Program-made: the position numbers and the translations under genes
Source: Trichormus sp. ATA11-4-KO1
GTDB lineage: Bacteria > Cyanobacteriota > Cyanobacteriia > Cyanobacteriales > Nostocaceae
Direction: 5' to 3'
NCBI GenBank assembly: GCA_019358915.1
Contig: JAHHIM010000010.1
Coordinates: 79,297-143,296 of the forward strand
Length of the DNA stretch: 64,000 bases
Part shown: one piece after another, positions 1 to 64,000 of the stretch
Position numbering within the stretch: position 1 is the stretch's first letter
Layout of the letters: every line of letters begins with the position of its first letter
The notes under the pieces: model-generated
What the model saw: only the letters and a program-made list of their open reading frames with translations
Database searches by the model: none
Told to the model about the DNA's origin: nothing

Positions 1-856
1 TTTCTCTGGCTGGCTCTATATTGTCAACTTCATCACAATCCAGTAACAACGCGCTATTCATTAACCTATATTCGCGTTCCCACAAACGCAGTAAATCATT
101 GATTTCGCTATGACGTAGGCTGGAAACTGCTCCGCCTGACATAATATGTAAGTTGATATTAAGTAGCTTACAGGCTGTAAAGGCGATCGCTCTTTTGCTG
201 GCTACTTCATCCCCACATAACTGGATAACTGGTATGATTGCTGCTGCTGTTTGTGCCCATGTAGTTGCTAATTGTTCAGCTAGTCGTTGATGAGAAGGCA
301 CATCTGCATGATATTTCACTACCAATGGTTCAATCACACCTCGTAGCCGTTGATCAAGATCAGTAAAACCCATGAGATAGTGTAATACCCGTTCATCAAT
401 TCTCAGTGGACTCAAGTTAAGAGCAGCACCTTCTGTGATGTGAATTAGTTGGCATTTCCGCAATGGTGAGGTAGGTGTGACAGCTTGCCAAAAAGCAGTT
501 GGCAAAACTGCCATAGCTAAACTGAAGGTAGGATAAGGTTGTTTTGGGTGACTACCTTTGGTATTAGCACATAAAAAACCCCAATTTGCATCTGTTTCCA
601 TACCTAAACACAGTAGCAATATATCTCTTTCAAAGTCTGATAAACCGAAGATTTGGCAGAGAGTGGTGAGTGCTGGTGGGGGAAGATGGGATGGGTAAGT
701 GGGGGGATGGGGGGAATTTGTATTGTTGCGATCGTCGGGTTTTAAAGCATGGCGAATTACAGTTATGGCATTCATTAAATAACGCTGGTTAGCTTCATAC
801 CATTCAGGAGAGTTAGTAGTTAAACGTAAATTGTGAGTTAATAACTCATCTTTCAT
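1..856 (-). CDS. AAA-family ATPase with N-terminal winged-helix-like domain (Afp15/Pvc15-like, contractile injection system associated); 3' part outside window
   Basis: Absent from ORF track because it is truncated. Manual translation from ATG at 856: MKDELLTH...WYEANQRYLMNAI...LCQIFGLSDFERDILLLCLGMETD...YPTFSLAMAVLP...SPLRIDERVLHYL...LLRLWERE. Open to the window edge; motifs match the N-terminus of cyanobacterial eCIS ATPases. Confidence 0.72.
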   Translation of the reverse strand, partial: MKDELLTHNLRLTTNSPEWYEANQRYLMNAITVIRHALKPDDRNNTNSPHPPTYPSHLPPPALTTLCQIFGLSDFERDILLLCLGMETDANWGFLCANTKGSHPKQPYPTFSLAMAVLPTAFWQAVTPTSPLRKCQLIHITEGAALNLSPLRIDERVLHYLMGFTDLDQRLRGVIEPLVVKYHADVPSHQRLAEQLATTWAQTAAAIIPVIQLCGDEVASKRAIAFTACKLLNINLHIMSGGAVSSLRHSEINDLLRLWEREYRLMNSALLLDCDEVDNIEPARE

Positions 857-927
857 AATTAACCTGAGGGATAAGGAAAAGAACAGGTAGTCAGCTGATA
901 ACAACGTTAAATCCAGCAACCTGCTCT

Positions 928-1383
928 ATGTTTAGTTTAGATGCTTTATTTTGCCATGTAGATGATTTTTGTCAGAGTGAGATGATGACGATACTCATGG
1001 CATTTCATCAAAATCACTACCGGAATTTCCAGTATTTTTATCAATAAAGGCAGAGGGCAGGAGGCAGAAGGAATACTGTCCTCCGTCTTCTGCCGCGACC
1101 ACTCGTGAGCAAGGGTCAAACCAATTCGCAATTACCAATAGAGCCTCCGGATGCCGCCAGGCTGTACGCAATTAAATCAGTGGGGGCTTGGACCCAAATT
1201 GGACAAGGCGGGGCAGAGAGCACCAAATTTCTTTCCTTCTTCCTTATTTCTTCTCTTCCTTCTGCCCTCTGCCCTCTGCCCTCTGCCTTCTTCAATTAAA
1301 TCAAGTGAAACAATACTAAAATCGACGGAAGTCTTACCTCTAGCAGCAAAATCCTTAAACACCTTGTTTCTTGAGATGCGACG
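928..1383. mobile_element. Scrambled IS982-family transposase remnant
   Basis: + strand 928-1047 reads MFSLDALFCHVDDFCQ|SEMMTILMAFHQNHYRNFQYFYQ* (IS982 N-terminus with an internal deletion). - strand 1321-1383 reads RRISRNKVFKDFAARGKTSVD (IS982 core motif), inverted relative to the first piece. Confidence 0.75.
1046..1291. repeat. ~250-bp dispersed repeat element bounded by inverted (GGCAGAG)n/(CTCTGCC)n heptamer tracts
   Basis: Starts AAAGGCAGAGGGCAGGAGGCAGAAGG and ends CCTTCTGCCCTCTGCCCTCTGCCCTCTGCCTTC; TCAAT lies on both sides (1041-1045, 1292-1296). Confidence 0.6.
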
Positions 1384-1416
1384 AACAAGAATCATCCCTT
1401 GATTCAGCAACGCCCG

Positions 1417-3798
1417 TTAATAAGGCCACTTCCAATCGCGAATTTCCGGCATATCTTCGCCGTACTCTTGAATGTAGTGCTTGTGTTCAATCAGCTTATC
1501 TTCTAACATTTGCTTGACATAAGCTGCTGTATATCCTAGTTTGGGCACGCGGTCAATTACGTCCATCACCAGATGAAAACGATCAAGATCGTTAAGCACA
1601 ACCATATCAAAGGGAGTGGTGGTAGTTCCTTCTTCCTTATAGCCACGCACATGCAAATTTTTGTGGTTAGTGTGGCGATAAGTTAGGCGATGAATCAGCC
1701 AGGGATAGCCATGAAAAGCAAAAATGATCGGTTTGTCTGTGGTAAAAATCGTGTCGAAATCTTTACTGCTTAAACCATGGGGATGCTCACTTTGTGGCTG
1801 TAATTTCATTAAATTCACCACGTTAACCACCCGCACCTTTAAGTCAGGGAAGTGCTGGCGCAGGATGTCAACTGCTGCTAAGGTTTCTAAGGTGGGAACA
1901 TCTCCAGCACAAGCCATGACTACATCAGGTTCACTACCTTTGTCATTACTGGCCCATTCCCAAATGCTGATACCTTTGGTGCAATGTTTAATAGCTGCAT
2001 CCATATTTAGGAATTGCAATGATGGTTGTTTACCTGCAACGATGACATTTACATAGTGGCGACTTCTCAGGCAATGGTCTGTTACTGACAGCAGTGTGTT
2101 GGCATCGGGTGGCAGATATACGCGAATAATCTCGGCTTTCTTGTTAAGTACATGGTCGATAAAACCGGGGTCTTGGTGAGAAAAACCGTTGTGGTCTTGT
2201 CGCCAGACATGGGAAGTTAGTAAGTAGTTGAGAGAAGCAATAGGTCTGCGCCAAGGGATATGACGGGTAGTTTTTAACCATTTGGCGTGTTGGTTAAACA
2301 TCGAGTCAATGATGTGAATGAATGCCTCATAGCAGGAGAAAAACCCGTGACGACCTGTCAGCAGGTATCCTTCTAACCAGCCTTGACAATTAGTTTCGCT
2401 GAGGACTTCCATCACCCGACCGTTAGGAGATAAATGCTCGTCTTCTGGAAGGATTTCGGCTACCCAAGTCCGGTCTGTAACTTCCAGCACAGCATCTAGG
2501 CGATTTGACGCTGTTTCATCAGGGCCGACAAGGCGAAAGTTGCGGTTTTCTGCGTTCAGTTTCATCACATCCCGCAAAAATTGTCCCGTCACTTTGGTAG
2601 CTTCGGCATAGCTTTTACCCGGTTGGGTAACATTCACTGCATAGTCCTGAAAGTCGGGCATTTTCAGGTCGCGCAGCAAAATACCGCCGTTGGCATGAGG
2701 ATTGTCACCCATGCGCCGATGTCCTAGGGGAGCGAGTTCTGCTAGTTCAGGAATTAGTTTACCGTTGGTATCGAAGAGTTCTTCTGGTTTGTAACTCTTC
2801 ATCCAGTCTTCTAGTAATTTTAGGTGTTCTGGGTTACCGAATACATTGCCAAACGGAACTTGGTGCGATCGCCAGAAATCTTCGGTTTTCTTGCCATCTA
2901 CTTCCTTGGGACCTGTCCAACCTTTGGGGGTTCTGAGGATAATCATCGGCCATTGGGGACGTTTTTTGAAACCATGTACCCTGGCTTCTCTTTGGATGCT
3001 TTGAATTTCGGCGATCGCAATATCTAAAATTGCTGCCATCTGCTGGTGAACGTCTGCGGGTTCGGCACCTTCCACAAAGTAAGGTTTGTAACCATAACCT
3101 AAAAACAAGTTCTCCAATTCTTCATAACTCAACCGTGCCAGTAAAGTTGGGTTAGCTATTTTATACCCGTTGAGGTGTAATATGGGCAGGACTGCACCAT
3201 CATGCACAGGATTGAGAAATTTGTTGGAATGCCAGCTAGCAGCTAAAGCCCCTGTTTCCGCTTCGCCATCACCCACTACAGCCGCCACAATCAAATCAGG
3301 GTTGTCAAAAGCAGCACCATAGGCGTGGACGAGGGCATAACCAAGTTCGCCGCCTTCGTGAATTGAACCGGGGGTTTCTGGTGCAACGTGGCTAGGAATA
3401 CCACCAGGGAAGGAGAACTGTTTAAAGAGTTTCTTCATGCCCTCAGCATCTTGGGAGATGTTTGGGTAGTACTCGCTGTAAGTACCTTCCAGGTAGGTAT
3501 TGGCTACTAGTCCTGGTCCACCATGACCTGGCCCAGCGATATAGATTGTGTTGAGGTCGTACTTTTTGATGACTCTGTTGAGATGAACATAGATAAAGTT
3601 GAGTCCTGGTGTTGTTCCCCAGTGACCCAAAAGTCGGGGTTTGACGTGTTCCTGCTTTAATGGTTCTCGCAGCAGTGGATTGTCAAATAGATATATTTGC
3701 CCGACTGAAAGATAGTTGGCAGCACGCCAGTAGGCATTTATTTTATGTAGTTCTTCATCTTTTAAAGGTTTTGTTTGTGGAGTACTTACTAAAGTCAT
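1417..3798 (-). CDS. xfp: Phosphoketolase (xylulose-5-P/fructose-6-P)
   Basis: 793 aa; [24 protein letters not shown] (TPP-binding) and [12 protein letters not shown] motifs. Confidence 0.95.
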
Positions 3799-3935
3799 AT
3801 TAATTAAACTCCATGATAAAATTATTTCGACAAATTCATTAGTATGCCAGTTTAATCATCTGTGGTCAGAGGTTCATCTTACCCACGATGAATTTTTTTC
3901 AGTTGGCTACTGAAAAATTAGGCATCATATTCATC

Positions 3936-4057
3936 TATAGCAATCGTATCTGAGTGGGAAAATTACTTTTTTTAAACATATCGCTAAAGCTTAAAGCTCC
4001 GCTAAAGCGTAGCGCATATCGCCAAAACGCCAAGAATCACCCATTTAAGACTGCTAT
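3936..4057. mobile_element. Degenerate MITE with ATAGCA(A/G)TC terminal inverted repeats
   Basis: Left end TATAGCAATCGTATCTGAGTG; reverse complement of right end ATAGCAGTCTTAAATGGGTG. Confidence 0.5.
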
Positions 4058-4476
4058 GTTATGGTTGCTCAATCTCAGATGAATGTTTAAAAAAAGTTGA
4101 TGGTGATCTCTATAAAAAAATACCAGAATCAGTATCTAAATAAATAGTTTTTAAGATTAAGTTTATGTTTTATTCACATCGATAGAGAATAATATGGCAA
4201 TATATTCAGAAATTATTATCACTCCAATTTATAAATATGTCTTTTGACAGAAGTTTATTATATGATTATCAGGTAATAAATCAAATAAGCCTAATCAACA
4301 TGACAAATGTGATGGCAGAAAGCCCTTAATGATATTGAGTGACATTGCCTTTGGCTGATAGTAATCGATGGTGAATTAAAGAAGGAAGTGCTGTTGGAGT
4401 CAGAGTATGAAGCTGATATTCCTTTAAAGAACCGCACCTAAAATAATTTTAAGGTTGGCTATGGAACCAACCTTAT

Positions 4477-4570
4477 TAGGACTTACGCAAAATACTTCTT
4501 TAACTCTCATTCCTCCGTGTTCTCTGTGCCTCTGCGATACGATTCTTCCGTAACTTGTGCGTAAGTCCTA
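4477..4570. mobile_element. MITE with TAGGACTTACGCA...TGCGTAAGTCCTA terminal inverted repeats
   Basis: Perfect 13-bp TIR including terminal TA; a second family member lies at 24984-25091. Confidence 0.8.
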
Positions 4571-4626
4571 CTTATATTCCCCTCATATTTATAATTTTTT
4601 TGCAGCACCCTTTTTGGGTCTGATAC

Positions 4627-6240
4627 TTACTCTGAGATATTAACTAAAGTTTCAACTTGAGAAGAAGCTAAAGTTGGTGCTGTAAATATACGCGAGTACA
4701 AACTTGCTGGTTGCTGACGTGCGACAACTGGTAGAACTTGACGGGCATGGGCTGCTAGTTCTACTGTCTTCACATCATAAGTCTGCGTTGCCAATTTGGG
4801 ATAGAAACCAATGCCGATGATGGGAACTATCAAACAAGCAGTGATAAACAATTCGCGGGGTTTGATATCGGCAATTACTGCATCTAAATGTAATTCTTCG
4901 CTTTGCTGACCGTAGAATACTTGGCGCAGCATGGACAGTAAGTAAATCGGTGTCAAAATCACGCCCACGGCTGACAACAGGATGATGACAACTTTGAAAC
5001 TGGAACTGTAAACATCGCTGGAGGCAATACCGAGGAACACCATCAATTCACCGACAAAGCCACTCATTCCAGGTAAAGCCAGAGAGGCCATTGAACCAAC
5101 AGTAAACATTGCGAAGGTTCTGGGCATTACTTTCGCCATACCGCCCATTTTGTCCATCATCAAGGTGTGAGTACGTTCGTAAGTTACACCAGAGAGGAAG
5201 AATAAACTAGCAGCAATCAAACCGTGGGAAACCATCTGTAGCACTGCACCACTAGCACCAATTTCGGTGTAAGAGGCAATTCCGATTAAGACAAATCCCA
5301 TGTGGGCAATTGAAGAGTAAGCCAAGCGGCGTTTGAGATTTGTTTGGGCGAAGGCACAGCAAGCACCGTAAACAATGTTCACTACACCCAACACTGCTAG
5401 GACTGGGGCAAAGTAAACATGGGCATTAGGCAACATTTCCACGTTGATACGGATGAGGGCATAACCACCCATTTTTAACAACACACCAGCCAAAATCATG
5501 GAACCAGGTGCAGATGCTTCACCGTGGGCATCAGGTAACCAGGTGTGTAAAGGGAAAATTGGCAACTTCACACCGAAGGCAATCAAGAAACCTGCATAAG
5601 TTAACAATTCAACAGCTTTGGGGTATTGCTTCATGCCCAGAGTTGCCATGTCGAAGGTGACGGTATCTCCAGAGAATGCCATGGCAAAACCAGCTACCAA
5701 GATAAATATTGATGCTGCAGCTGTGTAGAGAATGAACTTGGTGGCTGCATAACGGCGGTTTTGACCTCCCCAAATGGAAATCAGCAGGTAGACAGGTACT
5801 AACTCTATTTCCCACATCAGGAAGAACAACAGCAAATCTTGGGCGACAAATACACCAAGTTGAGCGCTGTACATCGCCAACATCAAACCATAAAACAATC
5901 GCGGCTTGTTGGTGACTTTCCAAGCCGCGAAGATTGCGAGTGTATTAATCAAACCTGTTAACAGGACTAGGGGCATCGATAAACCATCAACCCCGACTGC
6001 CCAATTTAAACCTAGTTGTGGAACCCAAGTATAATTTTCTACGAGTTGCAGTGTGGAGTTTTGGAAATCGTAGCTATGCCAAAAAGCATAAATCATCAGG
6101 GCAAAGTCGGCGATCGCAACTCCCAGAACATACCACCGAACGGTTTTGCCTTCTTTATCTGGGATTAAAGGGATGGCTAGGGCAGCCACCAAGGGCAATA
6201 AAACTATGGCTGACAGCCAGGGAAATTCAATAGCATTCAT
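4627..6240 (-). CDS. ndhD: NAD(P)H-quinone oxidoreductase subunit 4 (NdhD2-type)
   Basis: Polytopic membrane protein with [12 protein letters not shown] and [15 protein letters not shown] motifs; ATG start at 6240 (MNAIEF). Confidence 0.93.
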
Positions 6241-6516
6241 CACTTCTGACAATCAATTTACCTTTTTACTTTTAATTACATTATATTAAGGAATCGTTAC
6301 TTTTGTAAATGTTATTTATCCCTAATCCCGGTTTTTTGCAAAAATTTTAGGAATAAATACTCATTGATTCCCGTCAAGCCTATTCTAATTGTAAACTTTT
6401 GCAACGTCAACAAAAAAAATAATAAAAAAGGCGGCTAAAGCCACCGTTTAAAGTTATGATATTCAATGGTTTGCATAGATACGGATAATTTGATCAAACC
6501 GCAAAGAGTGCCAAGT

Positions 6517-7062
6517 TTAAACAATTCGATTCACAATTGTCCAGACTTCTCCATCTGAGCGGACATAGGGAACTGAGATGGTTTTAAACCCAGTAATAAA
6601 AGGTTTGTAGTACACCTGCCAATACATGGGACTGAGATAATCAGCACAAGACTTCAACTGGCGGATTTCTGTTGCTAGTTCCGCAGCCAGTTGATTAATG
6701 CGTTCAGCATGAACCTGAGCCACTTCTCTGGCTGCTTCTAACTCTTGCTCTTGGGTAAGTTGTCTTGATTCTTTTTGCCAATTTTTTAATTCAGCTTGTT
6801 TGTATTGTCGCTGTACTTCCAACGCCGCGATCGCATCGTCTATACCCTTGAGTTCTACAGACAATTGGGGATTTTCTCTGGCTTGGCGGCGATAAGCTTC
6901 AACCATTGCCGACGGTGAATTATTTTCGCTAGATAATACATTATTAGCTGAATCATGATCGCCAGATAACACATTCTCAATAGTTAGCGCAGCGCGTTCT
7001 TGCTGGAGAGCCTGAATTTGTGAGTTCAGGGTGGTGATTTCTGTATGAATTGGATTAATCAT
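6517..7062 (-). CDS. Conserved cyanobacterial coiled-coil hypothetical protein
   Basis: 181 aa, Q/E/A-rich heptads, aromatic C-terminus; starts 6 bp after the thrB stop. Confidence 0.75.
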   Translation of the reverse strand: MINPIHTEITTLNSQIQALQQERAALTIENVLSGDHDSANNVLSSENNSPSAMVEAYRRQARENPQLSVELKGIDDAIAALEVQRQYKQAELKNWQKESRQLTQEQELEAAREVAQVHAERINQLAAELATEIRQLKSCADYLSPMYWQVYYKPFITGFKTISVPYVRSDGEVWTIVNRIV

Positions 7063-7068
7063 TGCGGT

Positions 7069-7986
7069 TTATCCTTCGTAGCTTGCACCTTGGGTATCGA
7101 GAGAAAGCGATCGCACAACTGCTATAATTCCTGCTGACTGCCAAGCTGATAACATAGCCTCCTCTACAGCTGGGGAATGCAACTTATGTACTAAAGCTAA
7201 CAGTGTTGGCCCTGCACCACTAATCACCATCCCATAGGCACCAGCTTTCACCGCAGCTGCATTTACCGTATCGTAGCCAGGAATCAAAGCTTGACGATAT
7301 GGCTGATGCAATTTATCTTGCAAAGCCGTCCTTAACCATTCTCCCTTACCAGTTTCCAAGCCGCGTAATAATAACCCTAGATGCGCTGTGTTGAAAATTG
7401 CATCTGCACGACTCACTTGAGTGGGTAAAACTTGCCGTGCTTCACTGGTGGAAAGTTCAAAATCAGGAATAGCTACTACTGGTACAACATCTGCATTCCA
7501 GGGAACTTCGCAAATTTCCCAATCATCGCCATAGGTAGCAGCCAAACGACATCCCCCCAACAGTGCTGGAACTACATTATCAGGATGCCCTTCCATTGCG
7601 ATCGCTAATTCCATCACCTGCAACTGACTCAAAGGCTCACCCGCCAGTTGATTCGCACCAACCAAGCCGCCGACAATGGCTGTAGCTGAACTACCCAAAC
7701 CTCTCGCCAAGGGTACACCCAACTCAATCTCCATTTTTACCGATGGCGGTGTCTGTCCTATATATTGATAGCACTTAACAAACGCCTGATAGAGCAAATT
7801 ACTTTCATCGGTTTGCACCCGTTCGGCTTCTGCACCTGTGACATTAATAATTAATCCACCCTCTTCTAAGCGAGTGAACTTGAATTTGTTGTACAGAGTT
7901 AAAGCTGCACCAATACAGTCAAAACCAGGCCCCAAGTTAGCCGTGGTGGCAGGAACGGTAACAGTGATACTAGAAACGACAGACAT
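7069..7986 (-). CDS. thrB: Homoserine kinase
   Basis: [22 protein letters not shown] (GHMP motif), EGHPDN and ISGAGPT; start placed at MSVVSS. Confidence 0.95.
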
Positions 7987-8101
7987 CTGCAAATACTCTC
8001 CAATCATCAACCAGCATCTCATGTAAAGGTTACTGTTAGGTAGTTTGTAAAAGTCAATAACCAGATTAAAATAAGACTAGATTTCAATAGTTAAGGTAAC
8101 A

Positions 8102-8326
8102 ATGGAAGTTTTTCAGATGAAGTCAACTGTTGGTGAATCAGGAGATTTGCATATTGAGATTCCCACAAAGTTGCCACCCGGACAGGTAAGTATAGTAGTT
8201 ATATTGAATCCTCTTGTCCCAAACAGCGTACTGGAAGCTGATTATGATTTTTCTGATGTCGCCGGAAAGTTAGCCTGGCAGGGGGATGCAGTAGCCATGC
8301 AAAGGTTGCTTAGGGATGAGTGGTAA
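8102..8326 (+). CDS. Putative antitoxin paired with a PIN toxin
   Basis: 74 aa ending QRLLRDEW; overlaps the start of the PIN gene. Confidence 0.7.
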   Translation: MEVFQMKSTVGESGDLHIEIPTKLPPGQVSIVVILNPLVPNSVLEADYDFSDVAGKLAWQGDAVAMQRLLRDEW

Positions 8327-8694
8327 TCGTTATTTGCTTGATACAAATGCGGTGGTGGCACTGCTACAAGGTAATTCACAACTACTACAACTGTTGCAAA
8401 ATGCTGATTGGGTGGGAATTTCTGTTATTAGTCAAATTGAATTTTTAGCATTTTCTGGGTTGAGTCAGGAAGATAAGCTAGTTTTTCAGCAATTTTTAAG
8501 ACGGGTGGAAGTTGTTAGTTTAATGTCCGGGGATACAGTATTAATTGAACAGGTGATCCAACTTCGCCAACAATATCGCCTAAAATTACCGGATGCAATC
8601 ATCGCAGCAATGGCCGCTTCAGATCAATGCAAACTTGGTAACTCTAGATCAGGAATTTGCTAAAGTCTCCACACTAAAAGTTATTGGCTGGTAG
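8316..8694 (+). pseudogene. vapC: VapC/PIN-domain toxin with a +1 frameshift near 8614
   Basis: LLDTNAVV, SVISQIE and KLPDAIIAA motifs. The natural tail ALQINANLVTLDQEFAKVSTLKVIGW* continues in another frame to TAG at 8692-8694. Confidence 0.75.
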
Positions 8695-8744
8695 CTGGCA
8701 AAGTCTTGCTTGATTTTAGCAGCGTCGCTGATTTACAGTCGTGG

Positions 8745-8802
8745 TTAGGCTAAACAATGCCTAGCCTACGAAGGGTTAAAAGTTCTCGAAGTTAGCGATC
8801 GC
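8745..8802. repeat. Direct repeat copy 1: orphan thrS 3' tail plus hairpin, ending in HIP1
   Basis: 52/58 identical to 9291-9348 by manual alignment. Confidence 0.9.
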
Positions 8803-9094
8803 CTTTTAGTTCATCTACGAGTCTGTTTCCATGAATCACTGCTGCAATAGTCACGGTGTCACCTTGAATTCGATAAATAATTCGATAACTGTATGCAAAC
8901 TTTTCCCTGATATTATCTTTACCAAACTCTGGTACTAATCGACCTGAAAAGGGAAATTCGTTTAAATTTTGAGTTACATCAAGTATTTTTTGTACGACTG
9001 TAGCCGCATAAGCAGCCGAGTCACGAGATATGTATGTAGCGATTGCTTCTACATCTTCTAAAGCTTTAGTAGACCAGACTACTTGATAAGCCAT
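8792..9094 (-). CDS. Type II toxin, RelE/ParE family
   Basis: MAYQVVWSTKALEDVEAIATYI...PFSGRLVPE...YRIIYRI...VIHG. Confidence 0.9.
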   Translation of the reverse strand: MAYQVVWSTKALEDVEAIATYISRDSAAYAATVVQKILDVTQNLNEFPFSGRLVPEFGKDNIREKFAYSYRIIYRIQGDTVTIAAVIHGNRLVDELKGDR

Positions 9095-9267
9095 TTGCTT
9101 AAAAGTTCTTTAGCTTCTTGTTGGCTAATGGTTTTTTCTGTATCAGCTACTTCCAATCCATGACGAACTTTTTCGATGACATACAAATGATACTGGATAT
9201 CTTCAATTGAGCAGTCATCTGGTAGTTGCTGTAAAAGAGATTGCACTTGTGCTTTTGTAGTACTCAT
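9079..9267 (-). CDS. Antitoxin upstream of RelE/ParE toxin
   Basis: MSTTKAQVQSLLQQLPDDCSIEDIQYHLYVIEKVRHGL; overlaps the toxin start. Confidence 0.8.
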   Translation of the reverse strand: MSTTKAQVQSLLQQLPDDCSIEDIQYHLYVIEKVRHGLEVADTEKTISQQEAKELLSKWLIK

Positions 9268-9290
9268 AGGCTGTTTGAGTGATTTATTTT

Positions 9291-9348
9291 TTAGACTAGA
9301 CAATGCCTAGCCTACGGATGGTTAGAAGTTATCGAAGTTAGCGATCGC
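9291..9348. repeat. Direct repeat copy 2: functional thrS 3' end
   Basis: Contains the thrS stop codon and HIP1 at 9341-9348. Confidence 0.9.
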
Positions 9349-11166
9349 ATTTTTCATTTTATCTAGCACCTCATCTACAGGTATCGCGCCTAACTCCCCA
9401 GAAGCACGGGTACGGATACTTAAGCTGTTGGATTCCACTTCTTTAGCTCCCACAACTGCCATTACGGGTATTTTTTGTTTCTCGGCATTGCGGATTAATT
9501 TACCCAGGCGATCGCCACTAGTATCGACTTCGGCACGGATACCCAAAGCCAACATTTTCGCTGCCACATCTTTGGTAAAATCTAGTTGGTCTTCTCCTAC
9601 TGGTAATAATCGAGCTTGCACTGGCGCTAACCACAAGGGGAAATCACCAGCGTATTCTTCAATCAAAATCCCAATCAGCCGTTCCAGAGAACCAAAAGGC
9701 GCACGGTGAATCATTATGGGACGTTGGCGGGAACCATCTTCAGCGACGTATTCTAAATCAAAGCGTTCAGGTAAGTTGTAATCTACCTGGACTGTTCCTA
9801 GTTGCCATTCTCGTTCTAAGGCATCACTCACAATGAAGTCTAGCTTTGGCCCATAGAAAGCCGCTTCACCAATACCTTCAAAGTGTTCCATTCCTAAGGT
9901 TTCAACGGCTCGACGAATAGCATTTTCGGCTTGGTTCCAAGCTTGATCAGATCCAATATATTTATCACTAGCAGGATCACGAAAACTGAGTCTTGCTTTG
10001 AAATTCCCCAGTTGCAGAGTTTTAATCACTGACAATATCAGATCAACCACGTTGAGGAATTCGTTATCCAATTGCTCTGGAGTCACAAAAATATGGGCAT
10101 CATCTTGAGTGAAACCCCTAACTCGCGTTAAACCGCCCAATTCTCCTGATTGTTCGTAGCGGTAAACAGTACCGAATTCTGCCAATCTGATTGGTAATTC
10201 CCGATAAGAACGTAATTCACTCTTATAAATTTGGATGTGGAAGGGGCAATTCATCGCTTTCAGGACAAAGCCCTGTTCATGCGCTGCTGCTTCCTCATCC
10301 TCTGCCATCATTGGGAAAAGGTCATCTTTATATTTTTGCCAATGTCCAGAAGTTTTGAATAAGTCAACTCTACCAATGTGAGGGGTGACAACCTGCTGGT
10401 AGCCACGTTTTAGCTGTTCTTGTTTGAGGAAGTCTTCTAAAATACTCCGCAGCAAAGTACCTTTGGGTGTCCATAAGGGTAAACCTGGCCCCACTTGTTC
10501 AGAAAATATAAATAATCCTAGTTCCTTACCGAGTTTACGATGGTCACGCCGCAAAGCTTCTTCTTTACGTCGCTTATACTCAGCAAGTTGTTCTGGACTT
10601 TCCCACGCAGTAGCATAGATGCGTTGTAACTGTGCTTTGGTTTCGTCTCCACGCCAATAAGCACCAGCAACACTTTCTAATTCAATGGCTTTGGGGTTTA
10701 ATTCGCTAGTATTTTCTACGTGAGGTCCGGCGCACAAATCCCACCATTCATTTCCTAAATGGTAAATTGTGATGGGTTCTTCTTTGATATCTGCTAGGAT
10801 TTCTAGTTTGTAAGGTTCCTGAATTCCCTGAATGCGTTTTTCGGCTTCTGTGCGGCTGACTTCTTCTCGAATCACTGGCAATTTGCGATTAATAATTTTA
10901 ACCATCTCTTTCTTGATGGCTTTTAAATCATTTTCGCTAAATGGTTCTGGACTATCAAAATCGTAGTAAAAACCGTTCTCAATCCAGGGGCCGATTGTAA
11001 CTTGCGCCTTGGGAAACAACTTTTGTACTGCCATTGCCATCACATGAGAAGCTGTGTGACGAATCTTTTTTAAGTTTTCTGATTCGCTGGTACGCGGTAA
11101 ATACATTTTTTCAGGTTGTTCTGACTGACTAAGAGATGATTTTGGCGACATCGGTTGCTGAACCAT
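9322..11166 (-). CDS. thrS: Threonine--tRNA ligase
   Basis: RHTASH, DLCAGPHV, RDHRKLG, MNCPFH, FTQDDAH, IHRAPFGS. Confidence 0.97.
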   Translation of the reverse strand: MVQQPMSPKSSLSQSEQPEKMYLPRTSESENLKKIRHTASHVMAMAVQKLFPKAQVTIGPWIENGFYYDFDSPEPFSENDLKAIKKEMVKIINRKLPVIREEVSRTEAEKRIQGIQEPYKLEILADIKEEPITIYHLGNEWWDLCAGPHVENTSELNPKAIELESVAGAYWRGDETKAQLQRIYATAWESPEQLAEYKRRKEEALRRDHRKLGKELGLFIFSEQVGPGLPLWTPKGTLLRSILEDFLKQEQLKRGYQQVVTPHIGRVDLFKTSGHWQKYKDDLFPMMAEDEEAAAHEQGFVLKAMNCPFHIQIYKSELRSYRELPIRLAEFGTVYRYEQSGELGGLTRVRGFTQDDAHIFVTPEQLDNEFLNVVDLILSVIKTLQLGNFKARLSFRDPASDKYIGSDQAWNQAENAIRRAVETLGMEHFEGIGEAAFYGPKLDFIVSDALEREWQLGTVQVDYNLPERFDLEYVAEDGSRQRPIMIHRAPFGSLERLIGILIEEYAGDFPLWLAPVQARLLPVGEDQLDFTKDVAAKMLALGIRAEVDTSGDRLGKLIRNAEKQKIPVMAVVGAKEVESNSLSIRTRASGELGAIPVDEVLDKMKNAIANFDNF

Positions 11167-11634
11167 TGGCGAAGTGATTGCAAAAAGATAATTTTAGTAG
11201 TTGAATCTGTGCAAAATCTACCCAGAGACTAGGGTATGGGGGGATAAGGAGACAGTGTTTTCAAGTGCTGCTTCAAATATAGCGAGTTTAATTACTTTAA
11301 TTACTGCTGGATGAATTAACCCTTTTCTCATAAACCACAGATGCTGAGGGTTAAGCATTAGCGCCAAAGTGAAATATTCTGCACACTAGCATGTGATGCC
11401 TAGGGTACGTTAGACTAACGCCTTGCCGAGAATCTTCCAAACCCATTCTCTGTATGGTTTCCTCTGCACATCTAGAGTTTACATAAAGCTTCTACCAATA
11501 TTAGCTTTACATTTATTTCGTAACTATCATTACAGATTTTTCCACAACCTATCCCAGGAAGGAGCATATAAGAATATTAAAAATTGTAAACAATGTTAAT
11601 ATTAGTAGAGAAGTTGGAAATATACTTTTTAGTT

Positions 11635-11952
11635 ATGCAAGACTCAAATTTACCAGGGACTGAGCTGCTGAAAACGGTATTAGAACCCTTACTGGGAGAT
11701 TTTCAGTATTGGTTCGGGCGATCGCGTCAATTGTTAGAAACCGAGCAACTCTCATTTATGAGTCACGAAGAGCAATCTGATTTACTCTTGCGAGTCAAGC
11801 AAGCGCAAGAGGAAGTAAATACAGCAAAAATGATGTTTACCGCAACTGACGGACAAGTTGGGATTGATATGAATACCTTAATGCCTTGGCATCAATTGGT
11901 AACAGAATGCTGGAATGCGTCAATGCATTTCCATCAAGCGCGAGAAGTCTGA
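11635..11952 (+). CDS. DUF2605-family protein
   Basis: LLKTVLEPLLGDFQYWF...LMPWHQLVTECW; resembles the cyanobacterial family that pairs with DUF2973. Confidence 0.75.
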   Translation: MQDSNLPGTELLKTVLEPLLGDFQYWFGRSRQLLETEQLSFMSHEEQSDLLLRVKQAQEEVNTAKMMFTATDGQVGIDMNTLMPWHQLVTECWNASMHFHQAREV

Positions 11953-12230
11953 AGTCTGGCTGCTGCTGGTTTACTTCAGCAAGCTGATTGCCACAACAGC
12001 AAGACAGTATACAAATCTCATTGATAGTAAAGAATCCTTAACATTATTTTTATTAACAAATAATGTATCCTATGCTACCGTAATCTGAATAGCGTTTGAA
12101 AATTTTTTCTAAATAAATATAGACGCACCAAGAGTGCGTCAAAACTTTAACATCGTCGTAATTCACAATATTATCGATGAAGCGTTACAGTATAAGGTTT
12201 TAAAACTTGCTGCTCCTGGAGGAAAAACCG

Positions 12231-12560
12231 ATGTTACACCTACTTTACATTCTTGCTTTTACAATCCTTGCTTTTATTGCCGTTGCTAACTTAATCCGCA
12301 ACTTGATCATGTTTAGTTTTGATCGAGAGAGAACTTATCCGTCCCAATATTCGCCAAGAGGTAATCAGAGTAATTTTGCTTATTTTTCGGCAAAAAAACA
12401 GTTTATTCCCCATCCAGAGTTATTAGATAATGCAGGTAACTTAATCAAAGAACCTTTGTTAGTCATGCGTTCTGTCAACGTTGAAGATGCTCGTCAACAG
12501 CTAGATGCTCTTTATGAAGCTTCCCCAGGACAGAAAATTGACCGTCAAGAAGAGGGTTAA
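12231..12560 (+). CDS. DUF2973-family protein
   Basis: GGAGG RBS; N-terminal TM segment, HPELLD...EPLLVMR...DARQQLDALYEASP. Confidence 0.75.
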   Translation: MLHLLYILAFTILAFIAVANLIRNLIMFSFDRERTYPSQYSPRGNQSNFAYFSAKKQFIPHPELLDNAGNLIKEPLLVMRSVNVEDARQQLDALYEASPGQKIDRQEEG

Positions 12561-12593
12561 TTTATAATAGTCATAATTTAAAATTGGTAGGAG

Positions 12594-12620
12594 TAGGGGT
12601 TGAGCATTGCTCAACCCCTA
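12594..12620. repeat. REP-like palindrome / possible terminator
   Basis: TAGGGGTTGAGCA-T-TGCTCAACCCCTA. Confidence 0.65.
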
Positions 12621-12796
12621 AAATTATTGATGTGTCAAGAGGGATAAAGGTAATCGTAATTTGTACCTAACAACCATGCGATCGCTTCTTATTCACAACC
12701 ACAAACAGGGAAACAACATTGCCAGATTTCTCATCGCTAGGGCAATATTTATTGTTCTAAGTAAAGTTAAATAATTTCTGAATCAGCACTCAGCAC

Positions 12797-12930
12797 TAAG
12801 TAGGTAGGCACAAATAAAATCAACTATGTAAAAAAGAAAAATGAATCAGCTTAAAACCCTCTTCCCTTCTGCCTCCTGCCTTCTGCCTTCTGCCTTATCC
12901 TAGCGATAAATTTTCCCACCCACCTACTTA
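12797..12930 (+). mobile_element. MITE with TAAGTAGGTRGG terminal inverted repeats, copy A
   Basis: Near-identical inverted copy at 46999-47115; internal TTCTGCC heptamers. Confidence 0.85.
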
Positions 12931-13418
12931 TTTTGGTCATGATTGTAATTATATTCGGGAAACCAGTTTTCATTTAAAATCTGCTCTAAGGAACCAATGG
13001 GTATAAGAGGAAATATATCAATTATTAGTTGAGTGCGATCGCTTGCTTCTTTTCTCGCTTCTTCATAACATTCATCAAATATTTCTAATATGTAAGGTTT
13101 TAAACTAGGACTATCTTGAAGTTCATCTTTTATCTGTCTACGAAATGTCCTAATTTCCCCTTTCCAATGTCCTTGATTACGTTCTCTTTCCTCATGCCAA
13201 TACTTGAGTTTTAGTAGATGTTCAAGAAGCTTAATCAATAAACTTTTAATTGCTCGCTTCTGACTCCTACCCATAGTTTCCAACTCTTCTAACAAATTAT
13301 CTAAATCAACTGAGGAAAACTGTTTCGTGCGAATTTGGTTGATAGTTATCCTCAGCCACAGATAATAATCTTGGTCGTATAGGGTTTGAGATGCTGGTTG
13401 TATTATTGGTGTCATCAT
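12924..13418 (-). CDS. DUF29-family protein
   Basis: LYDQDYYLWL...VDLDNLLEELETMGRSQKRAI...LLEHLLKL...SPSLKPY. Confidence 0.9.
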   Translation of the reverse strand: MMTPIIQPASQTLYDQDYYLWLRITINQIRTKQFSSVDLDNLLEELETMGRSQKRAIKSLLIKLLEHLLKLKYWHEERERNQGHWKGEIRTFRRQIKDELQDSPSLKPYILEIFDECYEEARKEASDRTQLIIDIFPLIPIGSLEQILNENWFPEYNYNHDQNK

Positions 13419-13607
13419 ACACTAGCGGCACTCCTACTATTTTTTTACTTTAGCCCAATTCCTGAATTGAGTTGGTTAGCAGATGAAAAAACGTGTTTGT
13501 AGTAAGCACTTGAGTGCTGAGAATATCAAGGACTAAAGTCCTTACTACAAACAAAAATTTCAAAATCCCAAAGTAAAAGCCTCTTGACTTCCGCGCAGCA
13601 GTACTAG

Positions 13608-15899
13608 TTACGCTTCGATAACCACCCGGAGGTTACCGCGTTTTTTGGCAACGCGACAAGCGGTAGTGCTACCAGAACGCTCAAATTCTAAATCTAGTAT
13701 GGTGGGGCCGACTCGTAAATTATGTAATGACAGCCGATTAATTGATTCTGGCAAAGCGGGGTCAATAATGCGCAAGCAGTTATTTTGAGCGTCGGGTACT
13801 AAGTTGACTACCATTTGTAGTAGTTGAAATATAGTACCAGTAGCCCAAGCTTGTGGTGTACAAGCAACTGGATATTGGACAGGTGTATGATGACCATTAC
13901 GTTCGTAACCGCAGAAAAGTTCTGGAGGACGTTGTAAGGGTTGTTGGCTAGTCATATCGAACAAACCTTGGAATACTTCTAAAGCTTGATCGATTAAACC
14001 GAGCGATCGCAATCCCATTGCAATCAGAGAATTATCATGAGGCCAAACTGAACCGATGTGATAGCCCATAGGATTATAAGCTGGGGACAAACTGCTCAAA
14101 GTCCTAATACCCCAACCATTAAACATATCTGGTGCGCGCAATCTCTCTGCCACACTATAGGCTTTTTCGGGTGTGAAAATGCCCAAATTCAAACAGTGAC
14201 CAGGATTAGATGTAATACTCTCTACTTGTTTACCATCTCCATCTAAAGCTAAAGCACAGAAATCTTGGTCTTCTATCCAAAAGTCTTTATTAAAACGCAC
14301 CTTGAGGTTTCTCGCCTCATCTAGCCAGCGTTCAGCCAAGTCAAGCCGCTTCTTCATCCTGGCTATTTCTGCTAGGCGAATTTTTGCTGCGTAGACGTAA
14401 GCTTGTACTTCACTTAGAGCGATCGGCCCGTTGGCTAACTCTCCTTTGCGGTCTACAATACAGTCACCAGAATCTTTCCATCCTTGGTTAGCTAGACCGC
14501 GTTTAGATTTACGGTAGTAGGTGAGATAACTGGTTTGTTGGAGATGGCGATCAATCCACTCCATCGCCGCTAGAGCATTCGGCCAAAGTTTCTCTAGGGT
14601 TTCTTGATCATGAGTCCAAGCGTAGTATTCAGCATACAACATCAACCACAGAGGTGTGGCATCAACTGTGCCGTAGTAGGGTGTATGCGGAATTTCTTGA
14701 CAACGAGCCATTTCCCCGAACCGCAACTCGTGCAAAATCTTACCTGGTTCTTCTTCGCGCCAGTCATCCTCGGTTTTACCTTGGTATGATGCTAGTATCA
14801 TTAGGGTTTCTTTGGCAATTTGGGGATTTAACATCAAGGTTTGGGAAGCTGTAATCAGCGAATCCCGCCCGAATAATGCCGAAAACCAAGGCACACCTGC
14901 GGAAACAGTCTTATTCTTGCCAAAAGACTGACGCAATAAATACATATCTTGCTCGGCTCGCTCAATCACACGATTGAAGATACTTTTATCTGATCTAATC
15001 TGTGTAATTTGCTGTACCCAGTGCTGCTCTTCCATCAACTCAGCAGCTTTGGCTTGTCCTAAGGTAAAAGCTGCACTCACCGTGGAACTTGGCTTGTTGT
15101 TGGTCAACATATTCAATCGATAGCCCAGTTTTTGGGTTTCGTGAGAAGCCAAATCCAACCGCCAAACCGCAGTGTAACCTTTGAAATAGTCTGGTTGGCG
15201 ATGCTGGAATTGGATACGAGATTCCATCAGTAAGCCGTCTAAACCTTGATAGGCCAATGTCAAGGATTTTTCTGGCTGTGCGGGGGGTTGACTATGTAAG
15301 GGCGAAATCCCATCACCGACAAAATGTGCCCCTTCCGCAAACGCAGGTTCCATTAAGCGTAAAAGTCTACCCCGTTGTGATCTTTGGGCACCGCGAACTT
15401 CAAATAAATCAACAAAATCGGCATCAAAGCTAATACTTAATTCAAAACTGACGGTAGTTGTGCTGTAATTAGACACCTCTATTTCTTCAAATAGTGCCCC
15501 ATTGAGAACTATTTCCCGGCGAATTCCCACAGTCTCGGCTCTTAGGTGTTCGTCAATTCTCGGGTTAGTACACAGAACTGACAGTGAAAACCCTTTTTCA
15601 GCAGTACTGCTGAGGAGAATAGGCGATCGCCCTTCAATTTGCAACTCCAGACGATTGAGAAACCGGGTATCACAGCAAAATAGTCCCACGCTGGGGTTAC
15701 CATCGTTGAGGGAACAACCAGAAATGTTCCCCATTGTATCCGTCACCAAAAATAAATCATCATCTTTAGCCGTCAGAGTTGGTTGTGGTTTTTCACCTAC
15801 AACACAAGGCCACTCCGAGATAGATAATTGTTCTGCGGGAATAAAAGTTTTTCCATCCAGGAAGATTGTTTCCGGGGTTATTAGTGTATCCGGTGTCAT
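13608..15899 (-). CDS. Amylo-alpha-1,6-glucosidase (glycogen debranching enzyme family)
   Basis: AGVPWFSALFGRD, EEPGKILHE, NQGWKDSGD, YHIGSVWPHDN, PQAWA. Confidence 0.9.
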   Translation of the reverse strand: MTPDTLITPETIFLDGKTFIPAEQLSISEWPCVVGEKPQPTLTAKDDDLFLVTDTMGNISGCSLNDGNPSVGLFCCDTRFLNRLELQIEGRSPILLSSTAEKGFSLSVLCTNPRIDEHLRAETVGIRREIVLNGALFEEIEVSNYSTTTVSFELSISFDADFVDLFEVRGAQRSQRGRLLRLMEPAFAEGAHFVGDGISPLHSQPPAQPEKSLTLAYQGLDGLLMESRIQFQHRQPDYFKGYTAVWRLDLASHETQKLGYRLNMLTNNKPSSTVSAAFTLGQAKAAELMEEQHWVQQITQIRSDKSIFNRVIERAEQDMYLLRQSFGKNKTVSAGVPWFSALFGRDSLITASQTLMLNPQIAKETLMILASYQGKTEDDWREEEPGKILHELRFGEMARCQEIPHTPYYGTVDATPLWLMLYAEYYAWTHDQETLEKLWPNALAAMEWIDRHLQQTSYLTYYRKSKRGLANQGWKDSGDCIVDRKGELANGPIALSEVQAYVYAAKIRLAEIARMKKRLDLAERWLDEARNLKVRFNKDFWIEDQDFCALALDGDGKQVESITSNPGHCLNLGIFTPEKAYSVAERLRAPDMFNGWGIRTLSSLSPAYNPMGYHIGSVWPHDNSLIAMGLRSLGLIDQALEVFQGLFDMTSQQPLQRPPELFCGYERNGHHTPVQYPVACTPQAWATGTIFQLLQMVVNLVPDAQNNCLRIIDPALPESINRLSLHNLRVGPTILDLEFERSGSTTACRVAKKRGNLRVVIEA

Positions 15900-16370
15900 T
15901 AGCACAAGTTCCGTTTACAGGTCTATGTCAATAGGGTCAACAGGGAAAAGTCGCGCTGGAAGACTCTTTCAAGCCAAAAGTCAAATTAATAATCACATAT
16001 TGTTGCCAAAGGAGCAGGCATCAAACCTACACAACAAATCCTTATAAGAGTATATTTTTTATATCTGAAGTCAAGGTGGAAATATGATGATTTTTATCTG
16101 ATTAATCTACCACTCAAGCTTATAGGGCACAATGTACAGGGAATACTTAGTCAAGATACTCAAGGCACATTTTTTTGCCAACAAACTTATTCTTCACTCA
16201 GGAAGGAAGCACTATTTTTTGAAAGCCCAAATGTCAAGTTAGATACTTCACTCAAATAAACTTTGGCGCAGGCTGATAGTAGAGATGTCTGTTATACTGC
16301 TGGGCTGTTGGTGGGGGCGCAGCCGCAAGGTTGTCGGTTGGATGGTACAAAACTTAATCTAAAATCCAGC

Positions 16371-16402
16371 TTGACCTTGTACTTAGGTATAGGGTTTATC
16401 CT
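16371..16402 (+). promoter_or_regulatory. MerR-type promoter/operator
   Basis: -35 TTGACC (16371), 20-bp spacer, -10 TATCCT (16397); dyad ACCTTGTAC-TTAG-GTATAGGGT (7/9 symmetric). Confidence 0.8.
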
Positions 16403-16440
16403 TAAAGCATCCAGATCACTGCATCGGCGGAGTATTCAGG

Positions 16441-16846
16441 ATGCTGCAAGTTGGCAAGGTCTCCCGCAAAGTGGGACAAAGTGGGACAAACTCTATATTT
16501 CTATGAGCGCATTGGATTAATTCCAAAGCCCAAGAGAACTGAATCAGGCTATCGCTTGTACGAGGAGCAAGATATAGAGCGATTAGCCTTTATTACTCGT
16601 GCCAAAGCACTAGGCTTAACCCTTGAGGAGATCAAAGAGGTCTTATTACTTCAAAACGGCAAAGCACCTCCATGCCGCGAGGTTCATTCCAAACTGGTGA
16701 ATAAAGTCAACCAAATTGAAGAGGCGATCGCCCAGTTACAGGAATTGAAAAGTGAATTGTTACCCCTTATTCAGCATTGTGAAAATAACCTTGCTGAAGC
16801 AGGACAGTCCGCTAATTGTATTGTTTTTCAAGATAAACCGTTATGA
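16441..16846 (+). pseudogene. merR: MerR-family divalent-metal regulator, frameshifted by a 10-bp tandem repeat at 16467-16490
   Basis: ATG 16441 gives MLQVGKVSRKVG; the body QTLYFYERIGLI...SGYRLY...C-x34-C-x12-C is in the +1 frame. Confidence 0.75.
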
Positions 16847-17052
16847 AGCCAAAAGTTGCATTTTGGGCGAGTCTATCAGGGACAGCCATAGTCGCTCTAT
16901 GTTGCTTCACACCTGTTCTTGTTGTAACCCTGAGCGCGATTGGCTTCGGGGCTGTAGTGGGCTACCTAGATTACGTTTTACTACCTGCCTTAGTTGTGAT
17001 GCTGGTTATCACATTTATTTCGTATCGTCAGTACAAACACGGAGGAGTTTAA
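16843..17052 (+). CDS. merF: MerF-type mercury transporter
   Basis: GTAIVALCCFTPVLV...GYLDYVLLPAL signature; ATGA overlap with the merR stop. Confidence 0.88.
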   Translation: MKPKVAFWASLSGTAIVALCCFTPVLVVTLSAIGFGAVVGYLDYVLLPALVVMLVITFISYRQYKHGGV

Positions 17053-17054
17053 TA

Positions 17055-17546
17055 ATGACTGAATGCTGTTGTCCATCTTCATCACCTAAAGACAGTGAAT
17101 CTCGTTGGCAGCGTCTCTGCCCACAGGACGGGACAAAAGGAAAAATTGTCCAACTGATCACTTTAAAGAGTTTGCTAGTACCAAGCGCACTAGAGCAATT
17201 AGATTCAGCAAGTGCTTATGGGTTTTGTGCAAGCCCCAATTGTCCAGTTGTTTACTTTTCTGAGCAGGGGCAGACGTTCACAACTGATGATCTGAAAGTA
17301 CCTGTTTTCCAAAAAGATTTTAATGAGGATATTTCTGTTTGCTACTGTTTTGGTTGGAGTCGCCAACGCATCCGTGAAGAGTTCAGCCAGTTCAGCCAGT
17401 CAGTTGAAAGCAAGGTTATTGATATAATCACCACTCACATCAAGGCAAAACGCTGTGGCTGCGAAGTCAATAATCCTCAAGGTGCTTGTTGCTTAGGAAA
17501 TGTTAGATTAGTGACTGAACAAATCGTTGGAGAACTTGCTAAATGA
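17055..17546 (+). CDS. Cys-rich CopZ-N-terminal-like Zn/[2Fe-2S] (BFD-like) metallochaperone
   Basis: 163 aa with 12 Cys: CCC, FCASPNCPVVYF, VCYCFGW, CGCEVNNPQGACC; GGAGGA RBS. Confidence 0.8.
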   Translation: MTECCCPSSSPKDSESRWQRLCPQDGTKGKIVQLITLKSLLVPSALEQLDSASAYGFCASPNCPVVYFSEQGQTFTTDDLKVPVFQKDFNEDISVCYCFGWSRQRIREEFSQFSQSVESKVIDIITTHIKAKRCGCEVNNPQGACCLGNVRLVTEQIVGELAK

Positions 17547-17553
17547 TGTCGCA

Positions 17554-17640
17554 GTATAACAACCCGGTTGGAGCGGACTGTTGAAAGCTGCTGGCGGTGA
17601 TGCAAAAGTTAGTAGCAGCCGCTCAACCGGAACGTTGAAT
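17554..17640 (+). other. attC recombination site
   Basis: R'' GTATAAC, 5 nt, L'' GGTTGGAG (8), central region, L' CTCAACC (7), 5 nt, R' GTTGAAT. Arms CCGGTTG[G]AGCGG[A]CTG / CAGCCGCTCAACCGG leave two extrahelical bases. Starts 7 bp after the stop codon. Confidence 0.85.
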
Positions 17641-17950
17641 GTATATTGGGCGTAGTAGCTGATTATTTGAAACCTCACGATGCTAGCAAATGGATAAACA
17701 AAACTTGGGTGAAGATCAAAGCGAGTGTAACGAAATGCTACAACACACCAGGGTGGGACCAATGAATGTATTGCCATTGTTGGTCTAGGCTGGGAAATTG
17801 TTCCCACGCTGCCACTATAACTTTGTAGAAAGTGCTGTTCAAAATTCTTTACATATTCCCACTGTTTGCTGCACTTGAGAGTCCATTGTAATTTGTACAA
17901 TGCAGCTGTGACGCGAATCTTGTCCAGATTGGGCTTCTTTAACGATATTC

Positions 17951-19960
17951 ATGAGCATTTCGACTTCCGTGCTGAGTGATCTGCTACAGTCCATACCTTA
18001 CCTGCGGCCCCAGCTATATTTCAAAGCTTCACTAACGGCCCTCTCCCACGCGATGGAAGATCAGGTTTTGGCGGCGACTTTAGACCAGCCTTTAGTAATT
18101 GCTAGCTTCCAACGAGAGCGATACTATCGCCAAGAGGCGCATCGCTATCAGCGATTAGCTTTGCGTAGTAATCAAATATATGTCTTATCCGCACCGGAAA
18201 CGGATTTCACCAACAGTTCGGAATACTATGAAAAAATTGCCTTTGAGCCAGAAGATTTTTTAAGTCAAGAGTGGCATTTGGTGGTAATCGCTGATAACTA
18301 TGCTACTTGTTTAGTTTGTCGGGAAAGCCTTGGTTCCATTGCCAAAAATCAGCAGATACCAGATGTCAGTCCTGGTCTAGACATGGATACTGCTCGGAGG
18401 TTTGAGGGAATTTGGACATCAGAACGGGGAGTTAGCCTCAAAGCAGCCGAATTGCTCTTAGACAGGATTTTGGTTTACAGACCAGACCTGGCAAAGAAAA
18501 TTCAAAATGCACGCCAGAGGTTTGGTATAGGGGGTAGCCGCAACTACTCCCAGACTGCACAAATCACTGAGTTTGCTTGTGACATTGATACTGACCCCTT
18601 TGTGCAGCGTTTGGTGACTTATCTGCAAGCTAGTCAGTACAAATTACATAAAGCTTATCGTTCAATTACTGCCCAAGCACGCAAAGAACGTTTAGTCAAC
18701 TCTATTAGTACTGCCATTCGGCGATCGCTTGACCCCCACGAAGTGCTACAAATTGCTGCACAAGAATTGGGGCAACATTTAGGGGCTAGCCGTTGTTTAA
18801 TTTACCGCTCTCCCACCATAGATACTCCAGCCGAAATTAAACACGAGTTCTTGACTCCCGGTGTTGTATCGATGAGTGGGCAAACCTGGGAGCTAGATAA
18901 AAATCCTTTATTTCAGGAAGTAGTAAAAAATGGTGAAGGCGTTTGTGTAGCTGATACTCAAACTGACCCCCGCGTTACTAGTTCGACCACATTATCCCTA
19001 ATTGTCAAAAAATTCGCGATTCGTTCTTGGCTGATCGAACCAGTATTATTTCAAGGGCGATTGTTGGGGATCGTAGAATTACACTATTGCAGCCTACCAC
19101 CACACGAGTGGCAGGCAGGGGAATTGGATTTGGTAAAAGCGATCGCTACCCAAATGGGAGCAGCCTTGATTCAAGCAGAAGCCTACGCTAACCTAGAAGA
19201 CCTCAATCAACAGTTAGAAGCCCTCGACCGCACCCGCAGCAACTTAATCGCCATTACGGGACACGAACTCCGTACCCCCCTATCCACAATTCAAGTGTGT
19301 TTAGAAAGTCTCGCCACTGAACCTGATATGCCTGTAGAGTTGCAGCAGGTAATGTTGAGTACTGCTCTTTCCGACTCAGAACGGATGCGGAAACTAGTGC
19401 AAGATTTCCTCACTCTTTCTAACCTAGAAAGCGGTCGAGTGGAATGGCATCCAGAATCCCTCACCTTAGAAGAGTGTGTAGAGTTAGCTCTCAGCCGACT
19501 TCGCACCCGTTCTTCAACAGAAAAACTCCCCCAAGTCAAAACTCAAATTGCCCAAAATCTGCCTTTAGTGAGAGCCGACGGTGATTGGCTGGTGGAGGTA
19601 TTAGCCAAACTTGTAGATAACGCTTGTAAATTTACACCACCCGAAGGAAAAATCACAATTACAGCTACCCAAAACGACAATCAGATGGTTGAAGTGACAG
19701 TAGCTGACACTGGACGCGGTATCGAAACCAATCGTCTAGAAATCGTTTTTGACCGTTTCTATCAAGAAGAAGGAGCGCTACGGCGTACCACTGGCGGTAC
19801 TGGTTTAGGGCTAGCAATTTGCCGCCAAATTGTCAATGGCTGGGGCGGTGAAATTTGGGCAGAATCAATGGGTAAAGACCAAGGTAGTCAGTTTCACTTC
19901 ACTATTCCCATTGCCCAGGTGAGCAAAGAGGAAAAGCGGTCGAAAGTCAAGAGTAAGTAA
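17951..19960 (+). CDS. DICT-GAF sensor histidine kinase
   Basis: KASLTALSHAMED (DICT), GAF domain, HELRTPL H-box, DNACKF, DTGRGI, GGTGLGLAI. Confidence 0.9.
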   Translation: MSISTSVLSDLLQSIPYLRPQLYFKASLTALSHAMEDQVLAATLDQPLVIASFQRERYYRQEAHRYQRLALRSNQIYVLSAPETDFTNSSEYYEKIAFEPEDFLSQEWHLVVIADNYATCLVCRESLGSIAKNQQIPDVSPGLDMDTARRFEGIWTSERGVSLKAAELLLDRILVYRPDLAKKIQNARQRFGIGGSRNYSQTAQITEFACDIDTDPFVQRLVTYLQASQYKLHKAYRSITAQARKERLVNSISTAIRRSLDPHEVLQIAAQELGQHLGASRCLIYRSPTIDTPAEIKHEFLTPGVVSMSGQTWELDKNPLFQEVVKNGEGVCVADTQTDPRVTSSTTLSLIVKKFAIRSWLIEPVLFQGRLLGIVELHYCSLPPHEWQAGELDLVKAIATQMGAALIQAEAYANLEDLNQQLEALDRTRSNLIAITGHELRTPLSTIQVCLESLATEPDMPVELQQVMLSTALSDSERMRKLVQDFLTLSNLESGRVEWHPESLTLEECVELALSRLRTRSSTEKLPQVKTQIAQNLPLVRADGDWLVEVLAKLVDNACKFTPPEGKITITATQNDNQMVEVTVADTGRGIETNRLEIVFDRFYQEEGALRRTTGGTGLGLAICRQIVNGWGGEIWAESMGKDQGSQFHFTIPIAQVSKEEKRSKVKSK

Positions 19961-19965
19961 TATTA

Positions 19966-20100
19966 ATTTGTAATTCGTAATATTTCCTATGGCTACGCCA
20001 CGCTGCGCTATCGGAAACGCTGCGCGAACGTAATTCGTAATTACAAGTGCAGATGCCATCTAGGATTCTATTTGGCCCAATGCCCAATGCCCAATGACTA
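19966..20100. repeat. STRR heptamers (TAATTCG, CCCAATG) with embedded short dispersed repeats
   Basis: TAATTCGTAA tracts interrupted by GGCTACGCCACGCTGCGCTATCG; (CCCAATG)3 follows. Confidence 0.6.
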
Positions 20101-20188
20101 AAAACTGTTACAGTCTATGACGCGATCGCAATATGATCGTGTTAGCGGTGTTAGGATGCCGTAAAAACCGTTGAGAGACTACTTTTTT

Positions 20189-20608
20189 ATGGCAGAAAAA
20201 CTTTCTGGACAAACCCCGCTTTTTGGTGGCAGCACAGGTGGCTTGCTGACAAAAGCAGTAGAGGAAGAAAAGTACGCTATCACTTGGACTAGCCCCAAAG
20301 AGCAAGTTTTTGAAATGCCTACAGGTGGCGCTGCCACTATGCGGAAAGGTGAAAACCTGCTGTACATAGCTCGTAAAGAATATGGCATTGCTTTAGGCGG
20401 TCAACTCCGGAAATTCAAAATCACAGACTACAAAATTTACCGGATTTTACCTACTGGAGAAACCACTTTCATTCACCCGGCTGATGGTGTCTTCCCAGAA
20501 AAAGTAAACGAAGGCCGCGAGAAAGTACGTCATGTACCACGCAGTATTGGGGAAAATCCCAGTCCCGCACAACTCAAGTTCAGTGGTAAAGCTACCCATG
20601 ATGTCTAG
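20189..20608 (+). CDS. psaD: Photosystem I subunit II
   Basis: [33 protein letters not shown]. Confidence 0.97.
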
Positions 20609-20723
20609 AGGCTAGGAATTGGGGACAAGGGGGCAAGGGGACAAGGAGAGATTACTAATATAAGTTCTTTCCCCCCATCCCCCTATCTCCCCATCCCCCA
20701 TTCCCCATTCCCTGAATTCATTT

Positions 20724-22238
20724 ATGATGTTCCCTGATTTTTCTGATTTCTCCGAGCTAGCTTTACAAGGCAATTTTGTTCCGGTGTATCAAGAATGGGT
20801 AGCAGACCTAGATACGCCAGTATCTGCTTGGTATAAAGTCTGTGCTGGTCAGCCTTATAGCTTTTTGCTGGAATCGGTGGAAGGTGGGGAAAAATTAGGA
20901 CGTTATAGTTTACTGGGTTGTGATCCGCTATGGATTTTGGAAGCAAGAGGCGACATTACTATCCAAACCCACCGCGATGGTTCAGAGGCAGTTTTTGCAG
21001 GTGACCCCTTTACAGCTTTAGCTAATTGCTTAGCACCTTATAAGCCAGTTACATTACCACAATTACCACCAGGAATTGGCGGATTGTTTGGCTTTTGGGG
21101 CTATGAATTGATTCGCTGGATTGAGCCACGTGTACCAATTCATCCACCAGATGAGCGTAATATCCCTGATGGATTGTGGATGCAGGTAGACCACCTGTTG
21201 ATTTTTGACCAGGTGAAACGAAAAATTTGGGCGATCGCCTATGCTGATTTACGTGATCCAGAAGTAGATTTGCAGGCGGCTTATGAAAAAGCGTGCGATC
21301 GCGTCACTCAAATGCTGTGTAAGTTATCTCTACCTCTATCGCCACAAAAGACCATTTTAGAATGGACACCCCCAGGAACAAAGAATGTCGGGGGAACAGA
21401 GGAATATACCAGCAACTTCACCCGCCCAGAATTTTGCGCCAGTGTGGAAAAGGCCAAAAAATACATCAAAGCTGGCGATATCTTTCAAGTAGTCATTTCC
21501 CAGCGTTTATCAACAGAATACACAGGCGACCCCTTTGCCCTTTATCGTTCCCTACGCCAAATAAATCCTTCGCCTTACATGGCTTACTTTAACTTCCAGG
21601 ATTGGCAAATCATCGGTTCCAGTCCCGAAGTCATGGTAAAAGCCGAAAGTGATCCAGATGGTGGGGTAATAGCCACAGTCCGTCCAATTGCTGGGACACG
21701 TCCACGGGGTAAAACAACCAAGGAAGATGCAGCTTTAGCTGAAGATTTGTTGCAAGACCCCAAAGAAACGGCGGAACACGTCATGTTAGTTGACTTAGGG
21801 CGTAACGATTTGGGGCGTGTTTGTCAAAGCGGTAGCGTCAAAGTTGATGAATTGATGGTGGTTGAACGCTATTCCCATGTGATGCACATTGTCAGTAATG
21901 TGGTGGGCAAATTAGCACCAAATAAAACCGCCTGGGATTTACTCAAAGCTTGCTTTCCTGCGGGTACGGTTAGCGGCGCACCCAAAATTCGAGCGATGGA
22001 AATCATCTACGAATTAGAACCGAGTCGCCGGGGTGTCTACTCTGGTGTGTATGGTTATTACGATTTTGAAGGACAATTGAATAGTGCGATCGCCATTCGC
22101 ACAATGGTATTGCACGATAATACAGTAACTGTGCAAGCTGGTGCAGGTTTGGTAGCTGATTCTGAGCCTGAGAAAGAATACGAAGAAACGTTAAATAAAG
22201 CCAGAGGTTTGTTAGTGGCGATTCGTTGTTTGCAGTGA
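20724..22238 (+). CDS. trpE: Anthranilate synthase component I
   Basis: FLLESVEGGE, GDIFQVVISQR, NPSPY, AEHVMLVDLGRND, AGTVSGAPKIRA. Confidence 0.95.
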   Translation: MMFPDFSDFSELALQGNFVPVYQEWVADLDTPVSAWYKVCAGQPYSFLLESVEGGEKLGRYSLLGCDPLWILEARGDITIQTHRDGSEAVFAGDPFTALANCLAPYKPVTLPQLPPGIGGLFGFWGYELIRWIEPRVPIHPPDERNIPDGLWMQVDHLLIFDQVKRKIWAIAYADLRDPEVDLQAAYEKACDRVTQMLCKLSLPLSPQKTILEWTPPGTKNVGGTEEYTSNFTRPEFCASVEKAKKYIKAGDIFQVVISQRLSTEYTGDPFALYRSLRQINPSPYMAYFNFQDWQIIGSSPEVMVKAESDPDGGVIATVRPIAGTRPRGKTTKEDAALAEDLLQDPKETAEHVMLVDLGRNDLGRVCQSGSVKVDELMVVERYSHVMHIVSNVVGKLAPNKTAWDLLKACFPAGTVSGAPKIRAMEIIYELEPSRRGVYSGVYGYYDFEGQLNSAIAIRTMVLHDNTVTVQAGAGLVADSEPEKEYEETLNKARGLLVAIRCLQ

Positions 22239-22337
22239 AGTTATTCCTCCTTAATTTAAGATTATCTATCCGAAACTTTGAAGTGCGATCGCTTGCCCAC
22301 AGCACTAAACTAGAAAGTAAGATGCTGGGATATACCT

Positions 22338-22925
22338 ATGAACACCGCCATAGTCAATTTACCACCTACCCTCAAATTGAAACTTAACTTGAGCGATGAA
22401 CAATTTTTCCAGATGTGTCAAAAAAACCGCGATTATAGATTTGAGCGCACAGAATCAGGGGAAGTATTAATCATGACGCCATCTGGAAGCGAGACAGACA
22501 GGCGTAACGTCAAAATTACTACACAACTAGATATTTGGAACGAGCAAAATCATTTAGGTGAAGTATTTGGCCCCTCTGCTGGCTTTAAACTTCCCAATGG
22601 TGCAAATCGTTCTCCAGATGCTTCTTGGGTGCATATTGATAAATGGAATGCTTTAACCTCAGAACAACAAGAAAAATTTGCCCCAATTTGTCCTGATTTT
22701 GTAGTAGAGTTGCGATCTCCTAGTGATTCCCTCAAAGACTTGCAGGATAAAATGCAGGAATATATCGACAATGGCGCTCAATTAGGCTGGTTAATTGATC
22801 GGAAAAATAAGCGCGTAGAACTTTATCGTCCAGGTAAAGATTTAGAGATATTAGATAATCCTAATAGCTTATCAGGAGAAAACATATTACCTGGATTTGT
22901 ATTGAACTTACAACAAATTATGTGA
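22338..22925 (+). CDS. Uma2-family endonuclease-fold protein
   Basis: RSPDASW, CPDFVVELRSPSD, KMQEYIDNGAQLGWLID. Confidence 0.92.
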   Translation: MNTAIVNLPPTLKLKLNLSDEQFFQMCQKNRDYRFERTESGEVLIMTPSGSETDRRNVKITTQLDIWNEQNHLGEVFGPSAGFKLPNGANRSPDASWVHIDKWNALTSEQQEKFAPICPDFVVELRSPSDSLKDLQDKMQEYIDNGAQLGWLIDRKNKRVELYRPGKDLEILDNPNSLSGENILPGFVLNLQQIM

Positions 22926-22935
22926 CTAATAATTT

Positions 22936-24867
22936 TCAACGATTAGGATAAACATGGCGCATTTCAAATCTGCTTTGTTCCCAAAGTGCTAGCAAAGCTC
23001 TTTTAGCAGCATTTAACTGTGATTGAGAAAACCGGACTTTGCCATGCTCGATAATCCAGATAAATGTCCGTGTGATTAAATCTGCTTGCAAACTGTTCTC
23101 AAATTTACAATTATTTATTCTTGCTATTTGCCTATCTAAAGCACATATTGCATCTTTAAAAGTGGAGTTTTTATAGTTTATAGACTTGCTAGAAATACCT
23201 TCTTGGTAATTTTCCCATTCAATCCTATGCAAAGTTCCTGTAATATAATCTATGCCTGCGATCGCAGAATCAGTATTACGTACTAAATCTGTAAATGCTT
23301 GGTAATATGGCTGTAACAGCGAAGCAGCAAGATTTTCAATATAAATATGTAACCACGACTGGATATCACGTAAATAAGGAACTAATTCTTTAATATCATT
23401 AATTTTTTCAATAGGACGCCGCTCAAGTTGAGAATTTACGATATTTTTTGTTAATTCAGCTTCAGATAATTGAAATTTATTGGAGTAATAATCAATAACT
23501 TTAGGAATATATCTTTCTAATAACCATTTTTTGGTATATCTAGCCGTCCAAGTTCCCTGTGGGCCAATATCTTGTTGCCATGAGGTAACTTCTCCTCTCT
23601 CAAGCGATTGTAAGTGAATTTCATTTATTATATAAACTATATTAATTTTCTTATTTTCTGAGTAATTACTATCAGCTTTAGGCAATATAAATGCATGATC
23701 ACGAATTCCCCGGCTTACCCGGATTGATAGATTTTCTTGATGAAACAGATGCCATTCGGATTTACCTTGGGCATAATTAAATTCATTGGCAAAGTTTTGC
23801 ATTAATTCCCATAATTTTAACTCTACCGAGAAAAGATAAAAACCACAAATATTGGTAAACTTTACTAACTCAAAATCCCATGTTTCTAAAATATTTTCAA
23901 ATCCAATAATTAATTTTTTATATTCTTGGCAAACTGCATCAATACACAAACACAAGTCAGTAATTTCTAATTTTGATAAAATTACTGATACTTGCCCTAA
24001 ATATACTTCAAAGGCATTATTTCCTAGTTGTTTCAAAAAACGACGGCATCCCCACTCTAGCGGAGTATCCAACCCAATCATTAATTTTTCTAAAATGTCT
24101 CGATGATTTAAGTCGATTTTTAACCCTCTGAAATTTAAACTACTGAACTGGATTTGACAATTACCTTCTGCAAATGCTTTTGGTAAATTACACTCAATTA
24201 AAACTTTAGATTTTATAACAATAAAGTGATTACCTTCTTGTATAATAGAAGGTTCAAAATCTGATTTTGATAAAATATTTTGTACGTCTGGATAGGAATT
24301 GAGAGTTTTTTCTAAATTAATATATTTAGTAAAAGCAAAATTATTATTTGTATTTTTGTCAATATTTTTAACAAATGCAAAATTTAATTTATTATAGAAT
24401 TTCGAGGCTAAGTTAATATTAATCAATAAATCAGTATTTGTATCAAAAATAGTCTCTTCTTTTTGGTAATAAAGGCATTTAAATACATTTACTTTATAGC
24501 CATTAGTGACAACAAAAAATAATAATTTTAGATATTTATTGTAGAATTTTGCTTGTTCAATCGCCTCTTTAAAATTAGTTGCGCTTGGTTCTAAGCATAT
24601 AACACTAATTAATGATGTCTCTGCATTTTGTTCTTTTATGTGATCAGTAGAAAAATAAAGTTGCGCAATTTTTAGTTTTTTTGCCTGGGTTCCAGAGTTA
24701 TATATTTTTAATGGATACTTACTCTGCCGACATCTTTCTGGATAACCAAGATACTGAAACATCGGAATAGCAAAATTTTTTTCTACATCATCTTCAGTTT
24801 TTAAAAGACGATTATCAAAAGATTGTATCCATTTAATAAAGTGATTAATTGACGCTGAATTAGACAT
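22936..24867 (-). CDS. AT-rich hypothetical protein with N-terminal HsdR-N-like (PD-(D/E)xK fold) domain
   Basis: TEDDVEKNFAIPMFQYLGY...EAIEQAKFY...FVVTNG matches the HsdR N-terminal pattern. Confidence 0.6.
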   Translation of the reverse strand: MSNSASINHFIKWIQSFDNRLLKTEDDVEKNFAIPMFQYLGYPERCRQSKYPLKIYNSGTQAKKLKIAQLYFSTDHIKEQNAETSLISVICLEPSATNFKEAIEQAKFYNKYLKLLFFVVTNGYKVNVFKCLYYQKEETIFDTNTDLLININLASKFYNKLNFAFVKNIDKNTNNNFAFTKYINLEKTLNSYPDVQNILSKSDFEPSIIQEGNHFIVIKSKVLIECNLPKAFAEGNCQIQFSSLNFRGLKIDLNHRDILEKLMIGLDTPLEWGCRRFLKQLGNNAFEVYLGQVSVILSKLEITDLCLCIDAVCQEYKKLIIGFENILETWDFELVKFTNICGFYLFSVELKLWELMQNFANEFNYAQGKSEWHLFHQENLSIRVSRGIRDHAFILPKADSNYSENKKINIVYIINEIHLQSLERGEVTSWQQDIGPQGTWTARYTKKWLLERYIPKVIDYYSNKFQLSEAELTKNIVNSQLERRPIEKINDIKELVPYLRDIQSWLHIYIENLAASLLQPYYQAFTDLVRNTDSAIAGIDYITGTLHRIEWENYQEGISSKSINYKNSTFKDAICALDRQIARINNCKFENSLQADLITRTFIWIIEHGKVRFSQSQLNAAKRALLALWEQSRFEMRHVYPNR

Positions 24868-24983
24868 TAGGGAACCCACCTGCTTGTATAAATTTTTAAA
24901 TTTTTAGTTATCTAAATTGTTCATTTAACTAGCAATTTATCAAGTCAGTTTGGATAGTATGGTAATTGTAAATACTTTATTAA

Positions 24984-25091
24984 TAGGACTTACACAAAAT
25001 AATGAAAAAACGTTCGCGAAGCATACGCGCAGCGCATACCACAAAGGACACGAAGTTAAGAGGGTTTCAGAGAGTTCCTGCGTAAGTCCTA
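24984..25091. mobile_element. MITE of the AGGACTTACGCA family, second copy
   Basis: TAGGACTTACACA...TGCGTAAGTCCTA. Confidence 0.75.
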
Positions 25092-25171
25092 ATTAACTAA
25101 AACAGGAAGCAGAAAGTATTTAATTTTGGCAAAAATTTCTGACTAATTCTATGCGTGTCTATACAAAATAT

Positions 25172-25200
25172 TTAGGGGGACAGCATTGCTGTCCCCCTAA
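25172..25200. terminator. REP-like hairpin downstream of purQ
   Basis: TTAGGGGGACAGCA-T-TGCTGTCCCCCTAA. Confidence 0.6.
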
Positions 25201-25224
25201 GTTGTTCATTAATGAAGATTAAAG

Positions 25225-25899
25225 CTATGCTAATGCCGCCACATTCTCTAACAGCCCTTGAAATAGCCTTAACCCATCACTACTCCCCAACATGGCATCT
25301 GATGCCCTTTCTGGGTGGGGCATCATCCCTAAAACATTGCCCTGACGATTACAAATTCCGGCAATGTGATTCAACGAACCGTTAGGATTTCCCCCTGCAT
25401 AGCGGAAGACAACTTGTCCGTTATCTTCGATCGCTGATAAAGTCGCTTTGTTAGCGTAAAATCGGCCTTCGCCATGGGCGACAGGCAAAGTAATAACTTC
25501 ACCAGTTTTATAAGCTTGCGTCCAATTCGTATTGGTACGCTCAACTTTCAGGGGGACACGATCGCATATAAAATGCAAATCCTGATTTCTTGTCAAAGCC
25601 CCAGGTAAAAGTCCGGCTTCAGTTAATACCTGAAAACCGTTACAAATACCGAGGACGAACTTACCCTGTTGGGCGTGGGTCATCACCTGCTGCATCACAG
25701 GCGAAAACCGCGCGATCGCACCGCAGCGCAAATAGTCACCGTAACTAAAACCACCAGGTACGATCACCACATCCAAATCACTAATATCCGTTTCTTGGTG
25801 CCAAACCATGCGAGTCGGTTGACCCAGCAAGTCTTTGGTTACGTAAGCCACATCGCGATCGCAATTAGAACCCGGAAAAACCAAAACTCCAAATTTCAT
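25225..25899 (-). CDS. purQ: FGAM synthase glutaminase subunit
   Basis: [32 protein letters not shown]. Confidence 0.97.
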
Positions 25900-26022
25900 G
25901 ATTTAGTCAATAGTCATTGGTTATTAGTCAACGGGAGTGAGGAGTGAGGGAGTAGGGAGTAGGGAGATGAGGAAGCATTTTCGTTCTTGTCCCCTTGTCC
26001 CCTTGTCTCCCCATCCCCCAAC

Positions 26023-26301
26023 TCAAATGACTCCCGTCTGTGTTTCCACCTCAATCAATTCAAAGCGATAATTTTCAATCACCGGATTGGCGAGCATTTT
26101 GTCACAGATGTTTTCCAGGTCTTGACGCGCTTTACGTTCTTCTGTCGAAGTGATGGTTAGTTCAATGTACTTACCAATCCGCACCTGTTCCACGTTGTCG
26201 TATCCCAGTTGCTTGAGACCGGATTGTACAGCCACACCAGCAGGGTCTAAGACTGAAGGGCGAAGCGTCACGAGAATTTTGGCTAGATACTTCCTTTGCA
26301 C
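26023..26301 (-). CDS. purS: FGAM synthase subunit PurS
   Basis: VLDPAG, VRIGKYIEL, LANPVIENY. Confidence 0.95.
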   Translation of the reverse strand: MQRKYLAKILVTLRPSVLDPAGVAVQSGLKQLGYDNVEQVRIGKYIELTITSTEERKARQDLENICDKMLANPVIENYRFELIEVETQTGVI

Positions 26302-26445
26302 AGGCTTTTGCTGAATGCTGCGATCGCTATACTATAACTTTCTGCTCCAACTGAGTGAAAATAAGATTACGGAGCAGTTAGAGTTAATTTATTAGTTAGC
26401 CAGTATAACAGCTTCTATCACAGTGGCGAATTTAAATAATTGTCT

Positions 26446-26853
26446 ATGAGAGTCATACGCACCCGCAGTCAAGAGCGTATTTTGAACCTGCTGAAAACTA
26501 TCAAACAAGGTATTTCCGCCCAGGATATTTACGTAGAATTACGTAATCGCAATCAGAGCATGGGATTAGCAACGGTTTACCGCTCCTTAGAGTCCTTAAA
26601 ACTAGAAGGTATGGTGCAGGTACGGACTTTGGCTAACGGTGAAGCCCTCTACAGCCCAGCACAGCAAGATAAACACCACTTAACTTGTCTACAATGTGGT
26701 GTCTCCATTCCCATTAATCAATGCCCTGTCCATAACCTAGAAGACCAATTGCAATCTAGTCATAAGTTTAAAATTTTTTACCACACACTCGAATTTTTTG
26801 GTTTGTGTGGTCAATGCCAGATGAATCAAGCTACTGGCATTGGCGCTGATTAA
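26446..26853 (+). CDS. zur: Fur-family regulator (Zur/FurB)
   Basis: GLATVYRSL, HHLTCLQC, GLCGQC; resembles Anabaena FurB/Zur. Confidence 0.85.
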   Translation: MRVIRTRSQERILNLLKTIKQGISAQDIYVELRNRNQSMGLATVYRSLESLKLEGMVQVRTLANGEALYSPAQQDKHHLTCLQCGVSIPINQCPVHNLEDQLQSSHKFKIFYHTLEFFGLCGQCQMNQATGIGAD

Positions 26854-26891
26854 AAAGAGTTAAGAGTTAAGAATTAATAATTCTTAACTCC

Positions 26892-27896
26892 TTAGTGGGG
26901 GCGATTATGATTTCCCCCTGATATTTCACCACCAAATAAGGGGTTAGCAGAAGCGTCTGAAACAATGGAACGCATCCCCTCTAAAGTAGCTGGGATACTG
27001 CGGGGGTCCATAAACATTACCTTGCTGCTGTCGCTGCTGCCAATCTTCATACCCATTTCTAGATAATTTTGGGCAAGTAAAAACTGTAACGCTTCCTGTG
27101 CCCCTGGTTCAGTATTCAAGGTTTTGGTGATAATTTGCATTGCTTCTGCTGTTGCTTGCGCCTTAAGCACTTGTTGCTGACGTTCTGCTTGGGCTTGCAG
27201 CACAATTGACTTTTGTTGGGCTTCTGCGTGGAGAATTGTGGCTTTTTGCCGAGCTTCCGCATCCAAAACTTGCGCTTCTGCTTTACCTTTAGCACTATTT
27301 ACAGCCGCTTCCCGTTCACCTTCAGAAGTGAGAATAGCTGCCCTTCTGCGCCGTTCCGCCGACATTTGCAATTCCATTGATTCCCTGACGGTTTGAGATG
27401 GGCTAATATCACGCAGTTCTACCCGCGTAACTTTTACTCCCCAAGGATCAGTCGCTTCATCCAAATCACGCAGTAAAGTTTCACTAATTTGAGCGCGAGC
27501 GGTAAAGGTTTTATCTAACTCCAATTTACCCATTTCCCCGCGAATTTGAGTTAGCACTAAGTTAGTCATAGCTGCCTGGAGATTTTCTACCTTGTACCAG
27601 GCTTTTTCCATATCCAAGATGCGCCAGTAAACCACTGCATCTACTTCAATACCCACGTTATCCCCAGTAATACATTTTTGGGGAGGAATATCTAAAACTT
27701 TTTCCCGAATAGTTTGTTGATAGACGATTTTATCGAGGAAAGGGATAACAAAGTTCAGTCCTGGTTCCAATTTTTTGTTGTAGCTACCCAATCTTTCTAC
27801 TAAAGCTTCATTACCTTGATTGACGACTCTTACAGATCCTGCCACCGCAGAACCGCCAAGCGCCAAAAAGACAAGTAAAAAGAAATTTTCTAACAT
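26892..27896 (-). CDS. SPFH/band 7 (stomatin-like) protein
   Basis: [30 protein letters not shown]. Confidence 0.92.
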
Positions 27897-27960
27897 TTCT
27901 TCATTCTCCTAAATTTTTGAGTAATACAGTATGAAACAGGGACTGGGGACTAGTATTGTT

Positions 27961-28004
27961 ACTCAGCACTCAGCACTCAGCACTTGGAAAAGCACTCAGC
28001 ACTC
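27961..28004. repeat. STRR (ACTCAGC)n
   Basis: Tandem heptamers between nfeD and the SPFH gene. Confidence 0.85.
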
Positions 28005-28016
28005 ATAAAAACCACT

Positions 28017-28448
28017 TCAACGCAAAATATTTTCTGGCATCACAATTAGGGTGGTGCCTTCTCTTCTGACTACATAAACTCTTTGATTGGGTGCTACGCT
28101 AAGCTTTTCGTCGTCACATTGTGCGCGCCAAGAATTCCCCTCGTATAGCACCCGCCCTATTTGTCCAGCAGGAATTTCTGTTAAAGTTTCGGCTAAAATT
28201 GCATCCTGAATTTTCGACTTGCGTCGTGGTGGTTGCAAAAACCGTCGGGAAAGTACGACTAGAACTGTGGAAAACAACAGCCAAACCGTAACTTGCAGCC
28301 ATAAATTCACCAAACCCACCAAAGACAGTAGCGCCACTACAAAGGCACTAATTCCCATCATGAATTCGACAAAAGCCGAGGGTAAGAACAATTCCATTAA
28401 ACACAGAACTGCTCCTGCCAGAAGCCAGATTAAGGTATAACTTGGCAT
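28017..28448 (-). CDS. NfeD-family membrane protein
   Basis: N-terminal TM helices, GRVLYEGNSWRA, VVRREGTTLIV; adjacent to the SPFH gene. Confidence 0.88.
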   Translation of the reverse strand: MPSYTLIWLLAGAVLCLMELFLPSAFVEFMMGISAFVVALLSLVGLVNLWLQVTVWLLFSTVLVVLSRRFLQPPRRKSKIQDAILAETLTEIPAGQIGRVLYEGNSWRAQCDDEKLSVAPNQRVYVVRREGTTLIVMPENILR

Positions 28449-28681
28449 AGCGCCATCCTAGACACTACATTTACGTAAATGCATTTCTGAGATTAAATAC
28501 ACCCAGATACAAACTGTTTACAGAAAGCAAAACTTGATTTTTTACCATCAATGTTTAATTAATTTCAGTAACAAGGTGTAGCCAGGGGTACACAAATCCA
28601 GTCTATTCTAGCGTTCAAGTCTTTGACACTTAAATTTAATCGAAATTCACGAGTTGATTTATCTTCAGAATTTATACTTAT

Positions 28682-30637
28682 ATGATTTCTACTCAGCAGA
28701 TAATTTCTTGCATAAACCCAGACTGTACTAACCCCATTAATTCTGTGGGAGATCGTGTTTGTGCAAATTGCCAAACTCCCTTAGTTCACCGCTATCTCTG
28801 GGCTAGTGGTTCATTACCTGCCACACTCTCACCAGGAACTAAAGTGATGGATAGATATGAGGTAATTACGCAGCAGGTTTGGCTAGATACTCAGCCGGGA
28901 CTGTCGCCAACAGTACCTGAAGAGTTACCAAAAATAGTTATTCCTTACCTTAAGCTCTATCAAGAGCGCTTGCACCTACCTGAAGTTTATGGGTTGGTTA
29001 GTACCCAAGAAGGCGCAGATCATATCCTCTTACTGGAAAATGTGCCCATAGATGAGGTAGGACAGATTTATCCCAGCATTGCTGAAGCATGGGAGCAAGC
29101 AACGGCTGTCAGACAAGTTTACTGGCTATGGCAAATCCTGCAACTGTGGACACCTTTATTAGAGTTAGGCGTTGCCCAAAGTTTACTTGTACCAGAAAAC
29201 CTGCGATCGCAAGGTTGGTGTGTCAGACTTTTGGAACTTCACCAAACAGAAACCCAGCAGCCGAATTTGCAGGATTTGGGGCAGTCTTGGCAGTCTTTGG
29301 TAGTATCTGCAAAAACTCCAGTAGTCAGAGAACTAGAAAATATAGTCCAACAGATGTGTAGCTCTGAGGTAGAGTTAGATACCATCACTACTCAACTCAA
29401 TGCTTTATTACTTTCATCGGCGGCAGAACTGCCATTAAGTCTGAAACTGGCAGGGGCAACAGATATCGGCCCGGAATTGCGGCAAAATGAAGATAATTGC
29501 TACCCCATAGCATCTAGTGATTCAGATGACCCAATACTGCCACGGTTATCGATTGTGTGTGACGGCATTGGTGGACATCAAGGGGGTGAAGTTGCTAGTC
29601 AATTGGCTGTGCAGTCCCTAAAACTGCAAATTCGAGCCTTGTTGACAGAAGTAAGAGAACAAAATGAACTTGTTTCACCAAACTTGTTGCAAGAACAACT
29701 AGAAGCCAGCTTGCGGGTGGTGAATAATGTCATTTGCTCCCGTAACGATGAACAAAAACGCCAAGGTAGAGAACGCATGGCTACAACCCTGGTGATGGCG
29801 GTGCAAGTGCCACAACGAGTCTCAACAACCTCTGGCTGGCACTCAGACAATGCTCATGAACTTTACTTAGCTAATATCGGTGATAGCCGTGCTTATTGGA
29901 TAACTCGCAACTACTGCCAACTATTGACAGTAGATGATGTTGTCGCCACACGGGAAGTCCGCCTGGCCCGGAGTTTGTATCGTCCAGCACTTCAGAGAAT
30001 CGATGCGACTGCCCTCACCCAAGCATTGGGAACAAAAGATGCTGAATCCTTACGTCCTTGCATTAAGCGCTTTATTTTAGAAGAAGATGGCTTATTACTG
30101 CTGTGTTCTGATGGTTTAAGTGATCATAACTGGGTGGAACAATCTTGGCAAGATCACGCAATTCCAGTGTTAACAGGTCAACTTGCGGTTGAAGATGCTG
30201 TTCGCGATTGGATTAATTTGGCAAACGAGAAAAATGGTCATGATAATACTTCTGTGGTTCTGACTCTTTGTCGAGTGTCCAAAGAGTACCTAGTACCAGT
30301 GACGCAATCATCGCCGCCAGTAGAAATCATCAAAGTAGAAGAACCACAAGAACTAGAAGAACTAGAAACAGAATCTTCCTTTGCAGAAAGTTCTCAAGCA
30401 CTACTGGATTTGGATCTAACACTAGATTTAGATGTGACAGAAGCACCGACCCCCACTCCAGTCAAAAAACCAATTCGACGTAAACCTGTGGTGTTAATTG
30501 GAGGATTATTAGGTGTTCTCTTGGCGGGTACAAGTCTAGGATTATTTGCTTGGTGGCAAGTTAATCCTCAAGGTTTTCAGCAGATTTGTCGGCAACTTCC
30601 CCAAAGAATACAGCCACTGTGTCCGCCACAAAGGTAA
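28682..30637 (+). CDS. PP2C-family Ser/Thr phosphatase with N-terminal 4-Cys domain and C-terminal TM
   Basis: CINPDC...CANC, RQNED, CDGIGG, NIGDSR, CSDGL, GHDN. Confidence 0.88.
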   Translation: MISTQQIISCINPDCTNPINSVGDRVCANCQTPLVHRYLWASGSLPATLSPGTKVMDRYEVITQQVWLDTQPGLSPTVPEELPKIVIPYLKLYQERLHLPEVYGLVSTQEGADHILLLENVPIDEVGQIYPSIAEAWEQATAVRQVYWLWQILQLWTPLLELGVAQSLLVPENLRSQGWCVRLLELHQTETQQPNLQDLGQSWQSLVVSAKTPVVRELENIVQQMCSSEVELDTITTQLNALLLSSAAELPLSLKLAGATDIGPELRQNEDNCYPIASSDSDDPILPRLSIVCDGIGGHQGGEVASQLAVQSLKLQIRALLTEVREQNELVSPNLLQEQLEASLRVVNNVICSRNDEQKRQGRERMATTLVMAVQVPQRVSTTSGWHSDNAHELYLANIGDSRAYWITRNYCQLLTVDDVVATREVRLARSLYRPALQRIDATALTQALGTKDAESLRPCIKRFILEEDGLLLLCSDGLSDHNWVEQSWQDHAIPVLTGQLAVEDAVRDWINLANEKNGHDNTSVVLTLCRVSKEYLVPVTQSSPPVEIIKVEEPQELEELETESSFAESSQALLDLDLTLDLDVTEAPTPTPVKKPIRRKPVVLIGGLLGVLLAGTSLGLFAWWQVNPQGFQQICRQLPQRIQPLCPPQR

Positions 30638-30961
30638 GTGGGGAGTGTGAGAAGTGTGACCAATGACTAATGACTTAGGAATAGAATATCTATTTGTTGT
30701 AGAATTAGATTTATCGTTAAAGCGCACAGCAAAAGCAAAACGGGTTTTTTCTAGCCCGAATGTCGCTGACTAACCACTATTAAAGCCTGCATGGGCAGGC
30801 TTTGTTTGTATAGCAGTTACAGAGGCGTAAAACAGAGCTTCTATCCAAATGGAAGCTTAAAAGTGACTATAGAAAACAGTCTATTTTTCAAAAAAGCAGT
30901 TCAGTGAGAGATGCCTGTGGAGATGCTTGTGGAACAGCAAAAGCTAGGTGTAAATGTTGTT

Positions 30962-31183
30962 ATGAAAGTTGGCGATCGCGTCCGCGTTAAAGAGTCGGTG
31001 GTAGTTTATCATCATCCTGAGCATCGAGGTCAGGCTTGTGACATTAAAGGCACAGAAGGTGAAGTCATAGGGATTGCCACCGAATGGCAAGGTAGACCTG
31101 TAAGCGCTAATTTGCCGATTTTAGTCAAGTTTGGTAAAAAATTTAAAGCTCATTTGCGTGAGAGTGAGCTAGAAATAATCTAA
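30962..31183 (+). CDS. ftrV: Ferredoxin-thioredoxin reductase variable chain
   Basis: MKVGDRVRV...VYHHP...SANLP...FKAHLRESELE. Confidence 0.9.
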   Translation: MKVGDRVRVKESVVVYHHPEHRGQACDIKGTEGEVIGIATEWQGRPVSANLPILVKFGKKFKAHLRESELEII

Positions 31184-31188
31184 ATCAC

Positions 31189-31410
31189 TTACGAGCGGCG
31201 AAACCACTGCAAAATATTCAGTTCGCCGCGCATTTTTTTTACATCTTGGCGGTGCTGTTCTGCGGTTATGTAGTACCACTCGCAATGACGCTGAAATTCT
31301 GAGCGTGTGTGAACTTCTTGGTAAAACTGGTGAGTTGTTTGGTAACTACCAAAGGATTCCTCAACTTCAGGTTGAGAGGCAGGAATAATATAAGGTAAAT
31401 TTTTAGTCAT
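31189..31410 (-). CDS. Small conserved hypothetical protein
   Basis: 73-aa ORF with ATG start; FYQEV...HCEWYY. Confidence 0.6.
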   Translation of the reverse strand: MTKNLPYIIPASQPEVEESFGSYQTTHQFYQEVHTRSEFQRHCEWYYITAEQHRQDVKKMRGELNILQWFRRS

Positions 31411-31475
31411 AATTTTAATATTTAAAAATTAAAACTCTCCGACTAATGAAATTATAGCTATCAGTAAGGACTGAT

Positions 31476-31787
31476 ATAGAAACAATAAAATTACAAGCAC
31501 ATATTGGGGCAGATGGTATATTGCAAATCCAAACGCCCACCGATTGAAAAGATATTTCTGTTGAAGTGGTGGTGGTTGTGCAACCGTTACCCGATACAAA
31601 AGTTACCCTATCATCCGCAACCCAACCACGATATAACGCCTGGGGAAAGCCTACGACAGCACAATCAATAAATATTACGATTGCCAGGATGCAAGAACTG
31701 CGGCGAGAAGTGGCTTTGGATAAAACGTCAATCCGCTCCATGATTGAAGAGGGGCGAAGAATGTGGTATGTGCAATCGCTTCGTTAG
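31476..31787 (+). pseudogene. Antitoxin-like pseudogene (start ATA, internal TGA)
   Basis: AAGGA RBS then (I)ETIKLQAHIGADGILQIQTPTD*KDISVEVVVVVQP...IRSMIEEGRR; TGA at 31545. Confidence 0.6.
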
Positions 31788-32575
31788 AGCCAACCGCGTA
31801 AGCGATATACCAAACTGCCAATGTATTCTTTGAGGGCGTTAGTAAATTGGTGTAGGTTGTTGGTATCTGGTAATAAATTCAAGATAGCGGCTTTAGGAGT
31901 GCTGCGAATTTCTTGCAGTTCACCTTGGCTAACGAGAAAATCGGTAGGTGCAGCAATAGCCTTAATGCCTTGACGCTGGAAAATCTTTAGCGATCGCGGC
32001 ATATGCATTGCCGATGTTACCAACAATATTTGACTAATGCCACGAGATTCTAAAATTTTCTTGACATTAACGGCATTTTCATAAGTATTGAGAGAATCAG
32101 GCTCTTGGATAATCGCCTCAGATGGAATACCAATAGATGTCAGCACATCTGCCATATCTGCCGATTCTGGGGAACCCCCACCACGCCAGTCAATGCGTCC
32201 CCCACTCAAAATGATCATAGGAGCTTTTTTTTGACGATATAGTTGAGCTGCATAAATCACGCGATCGCCCGCTTCACTTAAATCCACAGTAGGTCTGGGA
32301 GGAAAGGCTGATTTTGTTGCACCACCCAAAACTACAATAGCTTCTGCATTGGGCATAGGATTAGGAGGGAGATATTGCCATTCGAGCGATCGCACTAGGG
32401 ATTTAGCCACCCAAGCATTACTACAAAAGAGCAATAAAATCAAGGCTATAGAAATGGCGATCGCTGCTGTGCGTGGTCGTTTCCGCAACGTTACCAAAGC
32501 CACGATCAAGCTGACACTGGCTAGCCCTAGAGGATAGAAAAATAGTGGCAGTAATTTGGAAAGATATAAAAACAT
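31784..32575 (-). CDS. YdcF/DUF218 family protein
   Basis: AIVVLGG, ILSGG, SLNTYENA, LVTSAMHMPRS, LKEYIG. Confidence 0.9.
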   Translation of the reverse strand: MFLYLSKLLPLFFYPLGLASVSLIVALVTLRKRPRTAAIAISIALILLLFCSNAWVAKSLVRSLEWQYLPPNPMPNAEAIVVLGGATKSAFPPRPTVDLSEAGDRVIYAAQLYRQKKAPMIILSGGRIDWRGGGSPESADMADVLTSIGIPSEAIIQEPDSLNTYENAVNVKKILESRGISQILLVTSAMHMPRSLKIFQRQGIKAIAAPTDFLVSQGELQEIRSTPKAAILNLLPDTNNLHQFTNALKEYIGSLVYRLRGWL

Positions 32576-32577
32576 AT

Positions 32578-32686
32578 TGGGGAGTAGGGAGTAGAGAGTG
32601 GGGAGAGGATGGGGGGATGGGGAGATGGGGGGAAGAACTTAATATTAGTAATCTCCCCTTGTCCCCCCATCCCCTCCGCCCCATAT
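32578..32686. repeat. Inverted G-rich/C-rich STRR tracts
   Basis: GGGAGTA/GGGGATG heptamers facing CCCCCAT tracts; similar blocks at 20620-20712 and 25933-26020. Confidence 0.65.
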
Positions 32687-33192
32687 TACCTTTCCCAAAA
32701 CCTGAAATTGAAGCTTCCAGAAGTACGACGATAACGACGGGTTAATCTTCTTCTTTGCCGTTTTGTGATCCTCTCTGCTCCAGACTGTTCACTTGCTACC
32801 TCTTCTGAAGTTGCAACCGGTAGCTGAGTTCTCGTTTCTTCCTTGCTTCCCCACCAAGCGGTAATCCAGCCTCCACCAATAGCGGCGATTCCACCCAGCA
32901 AAATACTCATAGGTGGAGAATAACCCAAAAATACAAAGCCTAATAGGAAAAATAACCAGTATTTGAGTCCTGCATCAATACCATCAGAGGAGGCTACAGT
33001 TGTGGGCTGGGGGCTATTTTTACTGGCATTGGTAAACCAACCCAAGACGAAACCACCTAAAATGCCTAAAAAGAGGCTCAGAGGTAGGGAAAAACCTGCC
33101 ATCGACAATATAAATATTAAAAATGCCCCAAATATCAGTTGAGAAAGGAAATCGGACGAAACAGGGGGAAATCCGTTATTGTTTGGTGCCAT
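32686..33192 (-). CDS. Hypothetical membrane protein
   Basis: Two similar TM hairpins and a basic C-terminus. Confidence 0.7.
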   Translation of the reverse strand: MAPNNNGFPPVSSDFLSQLIFGAFLIFILSMAGFSLPLSLFLGILGGFVLGWFTNASKNSPQPTTVASSDGIDAGLKYWLFFLLGFVFLGYSPPMSILLGGIAAIGGGWITAWWGSKEETRTQLPVATSEEVASEQSGAERITKRQRRRLTRRYRRTSGSFNFRFWER

Positions 33193-33204
33193 AAGATAAA
33201 AATA

Positions 33205-34749
33205 CTATTGGCGAATCAATTGTTGAAATTGTGCCTGTTGTGGTTTAGTTGTATCCCAAGTTTGCACGTAGGGTTTTTCTGCGTCGGTAAAAGGTTCAGC
33301 TTGCTGAAGTTGTGATGTTAATAAATCAACGGTAGCATCAGCAATATCACCACGGCGCTTGACAAGACGCTCTTGCAAAACTTCTAGGGGTGCTGTGCAA
33401 TAAATAATCTGAAGAGGAATTTGGTGTTTTTCAGCTTGGGCGATCGCTTCTTGTCGGAGCTTTTGTTGGTCATATTTGGCATCTAAAATTACATTAAAAC
33501 CTTGATTAGCCAGTATAATTCCCAAATCCAATAACCGTGCATAGGTTTTCTGAGTCATCGCTGGCGTGTATAAATCATCTCCACCACGTTCCCGCAGAGA
33601 AATTCCCCCTAAATGCTTTCGCACTGCATCTGAGCGAATCTGAATTGCACCCAATTGACGAGCTAAATATTTTGCTGTTGTAGACTTACCAGAACCAGAC
33701 AACCCAGACATTAAAATTAATTTTCCTTGTTTGGGTTTAGTGTACTCCCATGCTTGCTTGTAATAGTCAGCCGCCGTTTTTGCTGCTTCTTCCTTGGCTG
33801 TTGCTGGCACATTGGGGTCATCTAACAAAAAAGAAGTCACCTTGGCCCGGACATAAGCTTGACGGCTTAAATACAAAGGCAGTACCTGCAATCCTTCCCA
33901 ATCACCGGTTTGCTCAACATAGGTGTTTAAAAACGCATTTCCTAAGTCTTGGCGCTGTCGCGCTTCTAAATCCATCACCGTAAATGCTACATCGTACATC
34001 ACATCGACAAAGCGAAACGGCTCATTAAATTCAATGCAGTCAAAGAGGATAATTTTGTCATGCCACAGAGCAATATTTCTCAGGTGTAAATCTCCGTGAC
34101 ATTCACGAATATAGTTATTTTGAACTCTGCTAGCAAATAATTCTGGATGTGCTGCAAAAAAGTTATCTGTATATTGTTTTGTTTCTTCAAACTGTGACTG
34201 TGTTTGGGGTCCACCGATATACTTGTGAGTTTGCTGGTAATTTTCATCAATTGCCGCCCGTACTTGCGGCACTTCGCCAAAACTGCGAATATAATCATTA
34301 ATTGCAGCTTTAGCATGGTATTCAGCTACTACCTGCCCCAACTCTTCTAGATGAGCTTCAGTTAATTTACCTTGCTCAAATAATGTGGTGAACAGCAATT
34401 CTTGAGGAAACTGGCGCATTTTCAGCACATATTCTACAGCTTCTCCTGTTCCTCCTAAATGATATTGCTCACCGACAAAAGTCACAGGCAAAACTTCCAA
34501 ATACAGTTCAGCTGCTCCGCGTTGATTTAAACGCAACTCTTCCTGACAAAAATGTTGCCGTTTCGCTAAGGTAGAAAAATCCAAAAAGCCAAAATTCACC
34601 GATTTTTTTAGCTTATAGGCGTAATCTCCTGTAAGTAGCACATAAGAAACATGAGTTTGAATGAGTTGAATTGGTTCAGTTACTGCATGAGGATAAAATC
34701 CAGGCTGCAACATGTGCTGAATTAAAACTGAAAGATTGACTTCTGTCAT
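33205..34749 (-). CDS. Bifunctional APH-like kinase / AAA_33 P-loop protein
   Basis: QTHVSYV, ECHGDLHLRNI, FDCIEFN, GLSGSGKS. Confidence 0.88.
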   Translation of the reverse strand: MTEVNLSVLIQHMLQPGFYPHAVTEPIQLIQTHVSYVLLTGDYAYKLKKSVNFGFLDFSTLAKRQHFCQEELRLNQRGAAELYLEVLPVTFVGEQYHLGGTGEAVEYVLKMRQFPQELLFTTLFEQGKLTEAHLEELGQVVAEYHAKAAINDYIRSFGEVPQVRAAIDENYQQTHKYIGGPQTQSQFEETKQYTDNFFAAHPELFASRVQNNYIRECHGDLHLRNIALWHDKIILFDCIEFNEPFRFVDVMYDVAFTVMDLEARQRQDLGNAFLNTYVEQTGDWEGLQVLPLYLSRQAYVRAKVTSFLLDDPNVPATAKEEAAKTAADYYKQAWEYTKPKQGKLILMSGLSGSGKSTTAKYLARQLGAIQIRSDAVRKHLGGISLRERGGDDLYTPAMTQKTYARLLDLGIILANQGFNVILDAKYDQQKLRQEAIAQAEKHQIPLQIIYCTAPLEVLQERLVKRRGDIADATVDLLTSQLQQAEPFTDAEKPYVQTWDTTKPQQAQFQQLIRQ

Positions 34750-34871
34750 AAAAGTTTTGGATGAGATACTTACAGAAAAGGCAAAATTATAAATTACGTA
34801 TCTTTAAAGCGTATCGTTAAAGCGTAAAGCTCTGACGGGCATGGCTACGCTTTAGTCGTTGATAGCTTAAC

Positions 34872-34899
34872 AAAAAACCAGGGTTTAACCCCTGGTTTT
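34872..34899 (-). terminator. Intrinsic terminator after rplY
   Basis: AAAAAACCAGGG-TTTAAC-CCCTGGTTTT. Confidence 0.7.
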
Positions 34900-34953
34900 A
34901 ACAGCAATGATCACAAAGTTTAAGTGACAATAAAGACAAAATATGCGCTTGTA

Positions 34954-35253
34954 TTAGCCTTTAGCAAAGGCAAAAAAGCTCAGGTGATAGGGCGTACCCT
35001 TAGCTGGATGGATCTGAACTTCTCGTAGTACAGTTGTACCACTCCACTCAAGTTCAGGAATATTCAATTCAATCTCTGTTTTGTTAACAGCAGCCCTTTT
35101 GAGCAGGCGCTCAACGGTTTTTGCGTCAACTACTAGAGAAATTGATTCGGTACCTTTGTGACCGTACAAGTTAGCAGGAATAAGACCAGAACGGCGCAAA
35201 GCATTTGGCTTGCTACCTTCTGGGCGCTTTTGAGATTCGACTGTAATAGCCAT
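34954..35253 (-). CDS. rplY: 50S ribosomal protein L25
   Basis: [21 protein letters not shown]...HLSF. Confidence 0.93.
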
Positions 35254-35319
35254 ATAAGTTATCAGTTGTCAGTTATCAGTTGTTTGTGTTTTCTTCGCGG
35301 GCTACTGAAACCCAAATAC

Positions 35320-36678
<1,359 letters not shown>

Positions 36679-36880
36679 TTATGAGCTAAAGTTTCCACAA
36701 ATTATAATTATCAACATATTTTGCGATTTTTGTCAAGTAATTTAGATAATCACGAATTTTGTTACCAAAAATAGGCAGGCGATCGCTACACATATAGTTG
36801 TTAATTCACAGGATAAACAAGCCAATATTTAAATATAACTAAAATGCTTTGCTAAAACCCTACAGGAGTTAAGAATTATC

Positions 36881-37516
36881 ATGATAGCTGTTAAAAATAG
36901 AGCCGATAGAGTGGTACTTTACAACATTAGCTGGCAACAGTTTGAAAACCTTTTGCAAGATTTGGGAGAATCCCGTGCAGCAAGAATAGCTTATGATTGC
37001 GGAACTTTGGAAATTATGACACCTTTACCAGAACACGAATATTATAAAAAAACTATCAGCATTGCTATTGAAGACATAGCTTTAGAATTAGATTTAAAAT
37101 ATGAAAGTTATGGTTCAACTACCTGGAAACGAGAAAGCCGCATGGTTGGTTTAGAACCGGATGATTGTTTTTATTTTCAAAATGAAGCAGCAATTAGGGG
37201 AAGACTAGATTTAGATTTAAACCAAGACCCGCCGCCAGATTTAGCGTTAGAAATTGACGTTACTAGTAAATCTTTAAATCGGTTTCCTATTTATGCGCGG
37301 TTGGGTGTTCCTGAAATTTGGTGTTATGACACTGGAGAATTAAGAATTTATCTATTGCAAAATGGCGAATATATAGAATCTGAAACAAGTTTAGTTTTTT
37401 CTGGTTTACCGATTCGAGAATTACCAAGGTTGATTGAAACTCATCGCAATGATGGGAGAAGGGTAATGAGAAAAGCTGTAAAAGAATGGGTGAGACGTTT
37501 TGGAGAAAATTTCTAA
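36881..37516 (+). CDS. Uma2-family protein
   Basis: ISWQQFE, GLEPDDCFY, PPPDLALEID, YARLGVPEIW. Confidence 0.9.
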   Translation: MIAVKNRADRVVLYNISWQQFENLLQDLGESRAARIAYDCGTLEIMTPLPEHEYYKKTISIAIEDIALELDLKYESYGSTTWKRESRMVGLEPDDCFYFQNEAAIRGRLDLDLNQDPPPDLALEIDVTSKSLNRFPIYARLGVPEIWCYDTGELRIYLLQNGEYIESETSLVFSGLPIRELPRLIETHRNDGRRVMRKAVKEWVRRFGENF

Positions 37517-37603
37517 TAATCAATAATATGAGATAGAACTCCAATGTATAAATTAACGGTTTGGTGGCTAGAACCGAAGAAAATAGCAATTTACTCTATA
37601 CTT

Positions 37604-38080
37604 ATGACGAATATTATTATTTCTAATCTTGATGATGAAATCAAATCTCGTCTCCAAAAACGAGCCGAAAAACACGGACGTTCCTTAGAAGAAGAAGCCA
37701 AAGAAATTCTCTATCTTGTTCTAGCAGAAAATCACGAACCTCCCTTGAATCTAGCTACGCTCATTGAACAGCGTTTTGCAAATTTTGAAGATTTTGAATT
37801 ACCTGAAATTCTCTATGGTATCGCCTTACTTCCTGGAGGAAAAAGACGAGATGAACTTAGTCAAGCAGCACAATTGATGTTTTCTGAAGATTTTGCTGGA
37901 CGTGTTCTTCCCCTTGACCAACTTGCTGCTGTAAGAGGGTTTAATAGGGTTTTTGCGTCAGTCCCTTATATTTTTGCCAAATTGGGATGCTCCCAGGAAC
38001 TAGGGACTAGTATATTTTACTCAGCACTCAGCACTCAGCACTTTTTCAAGTTAGGTAAGGCAGATAGATTTTTTATTTAA
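37604..38080 (+). pseudogene. Deleted FitA/FitB-like TA operon: RHH antitoxin fused in frame to an internal PIN toxin fragment
   Basis: MTNIIISNLDDEIKSRLQKRAEKHGRSLEEEAKEIL...ELPEI joined to LYGIALLPGGKRRDEL...FAGRVLPLD. Confidence 0.72.
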
Positions 38081-38125
38081 AACTTTTGTTACAATTAGTG
38101 AAATTTTTATTTACAAAATATCACT

Positions 38126-39169
38126 ATGGCTTTATATGCGGAGTTACATAGACACCTGGGGGGTTCCGTTGTTCCCCGTGTGTTGTGGCGATACTTTGAG
38201 CGCCATGCTACTGATTTAATTGCTCGTTTTGCTGAATATTCAGAATTTGAAGACTTTTATACCCGTCCTCGTAATACTTTAGATGAGTATCTAGAATTAC
38301 ACACCTTAGTAGAAAGTGTACAAACTGTAGAAACCTTACCTTACTTTATTTATCGCCTGTTGCGAGGAGCTTATATTTTTGAAAATCTGGCTTATTTAGA
38401 ACTGCGCTATACACCATATTTACGGACACCTGAGCATCTAAGTCAAACTGAGAGAATTGACAAGATGGCGGAAATTGTCGAGGTGGTAGGCAAAGCTAGT
38501 CACTTACCGGAATATCCTATTATCACTAGCCAAATTCTCTGTATGCACTCGCGCTTACCTTATGAGGTGAATCAGGCAATTATTGATTTGGCAGCGCAAA
38601 ATAAACAGTATGTTTGTGGGATAGATGTAGCTGGGGGCGATCGCTATTATGCTGAACGTTTAGAAGAATGGATTAGCTTGTATGAGTATGGGCGATCGCT
38701 TGGCATTAATACAACAGGACACCTCTACGAAACCACAGATGGTTGTTACCCCAAACTATTACCTTACCTGATGCGAATTGGTCATGGTATCCAAATTCCT
38801 TTGTTATCTCCAGAGTTACTTAAAGAAGTAGCTAGACGGGGACAGTGTTTGGAAGTTTGTCCCACAACTTACCTGAAGACAGGAACTTTACAGGATATCC
38901 GTCAATTGAAATTGGTTTTTGACCGTTGTTTTGAAGTTGGGGTAGATATTGCTATTTGTACTGATAACGCTGGGTTGCATAATATGCGTCTGCCGTTTGA
39001 GTACGAAAACCTTTTGACTTACGACATTATTAACTTTGAACAGTTACAAGCTTGTCAAAATGCAGCTTTCCGTCATGCTTTTGCTTGGCCTCACAATCAA
39101 CCTCCTGCATCTCTATTGAACAAATTACTGAAACCTGAACTGCCTAAAGTTTTGGTAATGACAGAGTAG
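38126..39169 (+). CDS. add: Adenosine deaminase family protein
   Basis: AELHRHLGGS, YLELRYTP, RIGHG, LEVCPT, CTDN. Confidence 0.85.
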   Translation: MALYAELHRHLGGSVVPRVLWRYFERHATDLIARFAEYSEFEDFYTRPRNTLDEYLELHTLVESVQTVETLPYFIYRLLRGAYIFENLAYLELRYTPYLRTPEHLSQTERIDKMAEIVEVVGKASHLPEYPIITSQILCMHSRLPYEVNQAIIDLAAQNKQYVCGIDVAGGDRYYAERLEEWISLYEYGRSLGINTTGHLYETTDGCYPKLLPYLMRIGHGIQIPLLSPELLKEVARRGQCLEVCPTTYLKTGTLQDIRQLKLVFDRCFEVGVDIAICTDNAGLHNMRLPFEYENLLTYDIINFEQLQACQNAAFRHAFAWPHNQPPASLLNKLLKPELPKVLVMTE

Positions 39170-39184
39170 TTGCAAAAATTAAAT

Positions 39185-39289
39185 TACAGCACTTTGTCAG
39201 GAAATGAAGTACAAGCCTAAAATTATAATCCTTGTGGGGTAGGCATCTTGCCTGCCCTTGCATACCTGATTTATATGAAATGTGCTGTA
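39185..39289. mobile_element. Degenerate MITE (TACAGCAC...GTGCTGTA) with an internal REP-like hairpin
   Basis: 8-bp perfect TIR extending imperfectly; internal GGGTAGGCATCTTGCCTGCCC. Confidence 0.55.
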
Positions 39290-39580
39290 TTTTCTTTTGT
39301 GGGGTGGGAATACCTATCCCACAGAGAAATTTTAGGCGTTGCTGATTGAAAATATGAATTGGTCTCACACTAGCAATTTATGCCTAAAAATTGTATTTGC
39401 TACCACAATTACCAAGTTTTTGAATCTGTAGACCAATGATTGACTGAAAAGACACCTCTTCAATACACTGCAACTAACGTTGAGTTTGTCGTTTTTGAAA
39501 GTTAGGCTACTTGTTTCTTCAATATGAATCTAGCTATTGCTAGATGCTGTAATTTACTCAAAAGCTGTAATCTACTAACT

Positions 39581-40936
39581 ATGGAGCCGAGAGATTTACC
39601 TGTGGATGTCATATTAAAGCGATCGCACGAATTAAAACAAGCCTTGGTCGATTTTGTCCTGGATGCAGAAGGCGAACTAGCAGCAGCATTGGAAACCTAT
39701 GCAGCAGTAAAGTTACGCCGTGGCAGTGGTGATAGTACACACCAAGATTTAATTGTTGATAGCTTTCTTGTCGAAGGGCAAGTTGGTAATCAGTCTCCCC
39801 TAGAGTTGTTTATTGACAGCCATCAAGATTTATCAGAGAGCGATCGCAATTTAATCAACAACTGGCATCGTAGTTTTATTGGCTTATTTGCCATCACCAG
39901 CATCTTACCTGATGGCTTTGAGTTAATGAACTGGCTTACAGATAAACGCTACATTGTCAAGTCCAATAATCCGCAAACATTACAAACATTATCGCGGTTA
40001 AAAGTCGGAGAAATCTTGCTCACTCGCATTTCTCCTGTTAACAGTAGCTACTGGATGTTTTCTGGTCCCCATACACTAATGGGTAAATTGGGTAAGCCAA
40101 AACTTGCTGTAGCAATTGGTAATTTTAAAGAAAATTATAAAAATAATCTTTATAGTGATGCGCCTGATTTATTAGAAGAAGCTTGGAAATCAGTAGAAAA
40201 ATATCATCAGCAATTTGTTGATTTTTTTGGTAGCGATGAAATTACATTACCAGGATATCAACTTAATAAAAAAATAGCTGAATTTCAAGAGTTACTCACT
40301 GAGCAAAATTTAGCGGCTGCGGGAATTGATTCGTCTAAGTCTTTGGCAGAAATAGCAGAAGAAGCTGGGGTTAGCGAAGAAGAAATACAAACAGCAGCAG
40401 CAGAAGTTGGTGCAGATTCAAAGGTAGTTTCTCAGCTTTTTAAAGGTGATAGTGGCAATGGTAAAAGCAAAATGGTAATGCCAAAAGTTGATTTACCTGC
40501 CGAACTCAAAAAAGCAGAACAGGTAACGGCTATTTCCCATCCGCGTTGGGGACAAATGTTTGTACAAACATATATTAGAATGCAAGAAATTCTATCATCT
40601 GAAGATGGGCAAAATATTGCAGGCAATGAAAAATTAATTCGCCACTATCTAGAAGATAAAAGTATTAATGCCTTTATTTGGCATCGGTTAGCCGAAAAAT
40701 ATCCAACTCAGCTAGAAAAGGTATTACAAAATTTTCTACAACGTCCAGAATTTAGCCTGAAAACTGACTTGGATTCCCTTTTACAAGAATTCGATAAACC
40801 TACAGAGCCAGATTTACCAGAAATCGCCAGTGTACCTATACATCTGCACAATTTATTTCAAGAAGCCATCACAGAAGTAAACAAATCAAAACCCAAAGGT
40901 AAGGGACAGAAAAAGTCTGCAAAGGGCTTTAAATGA
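39581..40936 (+). CDS. Conserved cyanobacterial hypothetical protein
   Basis: Long ORF (~450 aa) with HIP1 sites; start uncertain (39524, 39581 or 39602). Confidence 0.75.
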   Translation: MEPRDLPVDVILKRSHELKQALVDFVLDAEGELAAALETYAAVKLRRGSGDSTHQDLIVDSFLVEGQVGNQSPLELFIDSHQDLSESDRNLINNWHRSFIGLFAITSILPDGFELMNWLTDKRYIVKSNNPQTLQTLSRLKVGEILLTRISPVNSSYWMFSGPHTLMGKLGKPKLAVAIGNFKENYKNNLYSDAPDLLEEAWKSVEKYHQQFVDFFGSDEITLPGYQLNKKIAEFQELLTEQNLAAAGIDSSKSLAEIAEEAGVSEEEIQTAAAEVGADSKVVSQLFKGDSGNGKSKMVMPKVDLPAELKKAEQVTAISHPRWGQMFVQTYIRMQEILSSEDGQNIAGNEKLIRHYLEDKSINAFIWHRLAEKYPTQLEKVLQNFLQRPEFSLKTDLDSLLQEFDKPTEPDLPEIASVPIHLHNLFQEAITEVNKSKPKGKGQKKSAKGFK

Positions 40937-41191
40937 AGGTAATCATTTAGCTACTCTTGAAATTACTAAATTAATTACTATTAACTGTTGGATAGCAATT
41001 AAGCAAAAATATAGTAATCCTTCAATCTCCTACTATCATAGTAAAAAGTTAGCAATTCGCCAGTATTTATTATGCCAAACTATTAATTAAAATTTGAAAT
41101 CTACTATTACATTAGAGTTAAAATCTCTAAACCGTATAAAACTAATGCTTTGGTTCTATGAGCAGGCGTTTCCAGCTTTTTATCACAAGTT

Positions 41192-41944
41192 CTATATATA
41201 AAGGTCATTAGTTAATACTGAGGCAAGGTGAGCAGGACGAGACAAGTGTGGGCAATGACCTCCAGGCATCTCTATGGCATTAACTCCCAAGCGCTTACGT
41301 GCAGCGTAGCGTGACCATGCAGGAGAGATTATTCGGTCATCAGTACAAACAATATATTTACACTCTATATTTGGTAAAGAATTCAGGGGATTAACCTCGA
41401 AAATATATGCCATTGATTGCTGCAAACGTCCTTTTGAGAGTGCCCAACGCATTACATCCGGTTGACAATCGTGATAGAAAAACTCCATCAATACTGCTTC
41501 ATCTGAAAAGTTTTTACCAGCAGACACTGGATTAAACATATCAGGTTCATCATAAAATTGTTCAAGTCGTCTTGGCTCTTTTGGTTCGTAATTTAATGAT
41601 TTGAGGCTATCAACATCGAGATTATGAGAAAATTGGTCAAGTGTACTGGTTTCTGGGTATGGAATAAGCGCAGTAAGGAATACTAGTTGACGTACTTGAT
41701 GCGCTTCTGCAACCAGGGGAATCACAGTACCAGCCATTGAGTGGCCAACCAGCACAATATCATCATCAGTTTTTGGTAGCGCTTGAAATACTACATCTGC
41801 AAATTGCGATAAACTTGCAGATACATCTTCAATTGGCAAATCCATTGCTACTGTTTTATGACCTTGCGCTTCTAAGTAAGGAATTAACAAATCCCAACAC
41901 CAAGCACCTTGGAAGGCACCATGAACTAGACAAAAAAGACTCAT
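41192..41944 (-). CDS. Alpha/beta hydrolase (esterase-like)
   Basis: LVHGAFQGAWCW, GHSMAG nucleophile, DDRII, GGHCP. Confidence 0.88.
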   Translation of the reverse strand: MSLFCLVHGAFQGAWCWDLLIPYLEAQGHKTVAMDLPIEDVSASLSQFADVVFQALPKTDDDIVLVGHSMAGTVIPLVAEAHQVRQLVFLTALIPYPETSTLDQFSHNLDVDSLKSLNYEPKEPRRLEQFYDEPDMFNPVSAGKNFSDEAVLMEFFYHDCQPDVMRWALSKGRLQQSMAYIFEVNPLNSLPNIECKYIVCTDDRIISPAWSRYAARKRLGVNAIEMPGGHCPHLSRPAHLASVLTNDLYI

Positions 41945-42071
41945 AGGATTTTAGGCTTTCCGAATTGTGCTTGACTTCTAGTTTAGATTTTGCACCACTG
42001 TTTGAGTTTTAATTAATAATTTAGCTTAACAGAGACTGAAGTCTACAAAATTAGGGAGTATCATCAAAAAA

Positions 42072-43979
42072 ATGGTGCGATTAAAACTGTGGCAATGGGT
42101 AGTATTAGCAATTCCCATCGCCATCATCATTACCTTCTTACTAATATCCGCAGGGATGCAGATTCATACCTGGGGTATTAATTGGATATGGGGTGTGTTT
42201 ACCCTGGTATTTGTGGGTTGGCGTTGGCTGCTGGTGAAATGGACTCAACCTGCAATCAAGCAGGTAGAAGCAGTGATGACAGAAGTCAAAGAAGAACTGG
42301 AATCAGCCGCAGATAATACAGCAGGAAGCGACACTACAAAGCAAGCAGAAATTGCACTGCAAAATATTCTCCAAGCAGCACAAAACGATCGCCCGATTTG
42401 GGAAGATTGGCAAACTTTTTGGACACGATGCCAAGATTTAGTCACAGTGATCGCTCATATCTACTATCCTGAAGTTCAATATCCCCTGTTAAACATTTAC
42501 ATACCCCAGGCTTATGGGTTGATTCGGGGAACTGTGGATGACTTAGATCAATGGATGCAAAAGTTATCACCGGCTCTTAATCAAGTCACCGTTGGGCAAG
42601 CTTACCAAGCATACGAAGTTTATCGGCAACTAGAGCCATCCGCTCGTAAATTATGGCAAGCCTGGAACTTTGCGCAGTGGCTGTTGAATCCTGTAGCAGC
42701 AGTGGCAAACCGAGCTACCAAGGGTTACAGTAACCGCGCAACTCAGCAGTTATTAGTCAATTTGGGTCAATTGTTGCGAGAAAATGCTCTCAGAAATTTA
42801 TGCCGTCAGGCGATCGCGCTTTATAGTGGTACTACACTGCCAATGTCAGCATCTGCAATTTCTCCGCCGACGCTACCCAAAGCGAAAACTCAAAATCTCC
42901 GAGAAATCCTCGCGCAAGCAGAAACACCAGAGGCAGTTGCACAAAAACCCGTCAATATTTTACTGGTAGGGCGGACTGGTTCTGGTAAAAGCAGTTTGAT
43001 TAACACTTTATTTCAAGCTGATTTGGCAGCCGTGGATGTTTTGCCCAGCACTGATCAAATTCAAAATTACCAATGGCAATCTTCAACCGGGGAAACTTTA
43101 AATCTTTGGGATACACCAGGTTATGAACAAGTGAACGGTGGCGATCTGCGAAACTTGGTGCTTGACTATGCTATCAACGCAGATTTACTGCTGTTAGTTA
43201 CTCCTGCCCTTGATCCTGCCCTACAGATGGATGTAGATTTTTTAGAAGATATGCTGGCGGCAGTTGCAGACTTACCAGCAATCGCATCTGTCACCCAAGT
43301 AGATCGTCTGCGTCCGATTCGTGAGTGGCAACCGCCTTATGATTGGGAATGGGGCGACAGGCCCAAGGAAATTGCTATTCGGGAAGCTACCCAGTACCGC
43401 GCTCAGCTTTTGGATAAATTCTGTCATCTGGTTTTACCAATTGTTACCAGTGATGTGAAAACAGGTCGAATTGCCTGGGGAGTAGAAGGGTTATCTTTAG
43501 CATTATTACAAGCGATCGCTCCTGCCAAACAACTCAGACTAGCCCGCTTTTTGCGTAACTTGGAAGCCCGTACAGTCGCCACTGCCAAAATCATTGACCA
43601 CTACACTTTCCAGATGGCGACAACTCAGGGACTAACTGCATTACTTAAAAGTCCTGTGCTTCAGTTTATTTCTACCTTATCAACGGGTTCTCCAACTCTG
43701 GCATATCTGCTGGCAGAACAAATCCCCGTGGAACAGCTACCAATTGTGATTGGTAAACTCCAGATGGCCTACGATTTGTTTTCACTTTTAAATACCAATA
43801 ATGTTAACCCGTTTAACTTTGATTTACTATCTCTCTGGCCATTACTGCTAGAAAACTCAGCCTCTCCTGACCGCAACGCCTGGGCTTTTGGTCACGCTTT
43901 AGTAGAGTATTGGACTCAGAATTTGACTGTTGAACAACTACGGGAACGGTTTGCTCACTATTTGCAGCAGGATAAATAA
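42072..43979 (+). CDS. Membrane-anchored GTPase family protein
   Basis: Two N-terminal TM segments, GRTGSGKSS, DTPG, TQVD. Confidence 0.85.
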   Translation: MVRLKLWQWVVLAIPIAIIITFLLISAGMQIHTWGINWIWGVFTLVFVGWRWLLVKWTQPAIKQVEAVMTEVKEELESAADNTAGSDTTKQAEIALQNILQAAQNDRPIWEDWQTFWTRCQDLVTVIAHIYYPEVQYPLLNIYIPQAYGLIRGTVDDLDQWMQKLSPALNQVTVGQAYQAYEVYRQLEPSARKLWQAWNFAQWLLNPVAAVANRATKGYSNRATQQLLVNLGQLLRENALRNLCRQAIALYSGTTLPMSASAISPPTLPKAKTQNLREILAQAETPEAVAQKPVNILLVGRTGSGKSSLINTLFQADLAAVDVLPSTDQIQNYQWQSSTGETLNLWDTPGYEQVNGGDLRNLVLDYAINADLLLLVTPALDPALQMDVDFLEDMLAAVADLPAIASVTQVDRLRPIREWQPPYDWEWGDRPKEIAIREATQYRAQLLDKFCHLVLPIVTSDVKTGRIAWGVEGLSLALLQAIAPAKQLRLARFLRNLEARTVATAKIIDHYTFQMATTQGLTALLKSPVLQFISTLSTGSPTLAYLLAEQIPVEQLPIVIGKLQMAYDLFSLLNTNNVNPFNFDLLSLWPLLLENSASPDRNAWAFGHALVEYWTQNLTVEQLRERFAHYLQQDK

Positions 43980-44098
43980 AGAGGCTACAAGATGACATGC
44001 AATCGAAAATGTCCGTAGCCCCTTTTGCTCATCAATACCATCTAGATTGCTCAGTGCGGTTTTCTATTTGGTAAAGTCGATCCCTGAAAGTTCAACAA

Positions 44099-45694
44099 TT
44101 AAGCTTGCTGTACTTCTGGATTACCATCTTCAACCACAAATGTAGCCCGCTTACTCAGCGTACCAAAAGGAGTTGTGACGTTGGACATCACCATATAATC
44201 TGTCTTCCAGTTTGTGGGAGTCAATGAACAGCGAACATACCCCCGTTGACCGTTGTAAAACTTAATGTGTGGGTTATCGGGTAAATAAGCTGCAACTGTG
44301 GGGCTTATATCTACCCCATCTCCACCAGAGCTAATTGAAGTACAGACAAATTCACTACCAACTGTAGCGGATTCTGGGTTATCAAAATTAGCCTTCAGAT
44401 TCATTGCCCAGTTGGAATGCACATCGCCTGCCAAGGATACTGGATTAGAGGGCTGACGCTGTTCGAGAAAATTCATCAGGCGATCGCGCGAAGCCAGATA
44501 ACCATCCCACTTATCCATACTGAAGGTTTGTCCTTCACCTGGCAGGAAGTCTCGTTGAGCAATAGGCACTTGCTGAGCTAAAATATTCCACTTAGCTTGT
44601 GAGCTATCTAAACCTTGATACAACCAACTTTCTTGTTCTTGTCCCAGAATTGTTGCTTGTGGATCAAAAACCTCTGGACAACGCTCTTTGATGCCATCAC
44701 CACAAGGCTGGTCAGTGCGATACTGGCGGGTATCTAGGACATGGAATGTTGCCAAGTTACCAAAAGAAAGTCGGCGGAAAAGTTGCATATCAGGGCCAGT
44801 GGGTCGTGAGAAGGGACGCAATGGCATGTGTTCGTAGTAAGCCTGATAAGCTGCTGCTCGTCGTTCTAGAAAAATTGCTGGGTCTGCATCTGGCTCATTA
44901 TCAAGTTGTGAGATGTCATTGGCGTAGTTGTTTTCCACTTCGTGGTCGTCCCAAGTGACAATCCAAGGAAACGCTGCATGAGCTGCTTGCAGATTGGGAT
45001 CGGTTTTATAGAGGGCGTGACGGTTGCGGTAATCCTCCAAAGTCACAATTTTGGGACTATTGTGTTGTCTGACAGTATTGTTTCCGATTCCTCCTTCATA
45101 GATGTAGTCACCAGTATGTACCACTAAGCTGAGGTCGTCCTGAGCTAAATATTTATAGGCGGTATAGTATCCCTGCTGATAGTTCTGGCAAGAGACCACT
45201 GCAAAGTTAAATTGATTCAAGTAGCTTCCTGGTAAAGGAGCTGTACGAGTGCGACCAATAGGGCTAGCCTCTCTGCCTACAATAAATTGATACCAATACC
45301 AAGTATTAGGTTCGAGTCCTTCAACTACAACTCGAATTGAATGCGCCAGTTCTGGAGTTGCAAACTCGCTACCCCGGGCCACAATCCTTCTCATTTTGGG
45401 ATCAGTTGCCACTCGCCAGCGAACAGGCACATTAACAGGTGGCATTCCTCCTCCATTTAAAGGTTCGGGCGCTAGACGAGTCCAGAGGACTACGCTAGTA
45501 GCATAGGGTTCACCCGATGCCACACCGAGTTTAAAAGGATAATCAGAAAATCTGCCTGTAGCGATCGCTCGTTGATGGGAAAATTGGCTGGTGACCGCTA
45601 ACCCAGTAAATGCTCCTGCCCCAATAATTAAGTTACGTCGTTTGATGCGATTACGCAAAAACTGCTCAAAGTTTAAATAATCTGCCATTGTCAT
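44099..45694 (-). CDS. phoD: Alkaline phosphatase D, Tat-exported
   Basis: KRRNLI twin-arginine signal, GVASG, GDYIYE, WDDHE, LDTRQYR, DKWDGY, GDVH. Confidence 0.93.
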   Translation of the reverse strand: MTMADYLNFEQFLRNRIKRRNLIIGAGAFTGLAVTSQFSHQRAIATGRFSDYPFKLGVASGEPYATSVVLWTRLAPEPLNGGGMPPVNVPVRWRVATDPKMRRIVARGSEFATPELAHSIRVVVEGLEPNTWYWYQFIVGREASPIGRTRTAPLPGSYLNQFNFAVVSCQNYQQGYYTAYKYLAQDDLSLVVHTGDYIYEGGIGNNTVRQHNSPKIVTLEDYRNRHALYKTDPNLQAAHAAFPWIVTWDDHEVENNYANDISQLDNEPDADPAIFLERRAAAYQAYYEHMPLRPFSRPTGPDMQLFRRLSFGNLATFHVLDTRQYRTDQPCGDGIKERCPEVFDPQATILGQEQESWLYQGLDSSQAKWNILAQQVPIAQRDFLPGEGQTFSMDKWDGYLASRDRLMNFLEQRQPSNPVSLAGDVHSNWAMNLKANFDNPESATVGSEFVCTSISSGGDGVDISPTVAAYLPDNPHIKFYNGQRGYVRCSLTPTNWKTDYMVMSNVTTPFGTLSKRATFVVEDGNPEVQQA

Positions 45695-45869
45695 GCTCCT
45701 GACTAACAGGTGAATTCAAGCAGAGAAACATTTGACGCTAGGAAAACCGGATAACTGTAGGCAAACTCCATAACTAATTTCCTTACCAAAATCAGGCTGG
45801 AATTCCCATATTTAGCCGATAGTTTTTATGTATCAGATGTCACTTTGCCAAATCAAACCTACTAGTTAG

Positions 45870-45910
45870 AGATTAATTCTGTGCAAAGGAAGAGTTAAAA
45901 ACAACTTAAT
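45870..45910 (-). promoter_or_regulatory. Putative Pho box (SphR/PhoB) array upstream of phoD
   Basis: - strand octamers ATTAAGTT, TTTAACTC, CTTTGCAC, ATTAATCT at exact 11-bp spacing. Confidence 0.55.
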
Positions 45911-45921
45911 TTTTGCATTTT

Positions 45922-46078
45922 TAACGTCAGTTTGATGAACCACTTTCTCCTCAACCTCCCCCTCCTAAAAGGCAAGAAAGGAGTAATAAAAAAATAGGCT
46001 TTTTACTCCCATTTCCTTGGTAAGAAGAGAGGTAGGGAATGAGGTAAATACAATACAATATTTGTCGAACTCACATAT
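45922..46078. mobile_element. Degenerate MITE with IS982-like ends
   Basis: TAACGTCAGTTTGA...TCGAACTCACATA. Confidence 0.45.
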
Positions 46079-46204
46079 ATTTATTGTTTAGGATAAATTT
46101 ATCCAAATCAAATGCATCTAAATCGTTATTAATTAATCTTCAGGTAAGGCTAATCAAAATAAAAATATCTATAATTTTTTTAAATAACTTTTTGGTTGAC
46201 AGAT

Positions 46205-46257
46205 TTAACTAAAAACTGCTCATACTGAAGGTACAGTCAAGAGCAGTTTTTAGTTAA
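46205..46257 (-). terminator. Hairpin/terminator after the 46274 gene
   Basis: 17-bp perfect stem TTAACTAAAAACTGCTC / GAGCAGTTTTTAGTTAA. Confidence 0.65.
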
Positions 46258-46273
46258 AATGCCCAGATACAAT

Positions 46274-46594
46274 TTAGGCATCTTCCATTTCAAATTGCGC
46301 TACAGTCACAGCGTTAAAGGCAAATGCTAAAACTAATGGCATAGGACACTTCAATATAACTGTAGAAACGACCGCGACAATTGTGCCAATCACTGCCGAT
46401 GCTGACCATACTCTTTCCTCAACAGTTAATCCTTTTTCAGCTTTAATTAAGTTGAGGACATGATGGGGAATTGGTTCTGGCATTACTCCTCCAGGCGGAA
46501 AAGCCCAGTAGTTGTTGCGCCGCTCGACAAATAATTCTGTCCAGCCATTTTCTTGGCACCATGCTTCAATCCAATCAACAGAGTAATGTGTCAT
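46274..46594 (-). CDS. Conserved hypothetical membrane protein
   Basis: WCQENGWTE, YWAFPPGGVMP, C-terminal TM segments. Confidence 0.75.
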   Translation of the reverse strand: MTHYSVDWIEAWCQENGWTELFVERRNNYWAFPPGGVMPEPIPHHVLNLIKAEKGLTVEERVWSASAVIGTIVAVVSTVILKCPMPLVLAFAFNAVTVAQFEMEDA

Positions 46595-46998
46595 AACGGT
46601 GTTGGTAATCGGCTTGTGGAATTTGTGTAGGTTGGTGAATATAATTTGTGGGAGATTCCTGAATAGTTAAACAATTATTATGCAGTTACAGGTCATGCTC
46701 CTCTTGTAAAGCTGTATAAGCATTTTCAACATCTAATTATTGCTTAACTGCTCATCATAATTAACAGATTAACAGCCACTAGAAGTTGTTGAACTCAAAA
46801 TACAATAATCTTTACTTGGAAATTTAGATGTCAAGAATTGTAAATAACTTAGTAAAACTATTTGTATCCCAAAATTGTTTTTTTTAAGTCAAGAATTGTA
46901 AATATTTAAGTAAGCAATGACTTAATTTGATTCTTAAACATATATAAACACAATCCTAATTAACAAATCGGCTAAAAAACTATACCTTGCGAATGAAT

Positions 46999-47115
46999 TA
47001 AGTAGGTGGGTGGGAAAATTTATCGCTAGGATAAGGCAGGAGGCAGAAGGGAAGAGGGTTTTAAGCTGATTCATTTTTCTTTACATAGTTGATTTTATTT
47101 GTGCCTACCTACTTA
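46999..47115 (-). mobile_element. MITE with TAAGTAGGTRGG terminal inverted repeats, copy B
   Basis: Reverse complement of 12797-12930 with two fewer heptamers. Confidence 0.85.
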
Positions 47116-47280
47116 CTCAATCTGGAAGCATAAATTACTGCTTAGATATCGTAGGGCGATCGCCACTAGCGGCATAACATAAATTTAAGTATAATAAAAT
47201 ACATAAAATGCTTAATTGTTAACTTATCTAAATGCGGTAAGCTGAAAGAGAATGACAAAAAACAACAGTAGCTACCGTAT

Positions 47281-47769
47281 ATGTTTTGGCAGCAAGGATT
47301 AGCGTTTATTTTGGGGATTGTGGTATTTTTCCAGGCTTACCCGGCATTGGCGGATTGGACTCATCCCATGTCATTTAGTAATGCAGAGTTAGCCAGACGT
47401 GATTTTTCTGGTCAAAGTTTACAAGCGGCTGAGTTCTCTAACGCCAATATGGAATTGGCTAACTTTAAAGATGCGGACTTGCGGGGAGCAGTCATGAGCG
47501 CTTCGGTGATGACGCAAGCGAATTTACATGGAGCGGATTTAACTAATGCTATGGTGGATCAGGTAAAGTTAACAGGGGCTGATTTGAGTGATGCCATTTT
47601 CAAAGAAGCTCTTTTGCTCCGCTCCATCTTTACTGGTGTGAATATAGACAGCGCAGATTTTACAGATGCAATTTTGGATGGAGCACAAATTAAAGAACTG
47701 TGTCACAAAGCCAGTGGAGTCAACTCTAAAACTGGCGTAGAAACTCGTGATTCTCTAGGATGTCGATGA
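47281..47769 (+). CDS. Pentapeptide-repeat protein with signal peptide
   Basis: A(D/N)LXX repeats, PALA cleavage motif, TRDSLGC end. Confidence 0.9.
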   Translation: MFWQQGLAFILGIVVFFQAYPALADWTHPMSFSNAELARRDFSGQSLQAAEFSNANMELANFKDADLRGAVMSASVMTQANLHGADLTNAMVDQVKLTGADLSDAIFKEALLLRSIFTGVNIDSADFTDAILDGAQIKELCHKASGVNSKTGVETRDSLGCR

Positions 47770-48917
47770 AGCGTATTGGTGTAATTGGTGGTGGACAACT
47801 GGCCTGGATGATGGGGGATGCAGCCAAGAAGTTAGGCGTGGAATTGGTGGTGCAGACTCCCAGTAGCCATGATCCTGCTGTATCCATCGCCCAGGATGTT
47901 ATTTTAGCCCCAGTTGATGATGCGATCGCTACAGAGGTTTTAGCAGCAAAAACTGATGTCATCACCTTTGAAAATGAATTTGTTAATTTAGATGCTTTAT
48001 CTTTTTTAGAACATCAAGTTGTTTGCTTTCGACCCAGATTGGCAGCTTTAGTTCCTCTTTTAGATAAATATCATCAGCGCTGTTATTTACAGAATTTGGG
48101 ATTGCCTATTCCTCGGTTTTTCGCCCTTAACCAGCAGGAAAATCTTGCATCTCAAATAGAACACCTGGGTTTTCCAGTTGTCTTAAAATCCAGACGGCAC
48201 GGTTATGACGGTCAGGGTACTTTCATTATTAAAGATTTAGCGACGTTGCAACAACAGCTAAATTCTGATGACACAAAAAATTTTAGTCAATCTCAATTTT
48301 TAATCGAAGAATTTGTGCCTTTTGAACGAGAACTAGCAGTAATTGCTGCTCGTTCTGTAGCAGGTGAGGTTGTGACTTACCCAGTGGTAGAAACTCAACA
48401 AGAACAACAGGTGTGTCGGCGAGTGATTGCACCAGCTGATATTACACCTGATCAAGCGGCAGAAATAGAAGCGATCGCCCATACTCTATTAAATAGCTTG
48501 CAAGTAGTGGGAGTTTTTGGTATTGAACTATTTCTCACCACCACAGGTAAGGTATTGGTGAATGAAATTGCCCCCCGTACCCACAATTCTGGGCATTTCT
48601 CCTTAGACGCTTGCGAAACATCACAGTTTGAACAGCAATTAAGAGCGGTTTGTGGTTTACCTTTGGGAAATTCTGCTTTACGTTGTGCCAGTGCTGTCAT
48701 GGTCAACCTTCTAGGGTATGAAATTTCCGCCAGCGACTACCAAAGCCAGCGTCAAAAATTAGCTGAGATTCCCCAAGCTTATGTGTACTGGTACGGGAAA
48801 ACAGAATCACGTCCAGGGCGTAAATTAGGGCATGTCACCGTTTTACTAAATCATCAGAACAGAGATACCACAAGTGCCATTGCCCGTACTATAGAATCTA
48901 TTTGGTATGGAAATTAA
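47766..48917 (+). CDS. purK: N5-CAIR synthase
   Basis: GVIGGGQLA, TFENE, GYDGQG, NEIAPRTHNSGH, RKLGH. Confidence 0.96.
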   Translation: MKRIGVIGGGQLAWMMGDAAKKLGVELVVQTPSSHDPAVSIAQDVILAPVDDAIATEVLAAKTDVITFENEFVNLDALSFLEHQVVCFRPRLAALVPLLDKYHQRCYLQNLGLPIPRFFALNQQENLASQIEHLGFPVVLKSRRHGYDGQGTFIIKDLATLQQQLNSDDTKNFSQSQFLIEEFVPFERELAVIAARSVAGEVVTYPVVETQQEQQVCRRVIAPADITPDQAAEIEAIAHTLLNSLQVVGVFGIELFLTTTGKVLVNEIAPRTHNSGHFSLDACETSQFEQQLRAVCGLPLGNSALRCASAVMVNLLGYEISASDYQSQRQKLAEIPQAYVYWYGKTESRPGRKLGHVTVLLNHQNRDTTSAIARTIESIWYGN

Positions 48918-48976
48918 ATTTCTCAAAAAATTTCAATACTCAGCACACAACCTATTTTTGAAAGCTATAATGAGTT

Positions 48977-49160
48977 AGTTGCACTGCGACGTTGGTGACT
49001 GCCATCAAGTTTTTTGATCTATGTCTTTAAAGAAAAGGGAAGCTAACAGTTCTCGTGGCAGTATACCGGGCATGTACCCGGAAACTTAAAACGATGAACG
49101 TCGGCACCCACCTGGTTTAACCAGGTCATAAACTTAGGTAAAACGGCGTTGCGGTGAACT
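48977..49160 (+). ncRNA. ssrS: 6S RNA (6Sa)
   Basis: Directly downstream of purK (the usual cyanobacterial position); TATAAT at 48966; 5' AGTTGCACTGCGACGTTG pairs with 3' CGGCGTTGCGGTGAACT; ~185 nt. Confidence 0.88.
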
Positions 49161-49308
49161 TAAAATTATCAGCTCCTAAAGTTAGCAAAGACTTGGGAAG
49201 CTCTAATTATTAAAATTAGTAAAAAATTAATGTCAAGGTAAAGCAAAAAAATTTATTTTGCCTTTTTTAAGTTATCAAAAATCAATAATGTTGAGCAACT
49301 TTATACTT

Positions 49309-49398
49309 TAGACATCTGCAACAAAGAATGTAAAAACGTGCCATGGAACGTCTTTACAAGAGTTTGGGCAAAAGCATATTTAATTTCGGTTGATGTCT
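49309..49398. mobile_element. Degenerate MITE (AGACATC...GATGTCT) with an internal REP-like hairpin
   Basis: Short TIR; internal GTAAAAACGTGCCATGGAACGTCTTTAC. Confidence 0.5.
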
Positions 49399-49647
49399 TT
49401 TGCAATCCAGTTGATTAGTGATGATTACGCGTATCTGTCCAAACAGAGTTTCTTCTTTGCGCCTGATACCATTCGGCTGAACGCTCACGTCGAACCTTTT
49501 GGTCTTAATGACTAGTCTGTCCCCGGACATAATATCAGCTGTGCCTGCTCATTTCCACAAAATCTGTATCAGTTGATTCTAATTTAGCGATCGTTCAGAG
49601 TTAAAATAACAAAAATTGTATTAAATTGTGGTTAAAGCTACAAAAAA

Positions 49648-50916
49648 TTGTCACAACAACAACTAGCGCATAGCGTATTTCCAGCCTCGGTTCTCCGACT
49701 AGACAATGGTTTAACACTTATCCATCAAGAGATTCCCACTACCCCTGTAGTTGTGGCTGATGTTTGGGTACGTGCTGGAACAACCCTGGAGCCAAAGCCG
49801 TGGTTCGGTATGGCTCATTTTTTAGAACACATGATTTTTAAAGGTACGGCAACTTTAGCCCCCGGAATGTTTGATCACAAAATTGAAAACAGGGGCGGAG
49901 TGAGTAATGCCGCTACGAGTTATGATTATGCTCATTACACCCTAACAACAGCTGCCCCCTACCTAGCAGATACTCTGCCCCACTTGGGAGAATTACTAAT
50001 CAATGCTGTAATTCCAGAAGATGAATTCATCCGTGAACGAGATGTGGTGTTAGAGGAAATTCGCTCCTGCAAAGATGATCCCAACTGGATAGTATTCCAA
50101 ACCCTCAATCACAGCATCTACCAAGATCATCCTTATGGACGTTCGATTTTGGGTACTGAGCAAGAACTAATGCAGCAGTCACCAGCAGCAATGCGCTGTT
50201 TTCATCGCGCTCACTACCAACCAGAAAATATGACAGTAGTGATTGTCGGGGGAATTGCTCAACAGCCAGCTTGGGAACTTGTAAATAAATCTTTTGCTGA
50301 TTTTGGCGAACCCTTGCATTGTCCGCAGTCTGAAAAAATAGTAGAGCCAGTCATCACCAAAATTCGCCGCCAAGAATTGTGTTTACCGCGTGTAGAACAA
50401 GCACGATTGCTGATGGCTTGGGTTGTACCAGGAGTAAAGCAACTCCGCACTGCCTATGGTTTAGATTTGTTGTCAGTGTTATTAGCAGAAGGGCGAACTT
50501 CCCGTCTTGTGCGCGACTTACGGGAAGAATTACAGTTGGTGCAGGGAATTTGCAGTAATTTTTCTCTGCAACGAGAGTCAAGCTTGTTGACAATTACTGC
50601 TTGGTTAGAGCCAGAAAACCTAGATAAAGTTGAGAATTTGATTCTCACTCATTTAGATGATTTGCAAACCAAAGGAATTAGTGAGCAGGAACTGGCCCGG
50701 ACACGTAGACTGCTGTGTAATGAATATGCTTTTTCTACCGAAACACCAAATCAGTTAACAGGGCTTTATGGATACTACAACACTATTGCCCAAGCTGAAT
50801 TAGCAGTAGCGTATCCTCAGCAGATTCAATCGTTTGATACCCAAGAACTGCAACAATTAGCTCAACAGTTTCTTTCACCGCAGAATTATGCGGTAACGAT
50901 ACTTAAACCCTGTTAG
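49648..50916 (+). CDS. M16 (pitrilysin) peptidase, catalytic subunit
   Basis: HFLEH motif, NAATS, ERDVVLEE. Confidence 0.92.
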   Translation: MSQQQLAHSVFPASVLRLDNGLTLIHQEIPTTPVVVADVWVRAGTTLEPKPWFGMAHFLEHMIFKGTATLAPGMFDHKIENRGGVSNAATSYDYAHYTLTTAAPYLADTLPHLGELLINAVIPEDEFIRERDVVLEEIRSCKDDPNWIVFQTLNHSIYQDHPYGRSILGTEQELMQQSPAAMRCFHRAHYQPENMTVVIVGGIAQQPAWELVNKSFADFGEPLHCPQSEKIVEPVITKIRRQELCLPRVEQARLLMAWVVPGVKQLRTAYGLDLLSVLLAEGRTSRLVRDLREELQLVQGICSNFSLQRESSLLTITAWLEPENLDKVENLILTHLDDLQTKGISEQELARTRRLLCNEYAFSTETPNQLTGLYGYYNTIAQAELAVAYPQQIQSFDTQELQQLAQQFLSPQNYAVTILKPC

Positions 50917-50994
50917 TGTCAGTGTTTGGTTATTGATAGTCCTGTGGCTGTCAATAACTAACCACTAGTAACGGATAATTAATAACTGATAACT

Positions 50995-52266
50995 GTGAAA
51001 CCTTCCTTATCTCACTCCCCGATTCATCGCACTGTATTGAACAATGGCATTGTCGTGCTAGTGGCAGAAAATCCGGCTGCGGATATTATTGCCGGGCGGA
51101 TTTTTGTCCGTGCTGGTAGTTGTTACGAAAGACGAGAGCAAGCTGGTTTAGCCCATTTGCTGTCAGCTGTCATGACAAAGGGATGCGATGGACTTTCGAG
51201 CTTAGAAATTGCCGAACAAGTTGAATCTGTGGGAGCAAGTTTAAGTACGGATGCTGCTACAGATTATTTCTTGCTGTCGTTAAAGACAGTGACATCGGAT
51301 TTTCCAGAAATTTTAACATTGGCAGGGCGAATGTTGCGATCGCCTACATTTCCCGAAGCCCAAGTGGAATTAGAACGGCGTCTAGCACTACAAGATATCC
51401 GCTCTCAAAAAGAGCAGCCATTTACCATCGCCTTTAGCCAAATGCGACAGGCAATCTACCAAAATCATCCCTATGCCATGTCAGTGCTGGGAGATGAAGT
51501 GACAATGGGCAGTTTGTCACGTGCAGACTTAGTACAATATCACCAAACTTATTTCCGCCCAGATAATCTAGTAATTAGTATTGCCGGTCGCATTACCCTA
51601 GCAGATACAGTAGCTTTGGTAGAACAAGTCTTCGGTGATTGGCAAATTCCTGCACAAACCTTGCCATTAGTTAATTTGCCAGAGATTCCGGTAGAACCAC
51701 AGCGTCGAATGCAGCCCGTACAAACACAGCAATCTATCGTGATGCTCGGTTATTTGGGATCATCGGTGAGTTCTCCTGACTATGCCCCTCTGAAATTGCT
51801 ATCTACTTATTTGGGAAATGGGCTATCTAGTCGTTTGTTTGTGGAATTACGGGAAAAGCGGGGTTTAGCCTACGAGGTGTCGGCATTCTATCCTACAAGG
51901 CTGTATCCAGGGTCATTTGTGGTGTATATGGGTACAGCACCAGAAAATACCAGCATAGCTCTGAATGGACTACGTACCGAAGTAGATCTACTCTGCACTA
52001 CAGAAGTATCAGAAATCGAACTGCAAGCGGCCAAGAACAAGATCCTAGGGCAATATGCTTTAGGTAAACAAACTAACGGACAAATTGCTCAAATATACGG
52101 TTGGTATGAAACGTTGGGGTTAGGAATTAATTTTGATCAGGAGTTTCAAGAACTGATTGCCTCTGTGAGTGTTAAAGAGGCGATGGCAGCCGCCTGTAAG
52201 TATTTACAAGCACCTTATGTGTCTTTGGTAGGTCAAGAGGAAGCTATTCTCAGTGCTGAGTGCTGA
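50995..52266 (+). CDS. M16 peptidase partner subunit lacking HXXEH
   Basis: HLLSA in place of HXXEH; SSRLFVELREKRGLAY. Confidence 0.9.
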   Translation: MKPSLSHSPIHRTVLNNGIVVLVAENPAADIIAGRIFVRAGSCYERREQAGLAHLLSAVMTKGCDGLSSLEIAEQVESVGASLSTDAATDYFLLSLKTVTSDFPEILTLAGRMLRSPTFPEAQVELERRLALQDIRSQKEQPFTIAFSQMRQAIYQNHPYAMSVLGDEVTMGSLSRADLVQYHQTYFRPDNLVISIAGRITLADTVALVEQVFGDWQIPAQTLPLVNLPEIPVEPQRRMQPVQTQQSIVMLGYLGSSVSSPDYAPLKLLSTYLGNGLSSRLFVELREKRGLAYEVSAFYPTRLYPGSFVVYMGTAPENTSIALNGLRTEVDLLCTTEVSEIELQAAKNKILGQYALGKQTNGQIAQIYGWYETLGLGINFDQEFQELIASVSVKEAMAAACKYLQAPYVSLVGQEEAILSAEC

Positions 52267-52460
52267 GTGCGCTTGCCCTGAGCGAAGCCGAAGGGGAGTG
52301 CTGAGTCAAGATACAAATACGTAGTTCATGAAAATTATACTTTTTTTTCCACTTAGACTTTTTTGATGGAGTGAACTATGTAAAATTGCGATCGCATGAG
52401 CTGTTTTCTGAACTCAAGCGGCTGTAATATTAGCATCAGAAGATTCTGGGAATAAATTCC

Positions 52461-53327
52461 ATGAAAGGCCGCCTGACAACAAGTATCTTGAGCTACTTAG
52501 AGTCACCAAAAGCATTTCGCTTCTTGAGAGCAGGTAAGTTGTATTGGTTACTCTTGTTATCCTCTGCATCTTTACTCATTGGCTCTTCTGCTGTAGTAGC
52601 AATTGCAGTACCTCAAAGAATTGCCCAAGCAATTCCTGGAATTGGTATCAGCCGTCCTACGCTCAAAGTTGGTAGCCAAGGAGAACGCGTATCGGAACTT
52701 CAGGCAGCTCTCAAACTTTTGGGCTTTTACTCAGGTACAGTAGATGGCATCTACAACGACGATACAGCAAATGCTGTTTCTCGGTTTAAGCGAGCAGTTG
52801 ACTTGAGTCCAGATGGCATTGTTGATGCTACCACTTGGCAACGACTATTCCCCAAGGAACCAATAGTTACACCAACCGTGTCTGCAAATAACTCGACATC
52901 TAACTTAACAAATTTTCCTGTACCGACTCAGCCCACAAGAGTTGTAAATCCCAGTCCTCTAAGACCAAACCCAGCTCTGAGTCCTCAACCCCAGCCAAAA
53001 CCTGCGACTACAACTGTCCGACCATCCTCACTGACTCCTAACAGAGTAAATACATCTACTACAAATGCTGGACAAATCCCTGGTGTGCAATACACCTCAC
53101 AAGGATGGCCAATTTTGCGTTTAGGGATGCGTAATGCGGAAGTGAGAAAGCTACAAGAACGATTAAAACAGCTAGGGTTTTTGGCTAGCGGTATAGATGG
53201 AGACTTTGGCCCCACAACCGAAGCAGCCGTAAAAGCTGCACAACAGCGTTATAATCTGGAGCCGGACGGTGTAGTTGGTGGCGCTACTTGGGAAGCACTC
53301 TTGCGGCGATCGCCAGGACAGCGATAG
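52461..53327 (+). CDS. Peptidoglycan-binding domain protein (two PG_binding_1 domains)
   Basis: LKVGSQG..V.ELQ..L...DG.Y and LRLG....V..LQ..L...DGDFG repeats joined by a P/T-rich linker. Confidence 0.88.
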   Translation: MKGRLTTSILSYLESPKAFRFLRAGKLYWLLLLSSASLLIGSSAVVAIAVPQRIAQAIPGIGISRPTLKVGSQGERVSELQAALKLLGFYSGTVDGIYNDDTANAVSRFKRAVDLSPDGIVDATTWQRLFPKEPIVTPTVSANNSTSNLTNFPVPTQPTRVVNPSPLRPNPALSPQPQPKPATTTVRPSSLTPNRVNTSTTNAGQIPGVQYTSQGWPILRLGMRNAEVRKLQERLKQLGFLASGIDGDFGPTTEAAVKAAQQRYNLEPDGVVGGATWEALLRRSPGQR

Positions 53328-53423
53328 GCTGATACGAAGCTGCCTGTCAATTAGTTCGGAATCAGAGCTAAAGCTCTTTTTTGGGGCTAAAGCCCTCAAT
53401 ACGACTTTTTAACTGAAAAAACT

Positions 53424-53777
53424 ATGAAACACTTTTTATTCACTTGGCTCGGTACTGCGGTGGCTTTGCTGATCACCGCTAATGTCGTGCCTGGGTTCTT
53501 TGTCAAGAATTTTATAGCTGCCTTAGTGGCTGTAGTCGTTATCGGATTAGTCAATGCGTTTATTCGACCAATCTTAAGTATTTTGGCATTTCCGGTAACT
53601 TTACTCACATTTGGTTTATTTACATTTGTCATCAACGCCTTAACCCTGTGGCTAGCAAGTGCGCTCACTCCTGGCTATGGTTTTGAAATTCAAGGATTCT
53701 TGCCTGCTTTTGTGGGTTCAATCGTGCTGACAATTGTTTCTAGCTTGATTAGCTATTTTTTGAGAGCGATTTTGTAG
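53424..53777 (+). CDS. 4-TM holin-family (YvlD-like) membrane protein
   Basis: GLVNAFIRPIL..LAFPVTLLTFGLFTFVINA. Confidence 0.85.
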   Translation: MKHFLFTWLGTAVALLITANVVPGFFVKNFIAALVAVVVIGLVNAFIRPILSILAFPVTLLTFGLFTFVINALTLWLASALTPGYGFEIQGFLPAFVGSIVLTIVSSLISYFLRAIL

Positions 53778-54339
53778 GAAAAAATAATTCTTGGGCAACA
53801 GCTATTGTTACCGCTCGTGGTTCCCCCGGCAAGCGGAATATTTGTTTAGGAATTAATAGCTTTACTTCTAACCCGTGCTTTCTAGTTTTAGGCGAATATA
53901 ATTCGCTACTAGACAAATGAAACGAAGAACGAAGGGTTTTAAACCCACCTACGTGGGTTTTGTCTGTATAGCCGCGACTTCTAGTCGCCAGGGCTAGTAT
54001 GAATAAATACTTGATAAATATCCTCTTAGAAGCTGCAAGAATAGCAGCCGCCTCAGCTACACTGGAGGTTCCCACTTCTGTTTCCACAATTTTGGCAGGG
54101 TTGGGAACGGAAACAGTAGACAATAATTCTACTGAAAAAGTTTTTAAAGGCAAATTTCGCAGGTCACAAAATTCTACTAAACCAACTTCTGAGGCTTTAT
54201 TATCGATGGTAGCAATACCCGCGATCGCACTTTGTTCTAGTTGACTTTCTGTAAATACTTCCTGAATTGCTGTTTCAATCAACTGCCGCGAACTACCCTT
54301 TTGACAACCAATTCCCACCCATAAATTAGATTTCTGCAT
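53749..54339 (-). CDS. CbiG C-terminal / CobE-like protein with an in-frame repeat insertion
   Basis: VGIGCQKG, IATIDNKASE, GTSSVAEAAAILAA, AVTIAVA. Confidence 0.8.
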   Translation of the reverse strand: MQKSNLWVGIGCQKGSSRQLIETAIQEVFTESQLEQSAIAGIATIDNKASEVGLVEFCDLRNLPLKTFSVELLSTVSVPNPAKIVETEVGTSSVAEAAAILAASKRIFIKYLFILALATRSRGYTDKTHVGGFKTLRSSFHLSSSELYSPKTRKHGLEVKLLIPKQIFRLPGEPRAVTIAVAQELFFPTKSLSKNS

Positions 54340-54691
54340 AAATCATTTGATGAAGGGTAAAAGGTCAAAATCTTGACGAATTTCTAACGCTTTACCAGGG
54401 AGATTTTTGCCCCTCTGGGTGTCGGAGAGGGATCGGGGTGAGGTTCATCGAATTTACGTTAATTAAACTAAAGCTCTGAAAATTGTAATGCTTCTAGCAG
54501 TACGAAAGCTTTACCAAATTAAAACAAGGGAACTGACTTGTCAGCGCTTGCGGTAACACTATGGTTGGTTGCATTTAACCTGTAACATAACTTCAAATTT
54601 TTGAAATTGCTAAATCGACTGTACTGTTCAAGTCCAGCAATAACAAAAACTGTTATTATAATAGCTATTCTGGTTATAAAGTGAGGCATAA

Positions 54692-54958
54692 ATGAATATT
54701 TCCCTGACTCCTGAGCTAGAAGCATTTGTGCAAGAACAGGTTGAGTCTGGTTTGTATCATTCTCAAAGTGAAGTGATTCGGGAAGGTTTGCGTCTGTTAA
54801 AACGCTTTAATGACTATTCCGAGGAATATAAACTGTGGCTCAACGAACAGATTGCCATCGGTCTTTCCGAGCTTGACAATGCCCGAAGTCTGACCGCCGA
54901 AGGGGTACGTGACCGCGTTCGTAACAAGGCGCAAAAGTTGATGAAAAAGCCCGTGTGA
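54692..54958 (+). CDS. parD: ParD-family antitoxin
   Basis: MNISLTPELEAFVQEQVESGLYHSQSEVIREGLRLL. Confidence 0.88.
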   Translation: MNISLTPELEAFVQEQVESGLYHSQSEVIREGLRLLKRFNDYSEEYKLWLNEQIAIGLSELDNARSLTAEGVRDRVRNKAQKLMKKPV

Positions 54959-55263
54959 TGAACCCAAAACCTTATATTCTTTCAGAACAAGCGGAGAACG
55001 ACTTGGCGCGGATTTACGCTTATATTGCGCTCGATAATCCAGATGCAGCTGAACGGATGTTAGATAAGCTTCTTTCCGCCTGTGAATTACTGACCGATAA
55101 CCCCAGAATAGGGCAGTATCGTTCTGACCTGACCCCACTGCCCGTCCGTTTCTGGTTGGTGCATCCCCGGTATTTTCTGATATACCGAGGAGAAAACCCT
55201 GTTGAAATCGTGCGTGTACTGGCGGCCAATATGGATATCGCGCGAGAACTTGCTGGACAATAA
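54955..55263 (+). CDS. parE: ParE/RelE-family toxin
   Basis: LSEQAENDLARIYAYIALDNPDAA...NPRIG...YFLIYR...IVRVL; overlaps the antitoxin stop. Confidence 0.88.
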   Translation: MMNPKPYILSEQAENDLARIYAYIALDNPDAAERMLDKLLSACELLTDNPRIGQYRSDLTPLPVRFWLVHPRYFLIYRGENPVEIVRVLAANMDIARELAGQ

Positions 55264-55900
55264 TCAAGCTATTAATTAAACCAGCTGATAAATCTTCGTT
55301 TCTGTAAAGTTTTGAGACAAAACCTGCTGTTTGGTTGGTTCTGTGGCTCTGATTTATCCTCTTGCTCCTGTGCTGCTGGCTTTTGGCTTTTGCTCTTACT
55401 CTTCGTAATTCGTCGTGCCTTGCGTCTCTTCCTCAAAGCATCAGACTAGCGCTGCAAACAGGAAACTTTAATTATTACCTAGCGATCGCAGTTGAGTCAG
55501 CCTTTTTCATTAGCAGCTCACTATAATACCTGGAAACTGATCTTTAGAATACTGTTCCCAAGAATTAAACCGTATATATTTAGCATATCTAGCACAGTAG
55601 GAAACGCCGAGGCAGAGACTAGGTAAAAAAAGTAAAAGGGAAATTTACTTCTTGATTTTGGCTTACTTGGTATCCTTGAGGCACAAACATTTTGCCTGTT
55701 TTACCTTGGTGTTTCAATTTCTTATTACTCCGGCGCAGCAAGCTCACAACAGTTGCGACGGAGTTTTGTTTTATTCATGTTTTTGACTAGTTTTTACTTA
55801 CCTCCTTTGTATTTAAGTAAATATCTTGAATCGCATAATTTGTCAAGCTATTTTCAGTATTTCAACACAATTAAACTAAGTCCCATACATATCAGTATGG

Positions 55901-57181
55901 CTATTCCTGTGCCCCAGCTTTTTGCAGATTCCTGACTATACTTTGATACCCATTAAATTCCGCAATCATTAAAGCAGTGTAACCGCCCCGATTTTTTAGA
56001 TTCATATCTGCCCCAGCTTGGAGTAATATTTGCACAGCTGCACCATAACCTCCAGAAGCTGCCCACATTAATGCTGTCGCCCCTGCTGAGTCCCGAAGAT
56101 TCACATCTGCACCCTTGTCGAGTAACATCTGGATGATTCCTGTGTAATTGCGTTCTACTGCCTTAATTAACGCAGTTTTGCCATTTTCCCCTGGAGTGTT
56201 GGCATCAGCACCGTAGTCTAGTAACATCTTTACTATCTCAGTGTATCCCTGTGATACTGCCAACACCAAAGGTATACCCAGACTTTCTCTATTATTCTCG
56301 TCACCATAACGCAGCAGGGCTTCAACGATTTGGCTGTGTCCCTGCAATGCAGCTACAAGCATTGGTGTATCACCCAGATGATTTGTTATTTGGGGATTTA
56401 CACCTCGGTTAAGTAGCACTTGCACCACATCAATGTAACCTTCCACAACAGCCAGGTGTAAGGCAGTTTCACCATCTTTGTCTTGGAGATTAATTTCCGC
56501 ACCCCAATCTAGTAAAGTAGATGCGATCGCACTATGTCCTGCTGCCGCAGCTGCCAACAGCGCCGTACTACCATCCTCATTTTTCTGATTGACATTAGCT
56601 CCGGCTGCCAGTAATGCTTGTACAACTTCCAGATTTCCCAAGTCAGCCGCAATCATCAACAGCGTCTCACCTTCTTGATCTGGAAGGTTGACATCTGCAC
56701 CACTTTGTAAAATTAATTGCACCACTGCTGCATGTCCGTGCTTCACAGCCAGTTTTAAAGCAGTATCATGATCTTGATCTGCGACATTTACTTGAGCGCC
56801 AGCAGCCAGTAAGACTTGCACCACATCGACATAACCCTTAAGCGCTGCTGCCATCAAAGCCGTGCTGCCATCTTCATTAATGGCATCCACATCAGCGCCT
56901 CTAAATACTAAAAGTTGCACAATGTCAAGTTGATTAGCACTAGCAGCTAACATCAAAGCCGTCAAACCATAGCGTTTTCTGGGCAAATTGATATTTGCCC
57001 CGGCATCCAATAGCGATCGCACAATTTCGGTGTAACCTAAATTGGCAGCAAACATTAATGCTGTAGTGCCATCGCGATCGCAAACGTCAACTTTAGCACC
57101 AGCAGCCAGCAGCGCACATAGCCGCTTGATATCACCATTTTTAGCAGCTTTCAGCAGCAAGATATCGTTATTTTCAGTCAT
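55901..57181 (-). CDS. Ankyrin-repeat protein
   Basis: About 12 repeats of G.TALM.AA..G...IV..LL..GA.VN. Confidence 0.92.
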   Translation of the reverse strand: MTENNDILLLKAAKNGDIKRLCALLAAGAKVDVCDRDGTTALMFAANLGYTEIVRSLLDAGANINLPRKRYGLTALMLAASANQLDIVQLLVFRGADVDAINEDGSTALMAAALKGYVDVVQVLLAAGAQVNVADQDHDTALKLAVKHGHAAVVQLILQSGADVNLPDQEGETLLMIAADLGNLEVVQALLAAGANVNQKNEDGSTALLAAAAAGHSAIASTLLDWGAEINLQDKDGETALHLAVVEGYIDVVQVLLNRGVNPQITNHLGDTPMLVAALQGHSQIVEALLRYGDENNRESLGIPLVLAVSQGYTEIVKMLLDYGADANTPGENGKTALIKAVERNYTGIIQMLLDKGADVNLRDSAGATALMWAASGGYGAAVQILLQAGADMNLKNRGGYTALMIAEFNGYQSIVRNLQKAGAQE

Positions 57182-57433
57182 GAATAGTTCCCGCACAAGC
57201 GGGTTTTGTTCGTCTAATCCCAAAATTTAGTCTGAAATTGTTTAACCACTTTGGCAAGAGGAGATACTAATTCGTAATTTGTAATTCGTAATTGAGCCTC
57301 TGGCACGCTACGCGGTAAGCGCAGCTATGCCGCAGGCTTTACGTAATTTCTAATTTAAAAAGCTCAAATTTTGTCTAGGTTTTCAGCTAAGACCTCTTGT
57401 AGGCTTTTTTTAAAATATTGGTTGCACTATGAA

Positions 57434-57592
57434 GAGTGCTGAGTTAAAAGTGCTGAGTGCTGAGTTAAAAAACCGCCCACACTTCGGTAAGGCTCAGTGA
57501 CCACAAGGGACGGGGCTTGTACCGAGTGCGAAAGTCCTTCCTTCTTCTTCTTTTGACTCAGCACTCAGCACTCAGCACTCAGCACTGAGTAA
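57434..57592. repeat. Inverted (AGTGCTG)n/(ACTCAGC)n STRR tracts enclosing a short dispersed repeat
   Basis: Heptamer tracts at both ends; internal CTTCGGTAAGGCTCAGTGACC. Confidence 0.65.
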
Positions 57593-57707
57593 GGTCAAGC
57601 TTCCTTGTCTCCCCATTCTTCCATCTCTTTTACACCTGGCAACTTTAAGCACAGAAATTAGAGTTATGCTAATTTTTATGAAGATTTAAGAATTGGGTGA
57701 GAACACG

Positions 57708-58178
57708 ATGAATTTGGAACTGTCATCCTCGGTTAAATATTGGCTAAACTTTTTTCACCCACTGATTATGTGGGTACTATTAGCACTCTCACTGTATGCT
57801 GCTTACCTGGGGCTGCAAGTACAGCGTACCAGAAATGCTCAAGGAGAAGAAAAGAAAGAATTAATTAAAGGTAGGTATAATATCAAACACTACCAAATCG
57901 GATCTGTACTATTAGCTTTAATGGTGACAGGTGCCATTGGTGGTATGGCTGTCACCTACATCAATAACGGCAAGTTATTTGTGGGTCCTCATTTACTAGC
58001 AGGACTGGGGATGACGGGTCTGATTGCATTTTCTGCTTCCCTATCTCCATTCATGCAAAAAGGAGCAAATTGGGCGCGTGCAACTCACATTTTGGTAAAT
58101 TTCGCTCTTTTAGGGCTTTTTACTTGGCAGGCTATCACTGGGGTACAAATTGTCCAAAGAATTCTCACTAATGCATAG
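57708..58178 (+). CDS. DUF4079-family membrane protein
   Basis: HPLIMW, YAAYLG, H.QIG, GKLFVGPHLLAGL. Confidence 0.8.
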   Translation: MNLELSSSVKYWLNFFHPLIMWVLLALSLYAAYLGLQVQRTRNAQGEEKKELIKGRYNIKHYQIGSVLLALMVTGAIGGMAVTYINNGKLFVGPHLLAGLGMTGLIAFSASLSPFMQKGANWARATHILVNFALLGLFTWQAITGVQIVQRILTNA

Positions 58179-58391
58179 CTATTAGTCATTAGTCATTAGT
58201 CATTGACTACTGGCTAATGACTGTTGACAGAAAAATAAAAGGATGCAAGCCCCAGATCCTGCCTGCACTTTGTTCAGGACGCTACGCGATTTATGGAAAA
58301 AAATGCAGAGCAACATTATTCCAGCCTCCAGATTCATCAGTGGGGTCTTCAATTTTTAATTTTTAATTTTTAATTCCCCGAAGGGGCTGAC

Positions 58392-59075
58392 TCATCGCTT
58401 TTTCTGGGAATTGCTAGGAAAAGCTATACCTAAAGACTGATGAAAATCTTCTTGGACTCTGCGAGTTAAACGGCGGGAAACTTGACGAACTATTTGATTA
58501 AGTAAGCGATCGCCTGTAGATTGAATTAAAGACTTGGGTAATCGCTGAATAAATCGGGGAAAATGCAGGTCAACACTCAAATCTAATTCCCATTCAACTC
58601 GTGTTATCTCATCCCCAGTAGCGGGGAATTCGCTTACCATATTTTCGATTAACTGTAGAGATGCCTGATAATCTACGTCATAACCAGGCGGATGATAGTC
58701 AGGAACTGGGATTGTCCGAATGCGGTAGATTCCTTGCTCTGGAGGTAAAAGTTCTAGACCAATTTTTGGCTCTACATCATAACCAAAAGAGCCAAAACGA
58801 CCAATTATTAAAGTATAACCATTCTCACTTAAAGGCTGTACCTTCATTGGTTCAGCACAGCGCGAAAACCATGAGGCGTGAGCATGAAGATAGTCAGCAA
58901 CTGTATTTGCTGGGGCATACATTTCCATTGAGTCGCTATAACGACCGTAAAACCTAGTTGGTAAACCTACAGTTGCTTCGGTAAGTGTTTCTTCAACTTC
59001 TGTTAAATTTGACGCTACAGGCAAAACTGTTTCTTTTATATCTAAAGATTGATATTCGCCGTTTGTTGACAGCAT
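58392..59075 (-). CDS. DUF1997-family protein
   Basis: WFSRCAEPMKV, VEPKIGLEL, FPRFIQRLPKSLIQSTGDRLL. Confidence 0.8.
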   Translation of the reverse strand: MLSTNGEYQSLDIKETVLPVASNLTEVEETLTEATVGLPTRFYGRYSDSMEMYAPANTVADYLHAHASWFSRCAEPMKVQPLSENGYTLIIGRFGSFGYDVEPKIGLELLPPEQGIYRIRTIPVPDYHPPGYDVDYQASLQLIENMVSEFPATGDEITRVEWELDLSVDLHFPRFIQRLPKSLIQSTGDRLLNQIVRQVSRRLTRRVQEDFHQSLGIAFPSNSQKKR

Positions 59076-59256
59076 CAACGCATTCCCCTATAAATTGGCG
59101 TTCGTCTATAAATTAATAATTCCCAGGTTGATGGAGTTGTTTAGCAATAAACTCCTATTTTGGCTGAAACCTCAAGAATCTGTTGCTATCTTCATAAAAT
59201 AACTAAAATTAAAGAACTAAATCATTACATATTAGTTTCCCAGGATAGCGTTTCTC

Positions 59257-59916
59257 ATGAAAGCATTTGTAGCAGGGGCAACAGGCGAAACAGGTCGCCG
59301 AATTGTACAAGAGCTAGTAGCGCAGAATATTCCCGTTCGTGCATTAGTGCGAGATACAGAAAAAGCAAGAGCTATTTTACCTCCTGAAACTGAGTTAGTC
59401 ATGGGCGATGTGTTACAAATAGAAAGTCTTAATATTGCTTTAAGTGATAGTACGGTGGTGCTATGCGCTACAGGGGCAAAACCTAGCTTCGACCCGACAG
59501 GCCCCTACAAGGTAGATTTTGAAGGGACTAAAAATTTAGTAGATGTAGCTAAGTCCAAAGGAATTGAGCATTTTGTGTTTGTTTCTTCTTTGTGTACTTC
59601 CCAGTTGTTCCATCCGTTAAACTTGTTTTGGTTGATTTTGGTTTGGAAAAAGCAAGCTGAGGAGTACATCCAGAAAAGCGGACTAACCTATACGATTGTG
59701 CGACCTGGTGGTTTGAAAAATGAAGACAACCCCGATCCTATCGTGATGCAAAGTGCTGATACATTATTCGATGGTAGTATTCCTCGGCAAAAAGTTGCCC
59801 AGGTTTGCGTTGAATCCCTGTTTGAGCCAGCCGCACGGAATAAAATTGTTGAGGTTGTAGCTAAACCAGAAGCCCCCTCAAAGAGCTTTCAAGAGTTATT
59901 TGCTAACGTTGCTTAA
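59257..59916 (+). CDS. NAD(P)H-binding atypical SDR oxidoreductase
   Basis: VAGATGETG, VDFEGTKNL, YTIVRPGGL. Confidence 0.9.
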   Translation: MKAFVAGATGETGRRIVQELVAQNIPVRALVRDTEKARAILPPETELVMGDVLQIESLNIALSDSTVVLCATGAKPSFDPTGPYKVDFEGTKNLVDVAKSKGIEHFVFVSSLCTSQLFHPLNLFWLILVWKKQAEEYIQKSGLTYTIVRPGGLKNEDNPDPIVMQSADTLFDGSIPRQKVAQVCVESLFEPAARNKIVEVVAKPEAPSKSFQELFANVA

Positions 59917-60020
59917 TTAGGAAGTAATTCCTAACTCAGCACTTTCTTTGTGAACTTTACCGAAATAAGTGCGTCAATTATTGTTGTTAAAGAAAAGAGC
60001 GAATTTGAAGGAGTCTGACC

Positions 60021-60713
60021 CTGAAAGGCTTTAAACTCAAAGGCGTTGAAAATCTGATTGGCCCGATAGCCGCACTGATCGGTTTTATCTGTTTGTTGCA
60101 GTGGTATATTTATGGTTCATTGCGATCGCCTAATGATCCTGTATTTAGAGTCCAACAGCCGCCTTTAGTTATGCAAGGAGGTGACCCTTACATCCGTGCT
60201 TTAATGCGAACTATTTCAGCAAGTGAAGCCAATGGTAATCGTCCCTATTCTCTGCTGTATGGTGGACAGCAAGTCAAAGACCTCAGCCGTCATCCTGAAA
60301 TATGCGTCACAATTGTCACAGGGCCAAACAAGGGTAATTGTTCTACAGCTGCTGGTAGATATCAAATCATCAATAATACTTGGTTTGAAATAGCGCCTCG
60401 CTATCATCCCAACCCCCCCATGCAGTTAATGTTTTGGGCTGCTTATAGTTTTGAACCACAGTATCAAGATGTAGTCGTTTACCGTTGGTTAAATGATACA
60501 AAAGTTTGGGGAACGGATATTTCTCAACTGCTGCAAAAGGGAAAAATTGATGATGTTTTACGGCGACTGTCTCCCACTTGGACAAGTCTGGGATATGGTA
60601 TAGAAACTAATTCTATTAGTAGTTCTTTGCCGAAAATTTATCAGAAAATGCTGGCAGAGGAATTAAAGACAGCTAATCAACCAGGCTCTGCAAATGCAGC
60701 ACCAATTCCTTAG
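60021..60713 (+). CDS. Lambda-lysozyme-like muramidase (GH24/GH104) with N-terminal membrane anchor; probable CTG start
   Basis: RALMRTISASE, STAAGRYQI, WTSL; AAGGAG lies 7 nt before an in-frame CTG at 60021. Confidence 0.8.
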   Translation: MKGFKLKGVENLIGPIAALIGFICLLQWYIYGSLRSPNDPVFRVQQPPLVMQGGDPYIRALMRTISASEANGNRPYSLLYGGQQVKDLSRHPEICVTIVTGPNKGNCSTAAGRYQIINNTWFEIAPRYHPNPPMQLMFWAAYSFEPQYQDVVVYRWLNDTKVWGTDISQLLQKGKIDDVLRRLSPTWTSLGYGIETNSISSSLPKIYQKMLAEELKTANQPGSANAAPIP

Positions 60714-60748
60714 ATGCTAGAGGTTATGGAAGACCCTTAAGCAATTAA

Positions 60749-61567
60749 TTAGGTCTCATTAATTAAAAATCCCCTCACAGTTTGCACAAATTCTTCAGTA
60801 TTTTCTAAGTGAATATTATGCCCAGCATGATTAACCACTTTTAGCTGGGCATGTTTACATATTTTAGCCATTTCTGTATTAATATCTATAAATTTTTTGT
60901 CATACTCCCCAGCTAATAAGAATATAGGCTGGGTATTTGCCTTTAGTTCTTTCCATAAAGAAGGTTGATTACCAATCCCTATGAATTGCAGTGATTTAAT
61001 TAATTCTAGAGGATGATTTGTTAAGCGATTTTTTAGCATTATGTCAAATTTAGGATGGTTTTTTATTGAGCCAAAAATTAGCTGCTTATACCAGTTTTTT
61101 AAAAAAACAGCAAAATCTTCTTTAGCAACACTTCGTGCTAATCTCCTGGCTATTTGAGCATCATGTTTAACTCTTTCTAATCGTTCTATTTCTGTTGATA
61201 AACCAGGGGAAGCTGATTCTAGGACAACTTTAGTAAAACGCTTGGGAAAATGTATGGTGAGATATAATGCTAATCTTCCACCCATCGAGTAACCAATCAA
61301 AAAGCATTGAGTAATTTTTAACTCATCTAATAATTGAATTATGGCATTAGCAGTATTTGCCATTGTATAATATTTGTCTCCGCCTAAGACTTGAGTTTTT
61401 CCATGTCCAGGAAGATCAATAATTAGAAAAGAAAATTCCTCAGCTAGTAATTCTCTTGCTTCATCAAATTCATTAATATTACCCATGAAGCCATGCAAGA
61501 AAAGAATTAGTGGTTTATTTGGGGTTTTAATTAAAGAATAATGAAGGTTATAAGCTTTAATAGACAT
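60749..61567 (-). CDS. menH: SHCHC synthase (alpha/beta hydrolase)
   Basis: FLHGFMG, DLPGHG, GYSMGGRLAL, LESASPGL, GEYDKKF, AGHNIH. Confidence 0.85.
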   Translation of the reverse strand: MSIKAYNLHYSLIKTPNKPLILFLHGFMGNINEFDEARELLAEEFSFLIIDLPGHGKTQVLGGDKYYTMANTANAIIQLLDELKITQCFLIGYSMGGRLALYLTIHFPKRFTKVVLESASPGLSTEIERLERVKHDAQIARRLARSVAKEDFAVFLKNWYKQLIFGSIKNHPKFDIMLKNRLTNHPLELIKSLQFIGIGNQPSLWKELKANTQPIFLLAGEYDKKFIDINTEMAKICKHAQLKVVNHAGHNIHLENTEEFVQTVRGFLINET

Positions 61568-61713
61568 ATATTTTTTTAACATAAAGCGGAGTCCCCAATT
61601 AGCCGGCTTTACCGACTTGTAGCGACTACCGCCACAGAGGTTCAAGTAAAGGGGTGCAGAAGCGTAAGGAAAGATTTGAGTTTTGTGTTGGCAGAACTTG
61701 GGATAATATCCCA

Positions 61714-63372
61714 TCAAATTCCATGACTTTTGCCAATCACCCAATTACGCCGGAAAAATCTAGCTAAAGCTGATTCTTCCAACGATAAATAAATGGGGCG
61801 ACCATGAGGACAAGTGCGGGGGTTACGAGTGCGTTGCCATTGATCCAAAAGCGTCTGCATTTCTTGCATATTCATGGGTGTACCATTACGAATAGCACTG
61901 CGACAAGCGACAGCTACTTGGGCTATTTGTAAATCACCTCCCCAACTCAGTTCTAGAATTGCGTCTGCACAATCATCTCTCTGCTGCAAAAGTGCAGGTA
62001 CGCTGCGAATTGCCCAAAGTTGTTCACCAAAGGATTCTATATCTAAACCAATTCTTTGCAGTTGTGATACCTGCGCTGGTGACAATTGATAAAGAATGAT
62101 TGGCGGTTCAACTGGGATAAGTTGCCAATTATCACAGATTTGCTCATACAAAACTCGTTCATGGGCAATGTGTTGTTCCACCAACCACATACCATTTGGA
62201 TGTTCAGCCACAATATAGGTATTGCTAAGTTGAGCAATAGCTTTTAATGAGTGCTGAGTATTGTTTCCTTCATGAGGATTTTCAGGGTGAAGATTGTAAC
62301 CACCTTTGGCTTCTGCCGCTTTGAGTAATTTACTAACTCGCGTCGTGTGGACAGATTCTTTCAGATTGGCAGAACTCATGCGGAGTGCTTGGTCAATTGC
62401 TTGGGTAATTTGTTCTTGCCAATAACCGATTTCATTGAGGTAAATTTCTGTTTTGGCGGGATTACGATTCCAGTTAATTTGATCAGGGGAAACGGCAAGA
62501 TGTAATAAACAAACAGGATAGTGATCGCGTGGTAATGTTCTGTGAAATGCTGCTAAGATTGTTTGCTCTAATTCCGGCGATTTCACCATGCGGCCGTTAA
62601 TTGCTACCCGCACCCAGTCTGGACGACGGCGATGACAACGATCAGGTAAGCCTATTACTAAACTAAGTACTGAGTGGGTAGTAGTGAGGTTTAGCTTGAC
62701 TTCTTGTAAGTCACCCTGTCGCACTTGGGGAAGAATTTGCGGTAGGAGTTGTCCAGTTGTGGTGGCGGGAGAGATGGTGAACCATTGGCGGTCATTTTGC
62801 CAAACCTGCCAAGTGACATGGGGATGACATAAGGCCATTTGTTGAATTGCTACTTGCACACCCCTCATTTGCTGTGCGGCTGTGGGTAACCCCTGACGAC
62901 GAGCTGCACAGTGACCAAACAGATTCGAGACTGTGACTACTGTACCAGGTGCGATCGCAGCTGCTTCAACTTGCATCGCTTGGCCGCCGTCACCATAAAC
63001 AACCCGCCAGCCGACATTTCCTCCCGGTGGACGACTCAAAATTTCCAAATTTGCTAGCGTTGTCAAACTGTGCAACGCTTCACCACGAAACCCCAAACTT
63101 TTAATTTTCCACAAATCATCACTAGAACGAATTTTACTGGTGCTGTGGGCGGTGGCTGCTTGTTGCAAATCATATTCGTCCATTCCGCAACCGTTATCGG
63201 CGACACGAACGCGCCACTGCTGCGGCCAAAGAGAAATAACAATCCTGGTTGCACCCGCATCTAGGGAATTTTCCACCAATTCCCGCACCACAGACGCGAA
63301 AGAGTCGATTACCTCTCCAGCTGTAATGAGATATACGACTTCTGTTGGTAAAGCTTGAATAGTAGATGCCAT
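61714..63372 (-). CDS. mutL: DNA mismatch repair endonuclease MutL
   Basis: ELVENSLDAGA, HSTSK, GFRGEAL, EQHIAHER, ACRSA, CPHGRP. Confidence 0.96.
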   Translation of the reverse strand: MASTIQALPTEVVYLITAGEVIDSFASVVRELVENSLDAGATRIVISLWPQQWRVRVADNGCGMDEYDLQQAATAHSTSKIRSSDDLWKIKSLGFRGEALHSLTTLANLEILSRPPGGNVGWRVVYGDGGQAMQVEAAAIAPGTVVTVSNLFGHCAARRQGLPTAAQQMRGVQVAIQQMALCHPHVTWQVWQNDRQWFTISPATTTGQLLPQILPQVRQGDLQEVKLNLTTTHSVLSLVIGLPDRCHRRRPDWVRVAINGRMVKSPELEQTILAAFHRTLPRDHYPVCLLHLAVSPDQINWNRNPAKTEIYLNEIGYWQEQITQAIDQALRMSSANLKESVHTTRVSKLLKAAEAKGGYNLHPENPHEGNNTQHSLKAIAQLSNTYIVAEHPNGMWLVEQHIAHERVLYEQICDNWQLIPVEPPIILYQLSPAQVSQLQRIGLDIESFGEQLWAIRSVPALLQQRDDCADAILELSWGGDLQIAQVAVACRSAIRNGTPMNMQEMQTLLDQWQRTRNPRTCPHGRPIYLSLEESALARFFRRNWVIGKSHGI

Positions 63373-63521
63373 AAATTACAGTTTAGGCGAGTAGCCAACC
63401 ACTGAATAGAATAAGCATTTTTATTTACACTTCCACAGAATTTTTGATTAATTGTAAAGAAAGCCGGATCTCAAGACTATTCTTGATAAATTGCTGGTGA
63501 GGTTATCAGCGAGAAAAGTTT

Positions 63522-63857
63522 ATGAATAGTGATTTAGTCGCCGATGTTCATGATCTCAAGTTTCGTCTGGAATGGGGACAACCAGCATTTACAATCATAG
63601 ATGTGCGCGATCGCCACACCTACAATCGCGGTCATATTACAGGGTCCATCCAAATCCCCCTAGATGAACTCGTAAAACGCGCTAAACTTTTCCTGCATAT
63701 AGAACGCCAGATATATATTTATGGCGACAACGACGCCCAAGCCACCCACGCAGCCCAAAAGCTAAGGGAAGCCGGTTTTACTAACGCCACGGAAATCAAA
63801 GGCGGTCTGACAGCCTGGAAAACAGTTGGTGGTGCCACAGAAGGCATAGCTGCCTAA
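63522..63857 (+). CDS. Rhodanese-like domain protein
   Basis: IIDVR...Y..GHITGS, IKGGLTAW. Confidence 0.88.
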   Translation: MNSDLVADVHDLKFRLEWGQPAFTIIDVRDRHTYNRGHITGSIQIPLDELVKRAKLFLHIERQIYIYGDNDAQATHAAQKLREAGFTNATEIKGGLTAWKTVGGATEGIAA

Positions 63858-64000
63858 AACTCACCTGGAAGACTTACAACCCACCTTCCGCACCCCCAAG
63901 TGTCACAAACGGAAATTACTGAGAGAAAAAAAGCAAGCAGGAATAAAAACAGACATATTTAGAAAAAAAAGGGGTTTGAGCAGCCATGAATCACCACAAA

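Follow-up and report, generated by a model that had tools for sequence, protein, structure and literature searches.

A three-gene, metal-operon-type integron cassette inserted singly at a chromosomal GTT in the cyanobacterium Trichormus sp. ATA11-4-KO1

The window analysed here, a 64,000-nucleotide stretch of the genome of Trichormus sp. ATA11-4-KO1 (assembly GCA_019358915.1, contig JAHHIM010000010.1, positions 79,297 to 143,296), raises the question of how three metal-related genes followed by a single attC site came to lie between two host genes that are transcribed away from each other. The initial annotation had read these genes as a whole metal-response operon that was packaged as a solo integron cassette and had entered the chromosome by crossover at a GTT triplet. 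Our analysis bore out the 1343-bp unit with its three genes (16292-17634; features are collected in Table 1), which has a GC content of 44.5%, compared with 41.7% for the host genome. The unit is a genuine integron cassette at a non-integron site. We further consider it very probable that it is a cyanobacterial cassette (leader, promoter, merR, merF, CopZ-N-like gene, and attC) that was inserted singly at a chromosomal GTT and whose intact function is that of a soft-metal operon.

Table 1. Features of the cassette locus (positions in the 64,000-nucleotide window)
Feature	Position	Strand	Details
Flanking host gene, glycogen-debranching-type glycoside hydrolase	13608..15905	-	Annotation; outside cassette
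Left junction	16291..16293	+	Host base G16291 supplies the G of the target GTT; crossover between 16291 and 16292
Inserted cassette	16292..17634	+	1343 bp; breakpoints from empty alleles
Cassette 5' leader, conserved	16292..16370	+	Aligned in 6/6 copies; first bases complement R'' and the bases preceding R''
Predicted MerR-type promoter	16371..16402	+	-35 TTGACC 16371-16376; 20-nt spacer; -10-like TATCCT 16397-16402
merR-family regulator, frameshifted	16441..16846	+	True ATG 16441; early TGA 16504-16506; Pfam MerR_1 alignment begins at position 16 of the 69-position model
merF, small membrane transporter, 69 aa, CC motif	16843..17052	+	NF033565 85.1 bits, cut-off 50; PF11431
CopZ N-terminal-like putative Fe-S/Zn metallochaperone, 163 aa	17055..17546	+	NF047645 127.1 bits, cut-off 100; PF18423; PDB 2HU9, E 1e-9
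attC, 87 nt	17554..17640	+	R'' 17554-17560, L'' 17567-17574, L' 17621-17627, R' 17634-17640; host DNA from 17635
Flanking host gene, DICT-CHASE6C-GAF sensor histidine kinase	17951..19960	+	Annotation; outside cassette

The site at 17554-17640 is a real attC. It starts 7 nt past the stop codon of the last gene and contains the AAC/GTT triplets, paired R and L boxes, unpaired spacer, and extrahelical bases of such sites. The anatomy originally described for it (an 87-nt site after the last gene, with two extrahelical bases and the same stem) stands, except that the boxes have 6-nt rather than 5-nt spacers, since covariation places the first extrahelical base at G17570; the second is A17577. The bottom strand folds at -15.5 kcal/mol (z -2.64), with 2 of 200 shuffles equally good. 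When G17570 and A17577 were left unpaired in an alignment of 23 related sites (from the host genome, relatives, and one array elsewhere), 89.6% of cells were paired and two-sided changes occurred in 12 of the 18 stem pairs, which none of 500 shuffles and no slid control equalled. Kinship among the 23 sites can inflate such covariation counts; six pairs with two-sided changes were present among the five orthologous attCs alone. The register was chosen on pair 20-74, which is kept in 23/23 sites, the alternative register being paired in 10/23 and unpaired in 13/23. The site scored 76.1 bits (E ~4e-13) on a covariance model, R2, built from 19 sites that exclude this site and its four orthologues; all our attC models are our own, derived from cyanobacterial sites found by similarity or pattern rather than taken from IntegronFinder. 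A generic hairpin scan for attC was dropped because its 3232 candidates were mostly repeats, and motif scans and covariance models were used instead. The first extrahelical base on the bottom strand of an attC is usually G. At this position all 23 cyanobacterial sites have C, which may represent a preference of the cyanobacterial IntI.

At the left end of the unit, GTTATACTGC at 16291 is, as originally noted, the exact reverse complement of 17551-17560 (10/10 bases). This 10-mer has seven occurrences in the 5.97-Mb host genome, and ~0.002 are expected per 4 kb. The initial annotation had rebuilt the empty target and suggested looking for it in related strains, and our search of 41 genomes showed that site to be real, with the predicted breakpoint. 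In a relative of the same genus (G001) the two flanks, 15700-16294 (91%) and 17634-18200 (96%), match as adjacent pieces, homology stopping at the left junction, and the empty junction is GTCTG/TTAAATG (the slash marks the crossover), one base off the prediction. In a member of another genus (G019) it is GTCTG/TTGAATG. The insert is absent at the junction in all five aligned relatives (G001, G019, G014, G002, and G009); in the last three the alignment spans the insertion point without the insert, but the target GTT is not kept. The empty allele in these relatives implies that the empty state is ancestral and that the crossover fell between G16291 and T16292. The exact breakpoints in G001 and G019 strongly support a solo cassette inserted by G/TT crossover at a secondary site. 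That an unrelated recombinase or illegitimate recombination made the insertion, with the attC as a passenger, is extremely improbable: it would accord with the want of an intact IntI in this genome, but both ends of the insert lie at the G/TT point, as do the ends of cassettes found in arrays, and no target DNA is duplicated beyond the shared GTT. The joint of 16291 to 17634 was absent from the assembled contigs of four sequencing runs, a result uninformative on excision since contigs drop rare forms. In another genome the same two flanking genes are separated by ~19 kb (L162, G003:C6:1304400-1324399) with two weak tyrosine-recombinase matches and no attC. Elsewhere in the window, a 6S RNA gene at 48978-49161 is the sole Rfam match.

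The target is unlike attI, and the cassette is a SALIN (a single attC lacking an integrase) at an attG-type site. In agreement with the initial annotation, an attC scan of the full 64 kb with filters off and an IntI search revealed no intI, attI, or second attC in the window. Contig C10 likewise has no IntI-like gene, and holds one attC (150 of ~1200 candidates scored). The locus thus has one attC with no other att site or integrase nearby, the composition of a SALIN, and with no intI nearby and fewer than two attC it is neither a complete integron nor a CALIN. At the crossover the target is GWT, reading TG/TT in the rebuilt site, G001, and G019, while its positions +6 to +9 (TGTA) match two of the four bases of the CRGM hotspot motif, which comes from the E. 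coli hotspots of a different integrase, IntI1. As a reference for attI, we derived a 28-base motif by comparing the DNA upstream of a related cassette (L037, see below) with an integron remnant on host contig C25, where the motif-like sequence (G000:C25:7507-7534, L119) is a palindrome followed by TAAATAG/TT. Of 151 family genomes, 86 contain the motif, and the reversed control has no match in any. The motif also lies upstream of five of the six intact intI genes found in 100 relatives, on which basis we regard it as the Nostocales attI. Its being so much commoner than intact intI (86/151 versus 6/100) indicates that most of these Nostocales integrons have lost their integrase. Against this motif the window target scores -44.8, compared with 36-49 for the training sites, and 29% of the 216,061 GTTs in the genome score as high; the L037 site scores 40.4, partly by construction.

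Orthologous intervals bear on two other accounts of the site. As neither attC nor the attI motif occurs in any of 17 such intervals, we rejected the locus as an integration hotspot. The same 17 intervals, the dissimilarity of the target to attI, and the base-exact joining of both flanks in G001 and G019 make it very improbable that a decayed integron or CALIN has left this site as its final trace, despite remnants being common in this host (on C5, C25, and C73) and the other five copies of the cassette lying in arrays or at attI.

Which integrase could have acted? The search for an IntI-type recombinase suggested by the initial annotation found no full-length IntI in the host genome (G000, a 73-contig assembly), only broken pieces outside the window: C5 has residues 92-313, C25 has residues 1-33 joined to 235-313, and C37 has a scrap. 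No IntI over the cut-off was found in G001, G019, G041, or G042, and full-length IntI is present in 6 of 100 family relatives. The earlier proposal of an integrase acting in trans therefore holds only if the enzyme was a since-broken, transient, or donor-strain copy. That the intI pieces are 93-97% identical to an intact relative, together with one attI and six attC besides that of the cassette (seven clear sites and one or two weak ones, 150 of ~1200 candidates scored), points to an active intI in the recent ancestry of the host. This evidence also weighs against a different route, in which IntI acted in another strain and the insertion then arrived with its flanks by transformation and homologous recombination, without any integrase having acted in this lineage. 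We consider that route unlikely, although the lack of an intact intI in G000 and the rarity of full-length IntI among family relatives would favor it. Under the preferred reading of direct insertion, IntI would have recombined the folded bottom strand of the attC of an excised circle with the double-stranded target, crossing over between the G and TT of an ordinary chromosomal GTT, and the integrase was probably the host's own before its intI broke, or a passing copy. The host genome has several other integron loci. At G000:C25:5193-8622 (L119) a remnant comprising an internally deleted intI, attI, and two attC lies between two near-identical cupin-like genes; at G000:C5:123297-124158 a 5'-truncated intI adjoins an attC in a decayed integron locus; two attC with an eroded attI region are present at G000:C73:19223-21145; and a single attC is present at G000:C13:57362-57448. 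Empty-site checks of the C73 and C13 loci in G001 met contig breaks or different content.

Other copies of the cassette show it to be a movable unit. Four other full copies (L037, L038, L199, and L201) start at the same base, 16291, as does a partial one (L140), and the lineage is found in three arrays, at one attI, and at one secondary site. Of the 257 loci that encode the third protein, the best 80 were examined, and among these an attC is present only at L037 and L038; their DNA similarity to the window runs from exactly 16291 into the attC (84-86% and 78-80%, respectively). The L037 cassette sits at the Nostocales attI motif, whereas that of L038 (Gloeomargaritales VI4D9) is in an array of eight attC; L199 and L201, on metagenome contigs, have the same three genes (80% and 84%). 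The cassettes of L038, L199, and L201 each have a different attC upstream and their own attC at the end. In L140 (G225) the leader, promoter, and merR directly follow an attC and are succeeded by an MTH895/ArsE thioredoxin-like gene, the contig ending before any 3' attC. With a single secondary site among six copies, the broader claim of the initial annotation, that operon-sized cassettes are dispersed to secondary GTT sites, is borne out by one case, the other five being located in arrays or at attI. None of 72,556 plasmid records covers 80% of the cassette. Its promoter pattern was found in one of 400 other genomes of the phylum and in three metagenome stretches, one of them identical to the window. 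The L038 array (L038:1539-5315) includes several short ORF-less cassettes with a repeated 5' leader and adjoins a transposase-like ORF.

In a tree of the third protein (50 rows, 47 of the 80 loci and three more; root unsure), the five cassette copies form one branch (98/90) among cyanobacterial relatives. The tree supports the cyanobacterial origin that had been suggested from a HIP1 site within merR. That site exists, the only one in the cassette (at 16724), but all five full copies share it at an identical position, and as a single inherited site it is by itself weak evidence (the genome rate is 1 per 1213 bp). Two copies with an additional merT-merP fusion are nested inside the three-gene copies, for which one gain of merTP inside the cassette is the simplest reading, given the unsure root. 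The converse, that the three-gene form arose by a local deletion of merTP, was rejected, because the three-gene set recurs in L199 and L201 and because merF and the third gene are joined on a soil contig (X3, record 12). The cargo variants on the shared scaffold are thus merF with the CopZ-like gene, the same with merTP, and the thioredoxin-like gene. We tentatively raise the possibility, itself rather doubtful, that a self-regulating scaffold (leader, MerR promoter, and merR) is reused across Cyanobacteria, with cargo gained or swapped between fixed ends, and is seeded into chromosomes by rare transient IntI activity, serving as a main entry route for mer-like transport operons, which are said to be absent from cyanobacteria. 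If true, this would provide a traceable lineage for how multi-gene cassettes are built. Soil contigs from runs X3 and X4 share the first 39 bases of the cassette (window 16291-16329) after an attC-like end, beyond which they diverge from it, so the leaders of cassettes may be a shared motif.

The mechanism is known, though seldom documented. SALINs and attG insertion have been published (Loot et al., 10.1101/2022.09.11.507474), with 3400 SALINs reported in 2469 of 21,105 genomes, and those authors proposed that natural SALINs are insertions, with no empty allele shown. The locus described here resembles theirs in its one cassette and one attC, the lack of intI and attI nearby, the GWT target, and the crossover after G; it differs in that the empty allele is in hand, in that three genes come with a predicted regulated promoter where their cassettes depend on a host promoter, and in a target without the full CRGM motif. 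As Loot et al. cite it, the aadB cassette at secondary sites in RSF1010 and pRAY is likewise a complete natural cassette at a non-attI site, although it is plasmid-borne, consists of a single promoterless resistance gene, and comes from Proteobacteria. The accessible parts of Cury et al. 2016 (PMC4889954) and Ghaly et al. 2021 (PMC8618304) record integrons in Cyanobacteria and some cassettes with two ORFs or their own promoter, and give secondary-site integration as one origin of CALINs; in the former, natural single attC sites are set aside as possible false positives. The attC anatomy is shared with CALINs and sedentary chromosomal integrons, as far as these partial accounts describe them, but here there is one attC and three ORFs with a regulator, and the cassette is longer than usual (the median coding sequence in such chromosomal integrons is 362 bp, according to a portion of PMC5371416). 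Our literature search, which reached few subscription papers, found no published description of this merF/metal-operon cassette. What is new is the base-precise natural proof, the self-regulated operon cargo, and the gain or swap of genes inside one cassette lineage. Cassette insertion outside integrons had been shown mainly in laboratory E. coli; here, in a phylum distant from Proteobacteria, a single lineage is linked to an attI, an array, and an ordinary site in the chromosome, for which the empty allele is base-exact. Carrying its own promoter, the cassette would need no Pc, and a cassette with its own regulated promoter can escape the expression problem of random insertion. The change of gene content between fixed ends bears on cassette genesis. 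These results confirm and extend a known mechanism rather than overturn it.

With respect to the metal handled, an intact cassette would have a divalent soft-metal sensor with three cysteines that turns on a small uptake and chaperone pair. Judged on sequence, Hg(II) was our first guess, and we give it an even chance. In favor of mercury, MerF scores above the cut-off of its equivalog model, a MerT-MerP-like fusion (itself below the MerTP cut-off) is added in two copies, and the best solved relative of an intact MerR orthologue is the Hg-bound MerR of B. megaterium (4UA1). The cysteines of this orthologue are Cys78, Cys113, and Cys126. Cys78 aligns with MerR Cys79, the extra ligand missing from CueR, and two aligned cysteines are kept, while the third follows the second at a distance of 12 residues, against 8 in MerR, whose Hg ligands are Cys79, 114, and 123. 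Were the metal Hg(II), its reduction would be left to a MerA-like enzyme encoded elsewhere; merA is absent from all five full cassette copies, and no MerA exceeded the cut-off in any of five genomes (best genomic match 389 bits, cut-off 454).

A serious alternative, to which we give somewhat under an even chance, is that copper (or Cd/Zn), not mercury, is the metal handled, in which case the MerF-like protein would transport that metal and the Fe-S CopZ-like protein would serve as reductase or chaperone. The lack of merA agrees with this, as does the match of the third gene to the CopZ N-terminal family. The orthologue does not discriminate among regulators, scoring 94-100 bits with the CueR, CadR, ZntR, and MerR models alike, all below cut-off (95 against 151 bits for the MerR equivalog). 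In addition, a survey of the genes beside homologues outside cassettes, which covered 72 of 145 ORFs at 25 chosen loci (L140 contributed one of the 72), identified multicopper oxidases (L042, L053, and L058), CopM (L058), and a Zn/Cd ATPase (L057), along with merTP. Judging from the partial texts of PMC4551924 and PMC6741143, the cassette resembles Gram-positive-type mer operons in having merR at the head of a co-directional operon, a 20-bp spacer with a dyad, MerF and, in two copies, MerT-MerP, and differs in the lack of merA, the added CopZ-N-like gene, and the spacing of the third cysteine. In the accessible text of PMC6741143, Singh et al. describe cyanobacterial mer genes as not organized as operons, with no transporters in Synechocystis.

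The description of a whole operon was not borne out, as merR is frameshifted and the operon is damaged in this strain. The frame from the ATG stops after 21 codons, the lesion being a 10-nt tandem duplication (16467-16486) in place of 9 nt that the five other copies all have. At this point merR is in frame in L037, L038, L140, L199, and L201; in L038 a separate lesion fuses merR to merF. Contigs of sequencing run X1, which may be the source of this DNA, show the same frameshift. The rest of merR has no further break, and its differences from L201 are mostly at third positions (22, compared with 12 and 10 at the others), which suggests recent damage. Translation restarting at TTG 16451 could yield a protein without the first HTH helix. 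The predicted promoter was missing from the output of a sigma-70 scan that took spacers of 16-18 nt; mer promoters have spacers of 19-20 bp, according to the portion of PMC4551924 at hand. Its spacer holds a 9-bp dyad (16374-16395, 7/9 complementary), and the same layout precedes all 10 homologous merR genes examined. In the rest of G000 we recovered a single weak match to the MerR operator, with three mismatches. Given the long spacer and the loss of a working activator, the operon is most likely near its basal level and largely silent in this strain. Another record, P0010 (source name Fischerella thermalis), has a MerR that is 96% identical to the L037 protein over the first 100 residues and then has an unrelated tail; it is probably another broken copy.

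Follow-up and report, generated by a model that had tools for sequence, protein, structure and literature searches.

A three-gene merR-merF metal unit ending in a CopZ-N-terminal-type protein forms a single integron gene cassette in the cyanobacterium Trichormus

A three-gene metal unit in Trichormus sp. ATA11-4-KO1 is an integron gene cassette of 1,343 bp, inserted singly. It lies in the window, the whole 64,000-nucleotide stretch of DNA that was analysed, which is judged cyanobacterial by its neighbours and relatives, and it comprises, in order at 16441-17546, a merR-family frame, merF and a cysteine-rich open reading frame of 163 amino acids, a gene order that the initial annotation had read correctly. 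The explanation we favour, with about even confidence, is a horizontally moving cassette whose mini-operon is likely induced by Hg(II). On this view the iron-sulphur (Fe-S) protein encoded by the third gene likely serves as a cytoplasmic metal catcher behind MerF, and the copy described here is likely mostly silent.

The extent of the cassette (16292-17634; forward strand, as for all window features unless stated) is defined by an empty site in the same-genus genome G001. There the two flanks, a glycogen-debranching-family gene (13608-15905, reverse strand) and a DICT/GAF histidine kinase gene (17951-19960, forward strand), are joined at G/TT with only the shared GTT core overlapping, so that 16292-17634 represents an insertion. 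The left recombination core, G/TTATAC (16291-16297, crossover after base 16291), coincides with the point at which identity with the relatives L007 and L008 begins, exactly at 16291, and is complementary to the inverse core at 17554-17560, forming an 11-nucleotide perfect inverted repeat. On the right, an attC site of 83 nucleotides (17554-17636) runs from the inverse core GTATAAC to GTT (17634-17636), and its bottom strand is predicted to fold into a hairpin of -15.5 kcal/mol (z -2.4). Similar attC sites occur on contigs C25, C13 and C73 of the same genome, and in L008 the same cassette lies within an array having two further attC sites.

An integron integrase match is encoded on contig C5 (G000:C5:123505-124155; 347 bits against a cut-off of 265) by an open reading frame of 212 amino acids covering model positions 97-313, so that the gene reads N-terminally short. 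A second intI fragment is located on C25 (7844-8086), beside an attC-like site at C25:6552-6636, and scattered attC-like sites are also present at C13:57365 and C73:20686. A complete integron with adjacent intI and attI was not found, the intI matches lying on other contigs, C5 and C25; a generic attC scan near the C5 integrase returned none, though that scan also missed the known attC of the window. The unit resembles the integron cassettes described in PMC8618304 in its attC hairpin, complementary core and inverse core, G/TT insertion and own promoter. It differs in holding three open reading frames (four in relatives) that form a regulated operon, and in standing alone and distant from any intI, whereas cassettes usually carry one open reading frame, with two or none as exceptions (PMC8618304). 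A search of the literature for mer-type integron cassettes found no report, a mention in supplementary tables being possible. Elsewhere in the window, two small gene pairs at 8102-9303, which we take to be toxin-antitoxin-like modules (PIN-type and RelE/ParE-type), lie between thrB-like and thrS-like genes.

Within the cassette, merR is preceded by a putative MerR-type promoter and operator (16371-16402), recognised from its sequence, with a -35 element TTGACC, a -10 element TATCCT, a 20-bp spacer and a dyad spanning 16374-16395 (arms 16374-16382 and 16387-16395); MerR promoters are described as having spacers of 19-20 bp (PMC11672702). A sigma-70 scan missed this promoter because the spacer falls outside the 16-18 bp that the scan admits. 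The operator is the only strong site of its kind in the genome, scoring 47.5 on a matrix built from 28 relatives, against 21.3 for the next; three other MerR-type promoters, with different dyads, are found at C55:659, C73:57568 and C73:63155, and two of them adjoin other MerR-family genes. At 21 of 26 bases the operator is identical to the Slr0701-bound duplex printed in PMC6741143, it differs at 4-10 of 33 positions from the sites of 15 Bacillota TIGR02051 merR loci, and an operator of the same type directly precedes canonical merA in G261. Slr0701 itself was absent among the MerR homologues returned, and the comparison with it is one of operators.

The regulator carries the three cysteines conserved in Hg(II)-sensing MerR, one where the dimerisation helix starts and two within the metal-binding loop, with a spacing of 35/13, against 35/9 in Bacillota MerR. 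The initial annotation was right about the 35-residue spacing, but this is not specific to mercury: a review gives the three-cysteine arrangement as common to Hg-MerR, PbrR and CadR, so the cysteines are not diagnostic for Hg. On all metal-MerR models the window regulator remains below the cut-off (CueR 93, CadR-PbrR 92 and MerR 90 bits); with TIGR02051 the 131-amino-acid frame of the window reaches 90.3 and the intact relative L007 94.7, against a cut-off of 150.85. Phylogenetically, it sits in a cyanobacterial clade of 14 of the 46 tree rows (support 98/98), apart from Bacillota MerR, and the other two metal-type MerR proteins of this genome that were placed on the tree lie outside that clade. 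In G023 and G028 the clade is found at the head of operons for ArsP-type permeases. Members of it are also fused to, or lie upstream of, MTH895/ArsE thioredoxin-like and ArsP permease genes (P0174, P0224, P0244, P0266; L248:2163-4460). Many merF-Fe-S copies are under a second regulator clade, whose cysteine spacing is 51/5 and whose dyad differs, and a TIGR02051-positive MerR precedes the Fe-S gene in L063, L182 and L220.

Such breadth leaves some room for a reading, rather unlikely in our estimate, in which the module responds to soft metals or metalloids in general (Cd, Cu, Ag, As(III)), its mer names recording descent and not the ion dealt with. It would accommodate the roughly equal scores, all below the cut-off, on the CueR, CadR-PbrR, MerR and ZntR models, a three-cysteine site common to divalent sensors, the clade members that head ArsP permease and MTH895/ArsE thioredoxin genes, the second regulator clade, and the P1B ATPases, ArsR-ACR3 genes, multicopper oxidases and cadC-cadA genes that also adjoin the Fe-S gene. 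It accords poorly with the resemblance of the operator to the Slr0701 site, the slr0701 mutant being sensitive only to Hg among the metals tested (PMC6741143), with the presence of that operator type before the canonical merA of G261, and with MerT and MerF being the only fusion partners of the Fe-S domain. Two observations count against specificity for Hg: the MerR clade also heads ArsP permeases, and 26 of 32 Bacillota carriers of the Fe-S gene are without Hg-MerR.

The copy in the window is damaged in both of its first two genes. The merR-family gene (16441-16846), delimited by its reading frames, the alignment of relatives, the Pfam MerR match and the tree, has a +1 frameshift near codon 13: the frame that begins at ATG 16441 stops after 21 amino acids (stop codon 16504-16506), because a 10-nucleotide tandem copy has replaced the 9 nucleotides of its relatives. 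The duplication occupies 16467-16486, where 16467-16476 is repeated at 16477-16486 and where L007, L008 and L009 have 9 nucleotides. The downstream frame retains the second helix of the helix-turn-helix, the coiled coil and the three cysteines; the Pfam MerR match begins at model position 14 of 38, and the alternative starts TTG 16451 and GTG 16481 yield a protein without the first helix, so that the N-terminal helix-turn-helix is not intact and the regulator gene is not the whole gene initially annotated. An assembly error is disfavoured by a contig of run X1 that has identical letters at the frameshift at a depth of 1039, a contig-level agreement that is not independent if X1 is, as it may be, the source of this DNA. 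A loose end with an intact merR start is present in soil run X2.

The second gene, merF (16843-17052; 69 amino acids), matches PF11431 and passes NF033565 with 85.1 against 50 bits, so the family assignment of the initial annotation stands, although the C-terminal cysteines of this copy are absent and C20-C21 alone are kept. Canonical MerF uses a C-terminal cysteine pair, and of the 24 listed MerF relatives that are intact and unfused, a count without broken, fused or MerC rows, 23 have at least one tail cysteine. Compared with L007 and L008, the window is without about 650 bp holding the MerF cysteine tail and merTP. The merTP-free layout also occurs in contigs of soil runs X2, X3 and X4, so the missing segment is not private to this strain. 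In L008, the closest complete-genome relative, an in-frame MerR-MerF fusion of 199 amino acids (L008:4766-5365) may be another lesion.

The frameshift and the clipped MerF, together with merF genes that are broken too in L010, L014, L058 and G261, a patchy distribution (15 of 301 genomes) and the N-terminally short integrase gene of 212 amino acids, would suit a relic without function, left from a larger mer region after the loss of merA and carried passively by integron recombination. We regard this as improbable, the least likely of the readings considered, since the Fe-S reading frame is intact with all nine invariant cysteines, merF and the Fe-S gene stay paired in distant cyanobacteria and under three separate regulator clades, and the close soil relatives X2, X3 and X4 have the merTP-free layout, X2 with an intact merR start. 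This cassette copy is nonetheless likely mostly silent, and its broken regulator makes it a poor test object, for which the intact relatives L007, L141 and L142 are better suited.

The third gene (17055-17546) encodes a stand-alone CopZ-N-terminal-type protein of 163 amino acids and 12 cysteines with predicted Zn and [2Fe-2S] sites, a resemblance proposed initially and now confirmed by profiles, a solved structure and a predicted fold. It passes NF047645 CopZ_Nterm_CC (127.1 against 100 bits) and PF18423 zf_CopZ (74.2 against 28.4), and matches its only solved relative, PDB 2HU9, both by sequence (E 1.1e-9) and by predicted fold (pLDDT 82.6; Foldseek E 4.6e-6, probability 1.00, TM 0.66/0.81). 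Two longer open reading frames, one of 264 amino acids at 16752-17546 and one of 215 from 16899, are upstream extensions of the same frame that overlap merR and merF, and were rejected as the Fe-S gene because relatives begin at the equivalent of 17055.

Nine of the 12 cysteines are invariant across 65 aligned relatives, and all nine are present in the window copy. C96, C98, C136 and C145/C146 align to cysteines of 2HU9, presumably its Zn and [2Fe-2S] ligands, and the first site consists of C22-x-x-D25, C58 and C63; the second cysteine of the first CxxC is thus replaced by D25, a position that is mostly Asp or Asn in relatives and Cys in 7 of the 65 rows. The protein begins with an N-terminal CCC (CC in 57 of 65 rows), and residues 1-15, with pLDDT below 50, form a flexible tail predicted at low confidence. 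A selenocysteine form with the motif GxUC, listed in a review table (PMC13188914), maps to G143-x-C145-C146. In comparison with the N-terminal domain of Archaeoglobus fulgidus CopZ (2HU9; PF18423; NF047645), the fold and most cysteine positions are alike, whereas the window protein stands alone without a CopZ/HMA domain, is linked to Mer transporters rather than CopA, and has D25 in the first CxxC, an extra invariant C134 and the N-terminal CCC. The N-terminal cysteines and the extra cysteine beside the predicted cluster would suit metal capture. A homodimer is predicted with a score of 0.90 (best of three controls 0.01), the runs sharing no less than 96% of contacts, with a pLDDT of 91 or more. 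In the calibration, the pass mark was attained by 20 of the 30 solved homodimers and by 1 of the 23 single chains, although the prediction used its own alignment and ligands unlike those of the calibration and may reflect likeness to the two-chain 2HU9 entry. The predicted interface holds invariant residues together with C98 and C134.

Canonical MerA was not detected in this 99.89% complete genome, where the best TIGR02053 match scores 389 against a cut-off of 454. That best match, L001 on contig C6, is a Slr1849-type MerA-like gene (NF004991, 875.7 against 620) whose product is without the C-terminal cysteine pair; the slr1849 forward primer agrees with the gene in 18 of its 20 bases, and the primer-coded DFPAVM is present. 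MerA is recognised by a redox cysteine pair plus a C-terminal vicinal cysteine pair (PMC3466566), and Slr1849 was counted as MerA-like, not MerA, in the survey PMC8261052; according to a review (PMC4307280), Synechocystis Slr1849 uses NADPH to reduce Hg(II) and is protective to cells. The initial description of the module as MerA-less consequently holds for canonical MerA, but not for a MerA-like enzyme, which C6 does encode. Other candidates were set aside as MerA, L002-L004 scoring as glutathione reductases and L005 as a dihydrolipoyl dehydrogenase. MerT was not found elsewhere in the genome, and a search for MerB returned no match there and none in the controls either.

A co-regulated merA elsewhere, which the initial annotation had named as a finding that would undo its proposal, was looked for and not found, though a plausible unlinked reductase exists. 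No operator precedes the C6 gene, the best matrix score in C6:47000-51600 being -3.0 against 47.5 at the cassette (a degenerate site could escape), so its co-regulation with the cassette was rejected; nor was an operator found before Slr1849-type genes in six regions from five other genomes. The difficulty raised at the outset, that import without a reductase should sensitise cells, is weakened. It probably does not arise in this strain, with its frameshifted regulator and clipped MerF, and Hg(II) import need not be unopposed, since the host encodes a Slr1849-type enzyme whose Synechocystis counterpart is a reported Hg(II) reducer. The C6 gene closes a cluster (C6:48931-53009; L235, L001) with a TIGR04283 arsenosugar-biosynthesis glycosyltransferase (280 against 182 bits) and two membrane proteins that we take to be TVP38/VTT-like, and the Slr1849-type family may be as much concerned with arsenic metabolism as with mercury.

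The cassette shares with a canonical mer operon its three-cysteine MerR-family regulator, long-spacer dyad promoter, Mer transporter gene (MerF) and a co-directional arrangement as in Gram-positive operons. Unlike such an operon, it has no merA in the unit, or in the genome above the cut-off, its last gene encodes the CopZ-N-terminal-type protein, its regulator falls below the TIGR02051 cut-off and it moves as an attC cassette. With the split Slr0701/Slr1849 regulon of Synechocystis (PMC6741143; PMC4307280) it has in common the operator and a Slr1849-type gene in the genome, but here merF and the Fe-S gene follow merR, whereas no mer transporters were found in Synechocystis (PMC6741143), and the operator shared there by merR and the MerA-like gene was not found before both genes here. 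Cyanobacteria are described as without canonical MerA and mer operons (PMC8261052, PMC6741143), yet they reduce Hg(II).

When gene neighbourhoods were surveyed, as had been suggested initially, the Fe-S family proved to be associated with Mer transporters and Hg-type regulators far outside the window; because kin are not independent, the counts that follow describe patterns rather than statistics. Among 301 cyanobacterial genomes, this one included, the Fe-S gene is present in 15 and merF in five, in each case directly before the Fe-S gene; canonical MerA (five candidates per genome scored) is present in one, in the same cluster as the Fe-S gene. At 39 cyanobacterial loci, drawn from 80 listed and including some metagenome-assembled genomes placed by gene content, merF occurs at 28, any Mer transporter within 2.5 kb at 30, merR upstream at 24, canonical-type merA at three (one fragmentary) and a Slr1849-type gene at five. 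Canonical MerA is encoded in 5 of the 48 genomes behind the 80 loci and in 2 of the 37 cyanobacterial ones, completeness not being given, and an above-cut-off Slr1849-type gene is missing from 7 of 17 tested genomes. All 38 longer homologues (E <= 1e-10; 191 candidates) are MerT fusions, 35 of them also with an HMA domain, and natural MerF-Fe-S fusions are found in P0028, L043 and L046. In these fusions the Fe-S domain is joined to the N-terminal end of MerT or to the C-terminal end of MerF, both of which are cytoplasmic.

True merA does accompany the Fe-S gene in some operons (L018, L033, L159 and G261). These canonical-type genes, ending in a cysteine pair, belong to cyanobacterial-type operons with merC, merF or merTP (L018:3863-5299, L033:1882-3318, L159:497-1951, G261:C43:1702-3117), while a 2021 survey counted one cyanobacterial MerA (PMC8261052). 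The initial view that the Fe-S gene takes the place of merA thus fits most cyanobacterial carriers, which are without canonical MerA, but the gene is not a strict replacement, as it also occurs in operons with true merA. Flavin disulfide reductase genes, glutathione-reductase-like or annotated lpdA, recur beside it (L009:3421-4830, L010:897-2249, L073:6810-8150, L126:3544-4962, L131:4426-5805), and their products are possible electron donors.

Outside cyanobacteria, units of the form merR(-merTP)-Fe-S that have no merA are met repeatedly, in Bacillota and on a gammaproteobacterial plasmid. At L130, L182 and L200 the order is merR-merT-merP-Fe-S, and the stretch retrieved around each holds no merA. 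Eight plasmid regions were examined from 32 records with a match: an Hg-annotated merR lies directly before the Fe-S gene in three, merR-merT-merP-Fe-S and merR-merF-Fe-S arrangements occur once each, and the rest comprise one Fe-S-MerT-type fusion, one cadC-cadA region and one copy near merA/merB. MerA was found on one of five plasmids searched, the search covering plasmid sequence only. Two plasmid entries call for comment: the 411-amino-acid product annotated 'merA' at L125:4992-6227 (plasmid CP036351.1) begins with the Fe-S domain, has the length of Fe-S-MerT-HMA fusions and is likely a misannotation, and L128 (CP031730.1), recorded as a plasmid of Stenotrophomonas, bears glmM/glmS and Tn7-like genes along with a merR placed beside Cytobacillus MerR on the tree, and may be mislabelled. 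At 79 metagenome loci, many of them short, neighbours within 3 kb include MerR at 16 (plus two of Bacillota type), ArsR at 13, MerF at 9, MerTP/HMA at 7, P1B ATPases at 6 and ACR3 at 4. In 301 genomes of the order of G363, TIGR02051 MerR is present in 13, of which 11 have merA; in the two that are merA-free, one of them the seed genome, merR is directly followed by the Fe-S gene. The Fe-S gene is carried by 32 genomes of that order, and in 4 of the 11 genomes with merA it lies elsewhere. Of the 40 Bacillota Fe-S matches, only two are directly behind merR, most Bacillota copies not being mer-linked. On this pattern, the Fe-S family is a general metal-associated protein that has repeatedly been put under MerR and tied to Mer importers. 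The literature searched for a link between the CopZ-N-terminal family and mer gave no report, and a mention in supplementary tables is possible.

The protein could itself be the detoxifying reductase, an idea we hold to be doubtful: the two [2Fe-2S] clusters of a homodimer, fed by ferredoxin, would provide the two electrons that convert Hg(II) to Hg(0), replacing MerA. The position of the Fe-S gene where merA would stand in L130, L182 and L200, and directly behind merR in the two merA-free genomes of the G363 order, is compatible with this, as are the mediation of Cu(II) reduction by the Archaeoglobus CopZ N-terminal domain (PMC7558416), the ferredoxin-linked Hg(II) reduction suggested for phototrophs (PMC8261052) and the predicted homodimer, though the dimer score may stem from likeness to the two-chain 2HU9; the co-occurrence with true merA, in the same operons and in 4 of the 11 merA genomes, and the rarity of copies directly behind merR in Bacillota argue the other way. 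In its widest form, likewise with a small chance of being right, this proposal would make the homodimeric Zn/[2Fe-2S] protein a second, MerA-independent Hg route, reducing importer-delivered Hg(II) with ferredoxin-level electrons, placed under MerR at least three times (in two cyanobacterial regulator clades and with Bacillota/Proteobacteria MerR) and spreading among cyanobacteria as an integron cassette.

Capture and hand-off, to which we give an even chance, is favoured over reduction, a role outside mercury and a mere remnant because the gene shares operons with true MerA and also stands without it. On this preferred explanation, an intact MerR would bind the 20-bp-spacer promoter and switch it on upon taking up a soft thiophilic ion, in all likelihood Hg; MerF would pass the ion inward; and the Fe-S protein would take it on its flexible N-terminal cysteines and on C134/C145 beside the cluster, keeping it off the thiols of the cell. 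The ion might then be handed to a host sink, whether true MerA, a Slr1849-type or other flavin disulfide reductase, low-potential photosynthetic electrons, or thiols. In the copy described here, the loss of the first helix would leave the promoter unactivated. The operons shared with true merA and with Slr1849-type genes make the Fe-S protein likely a partner of MerA-like enzymes rather than a substitute for them. Speaking against hand-off, only 2 of 37 cyanobacterial carriers have canonical MerA, 7 of 17 tested genomes are without a Slr1849-type gene above the cut-off, and no operator precedes the Slr1849-type genes here or in the six regions from five other genomes, so that often no downstream partner is evident.

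The cassette shows a whole regulated metal operon moving as a single integron cassette, and it draws attention to a small and concrete candidate, an uncharacterised family of Fe-S proteins joined to Mer importers, or encoded behind them, in several phyla and often where merA is absent. If the Fe-S protein acts as a chaperone, the set of mer components would gain a new member; if it is a reductase, surveys based on merA would undercount Hg-reducing microbes.
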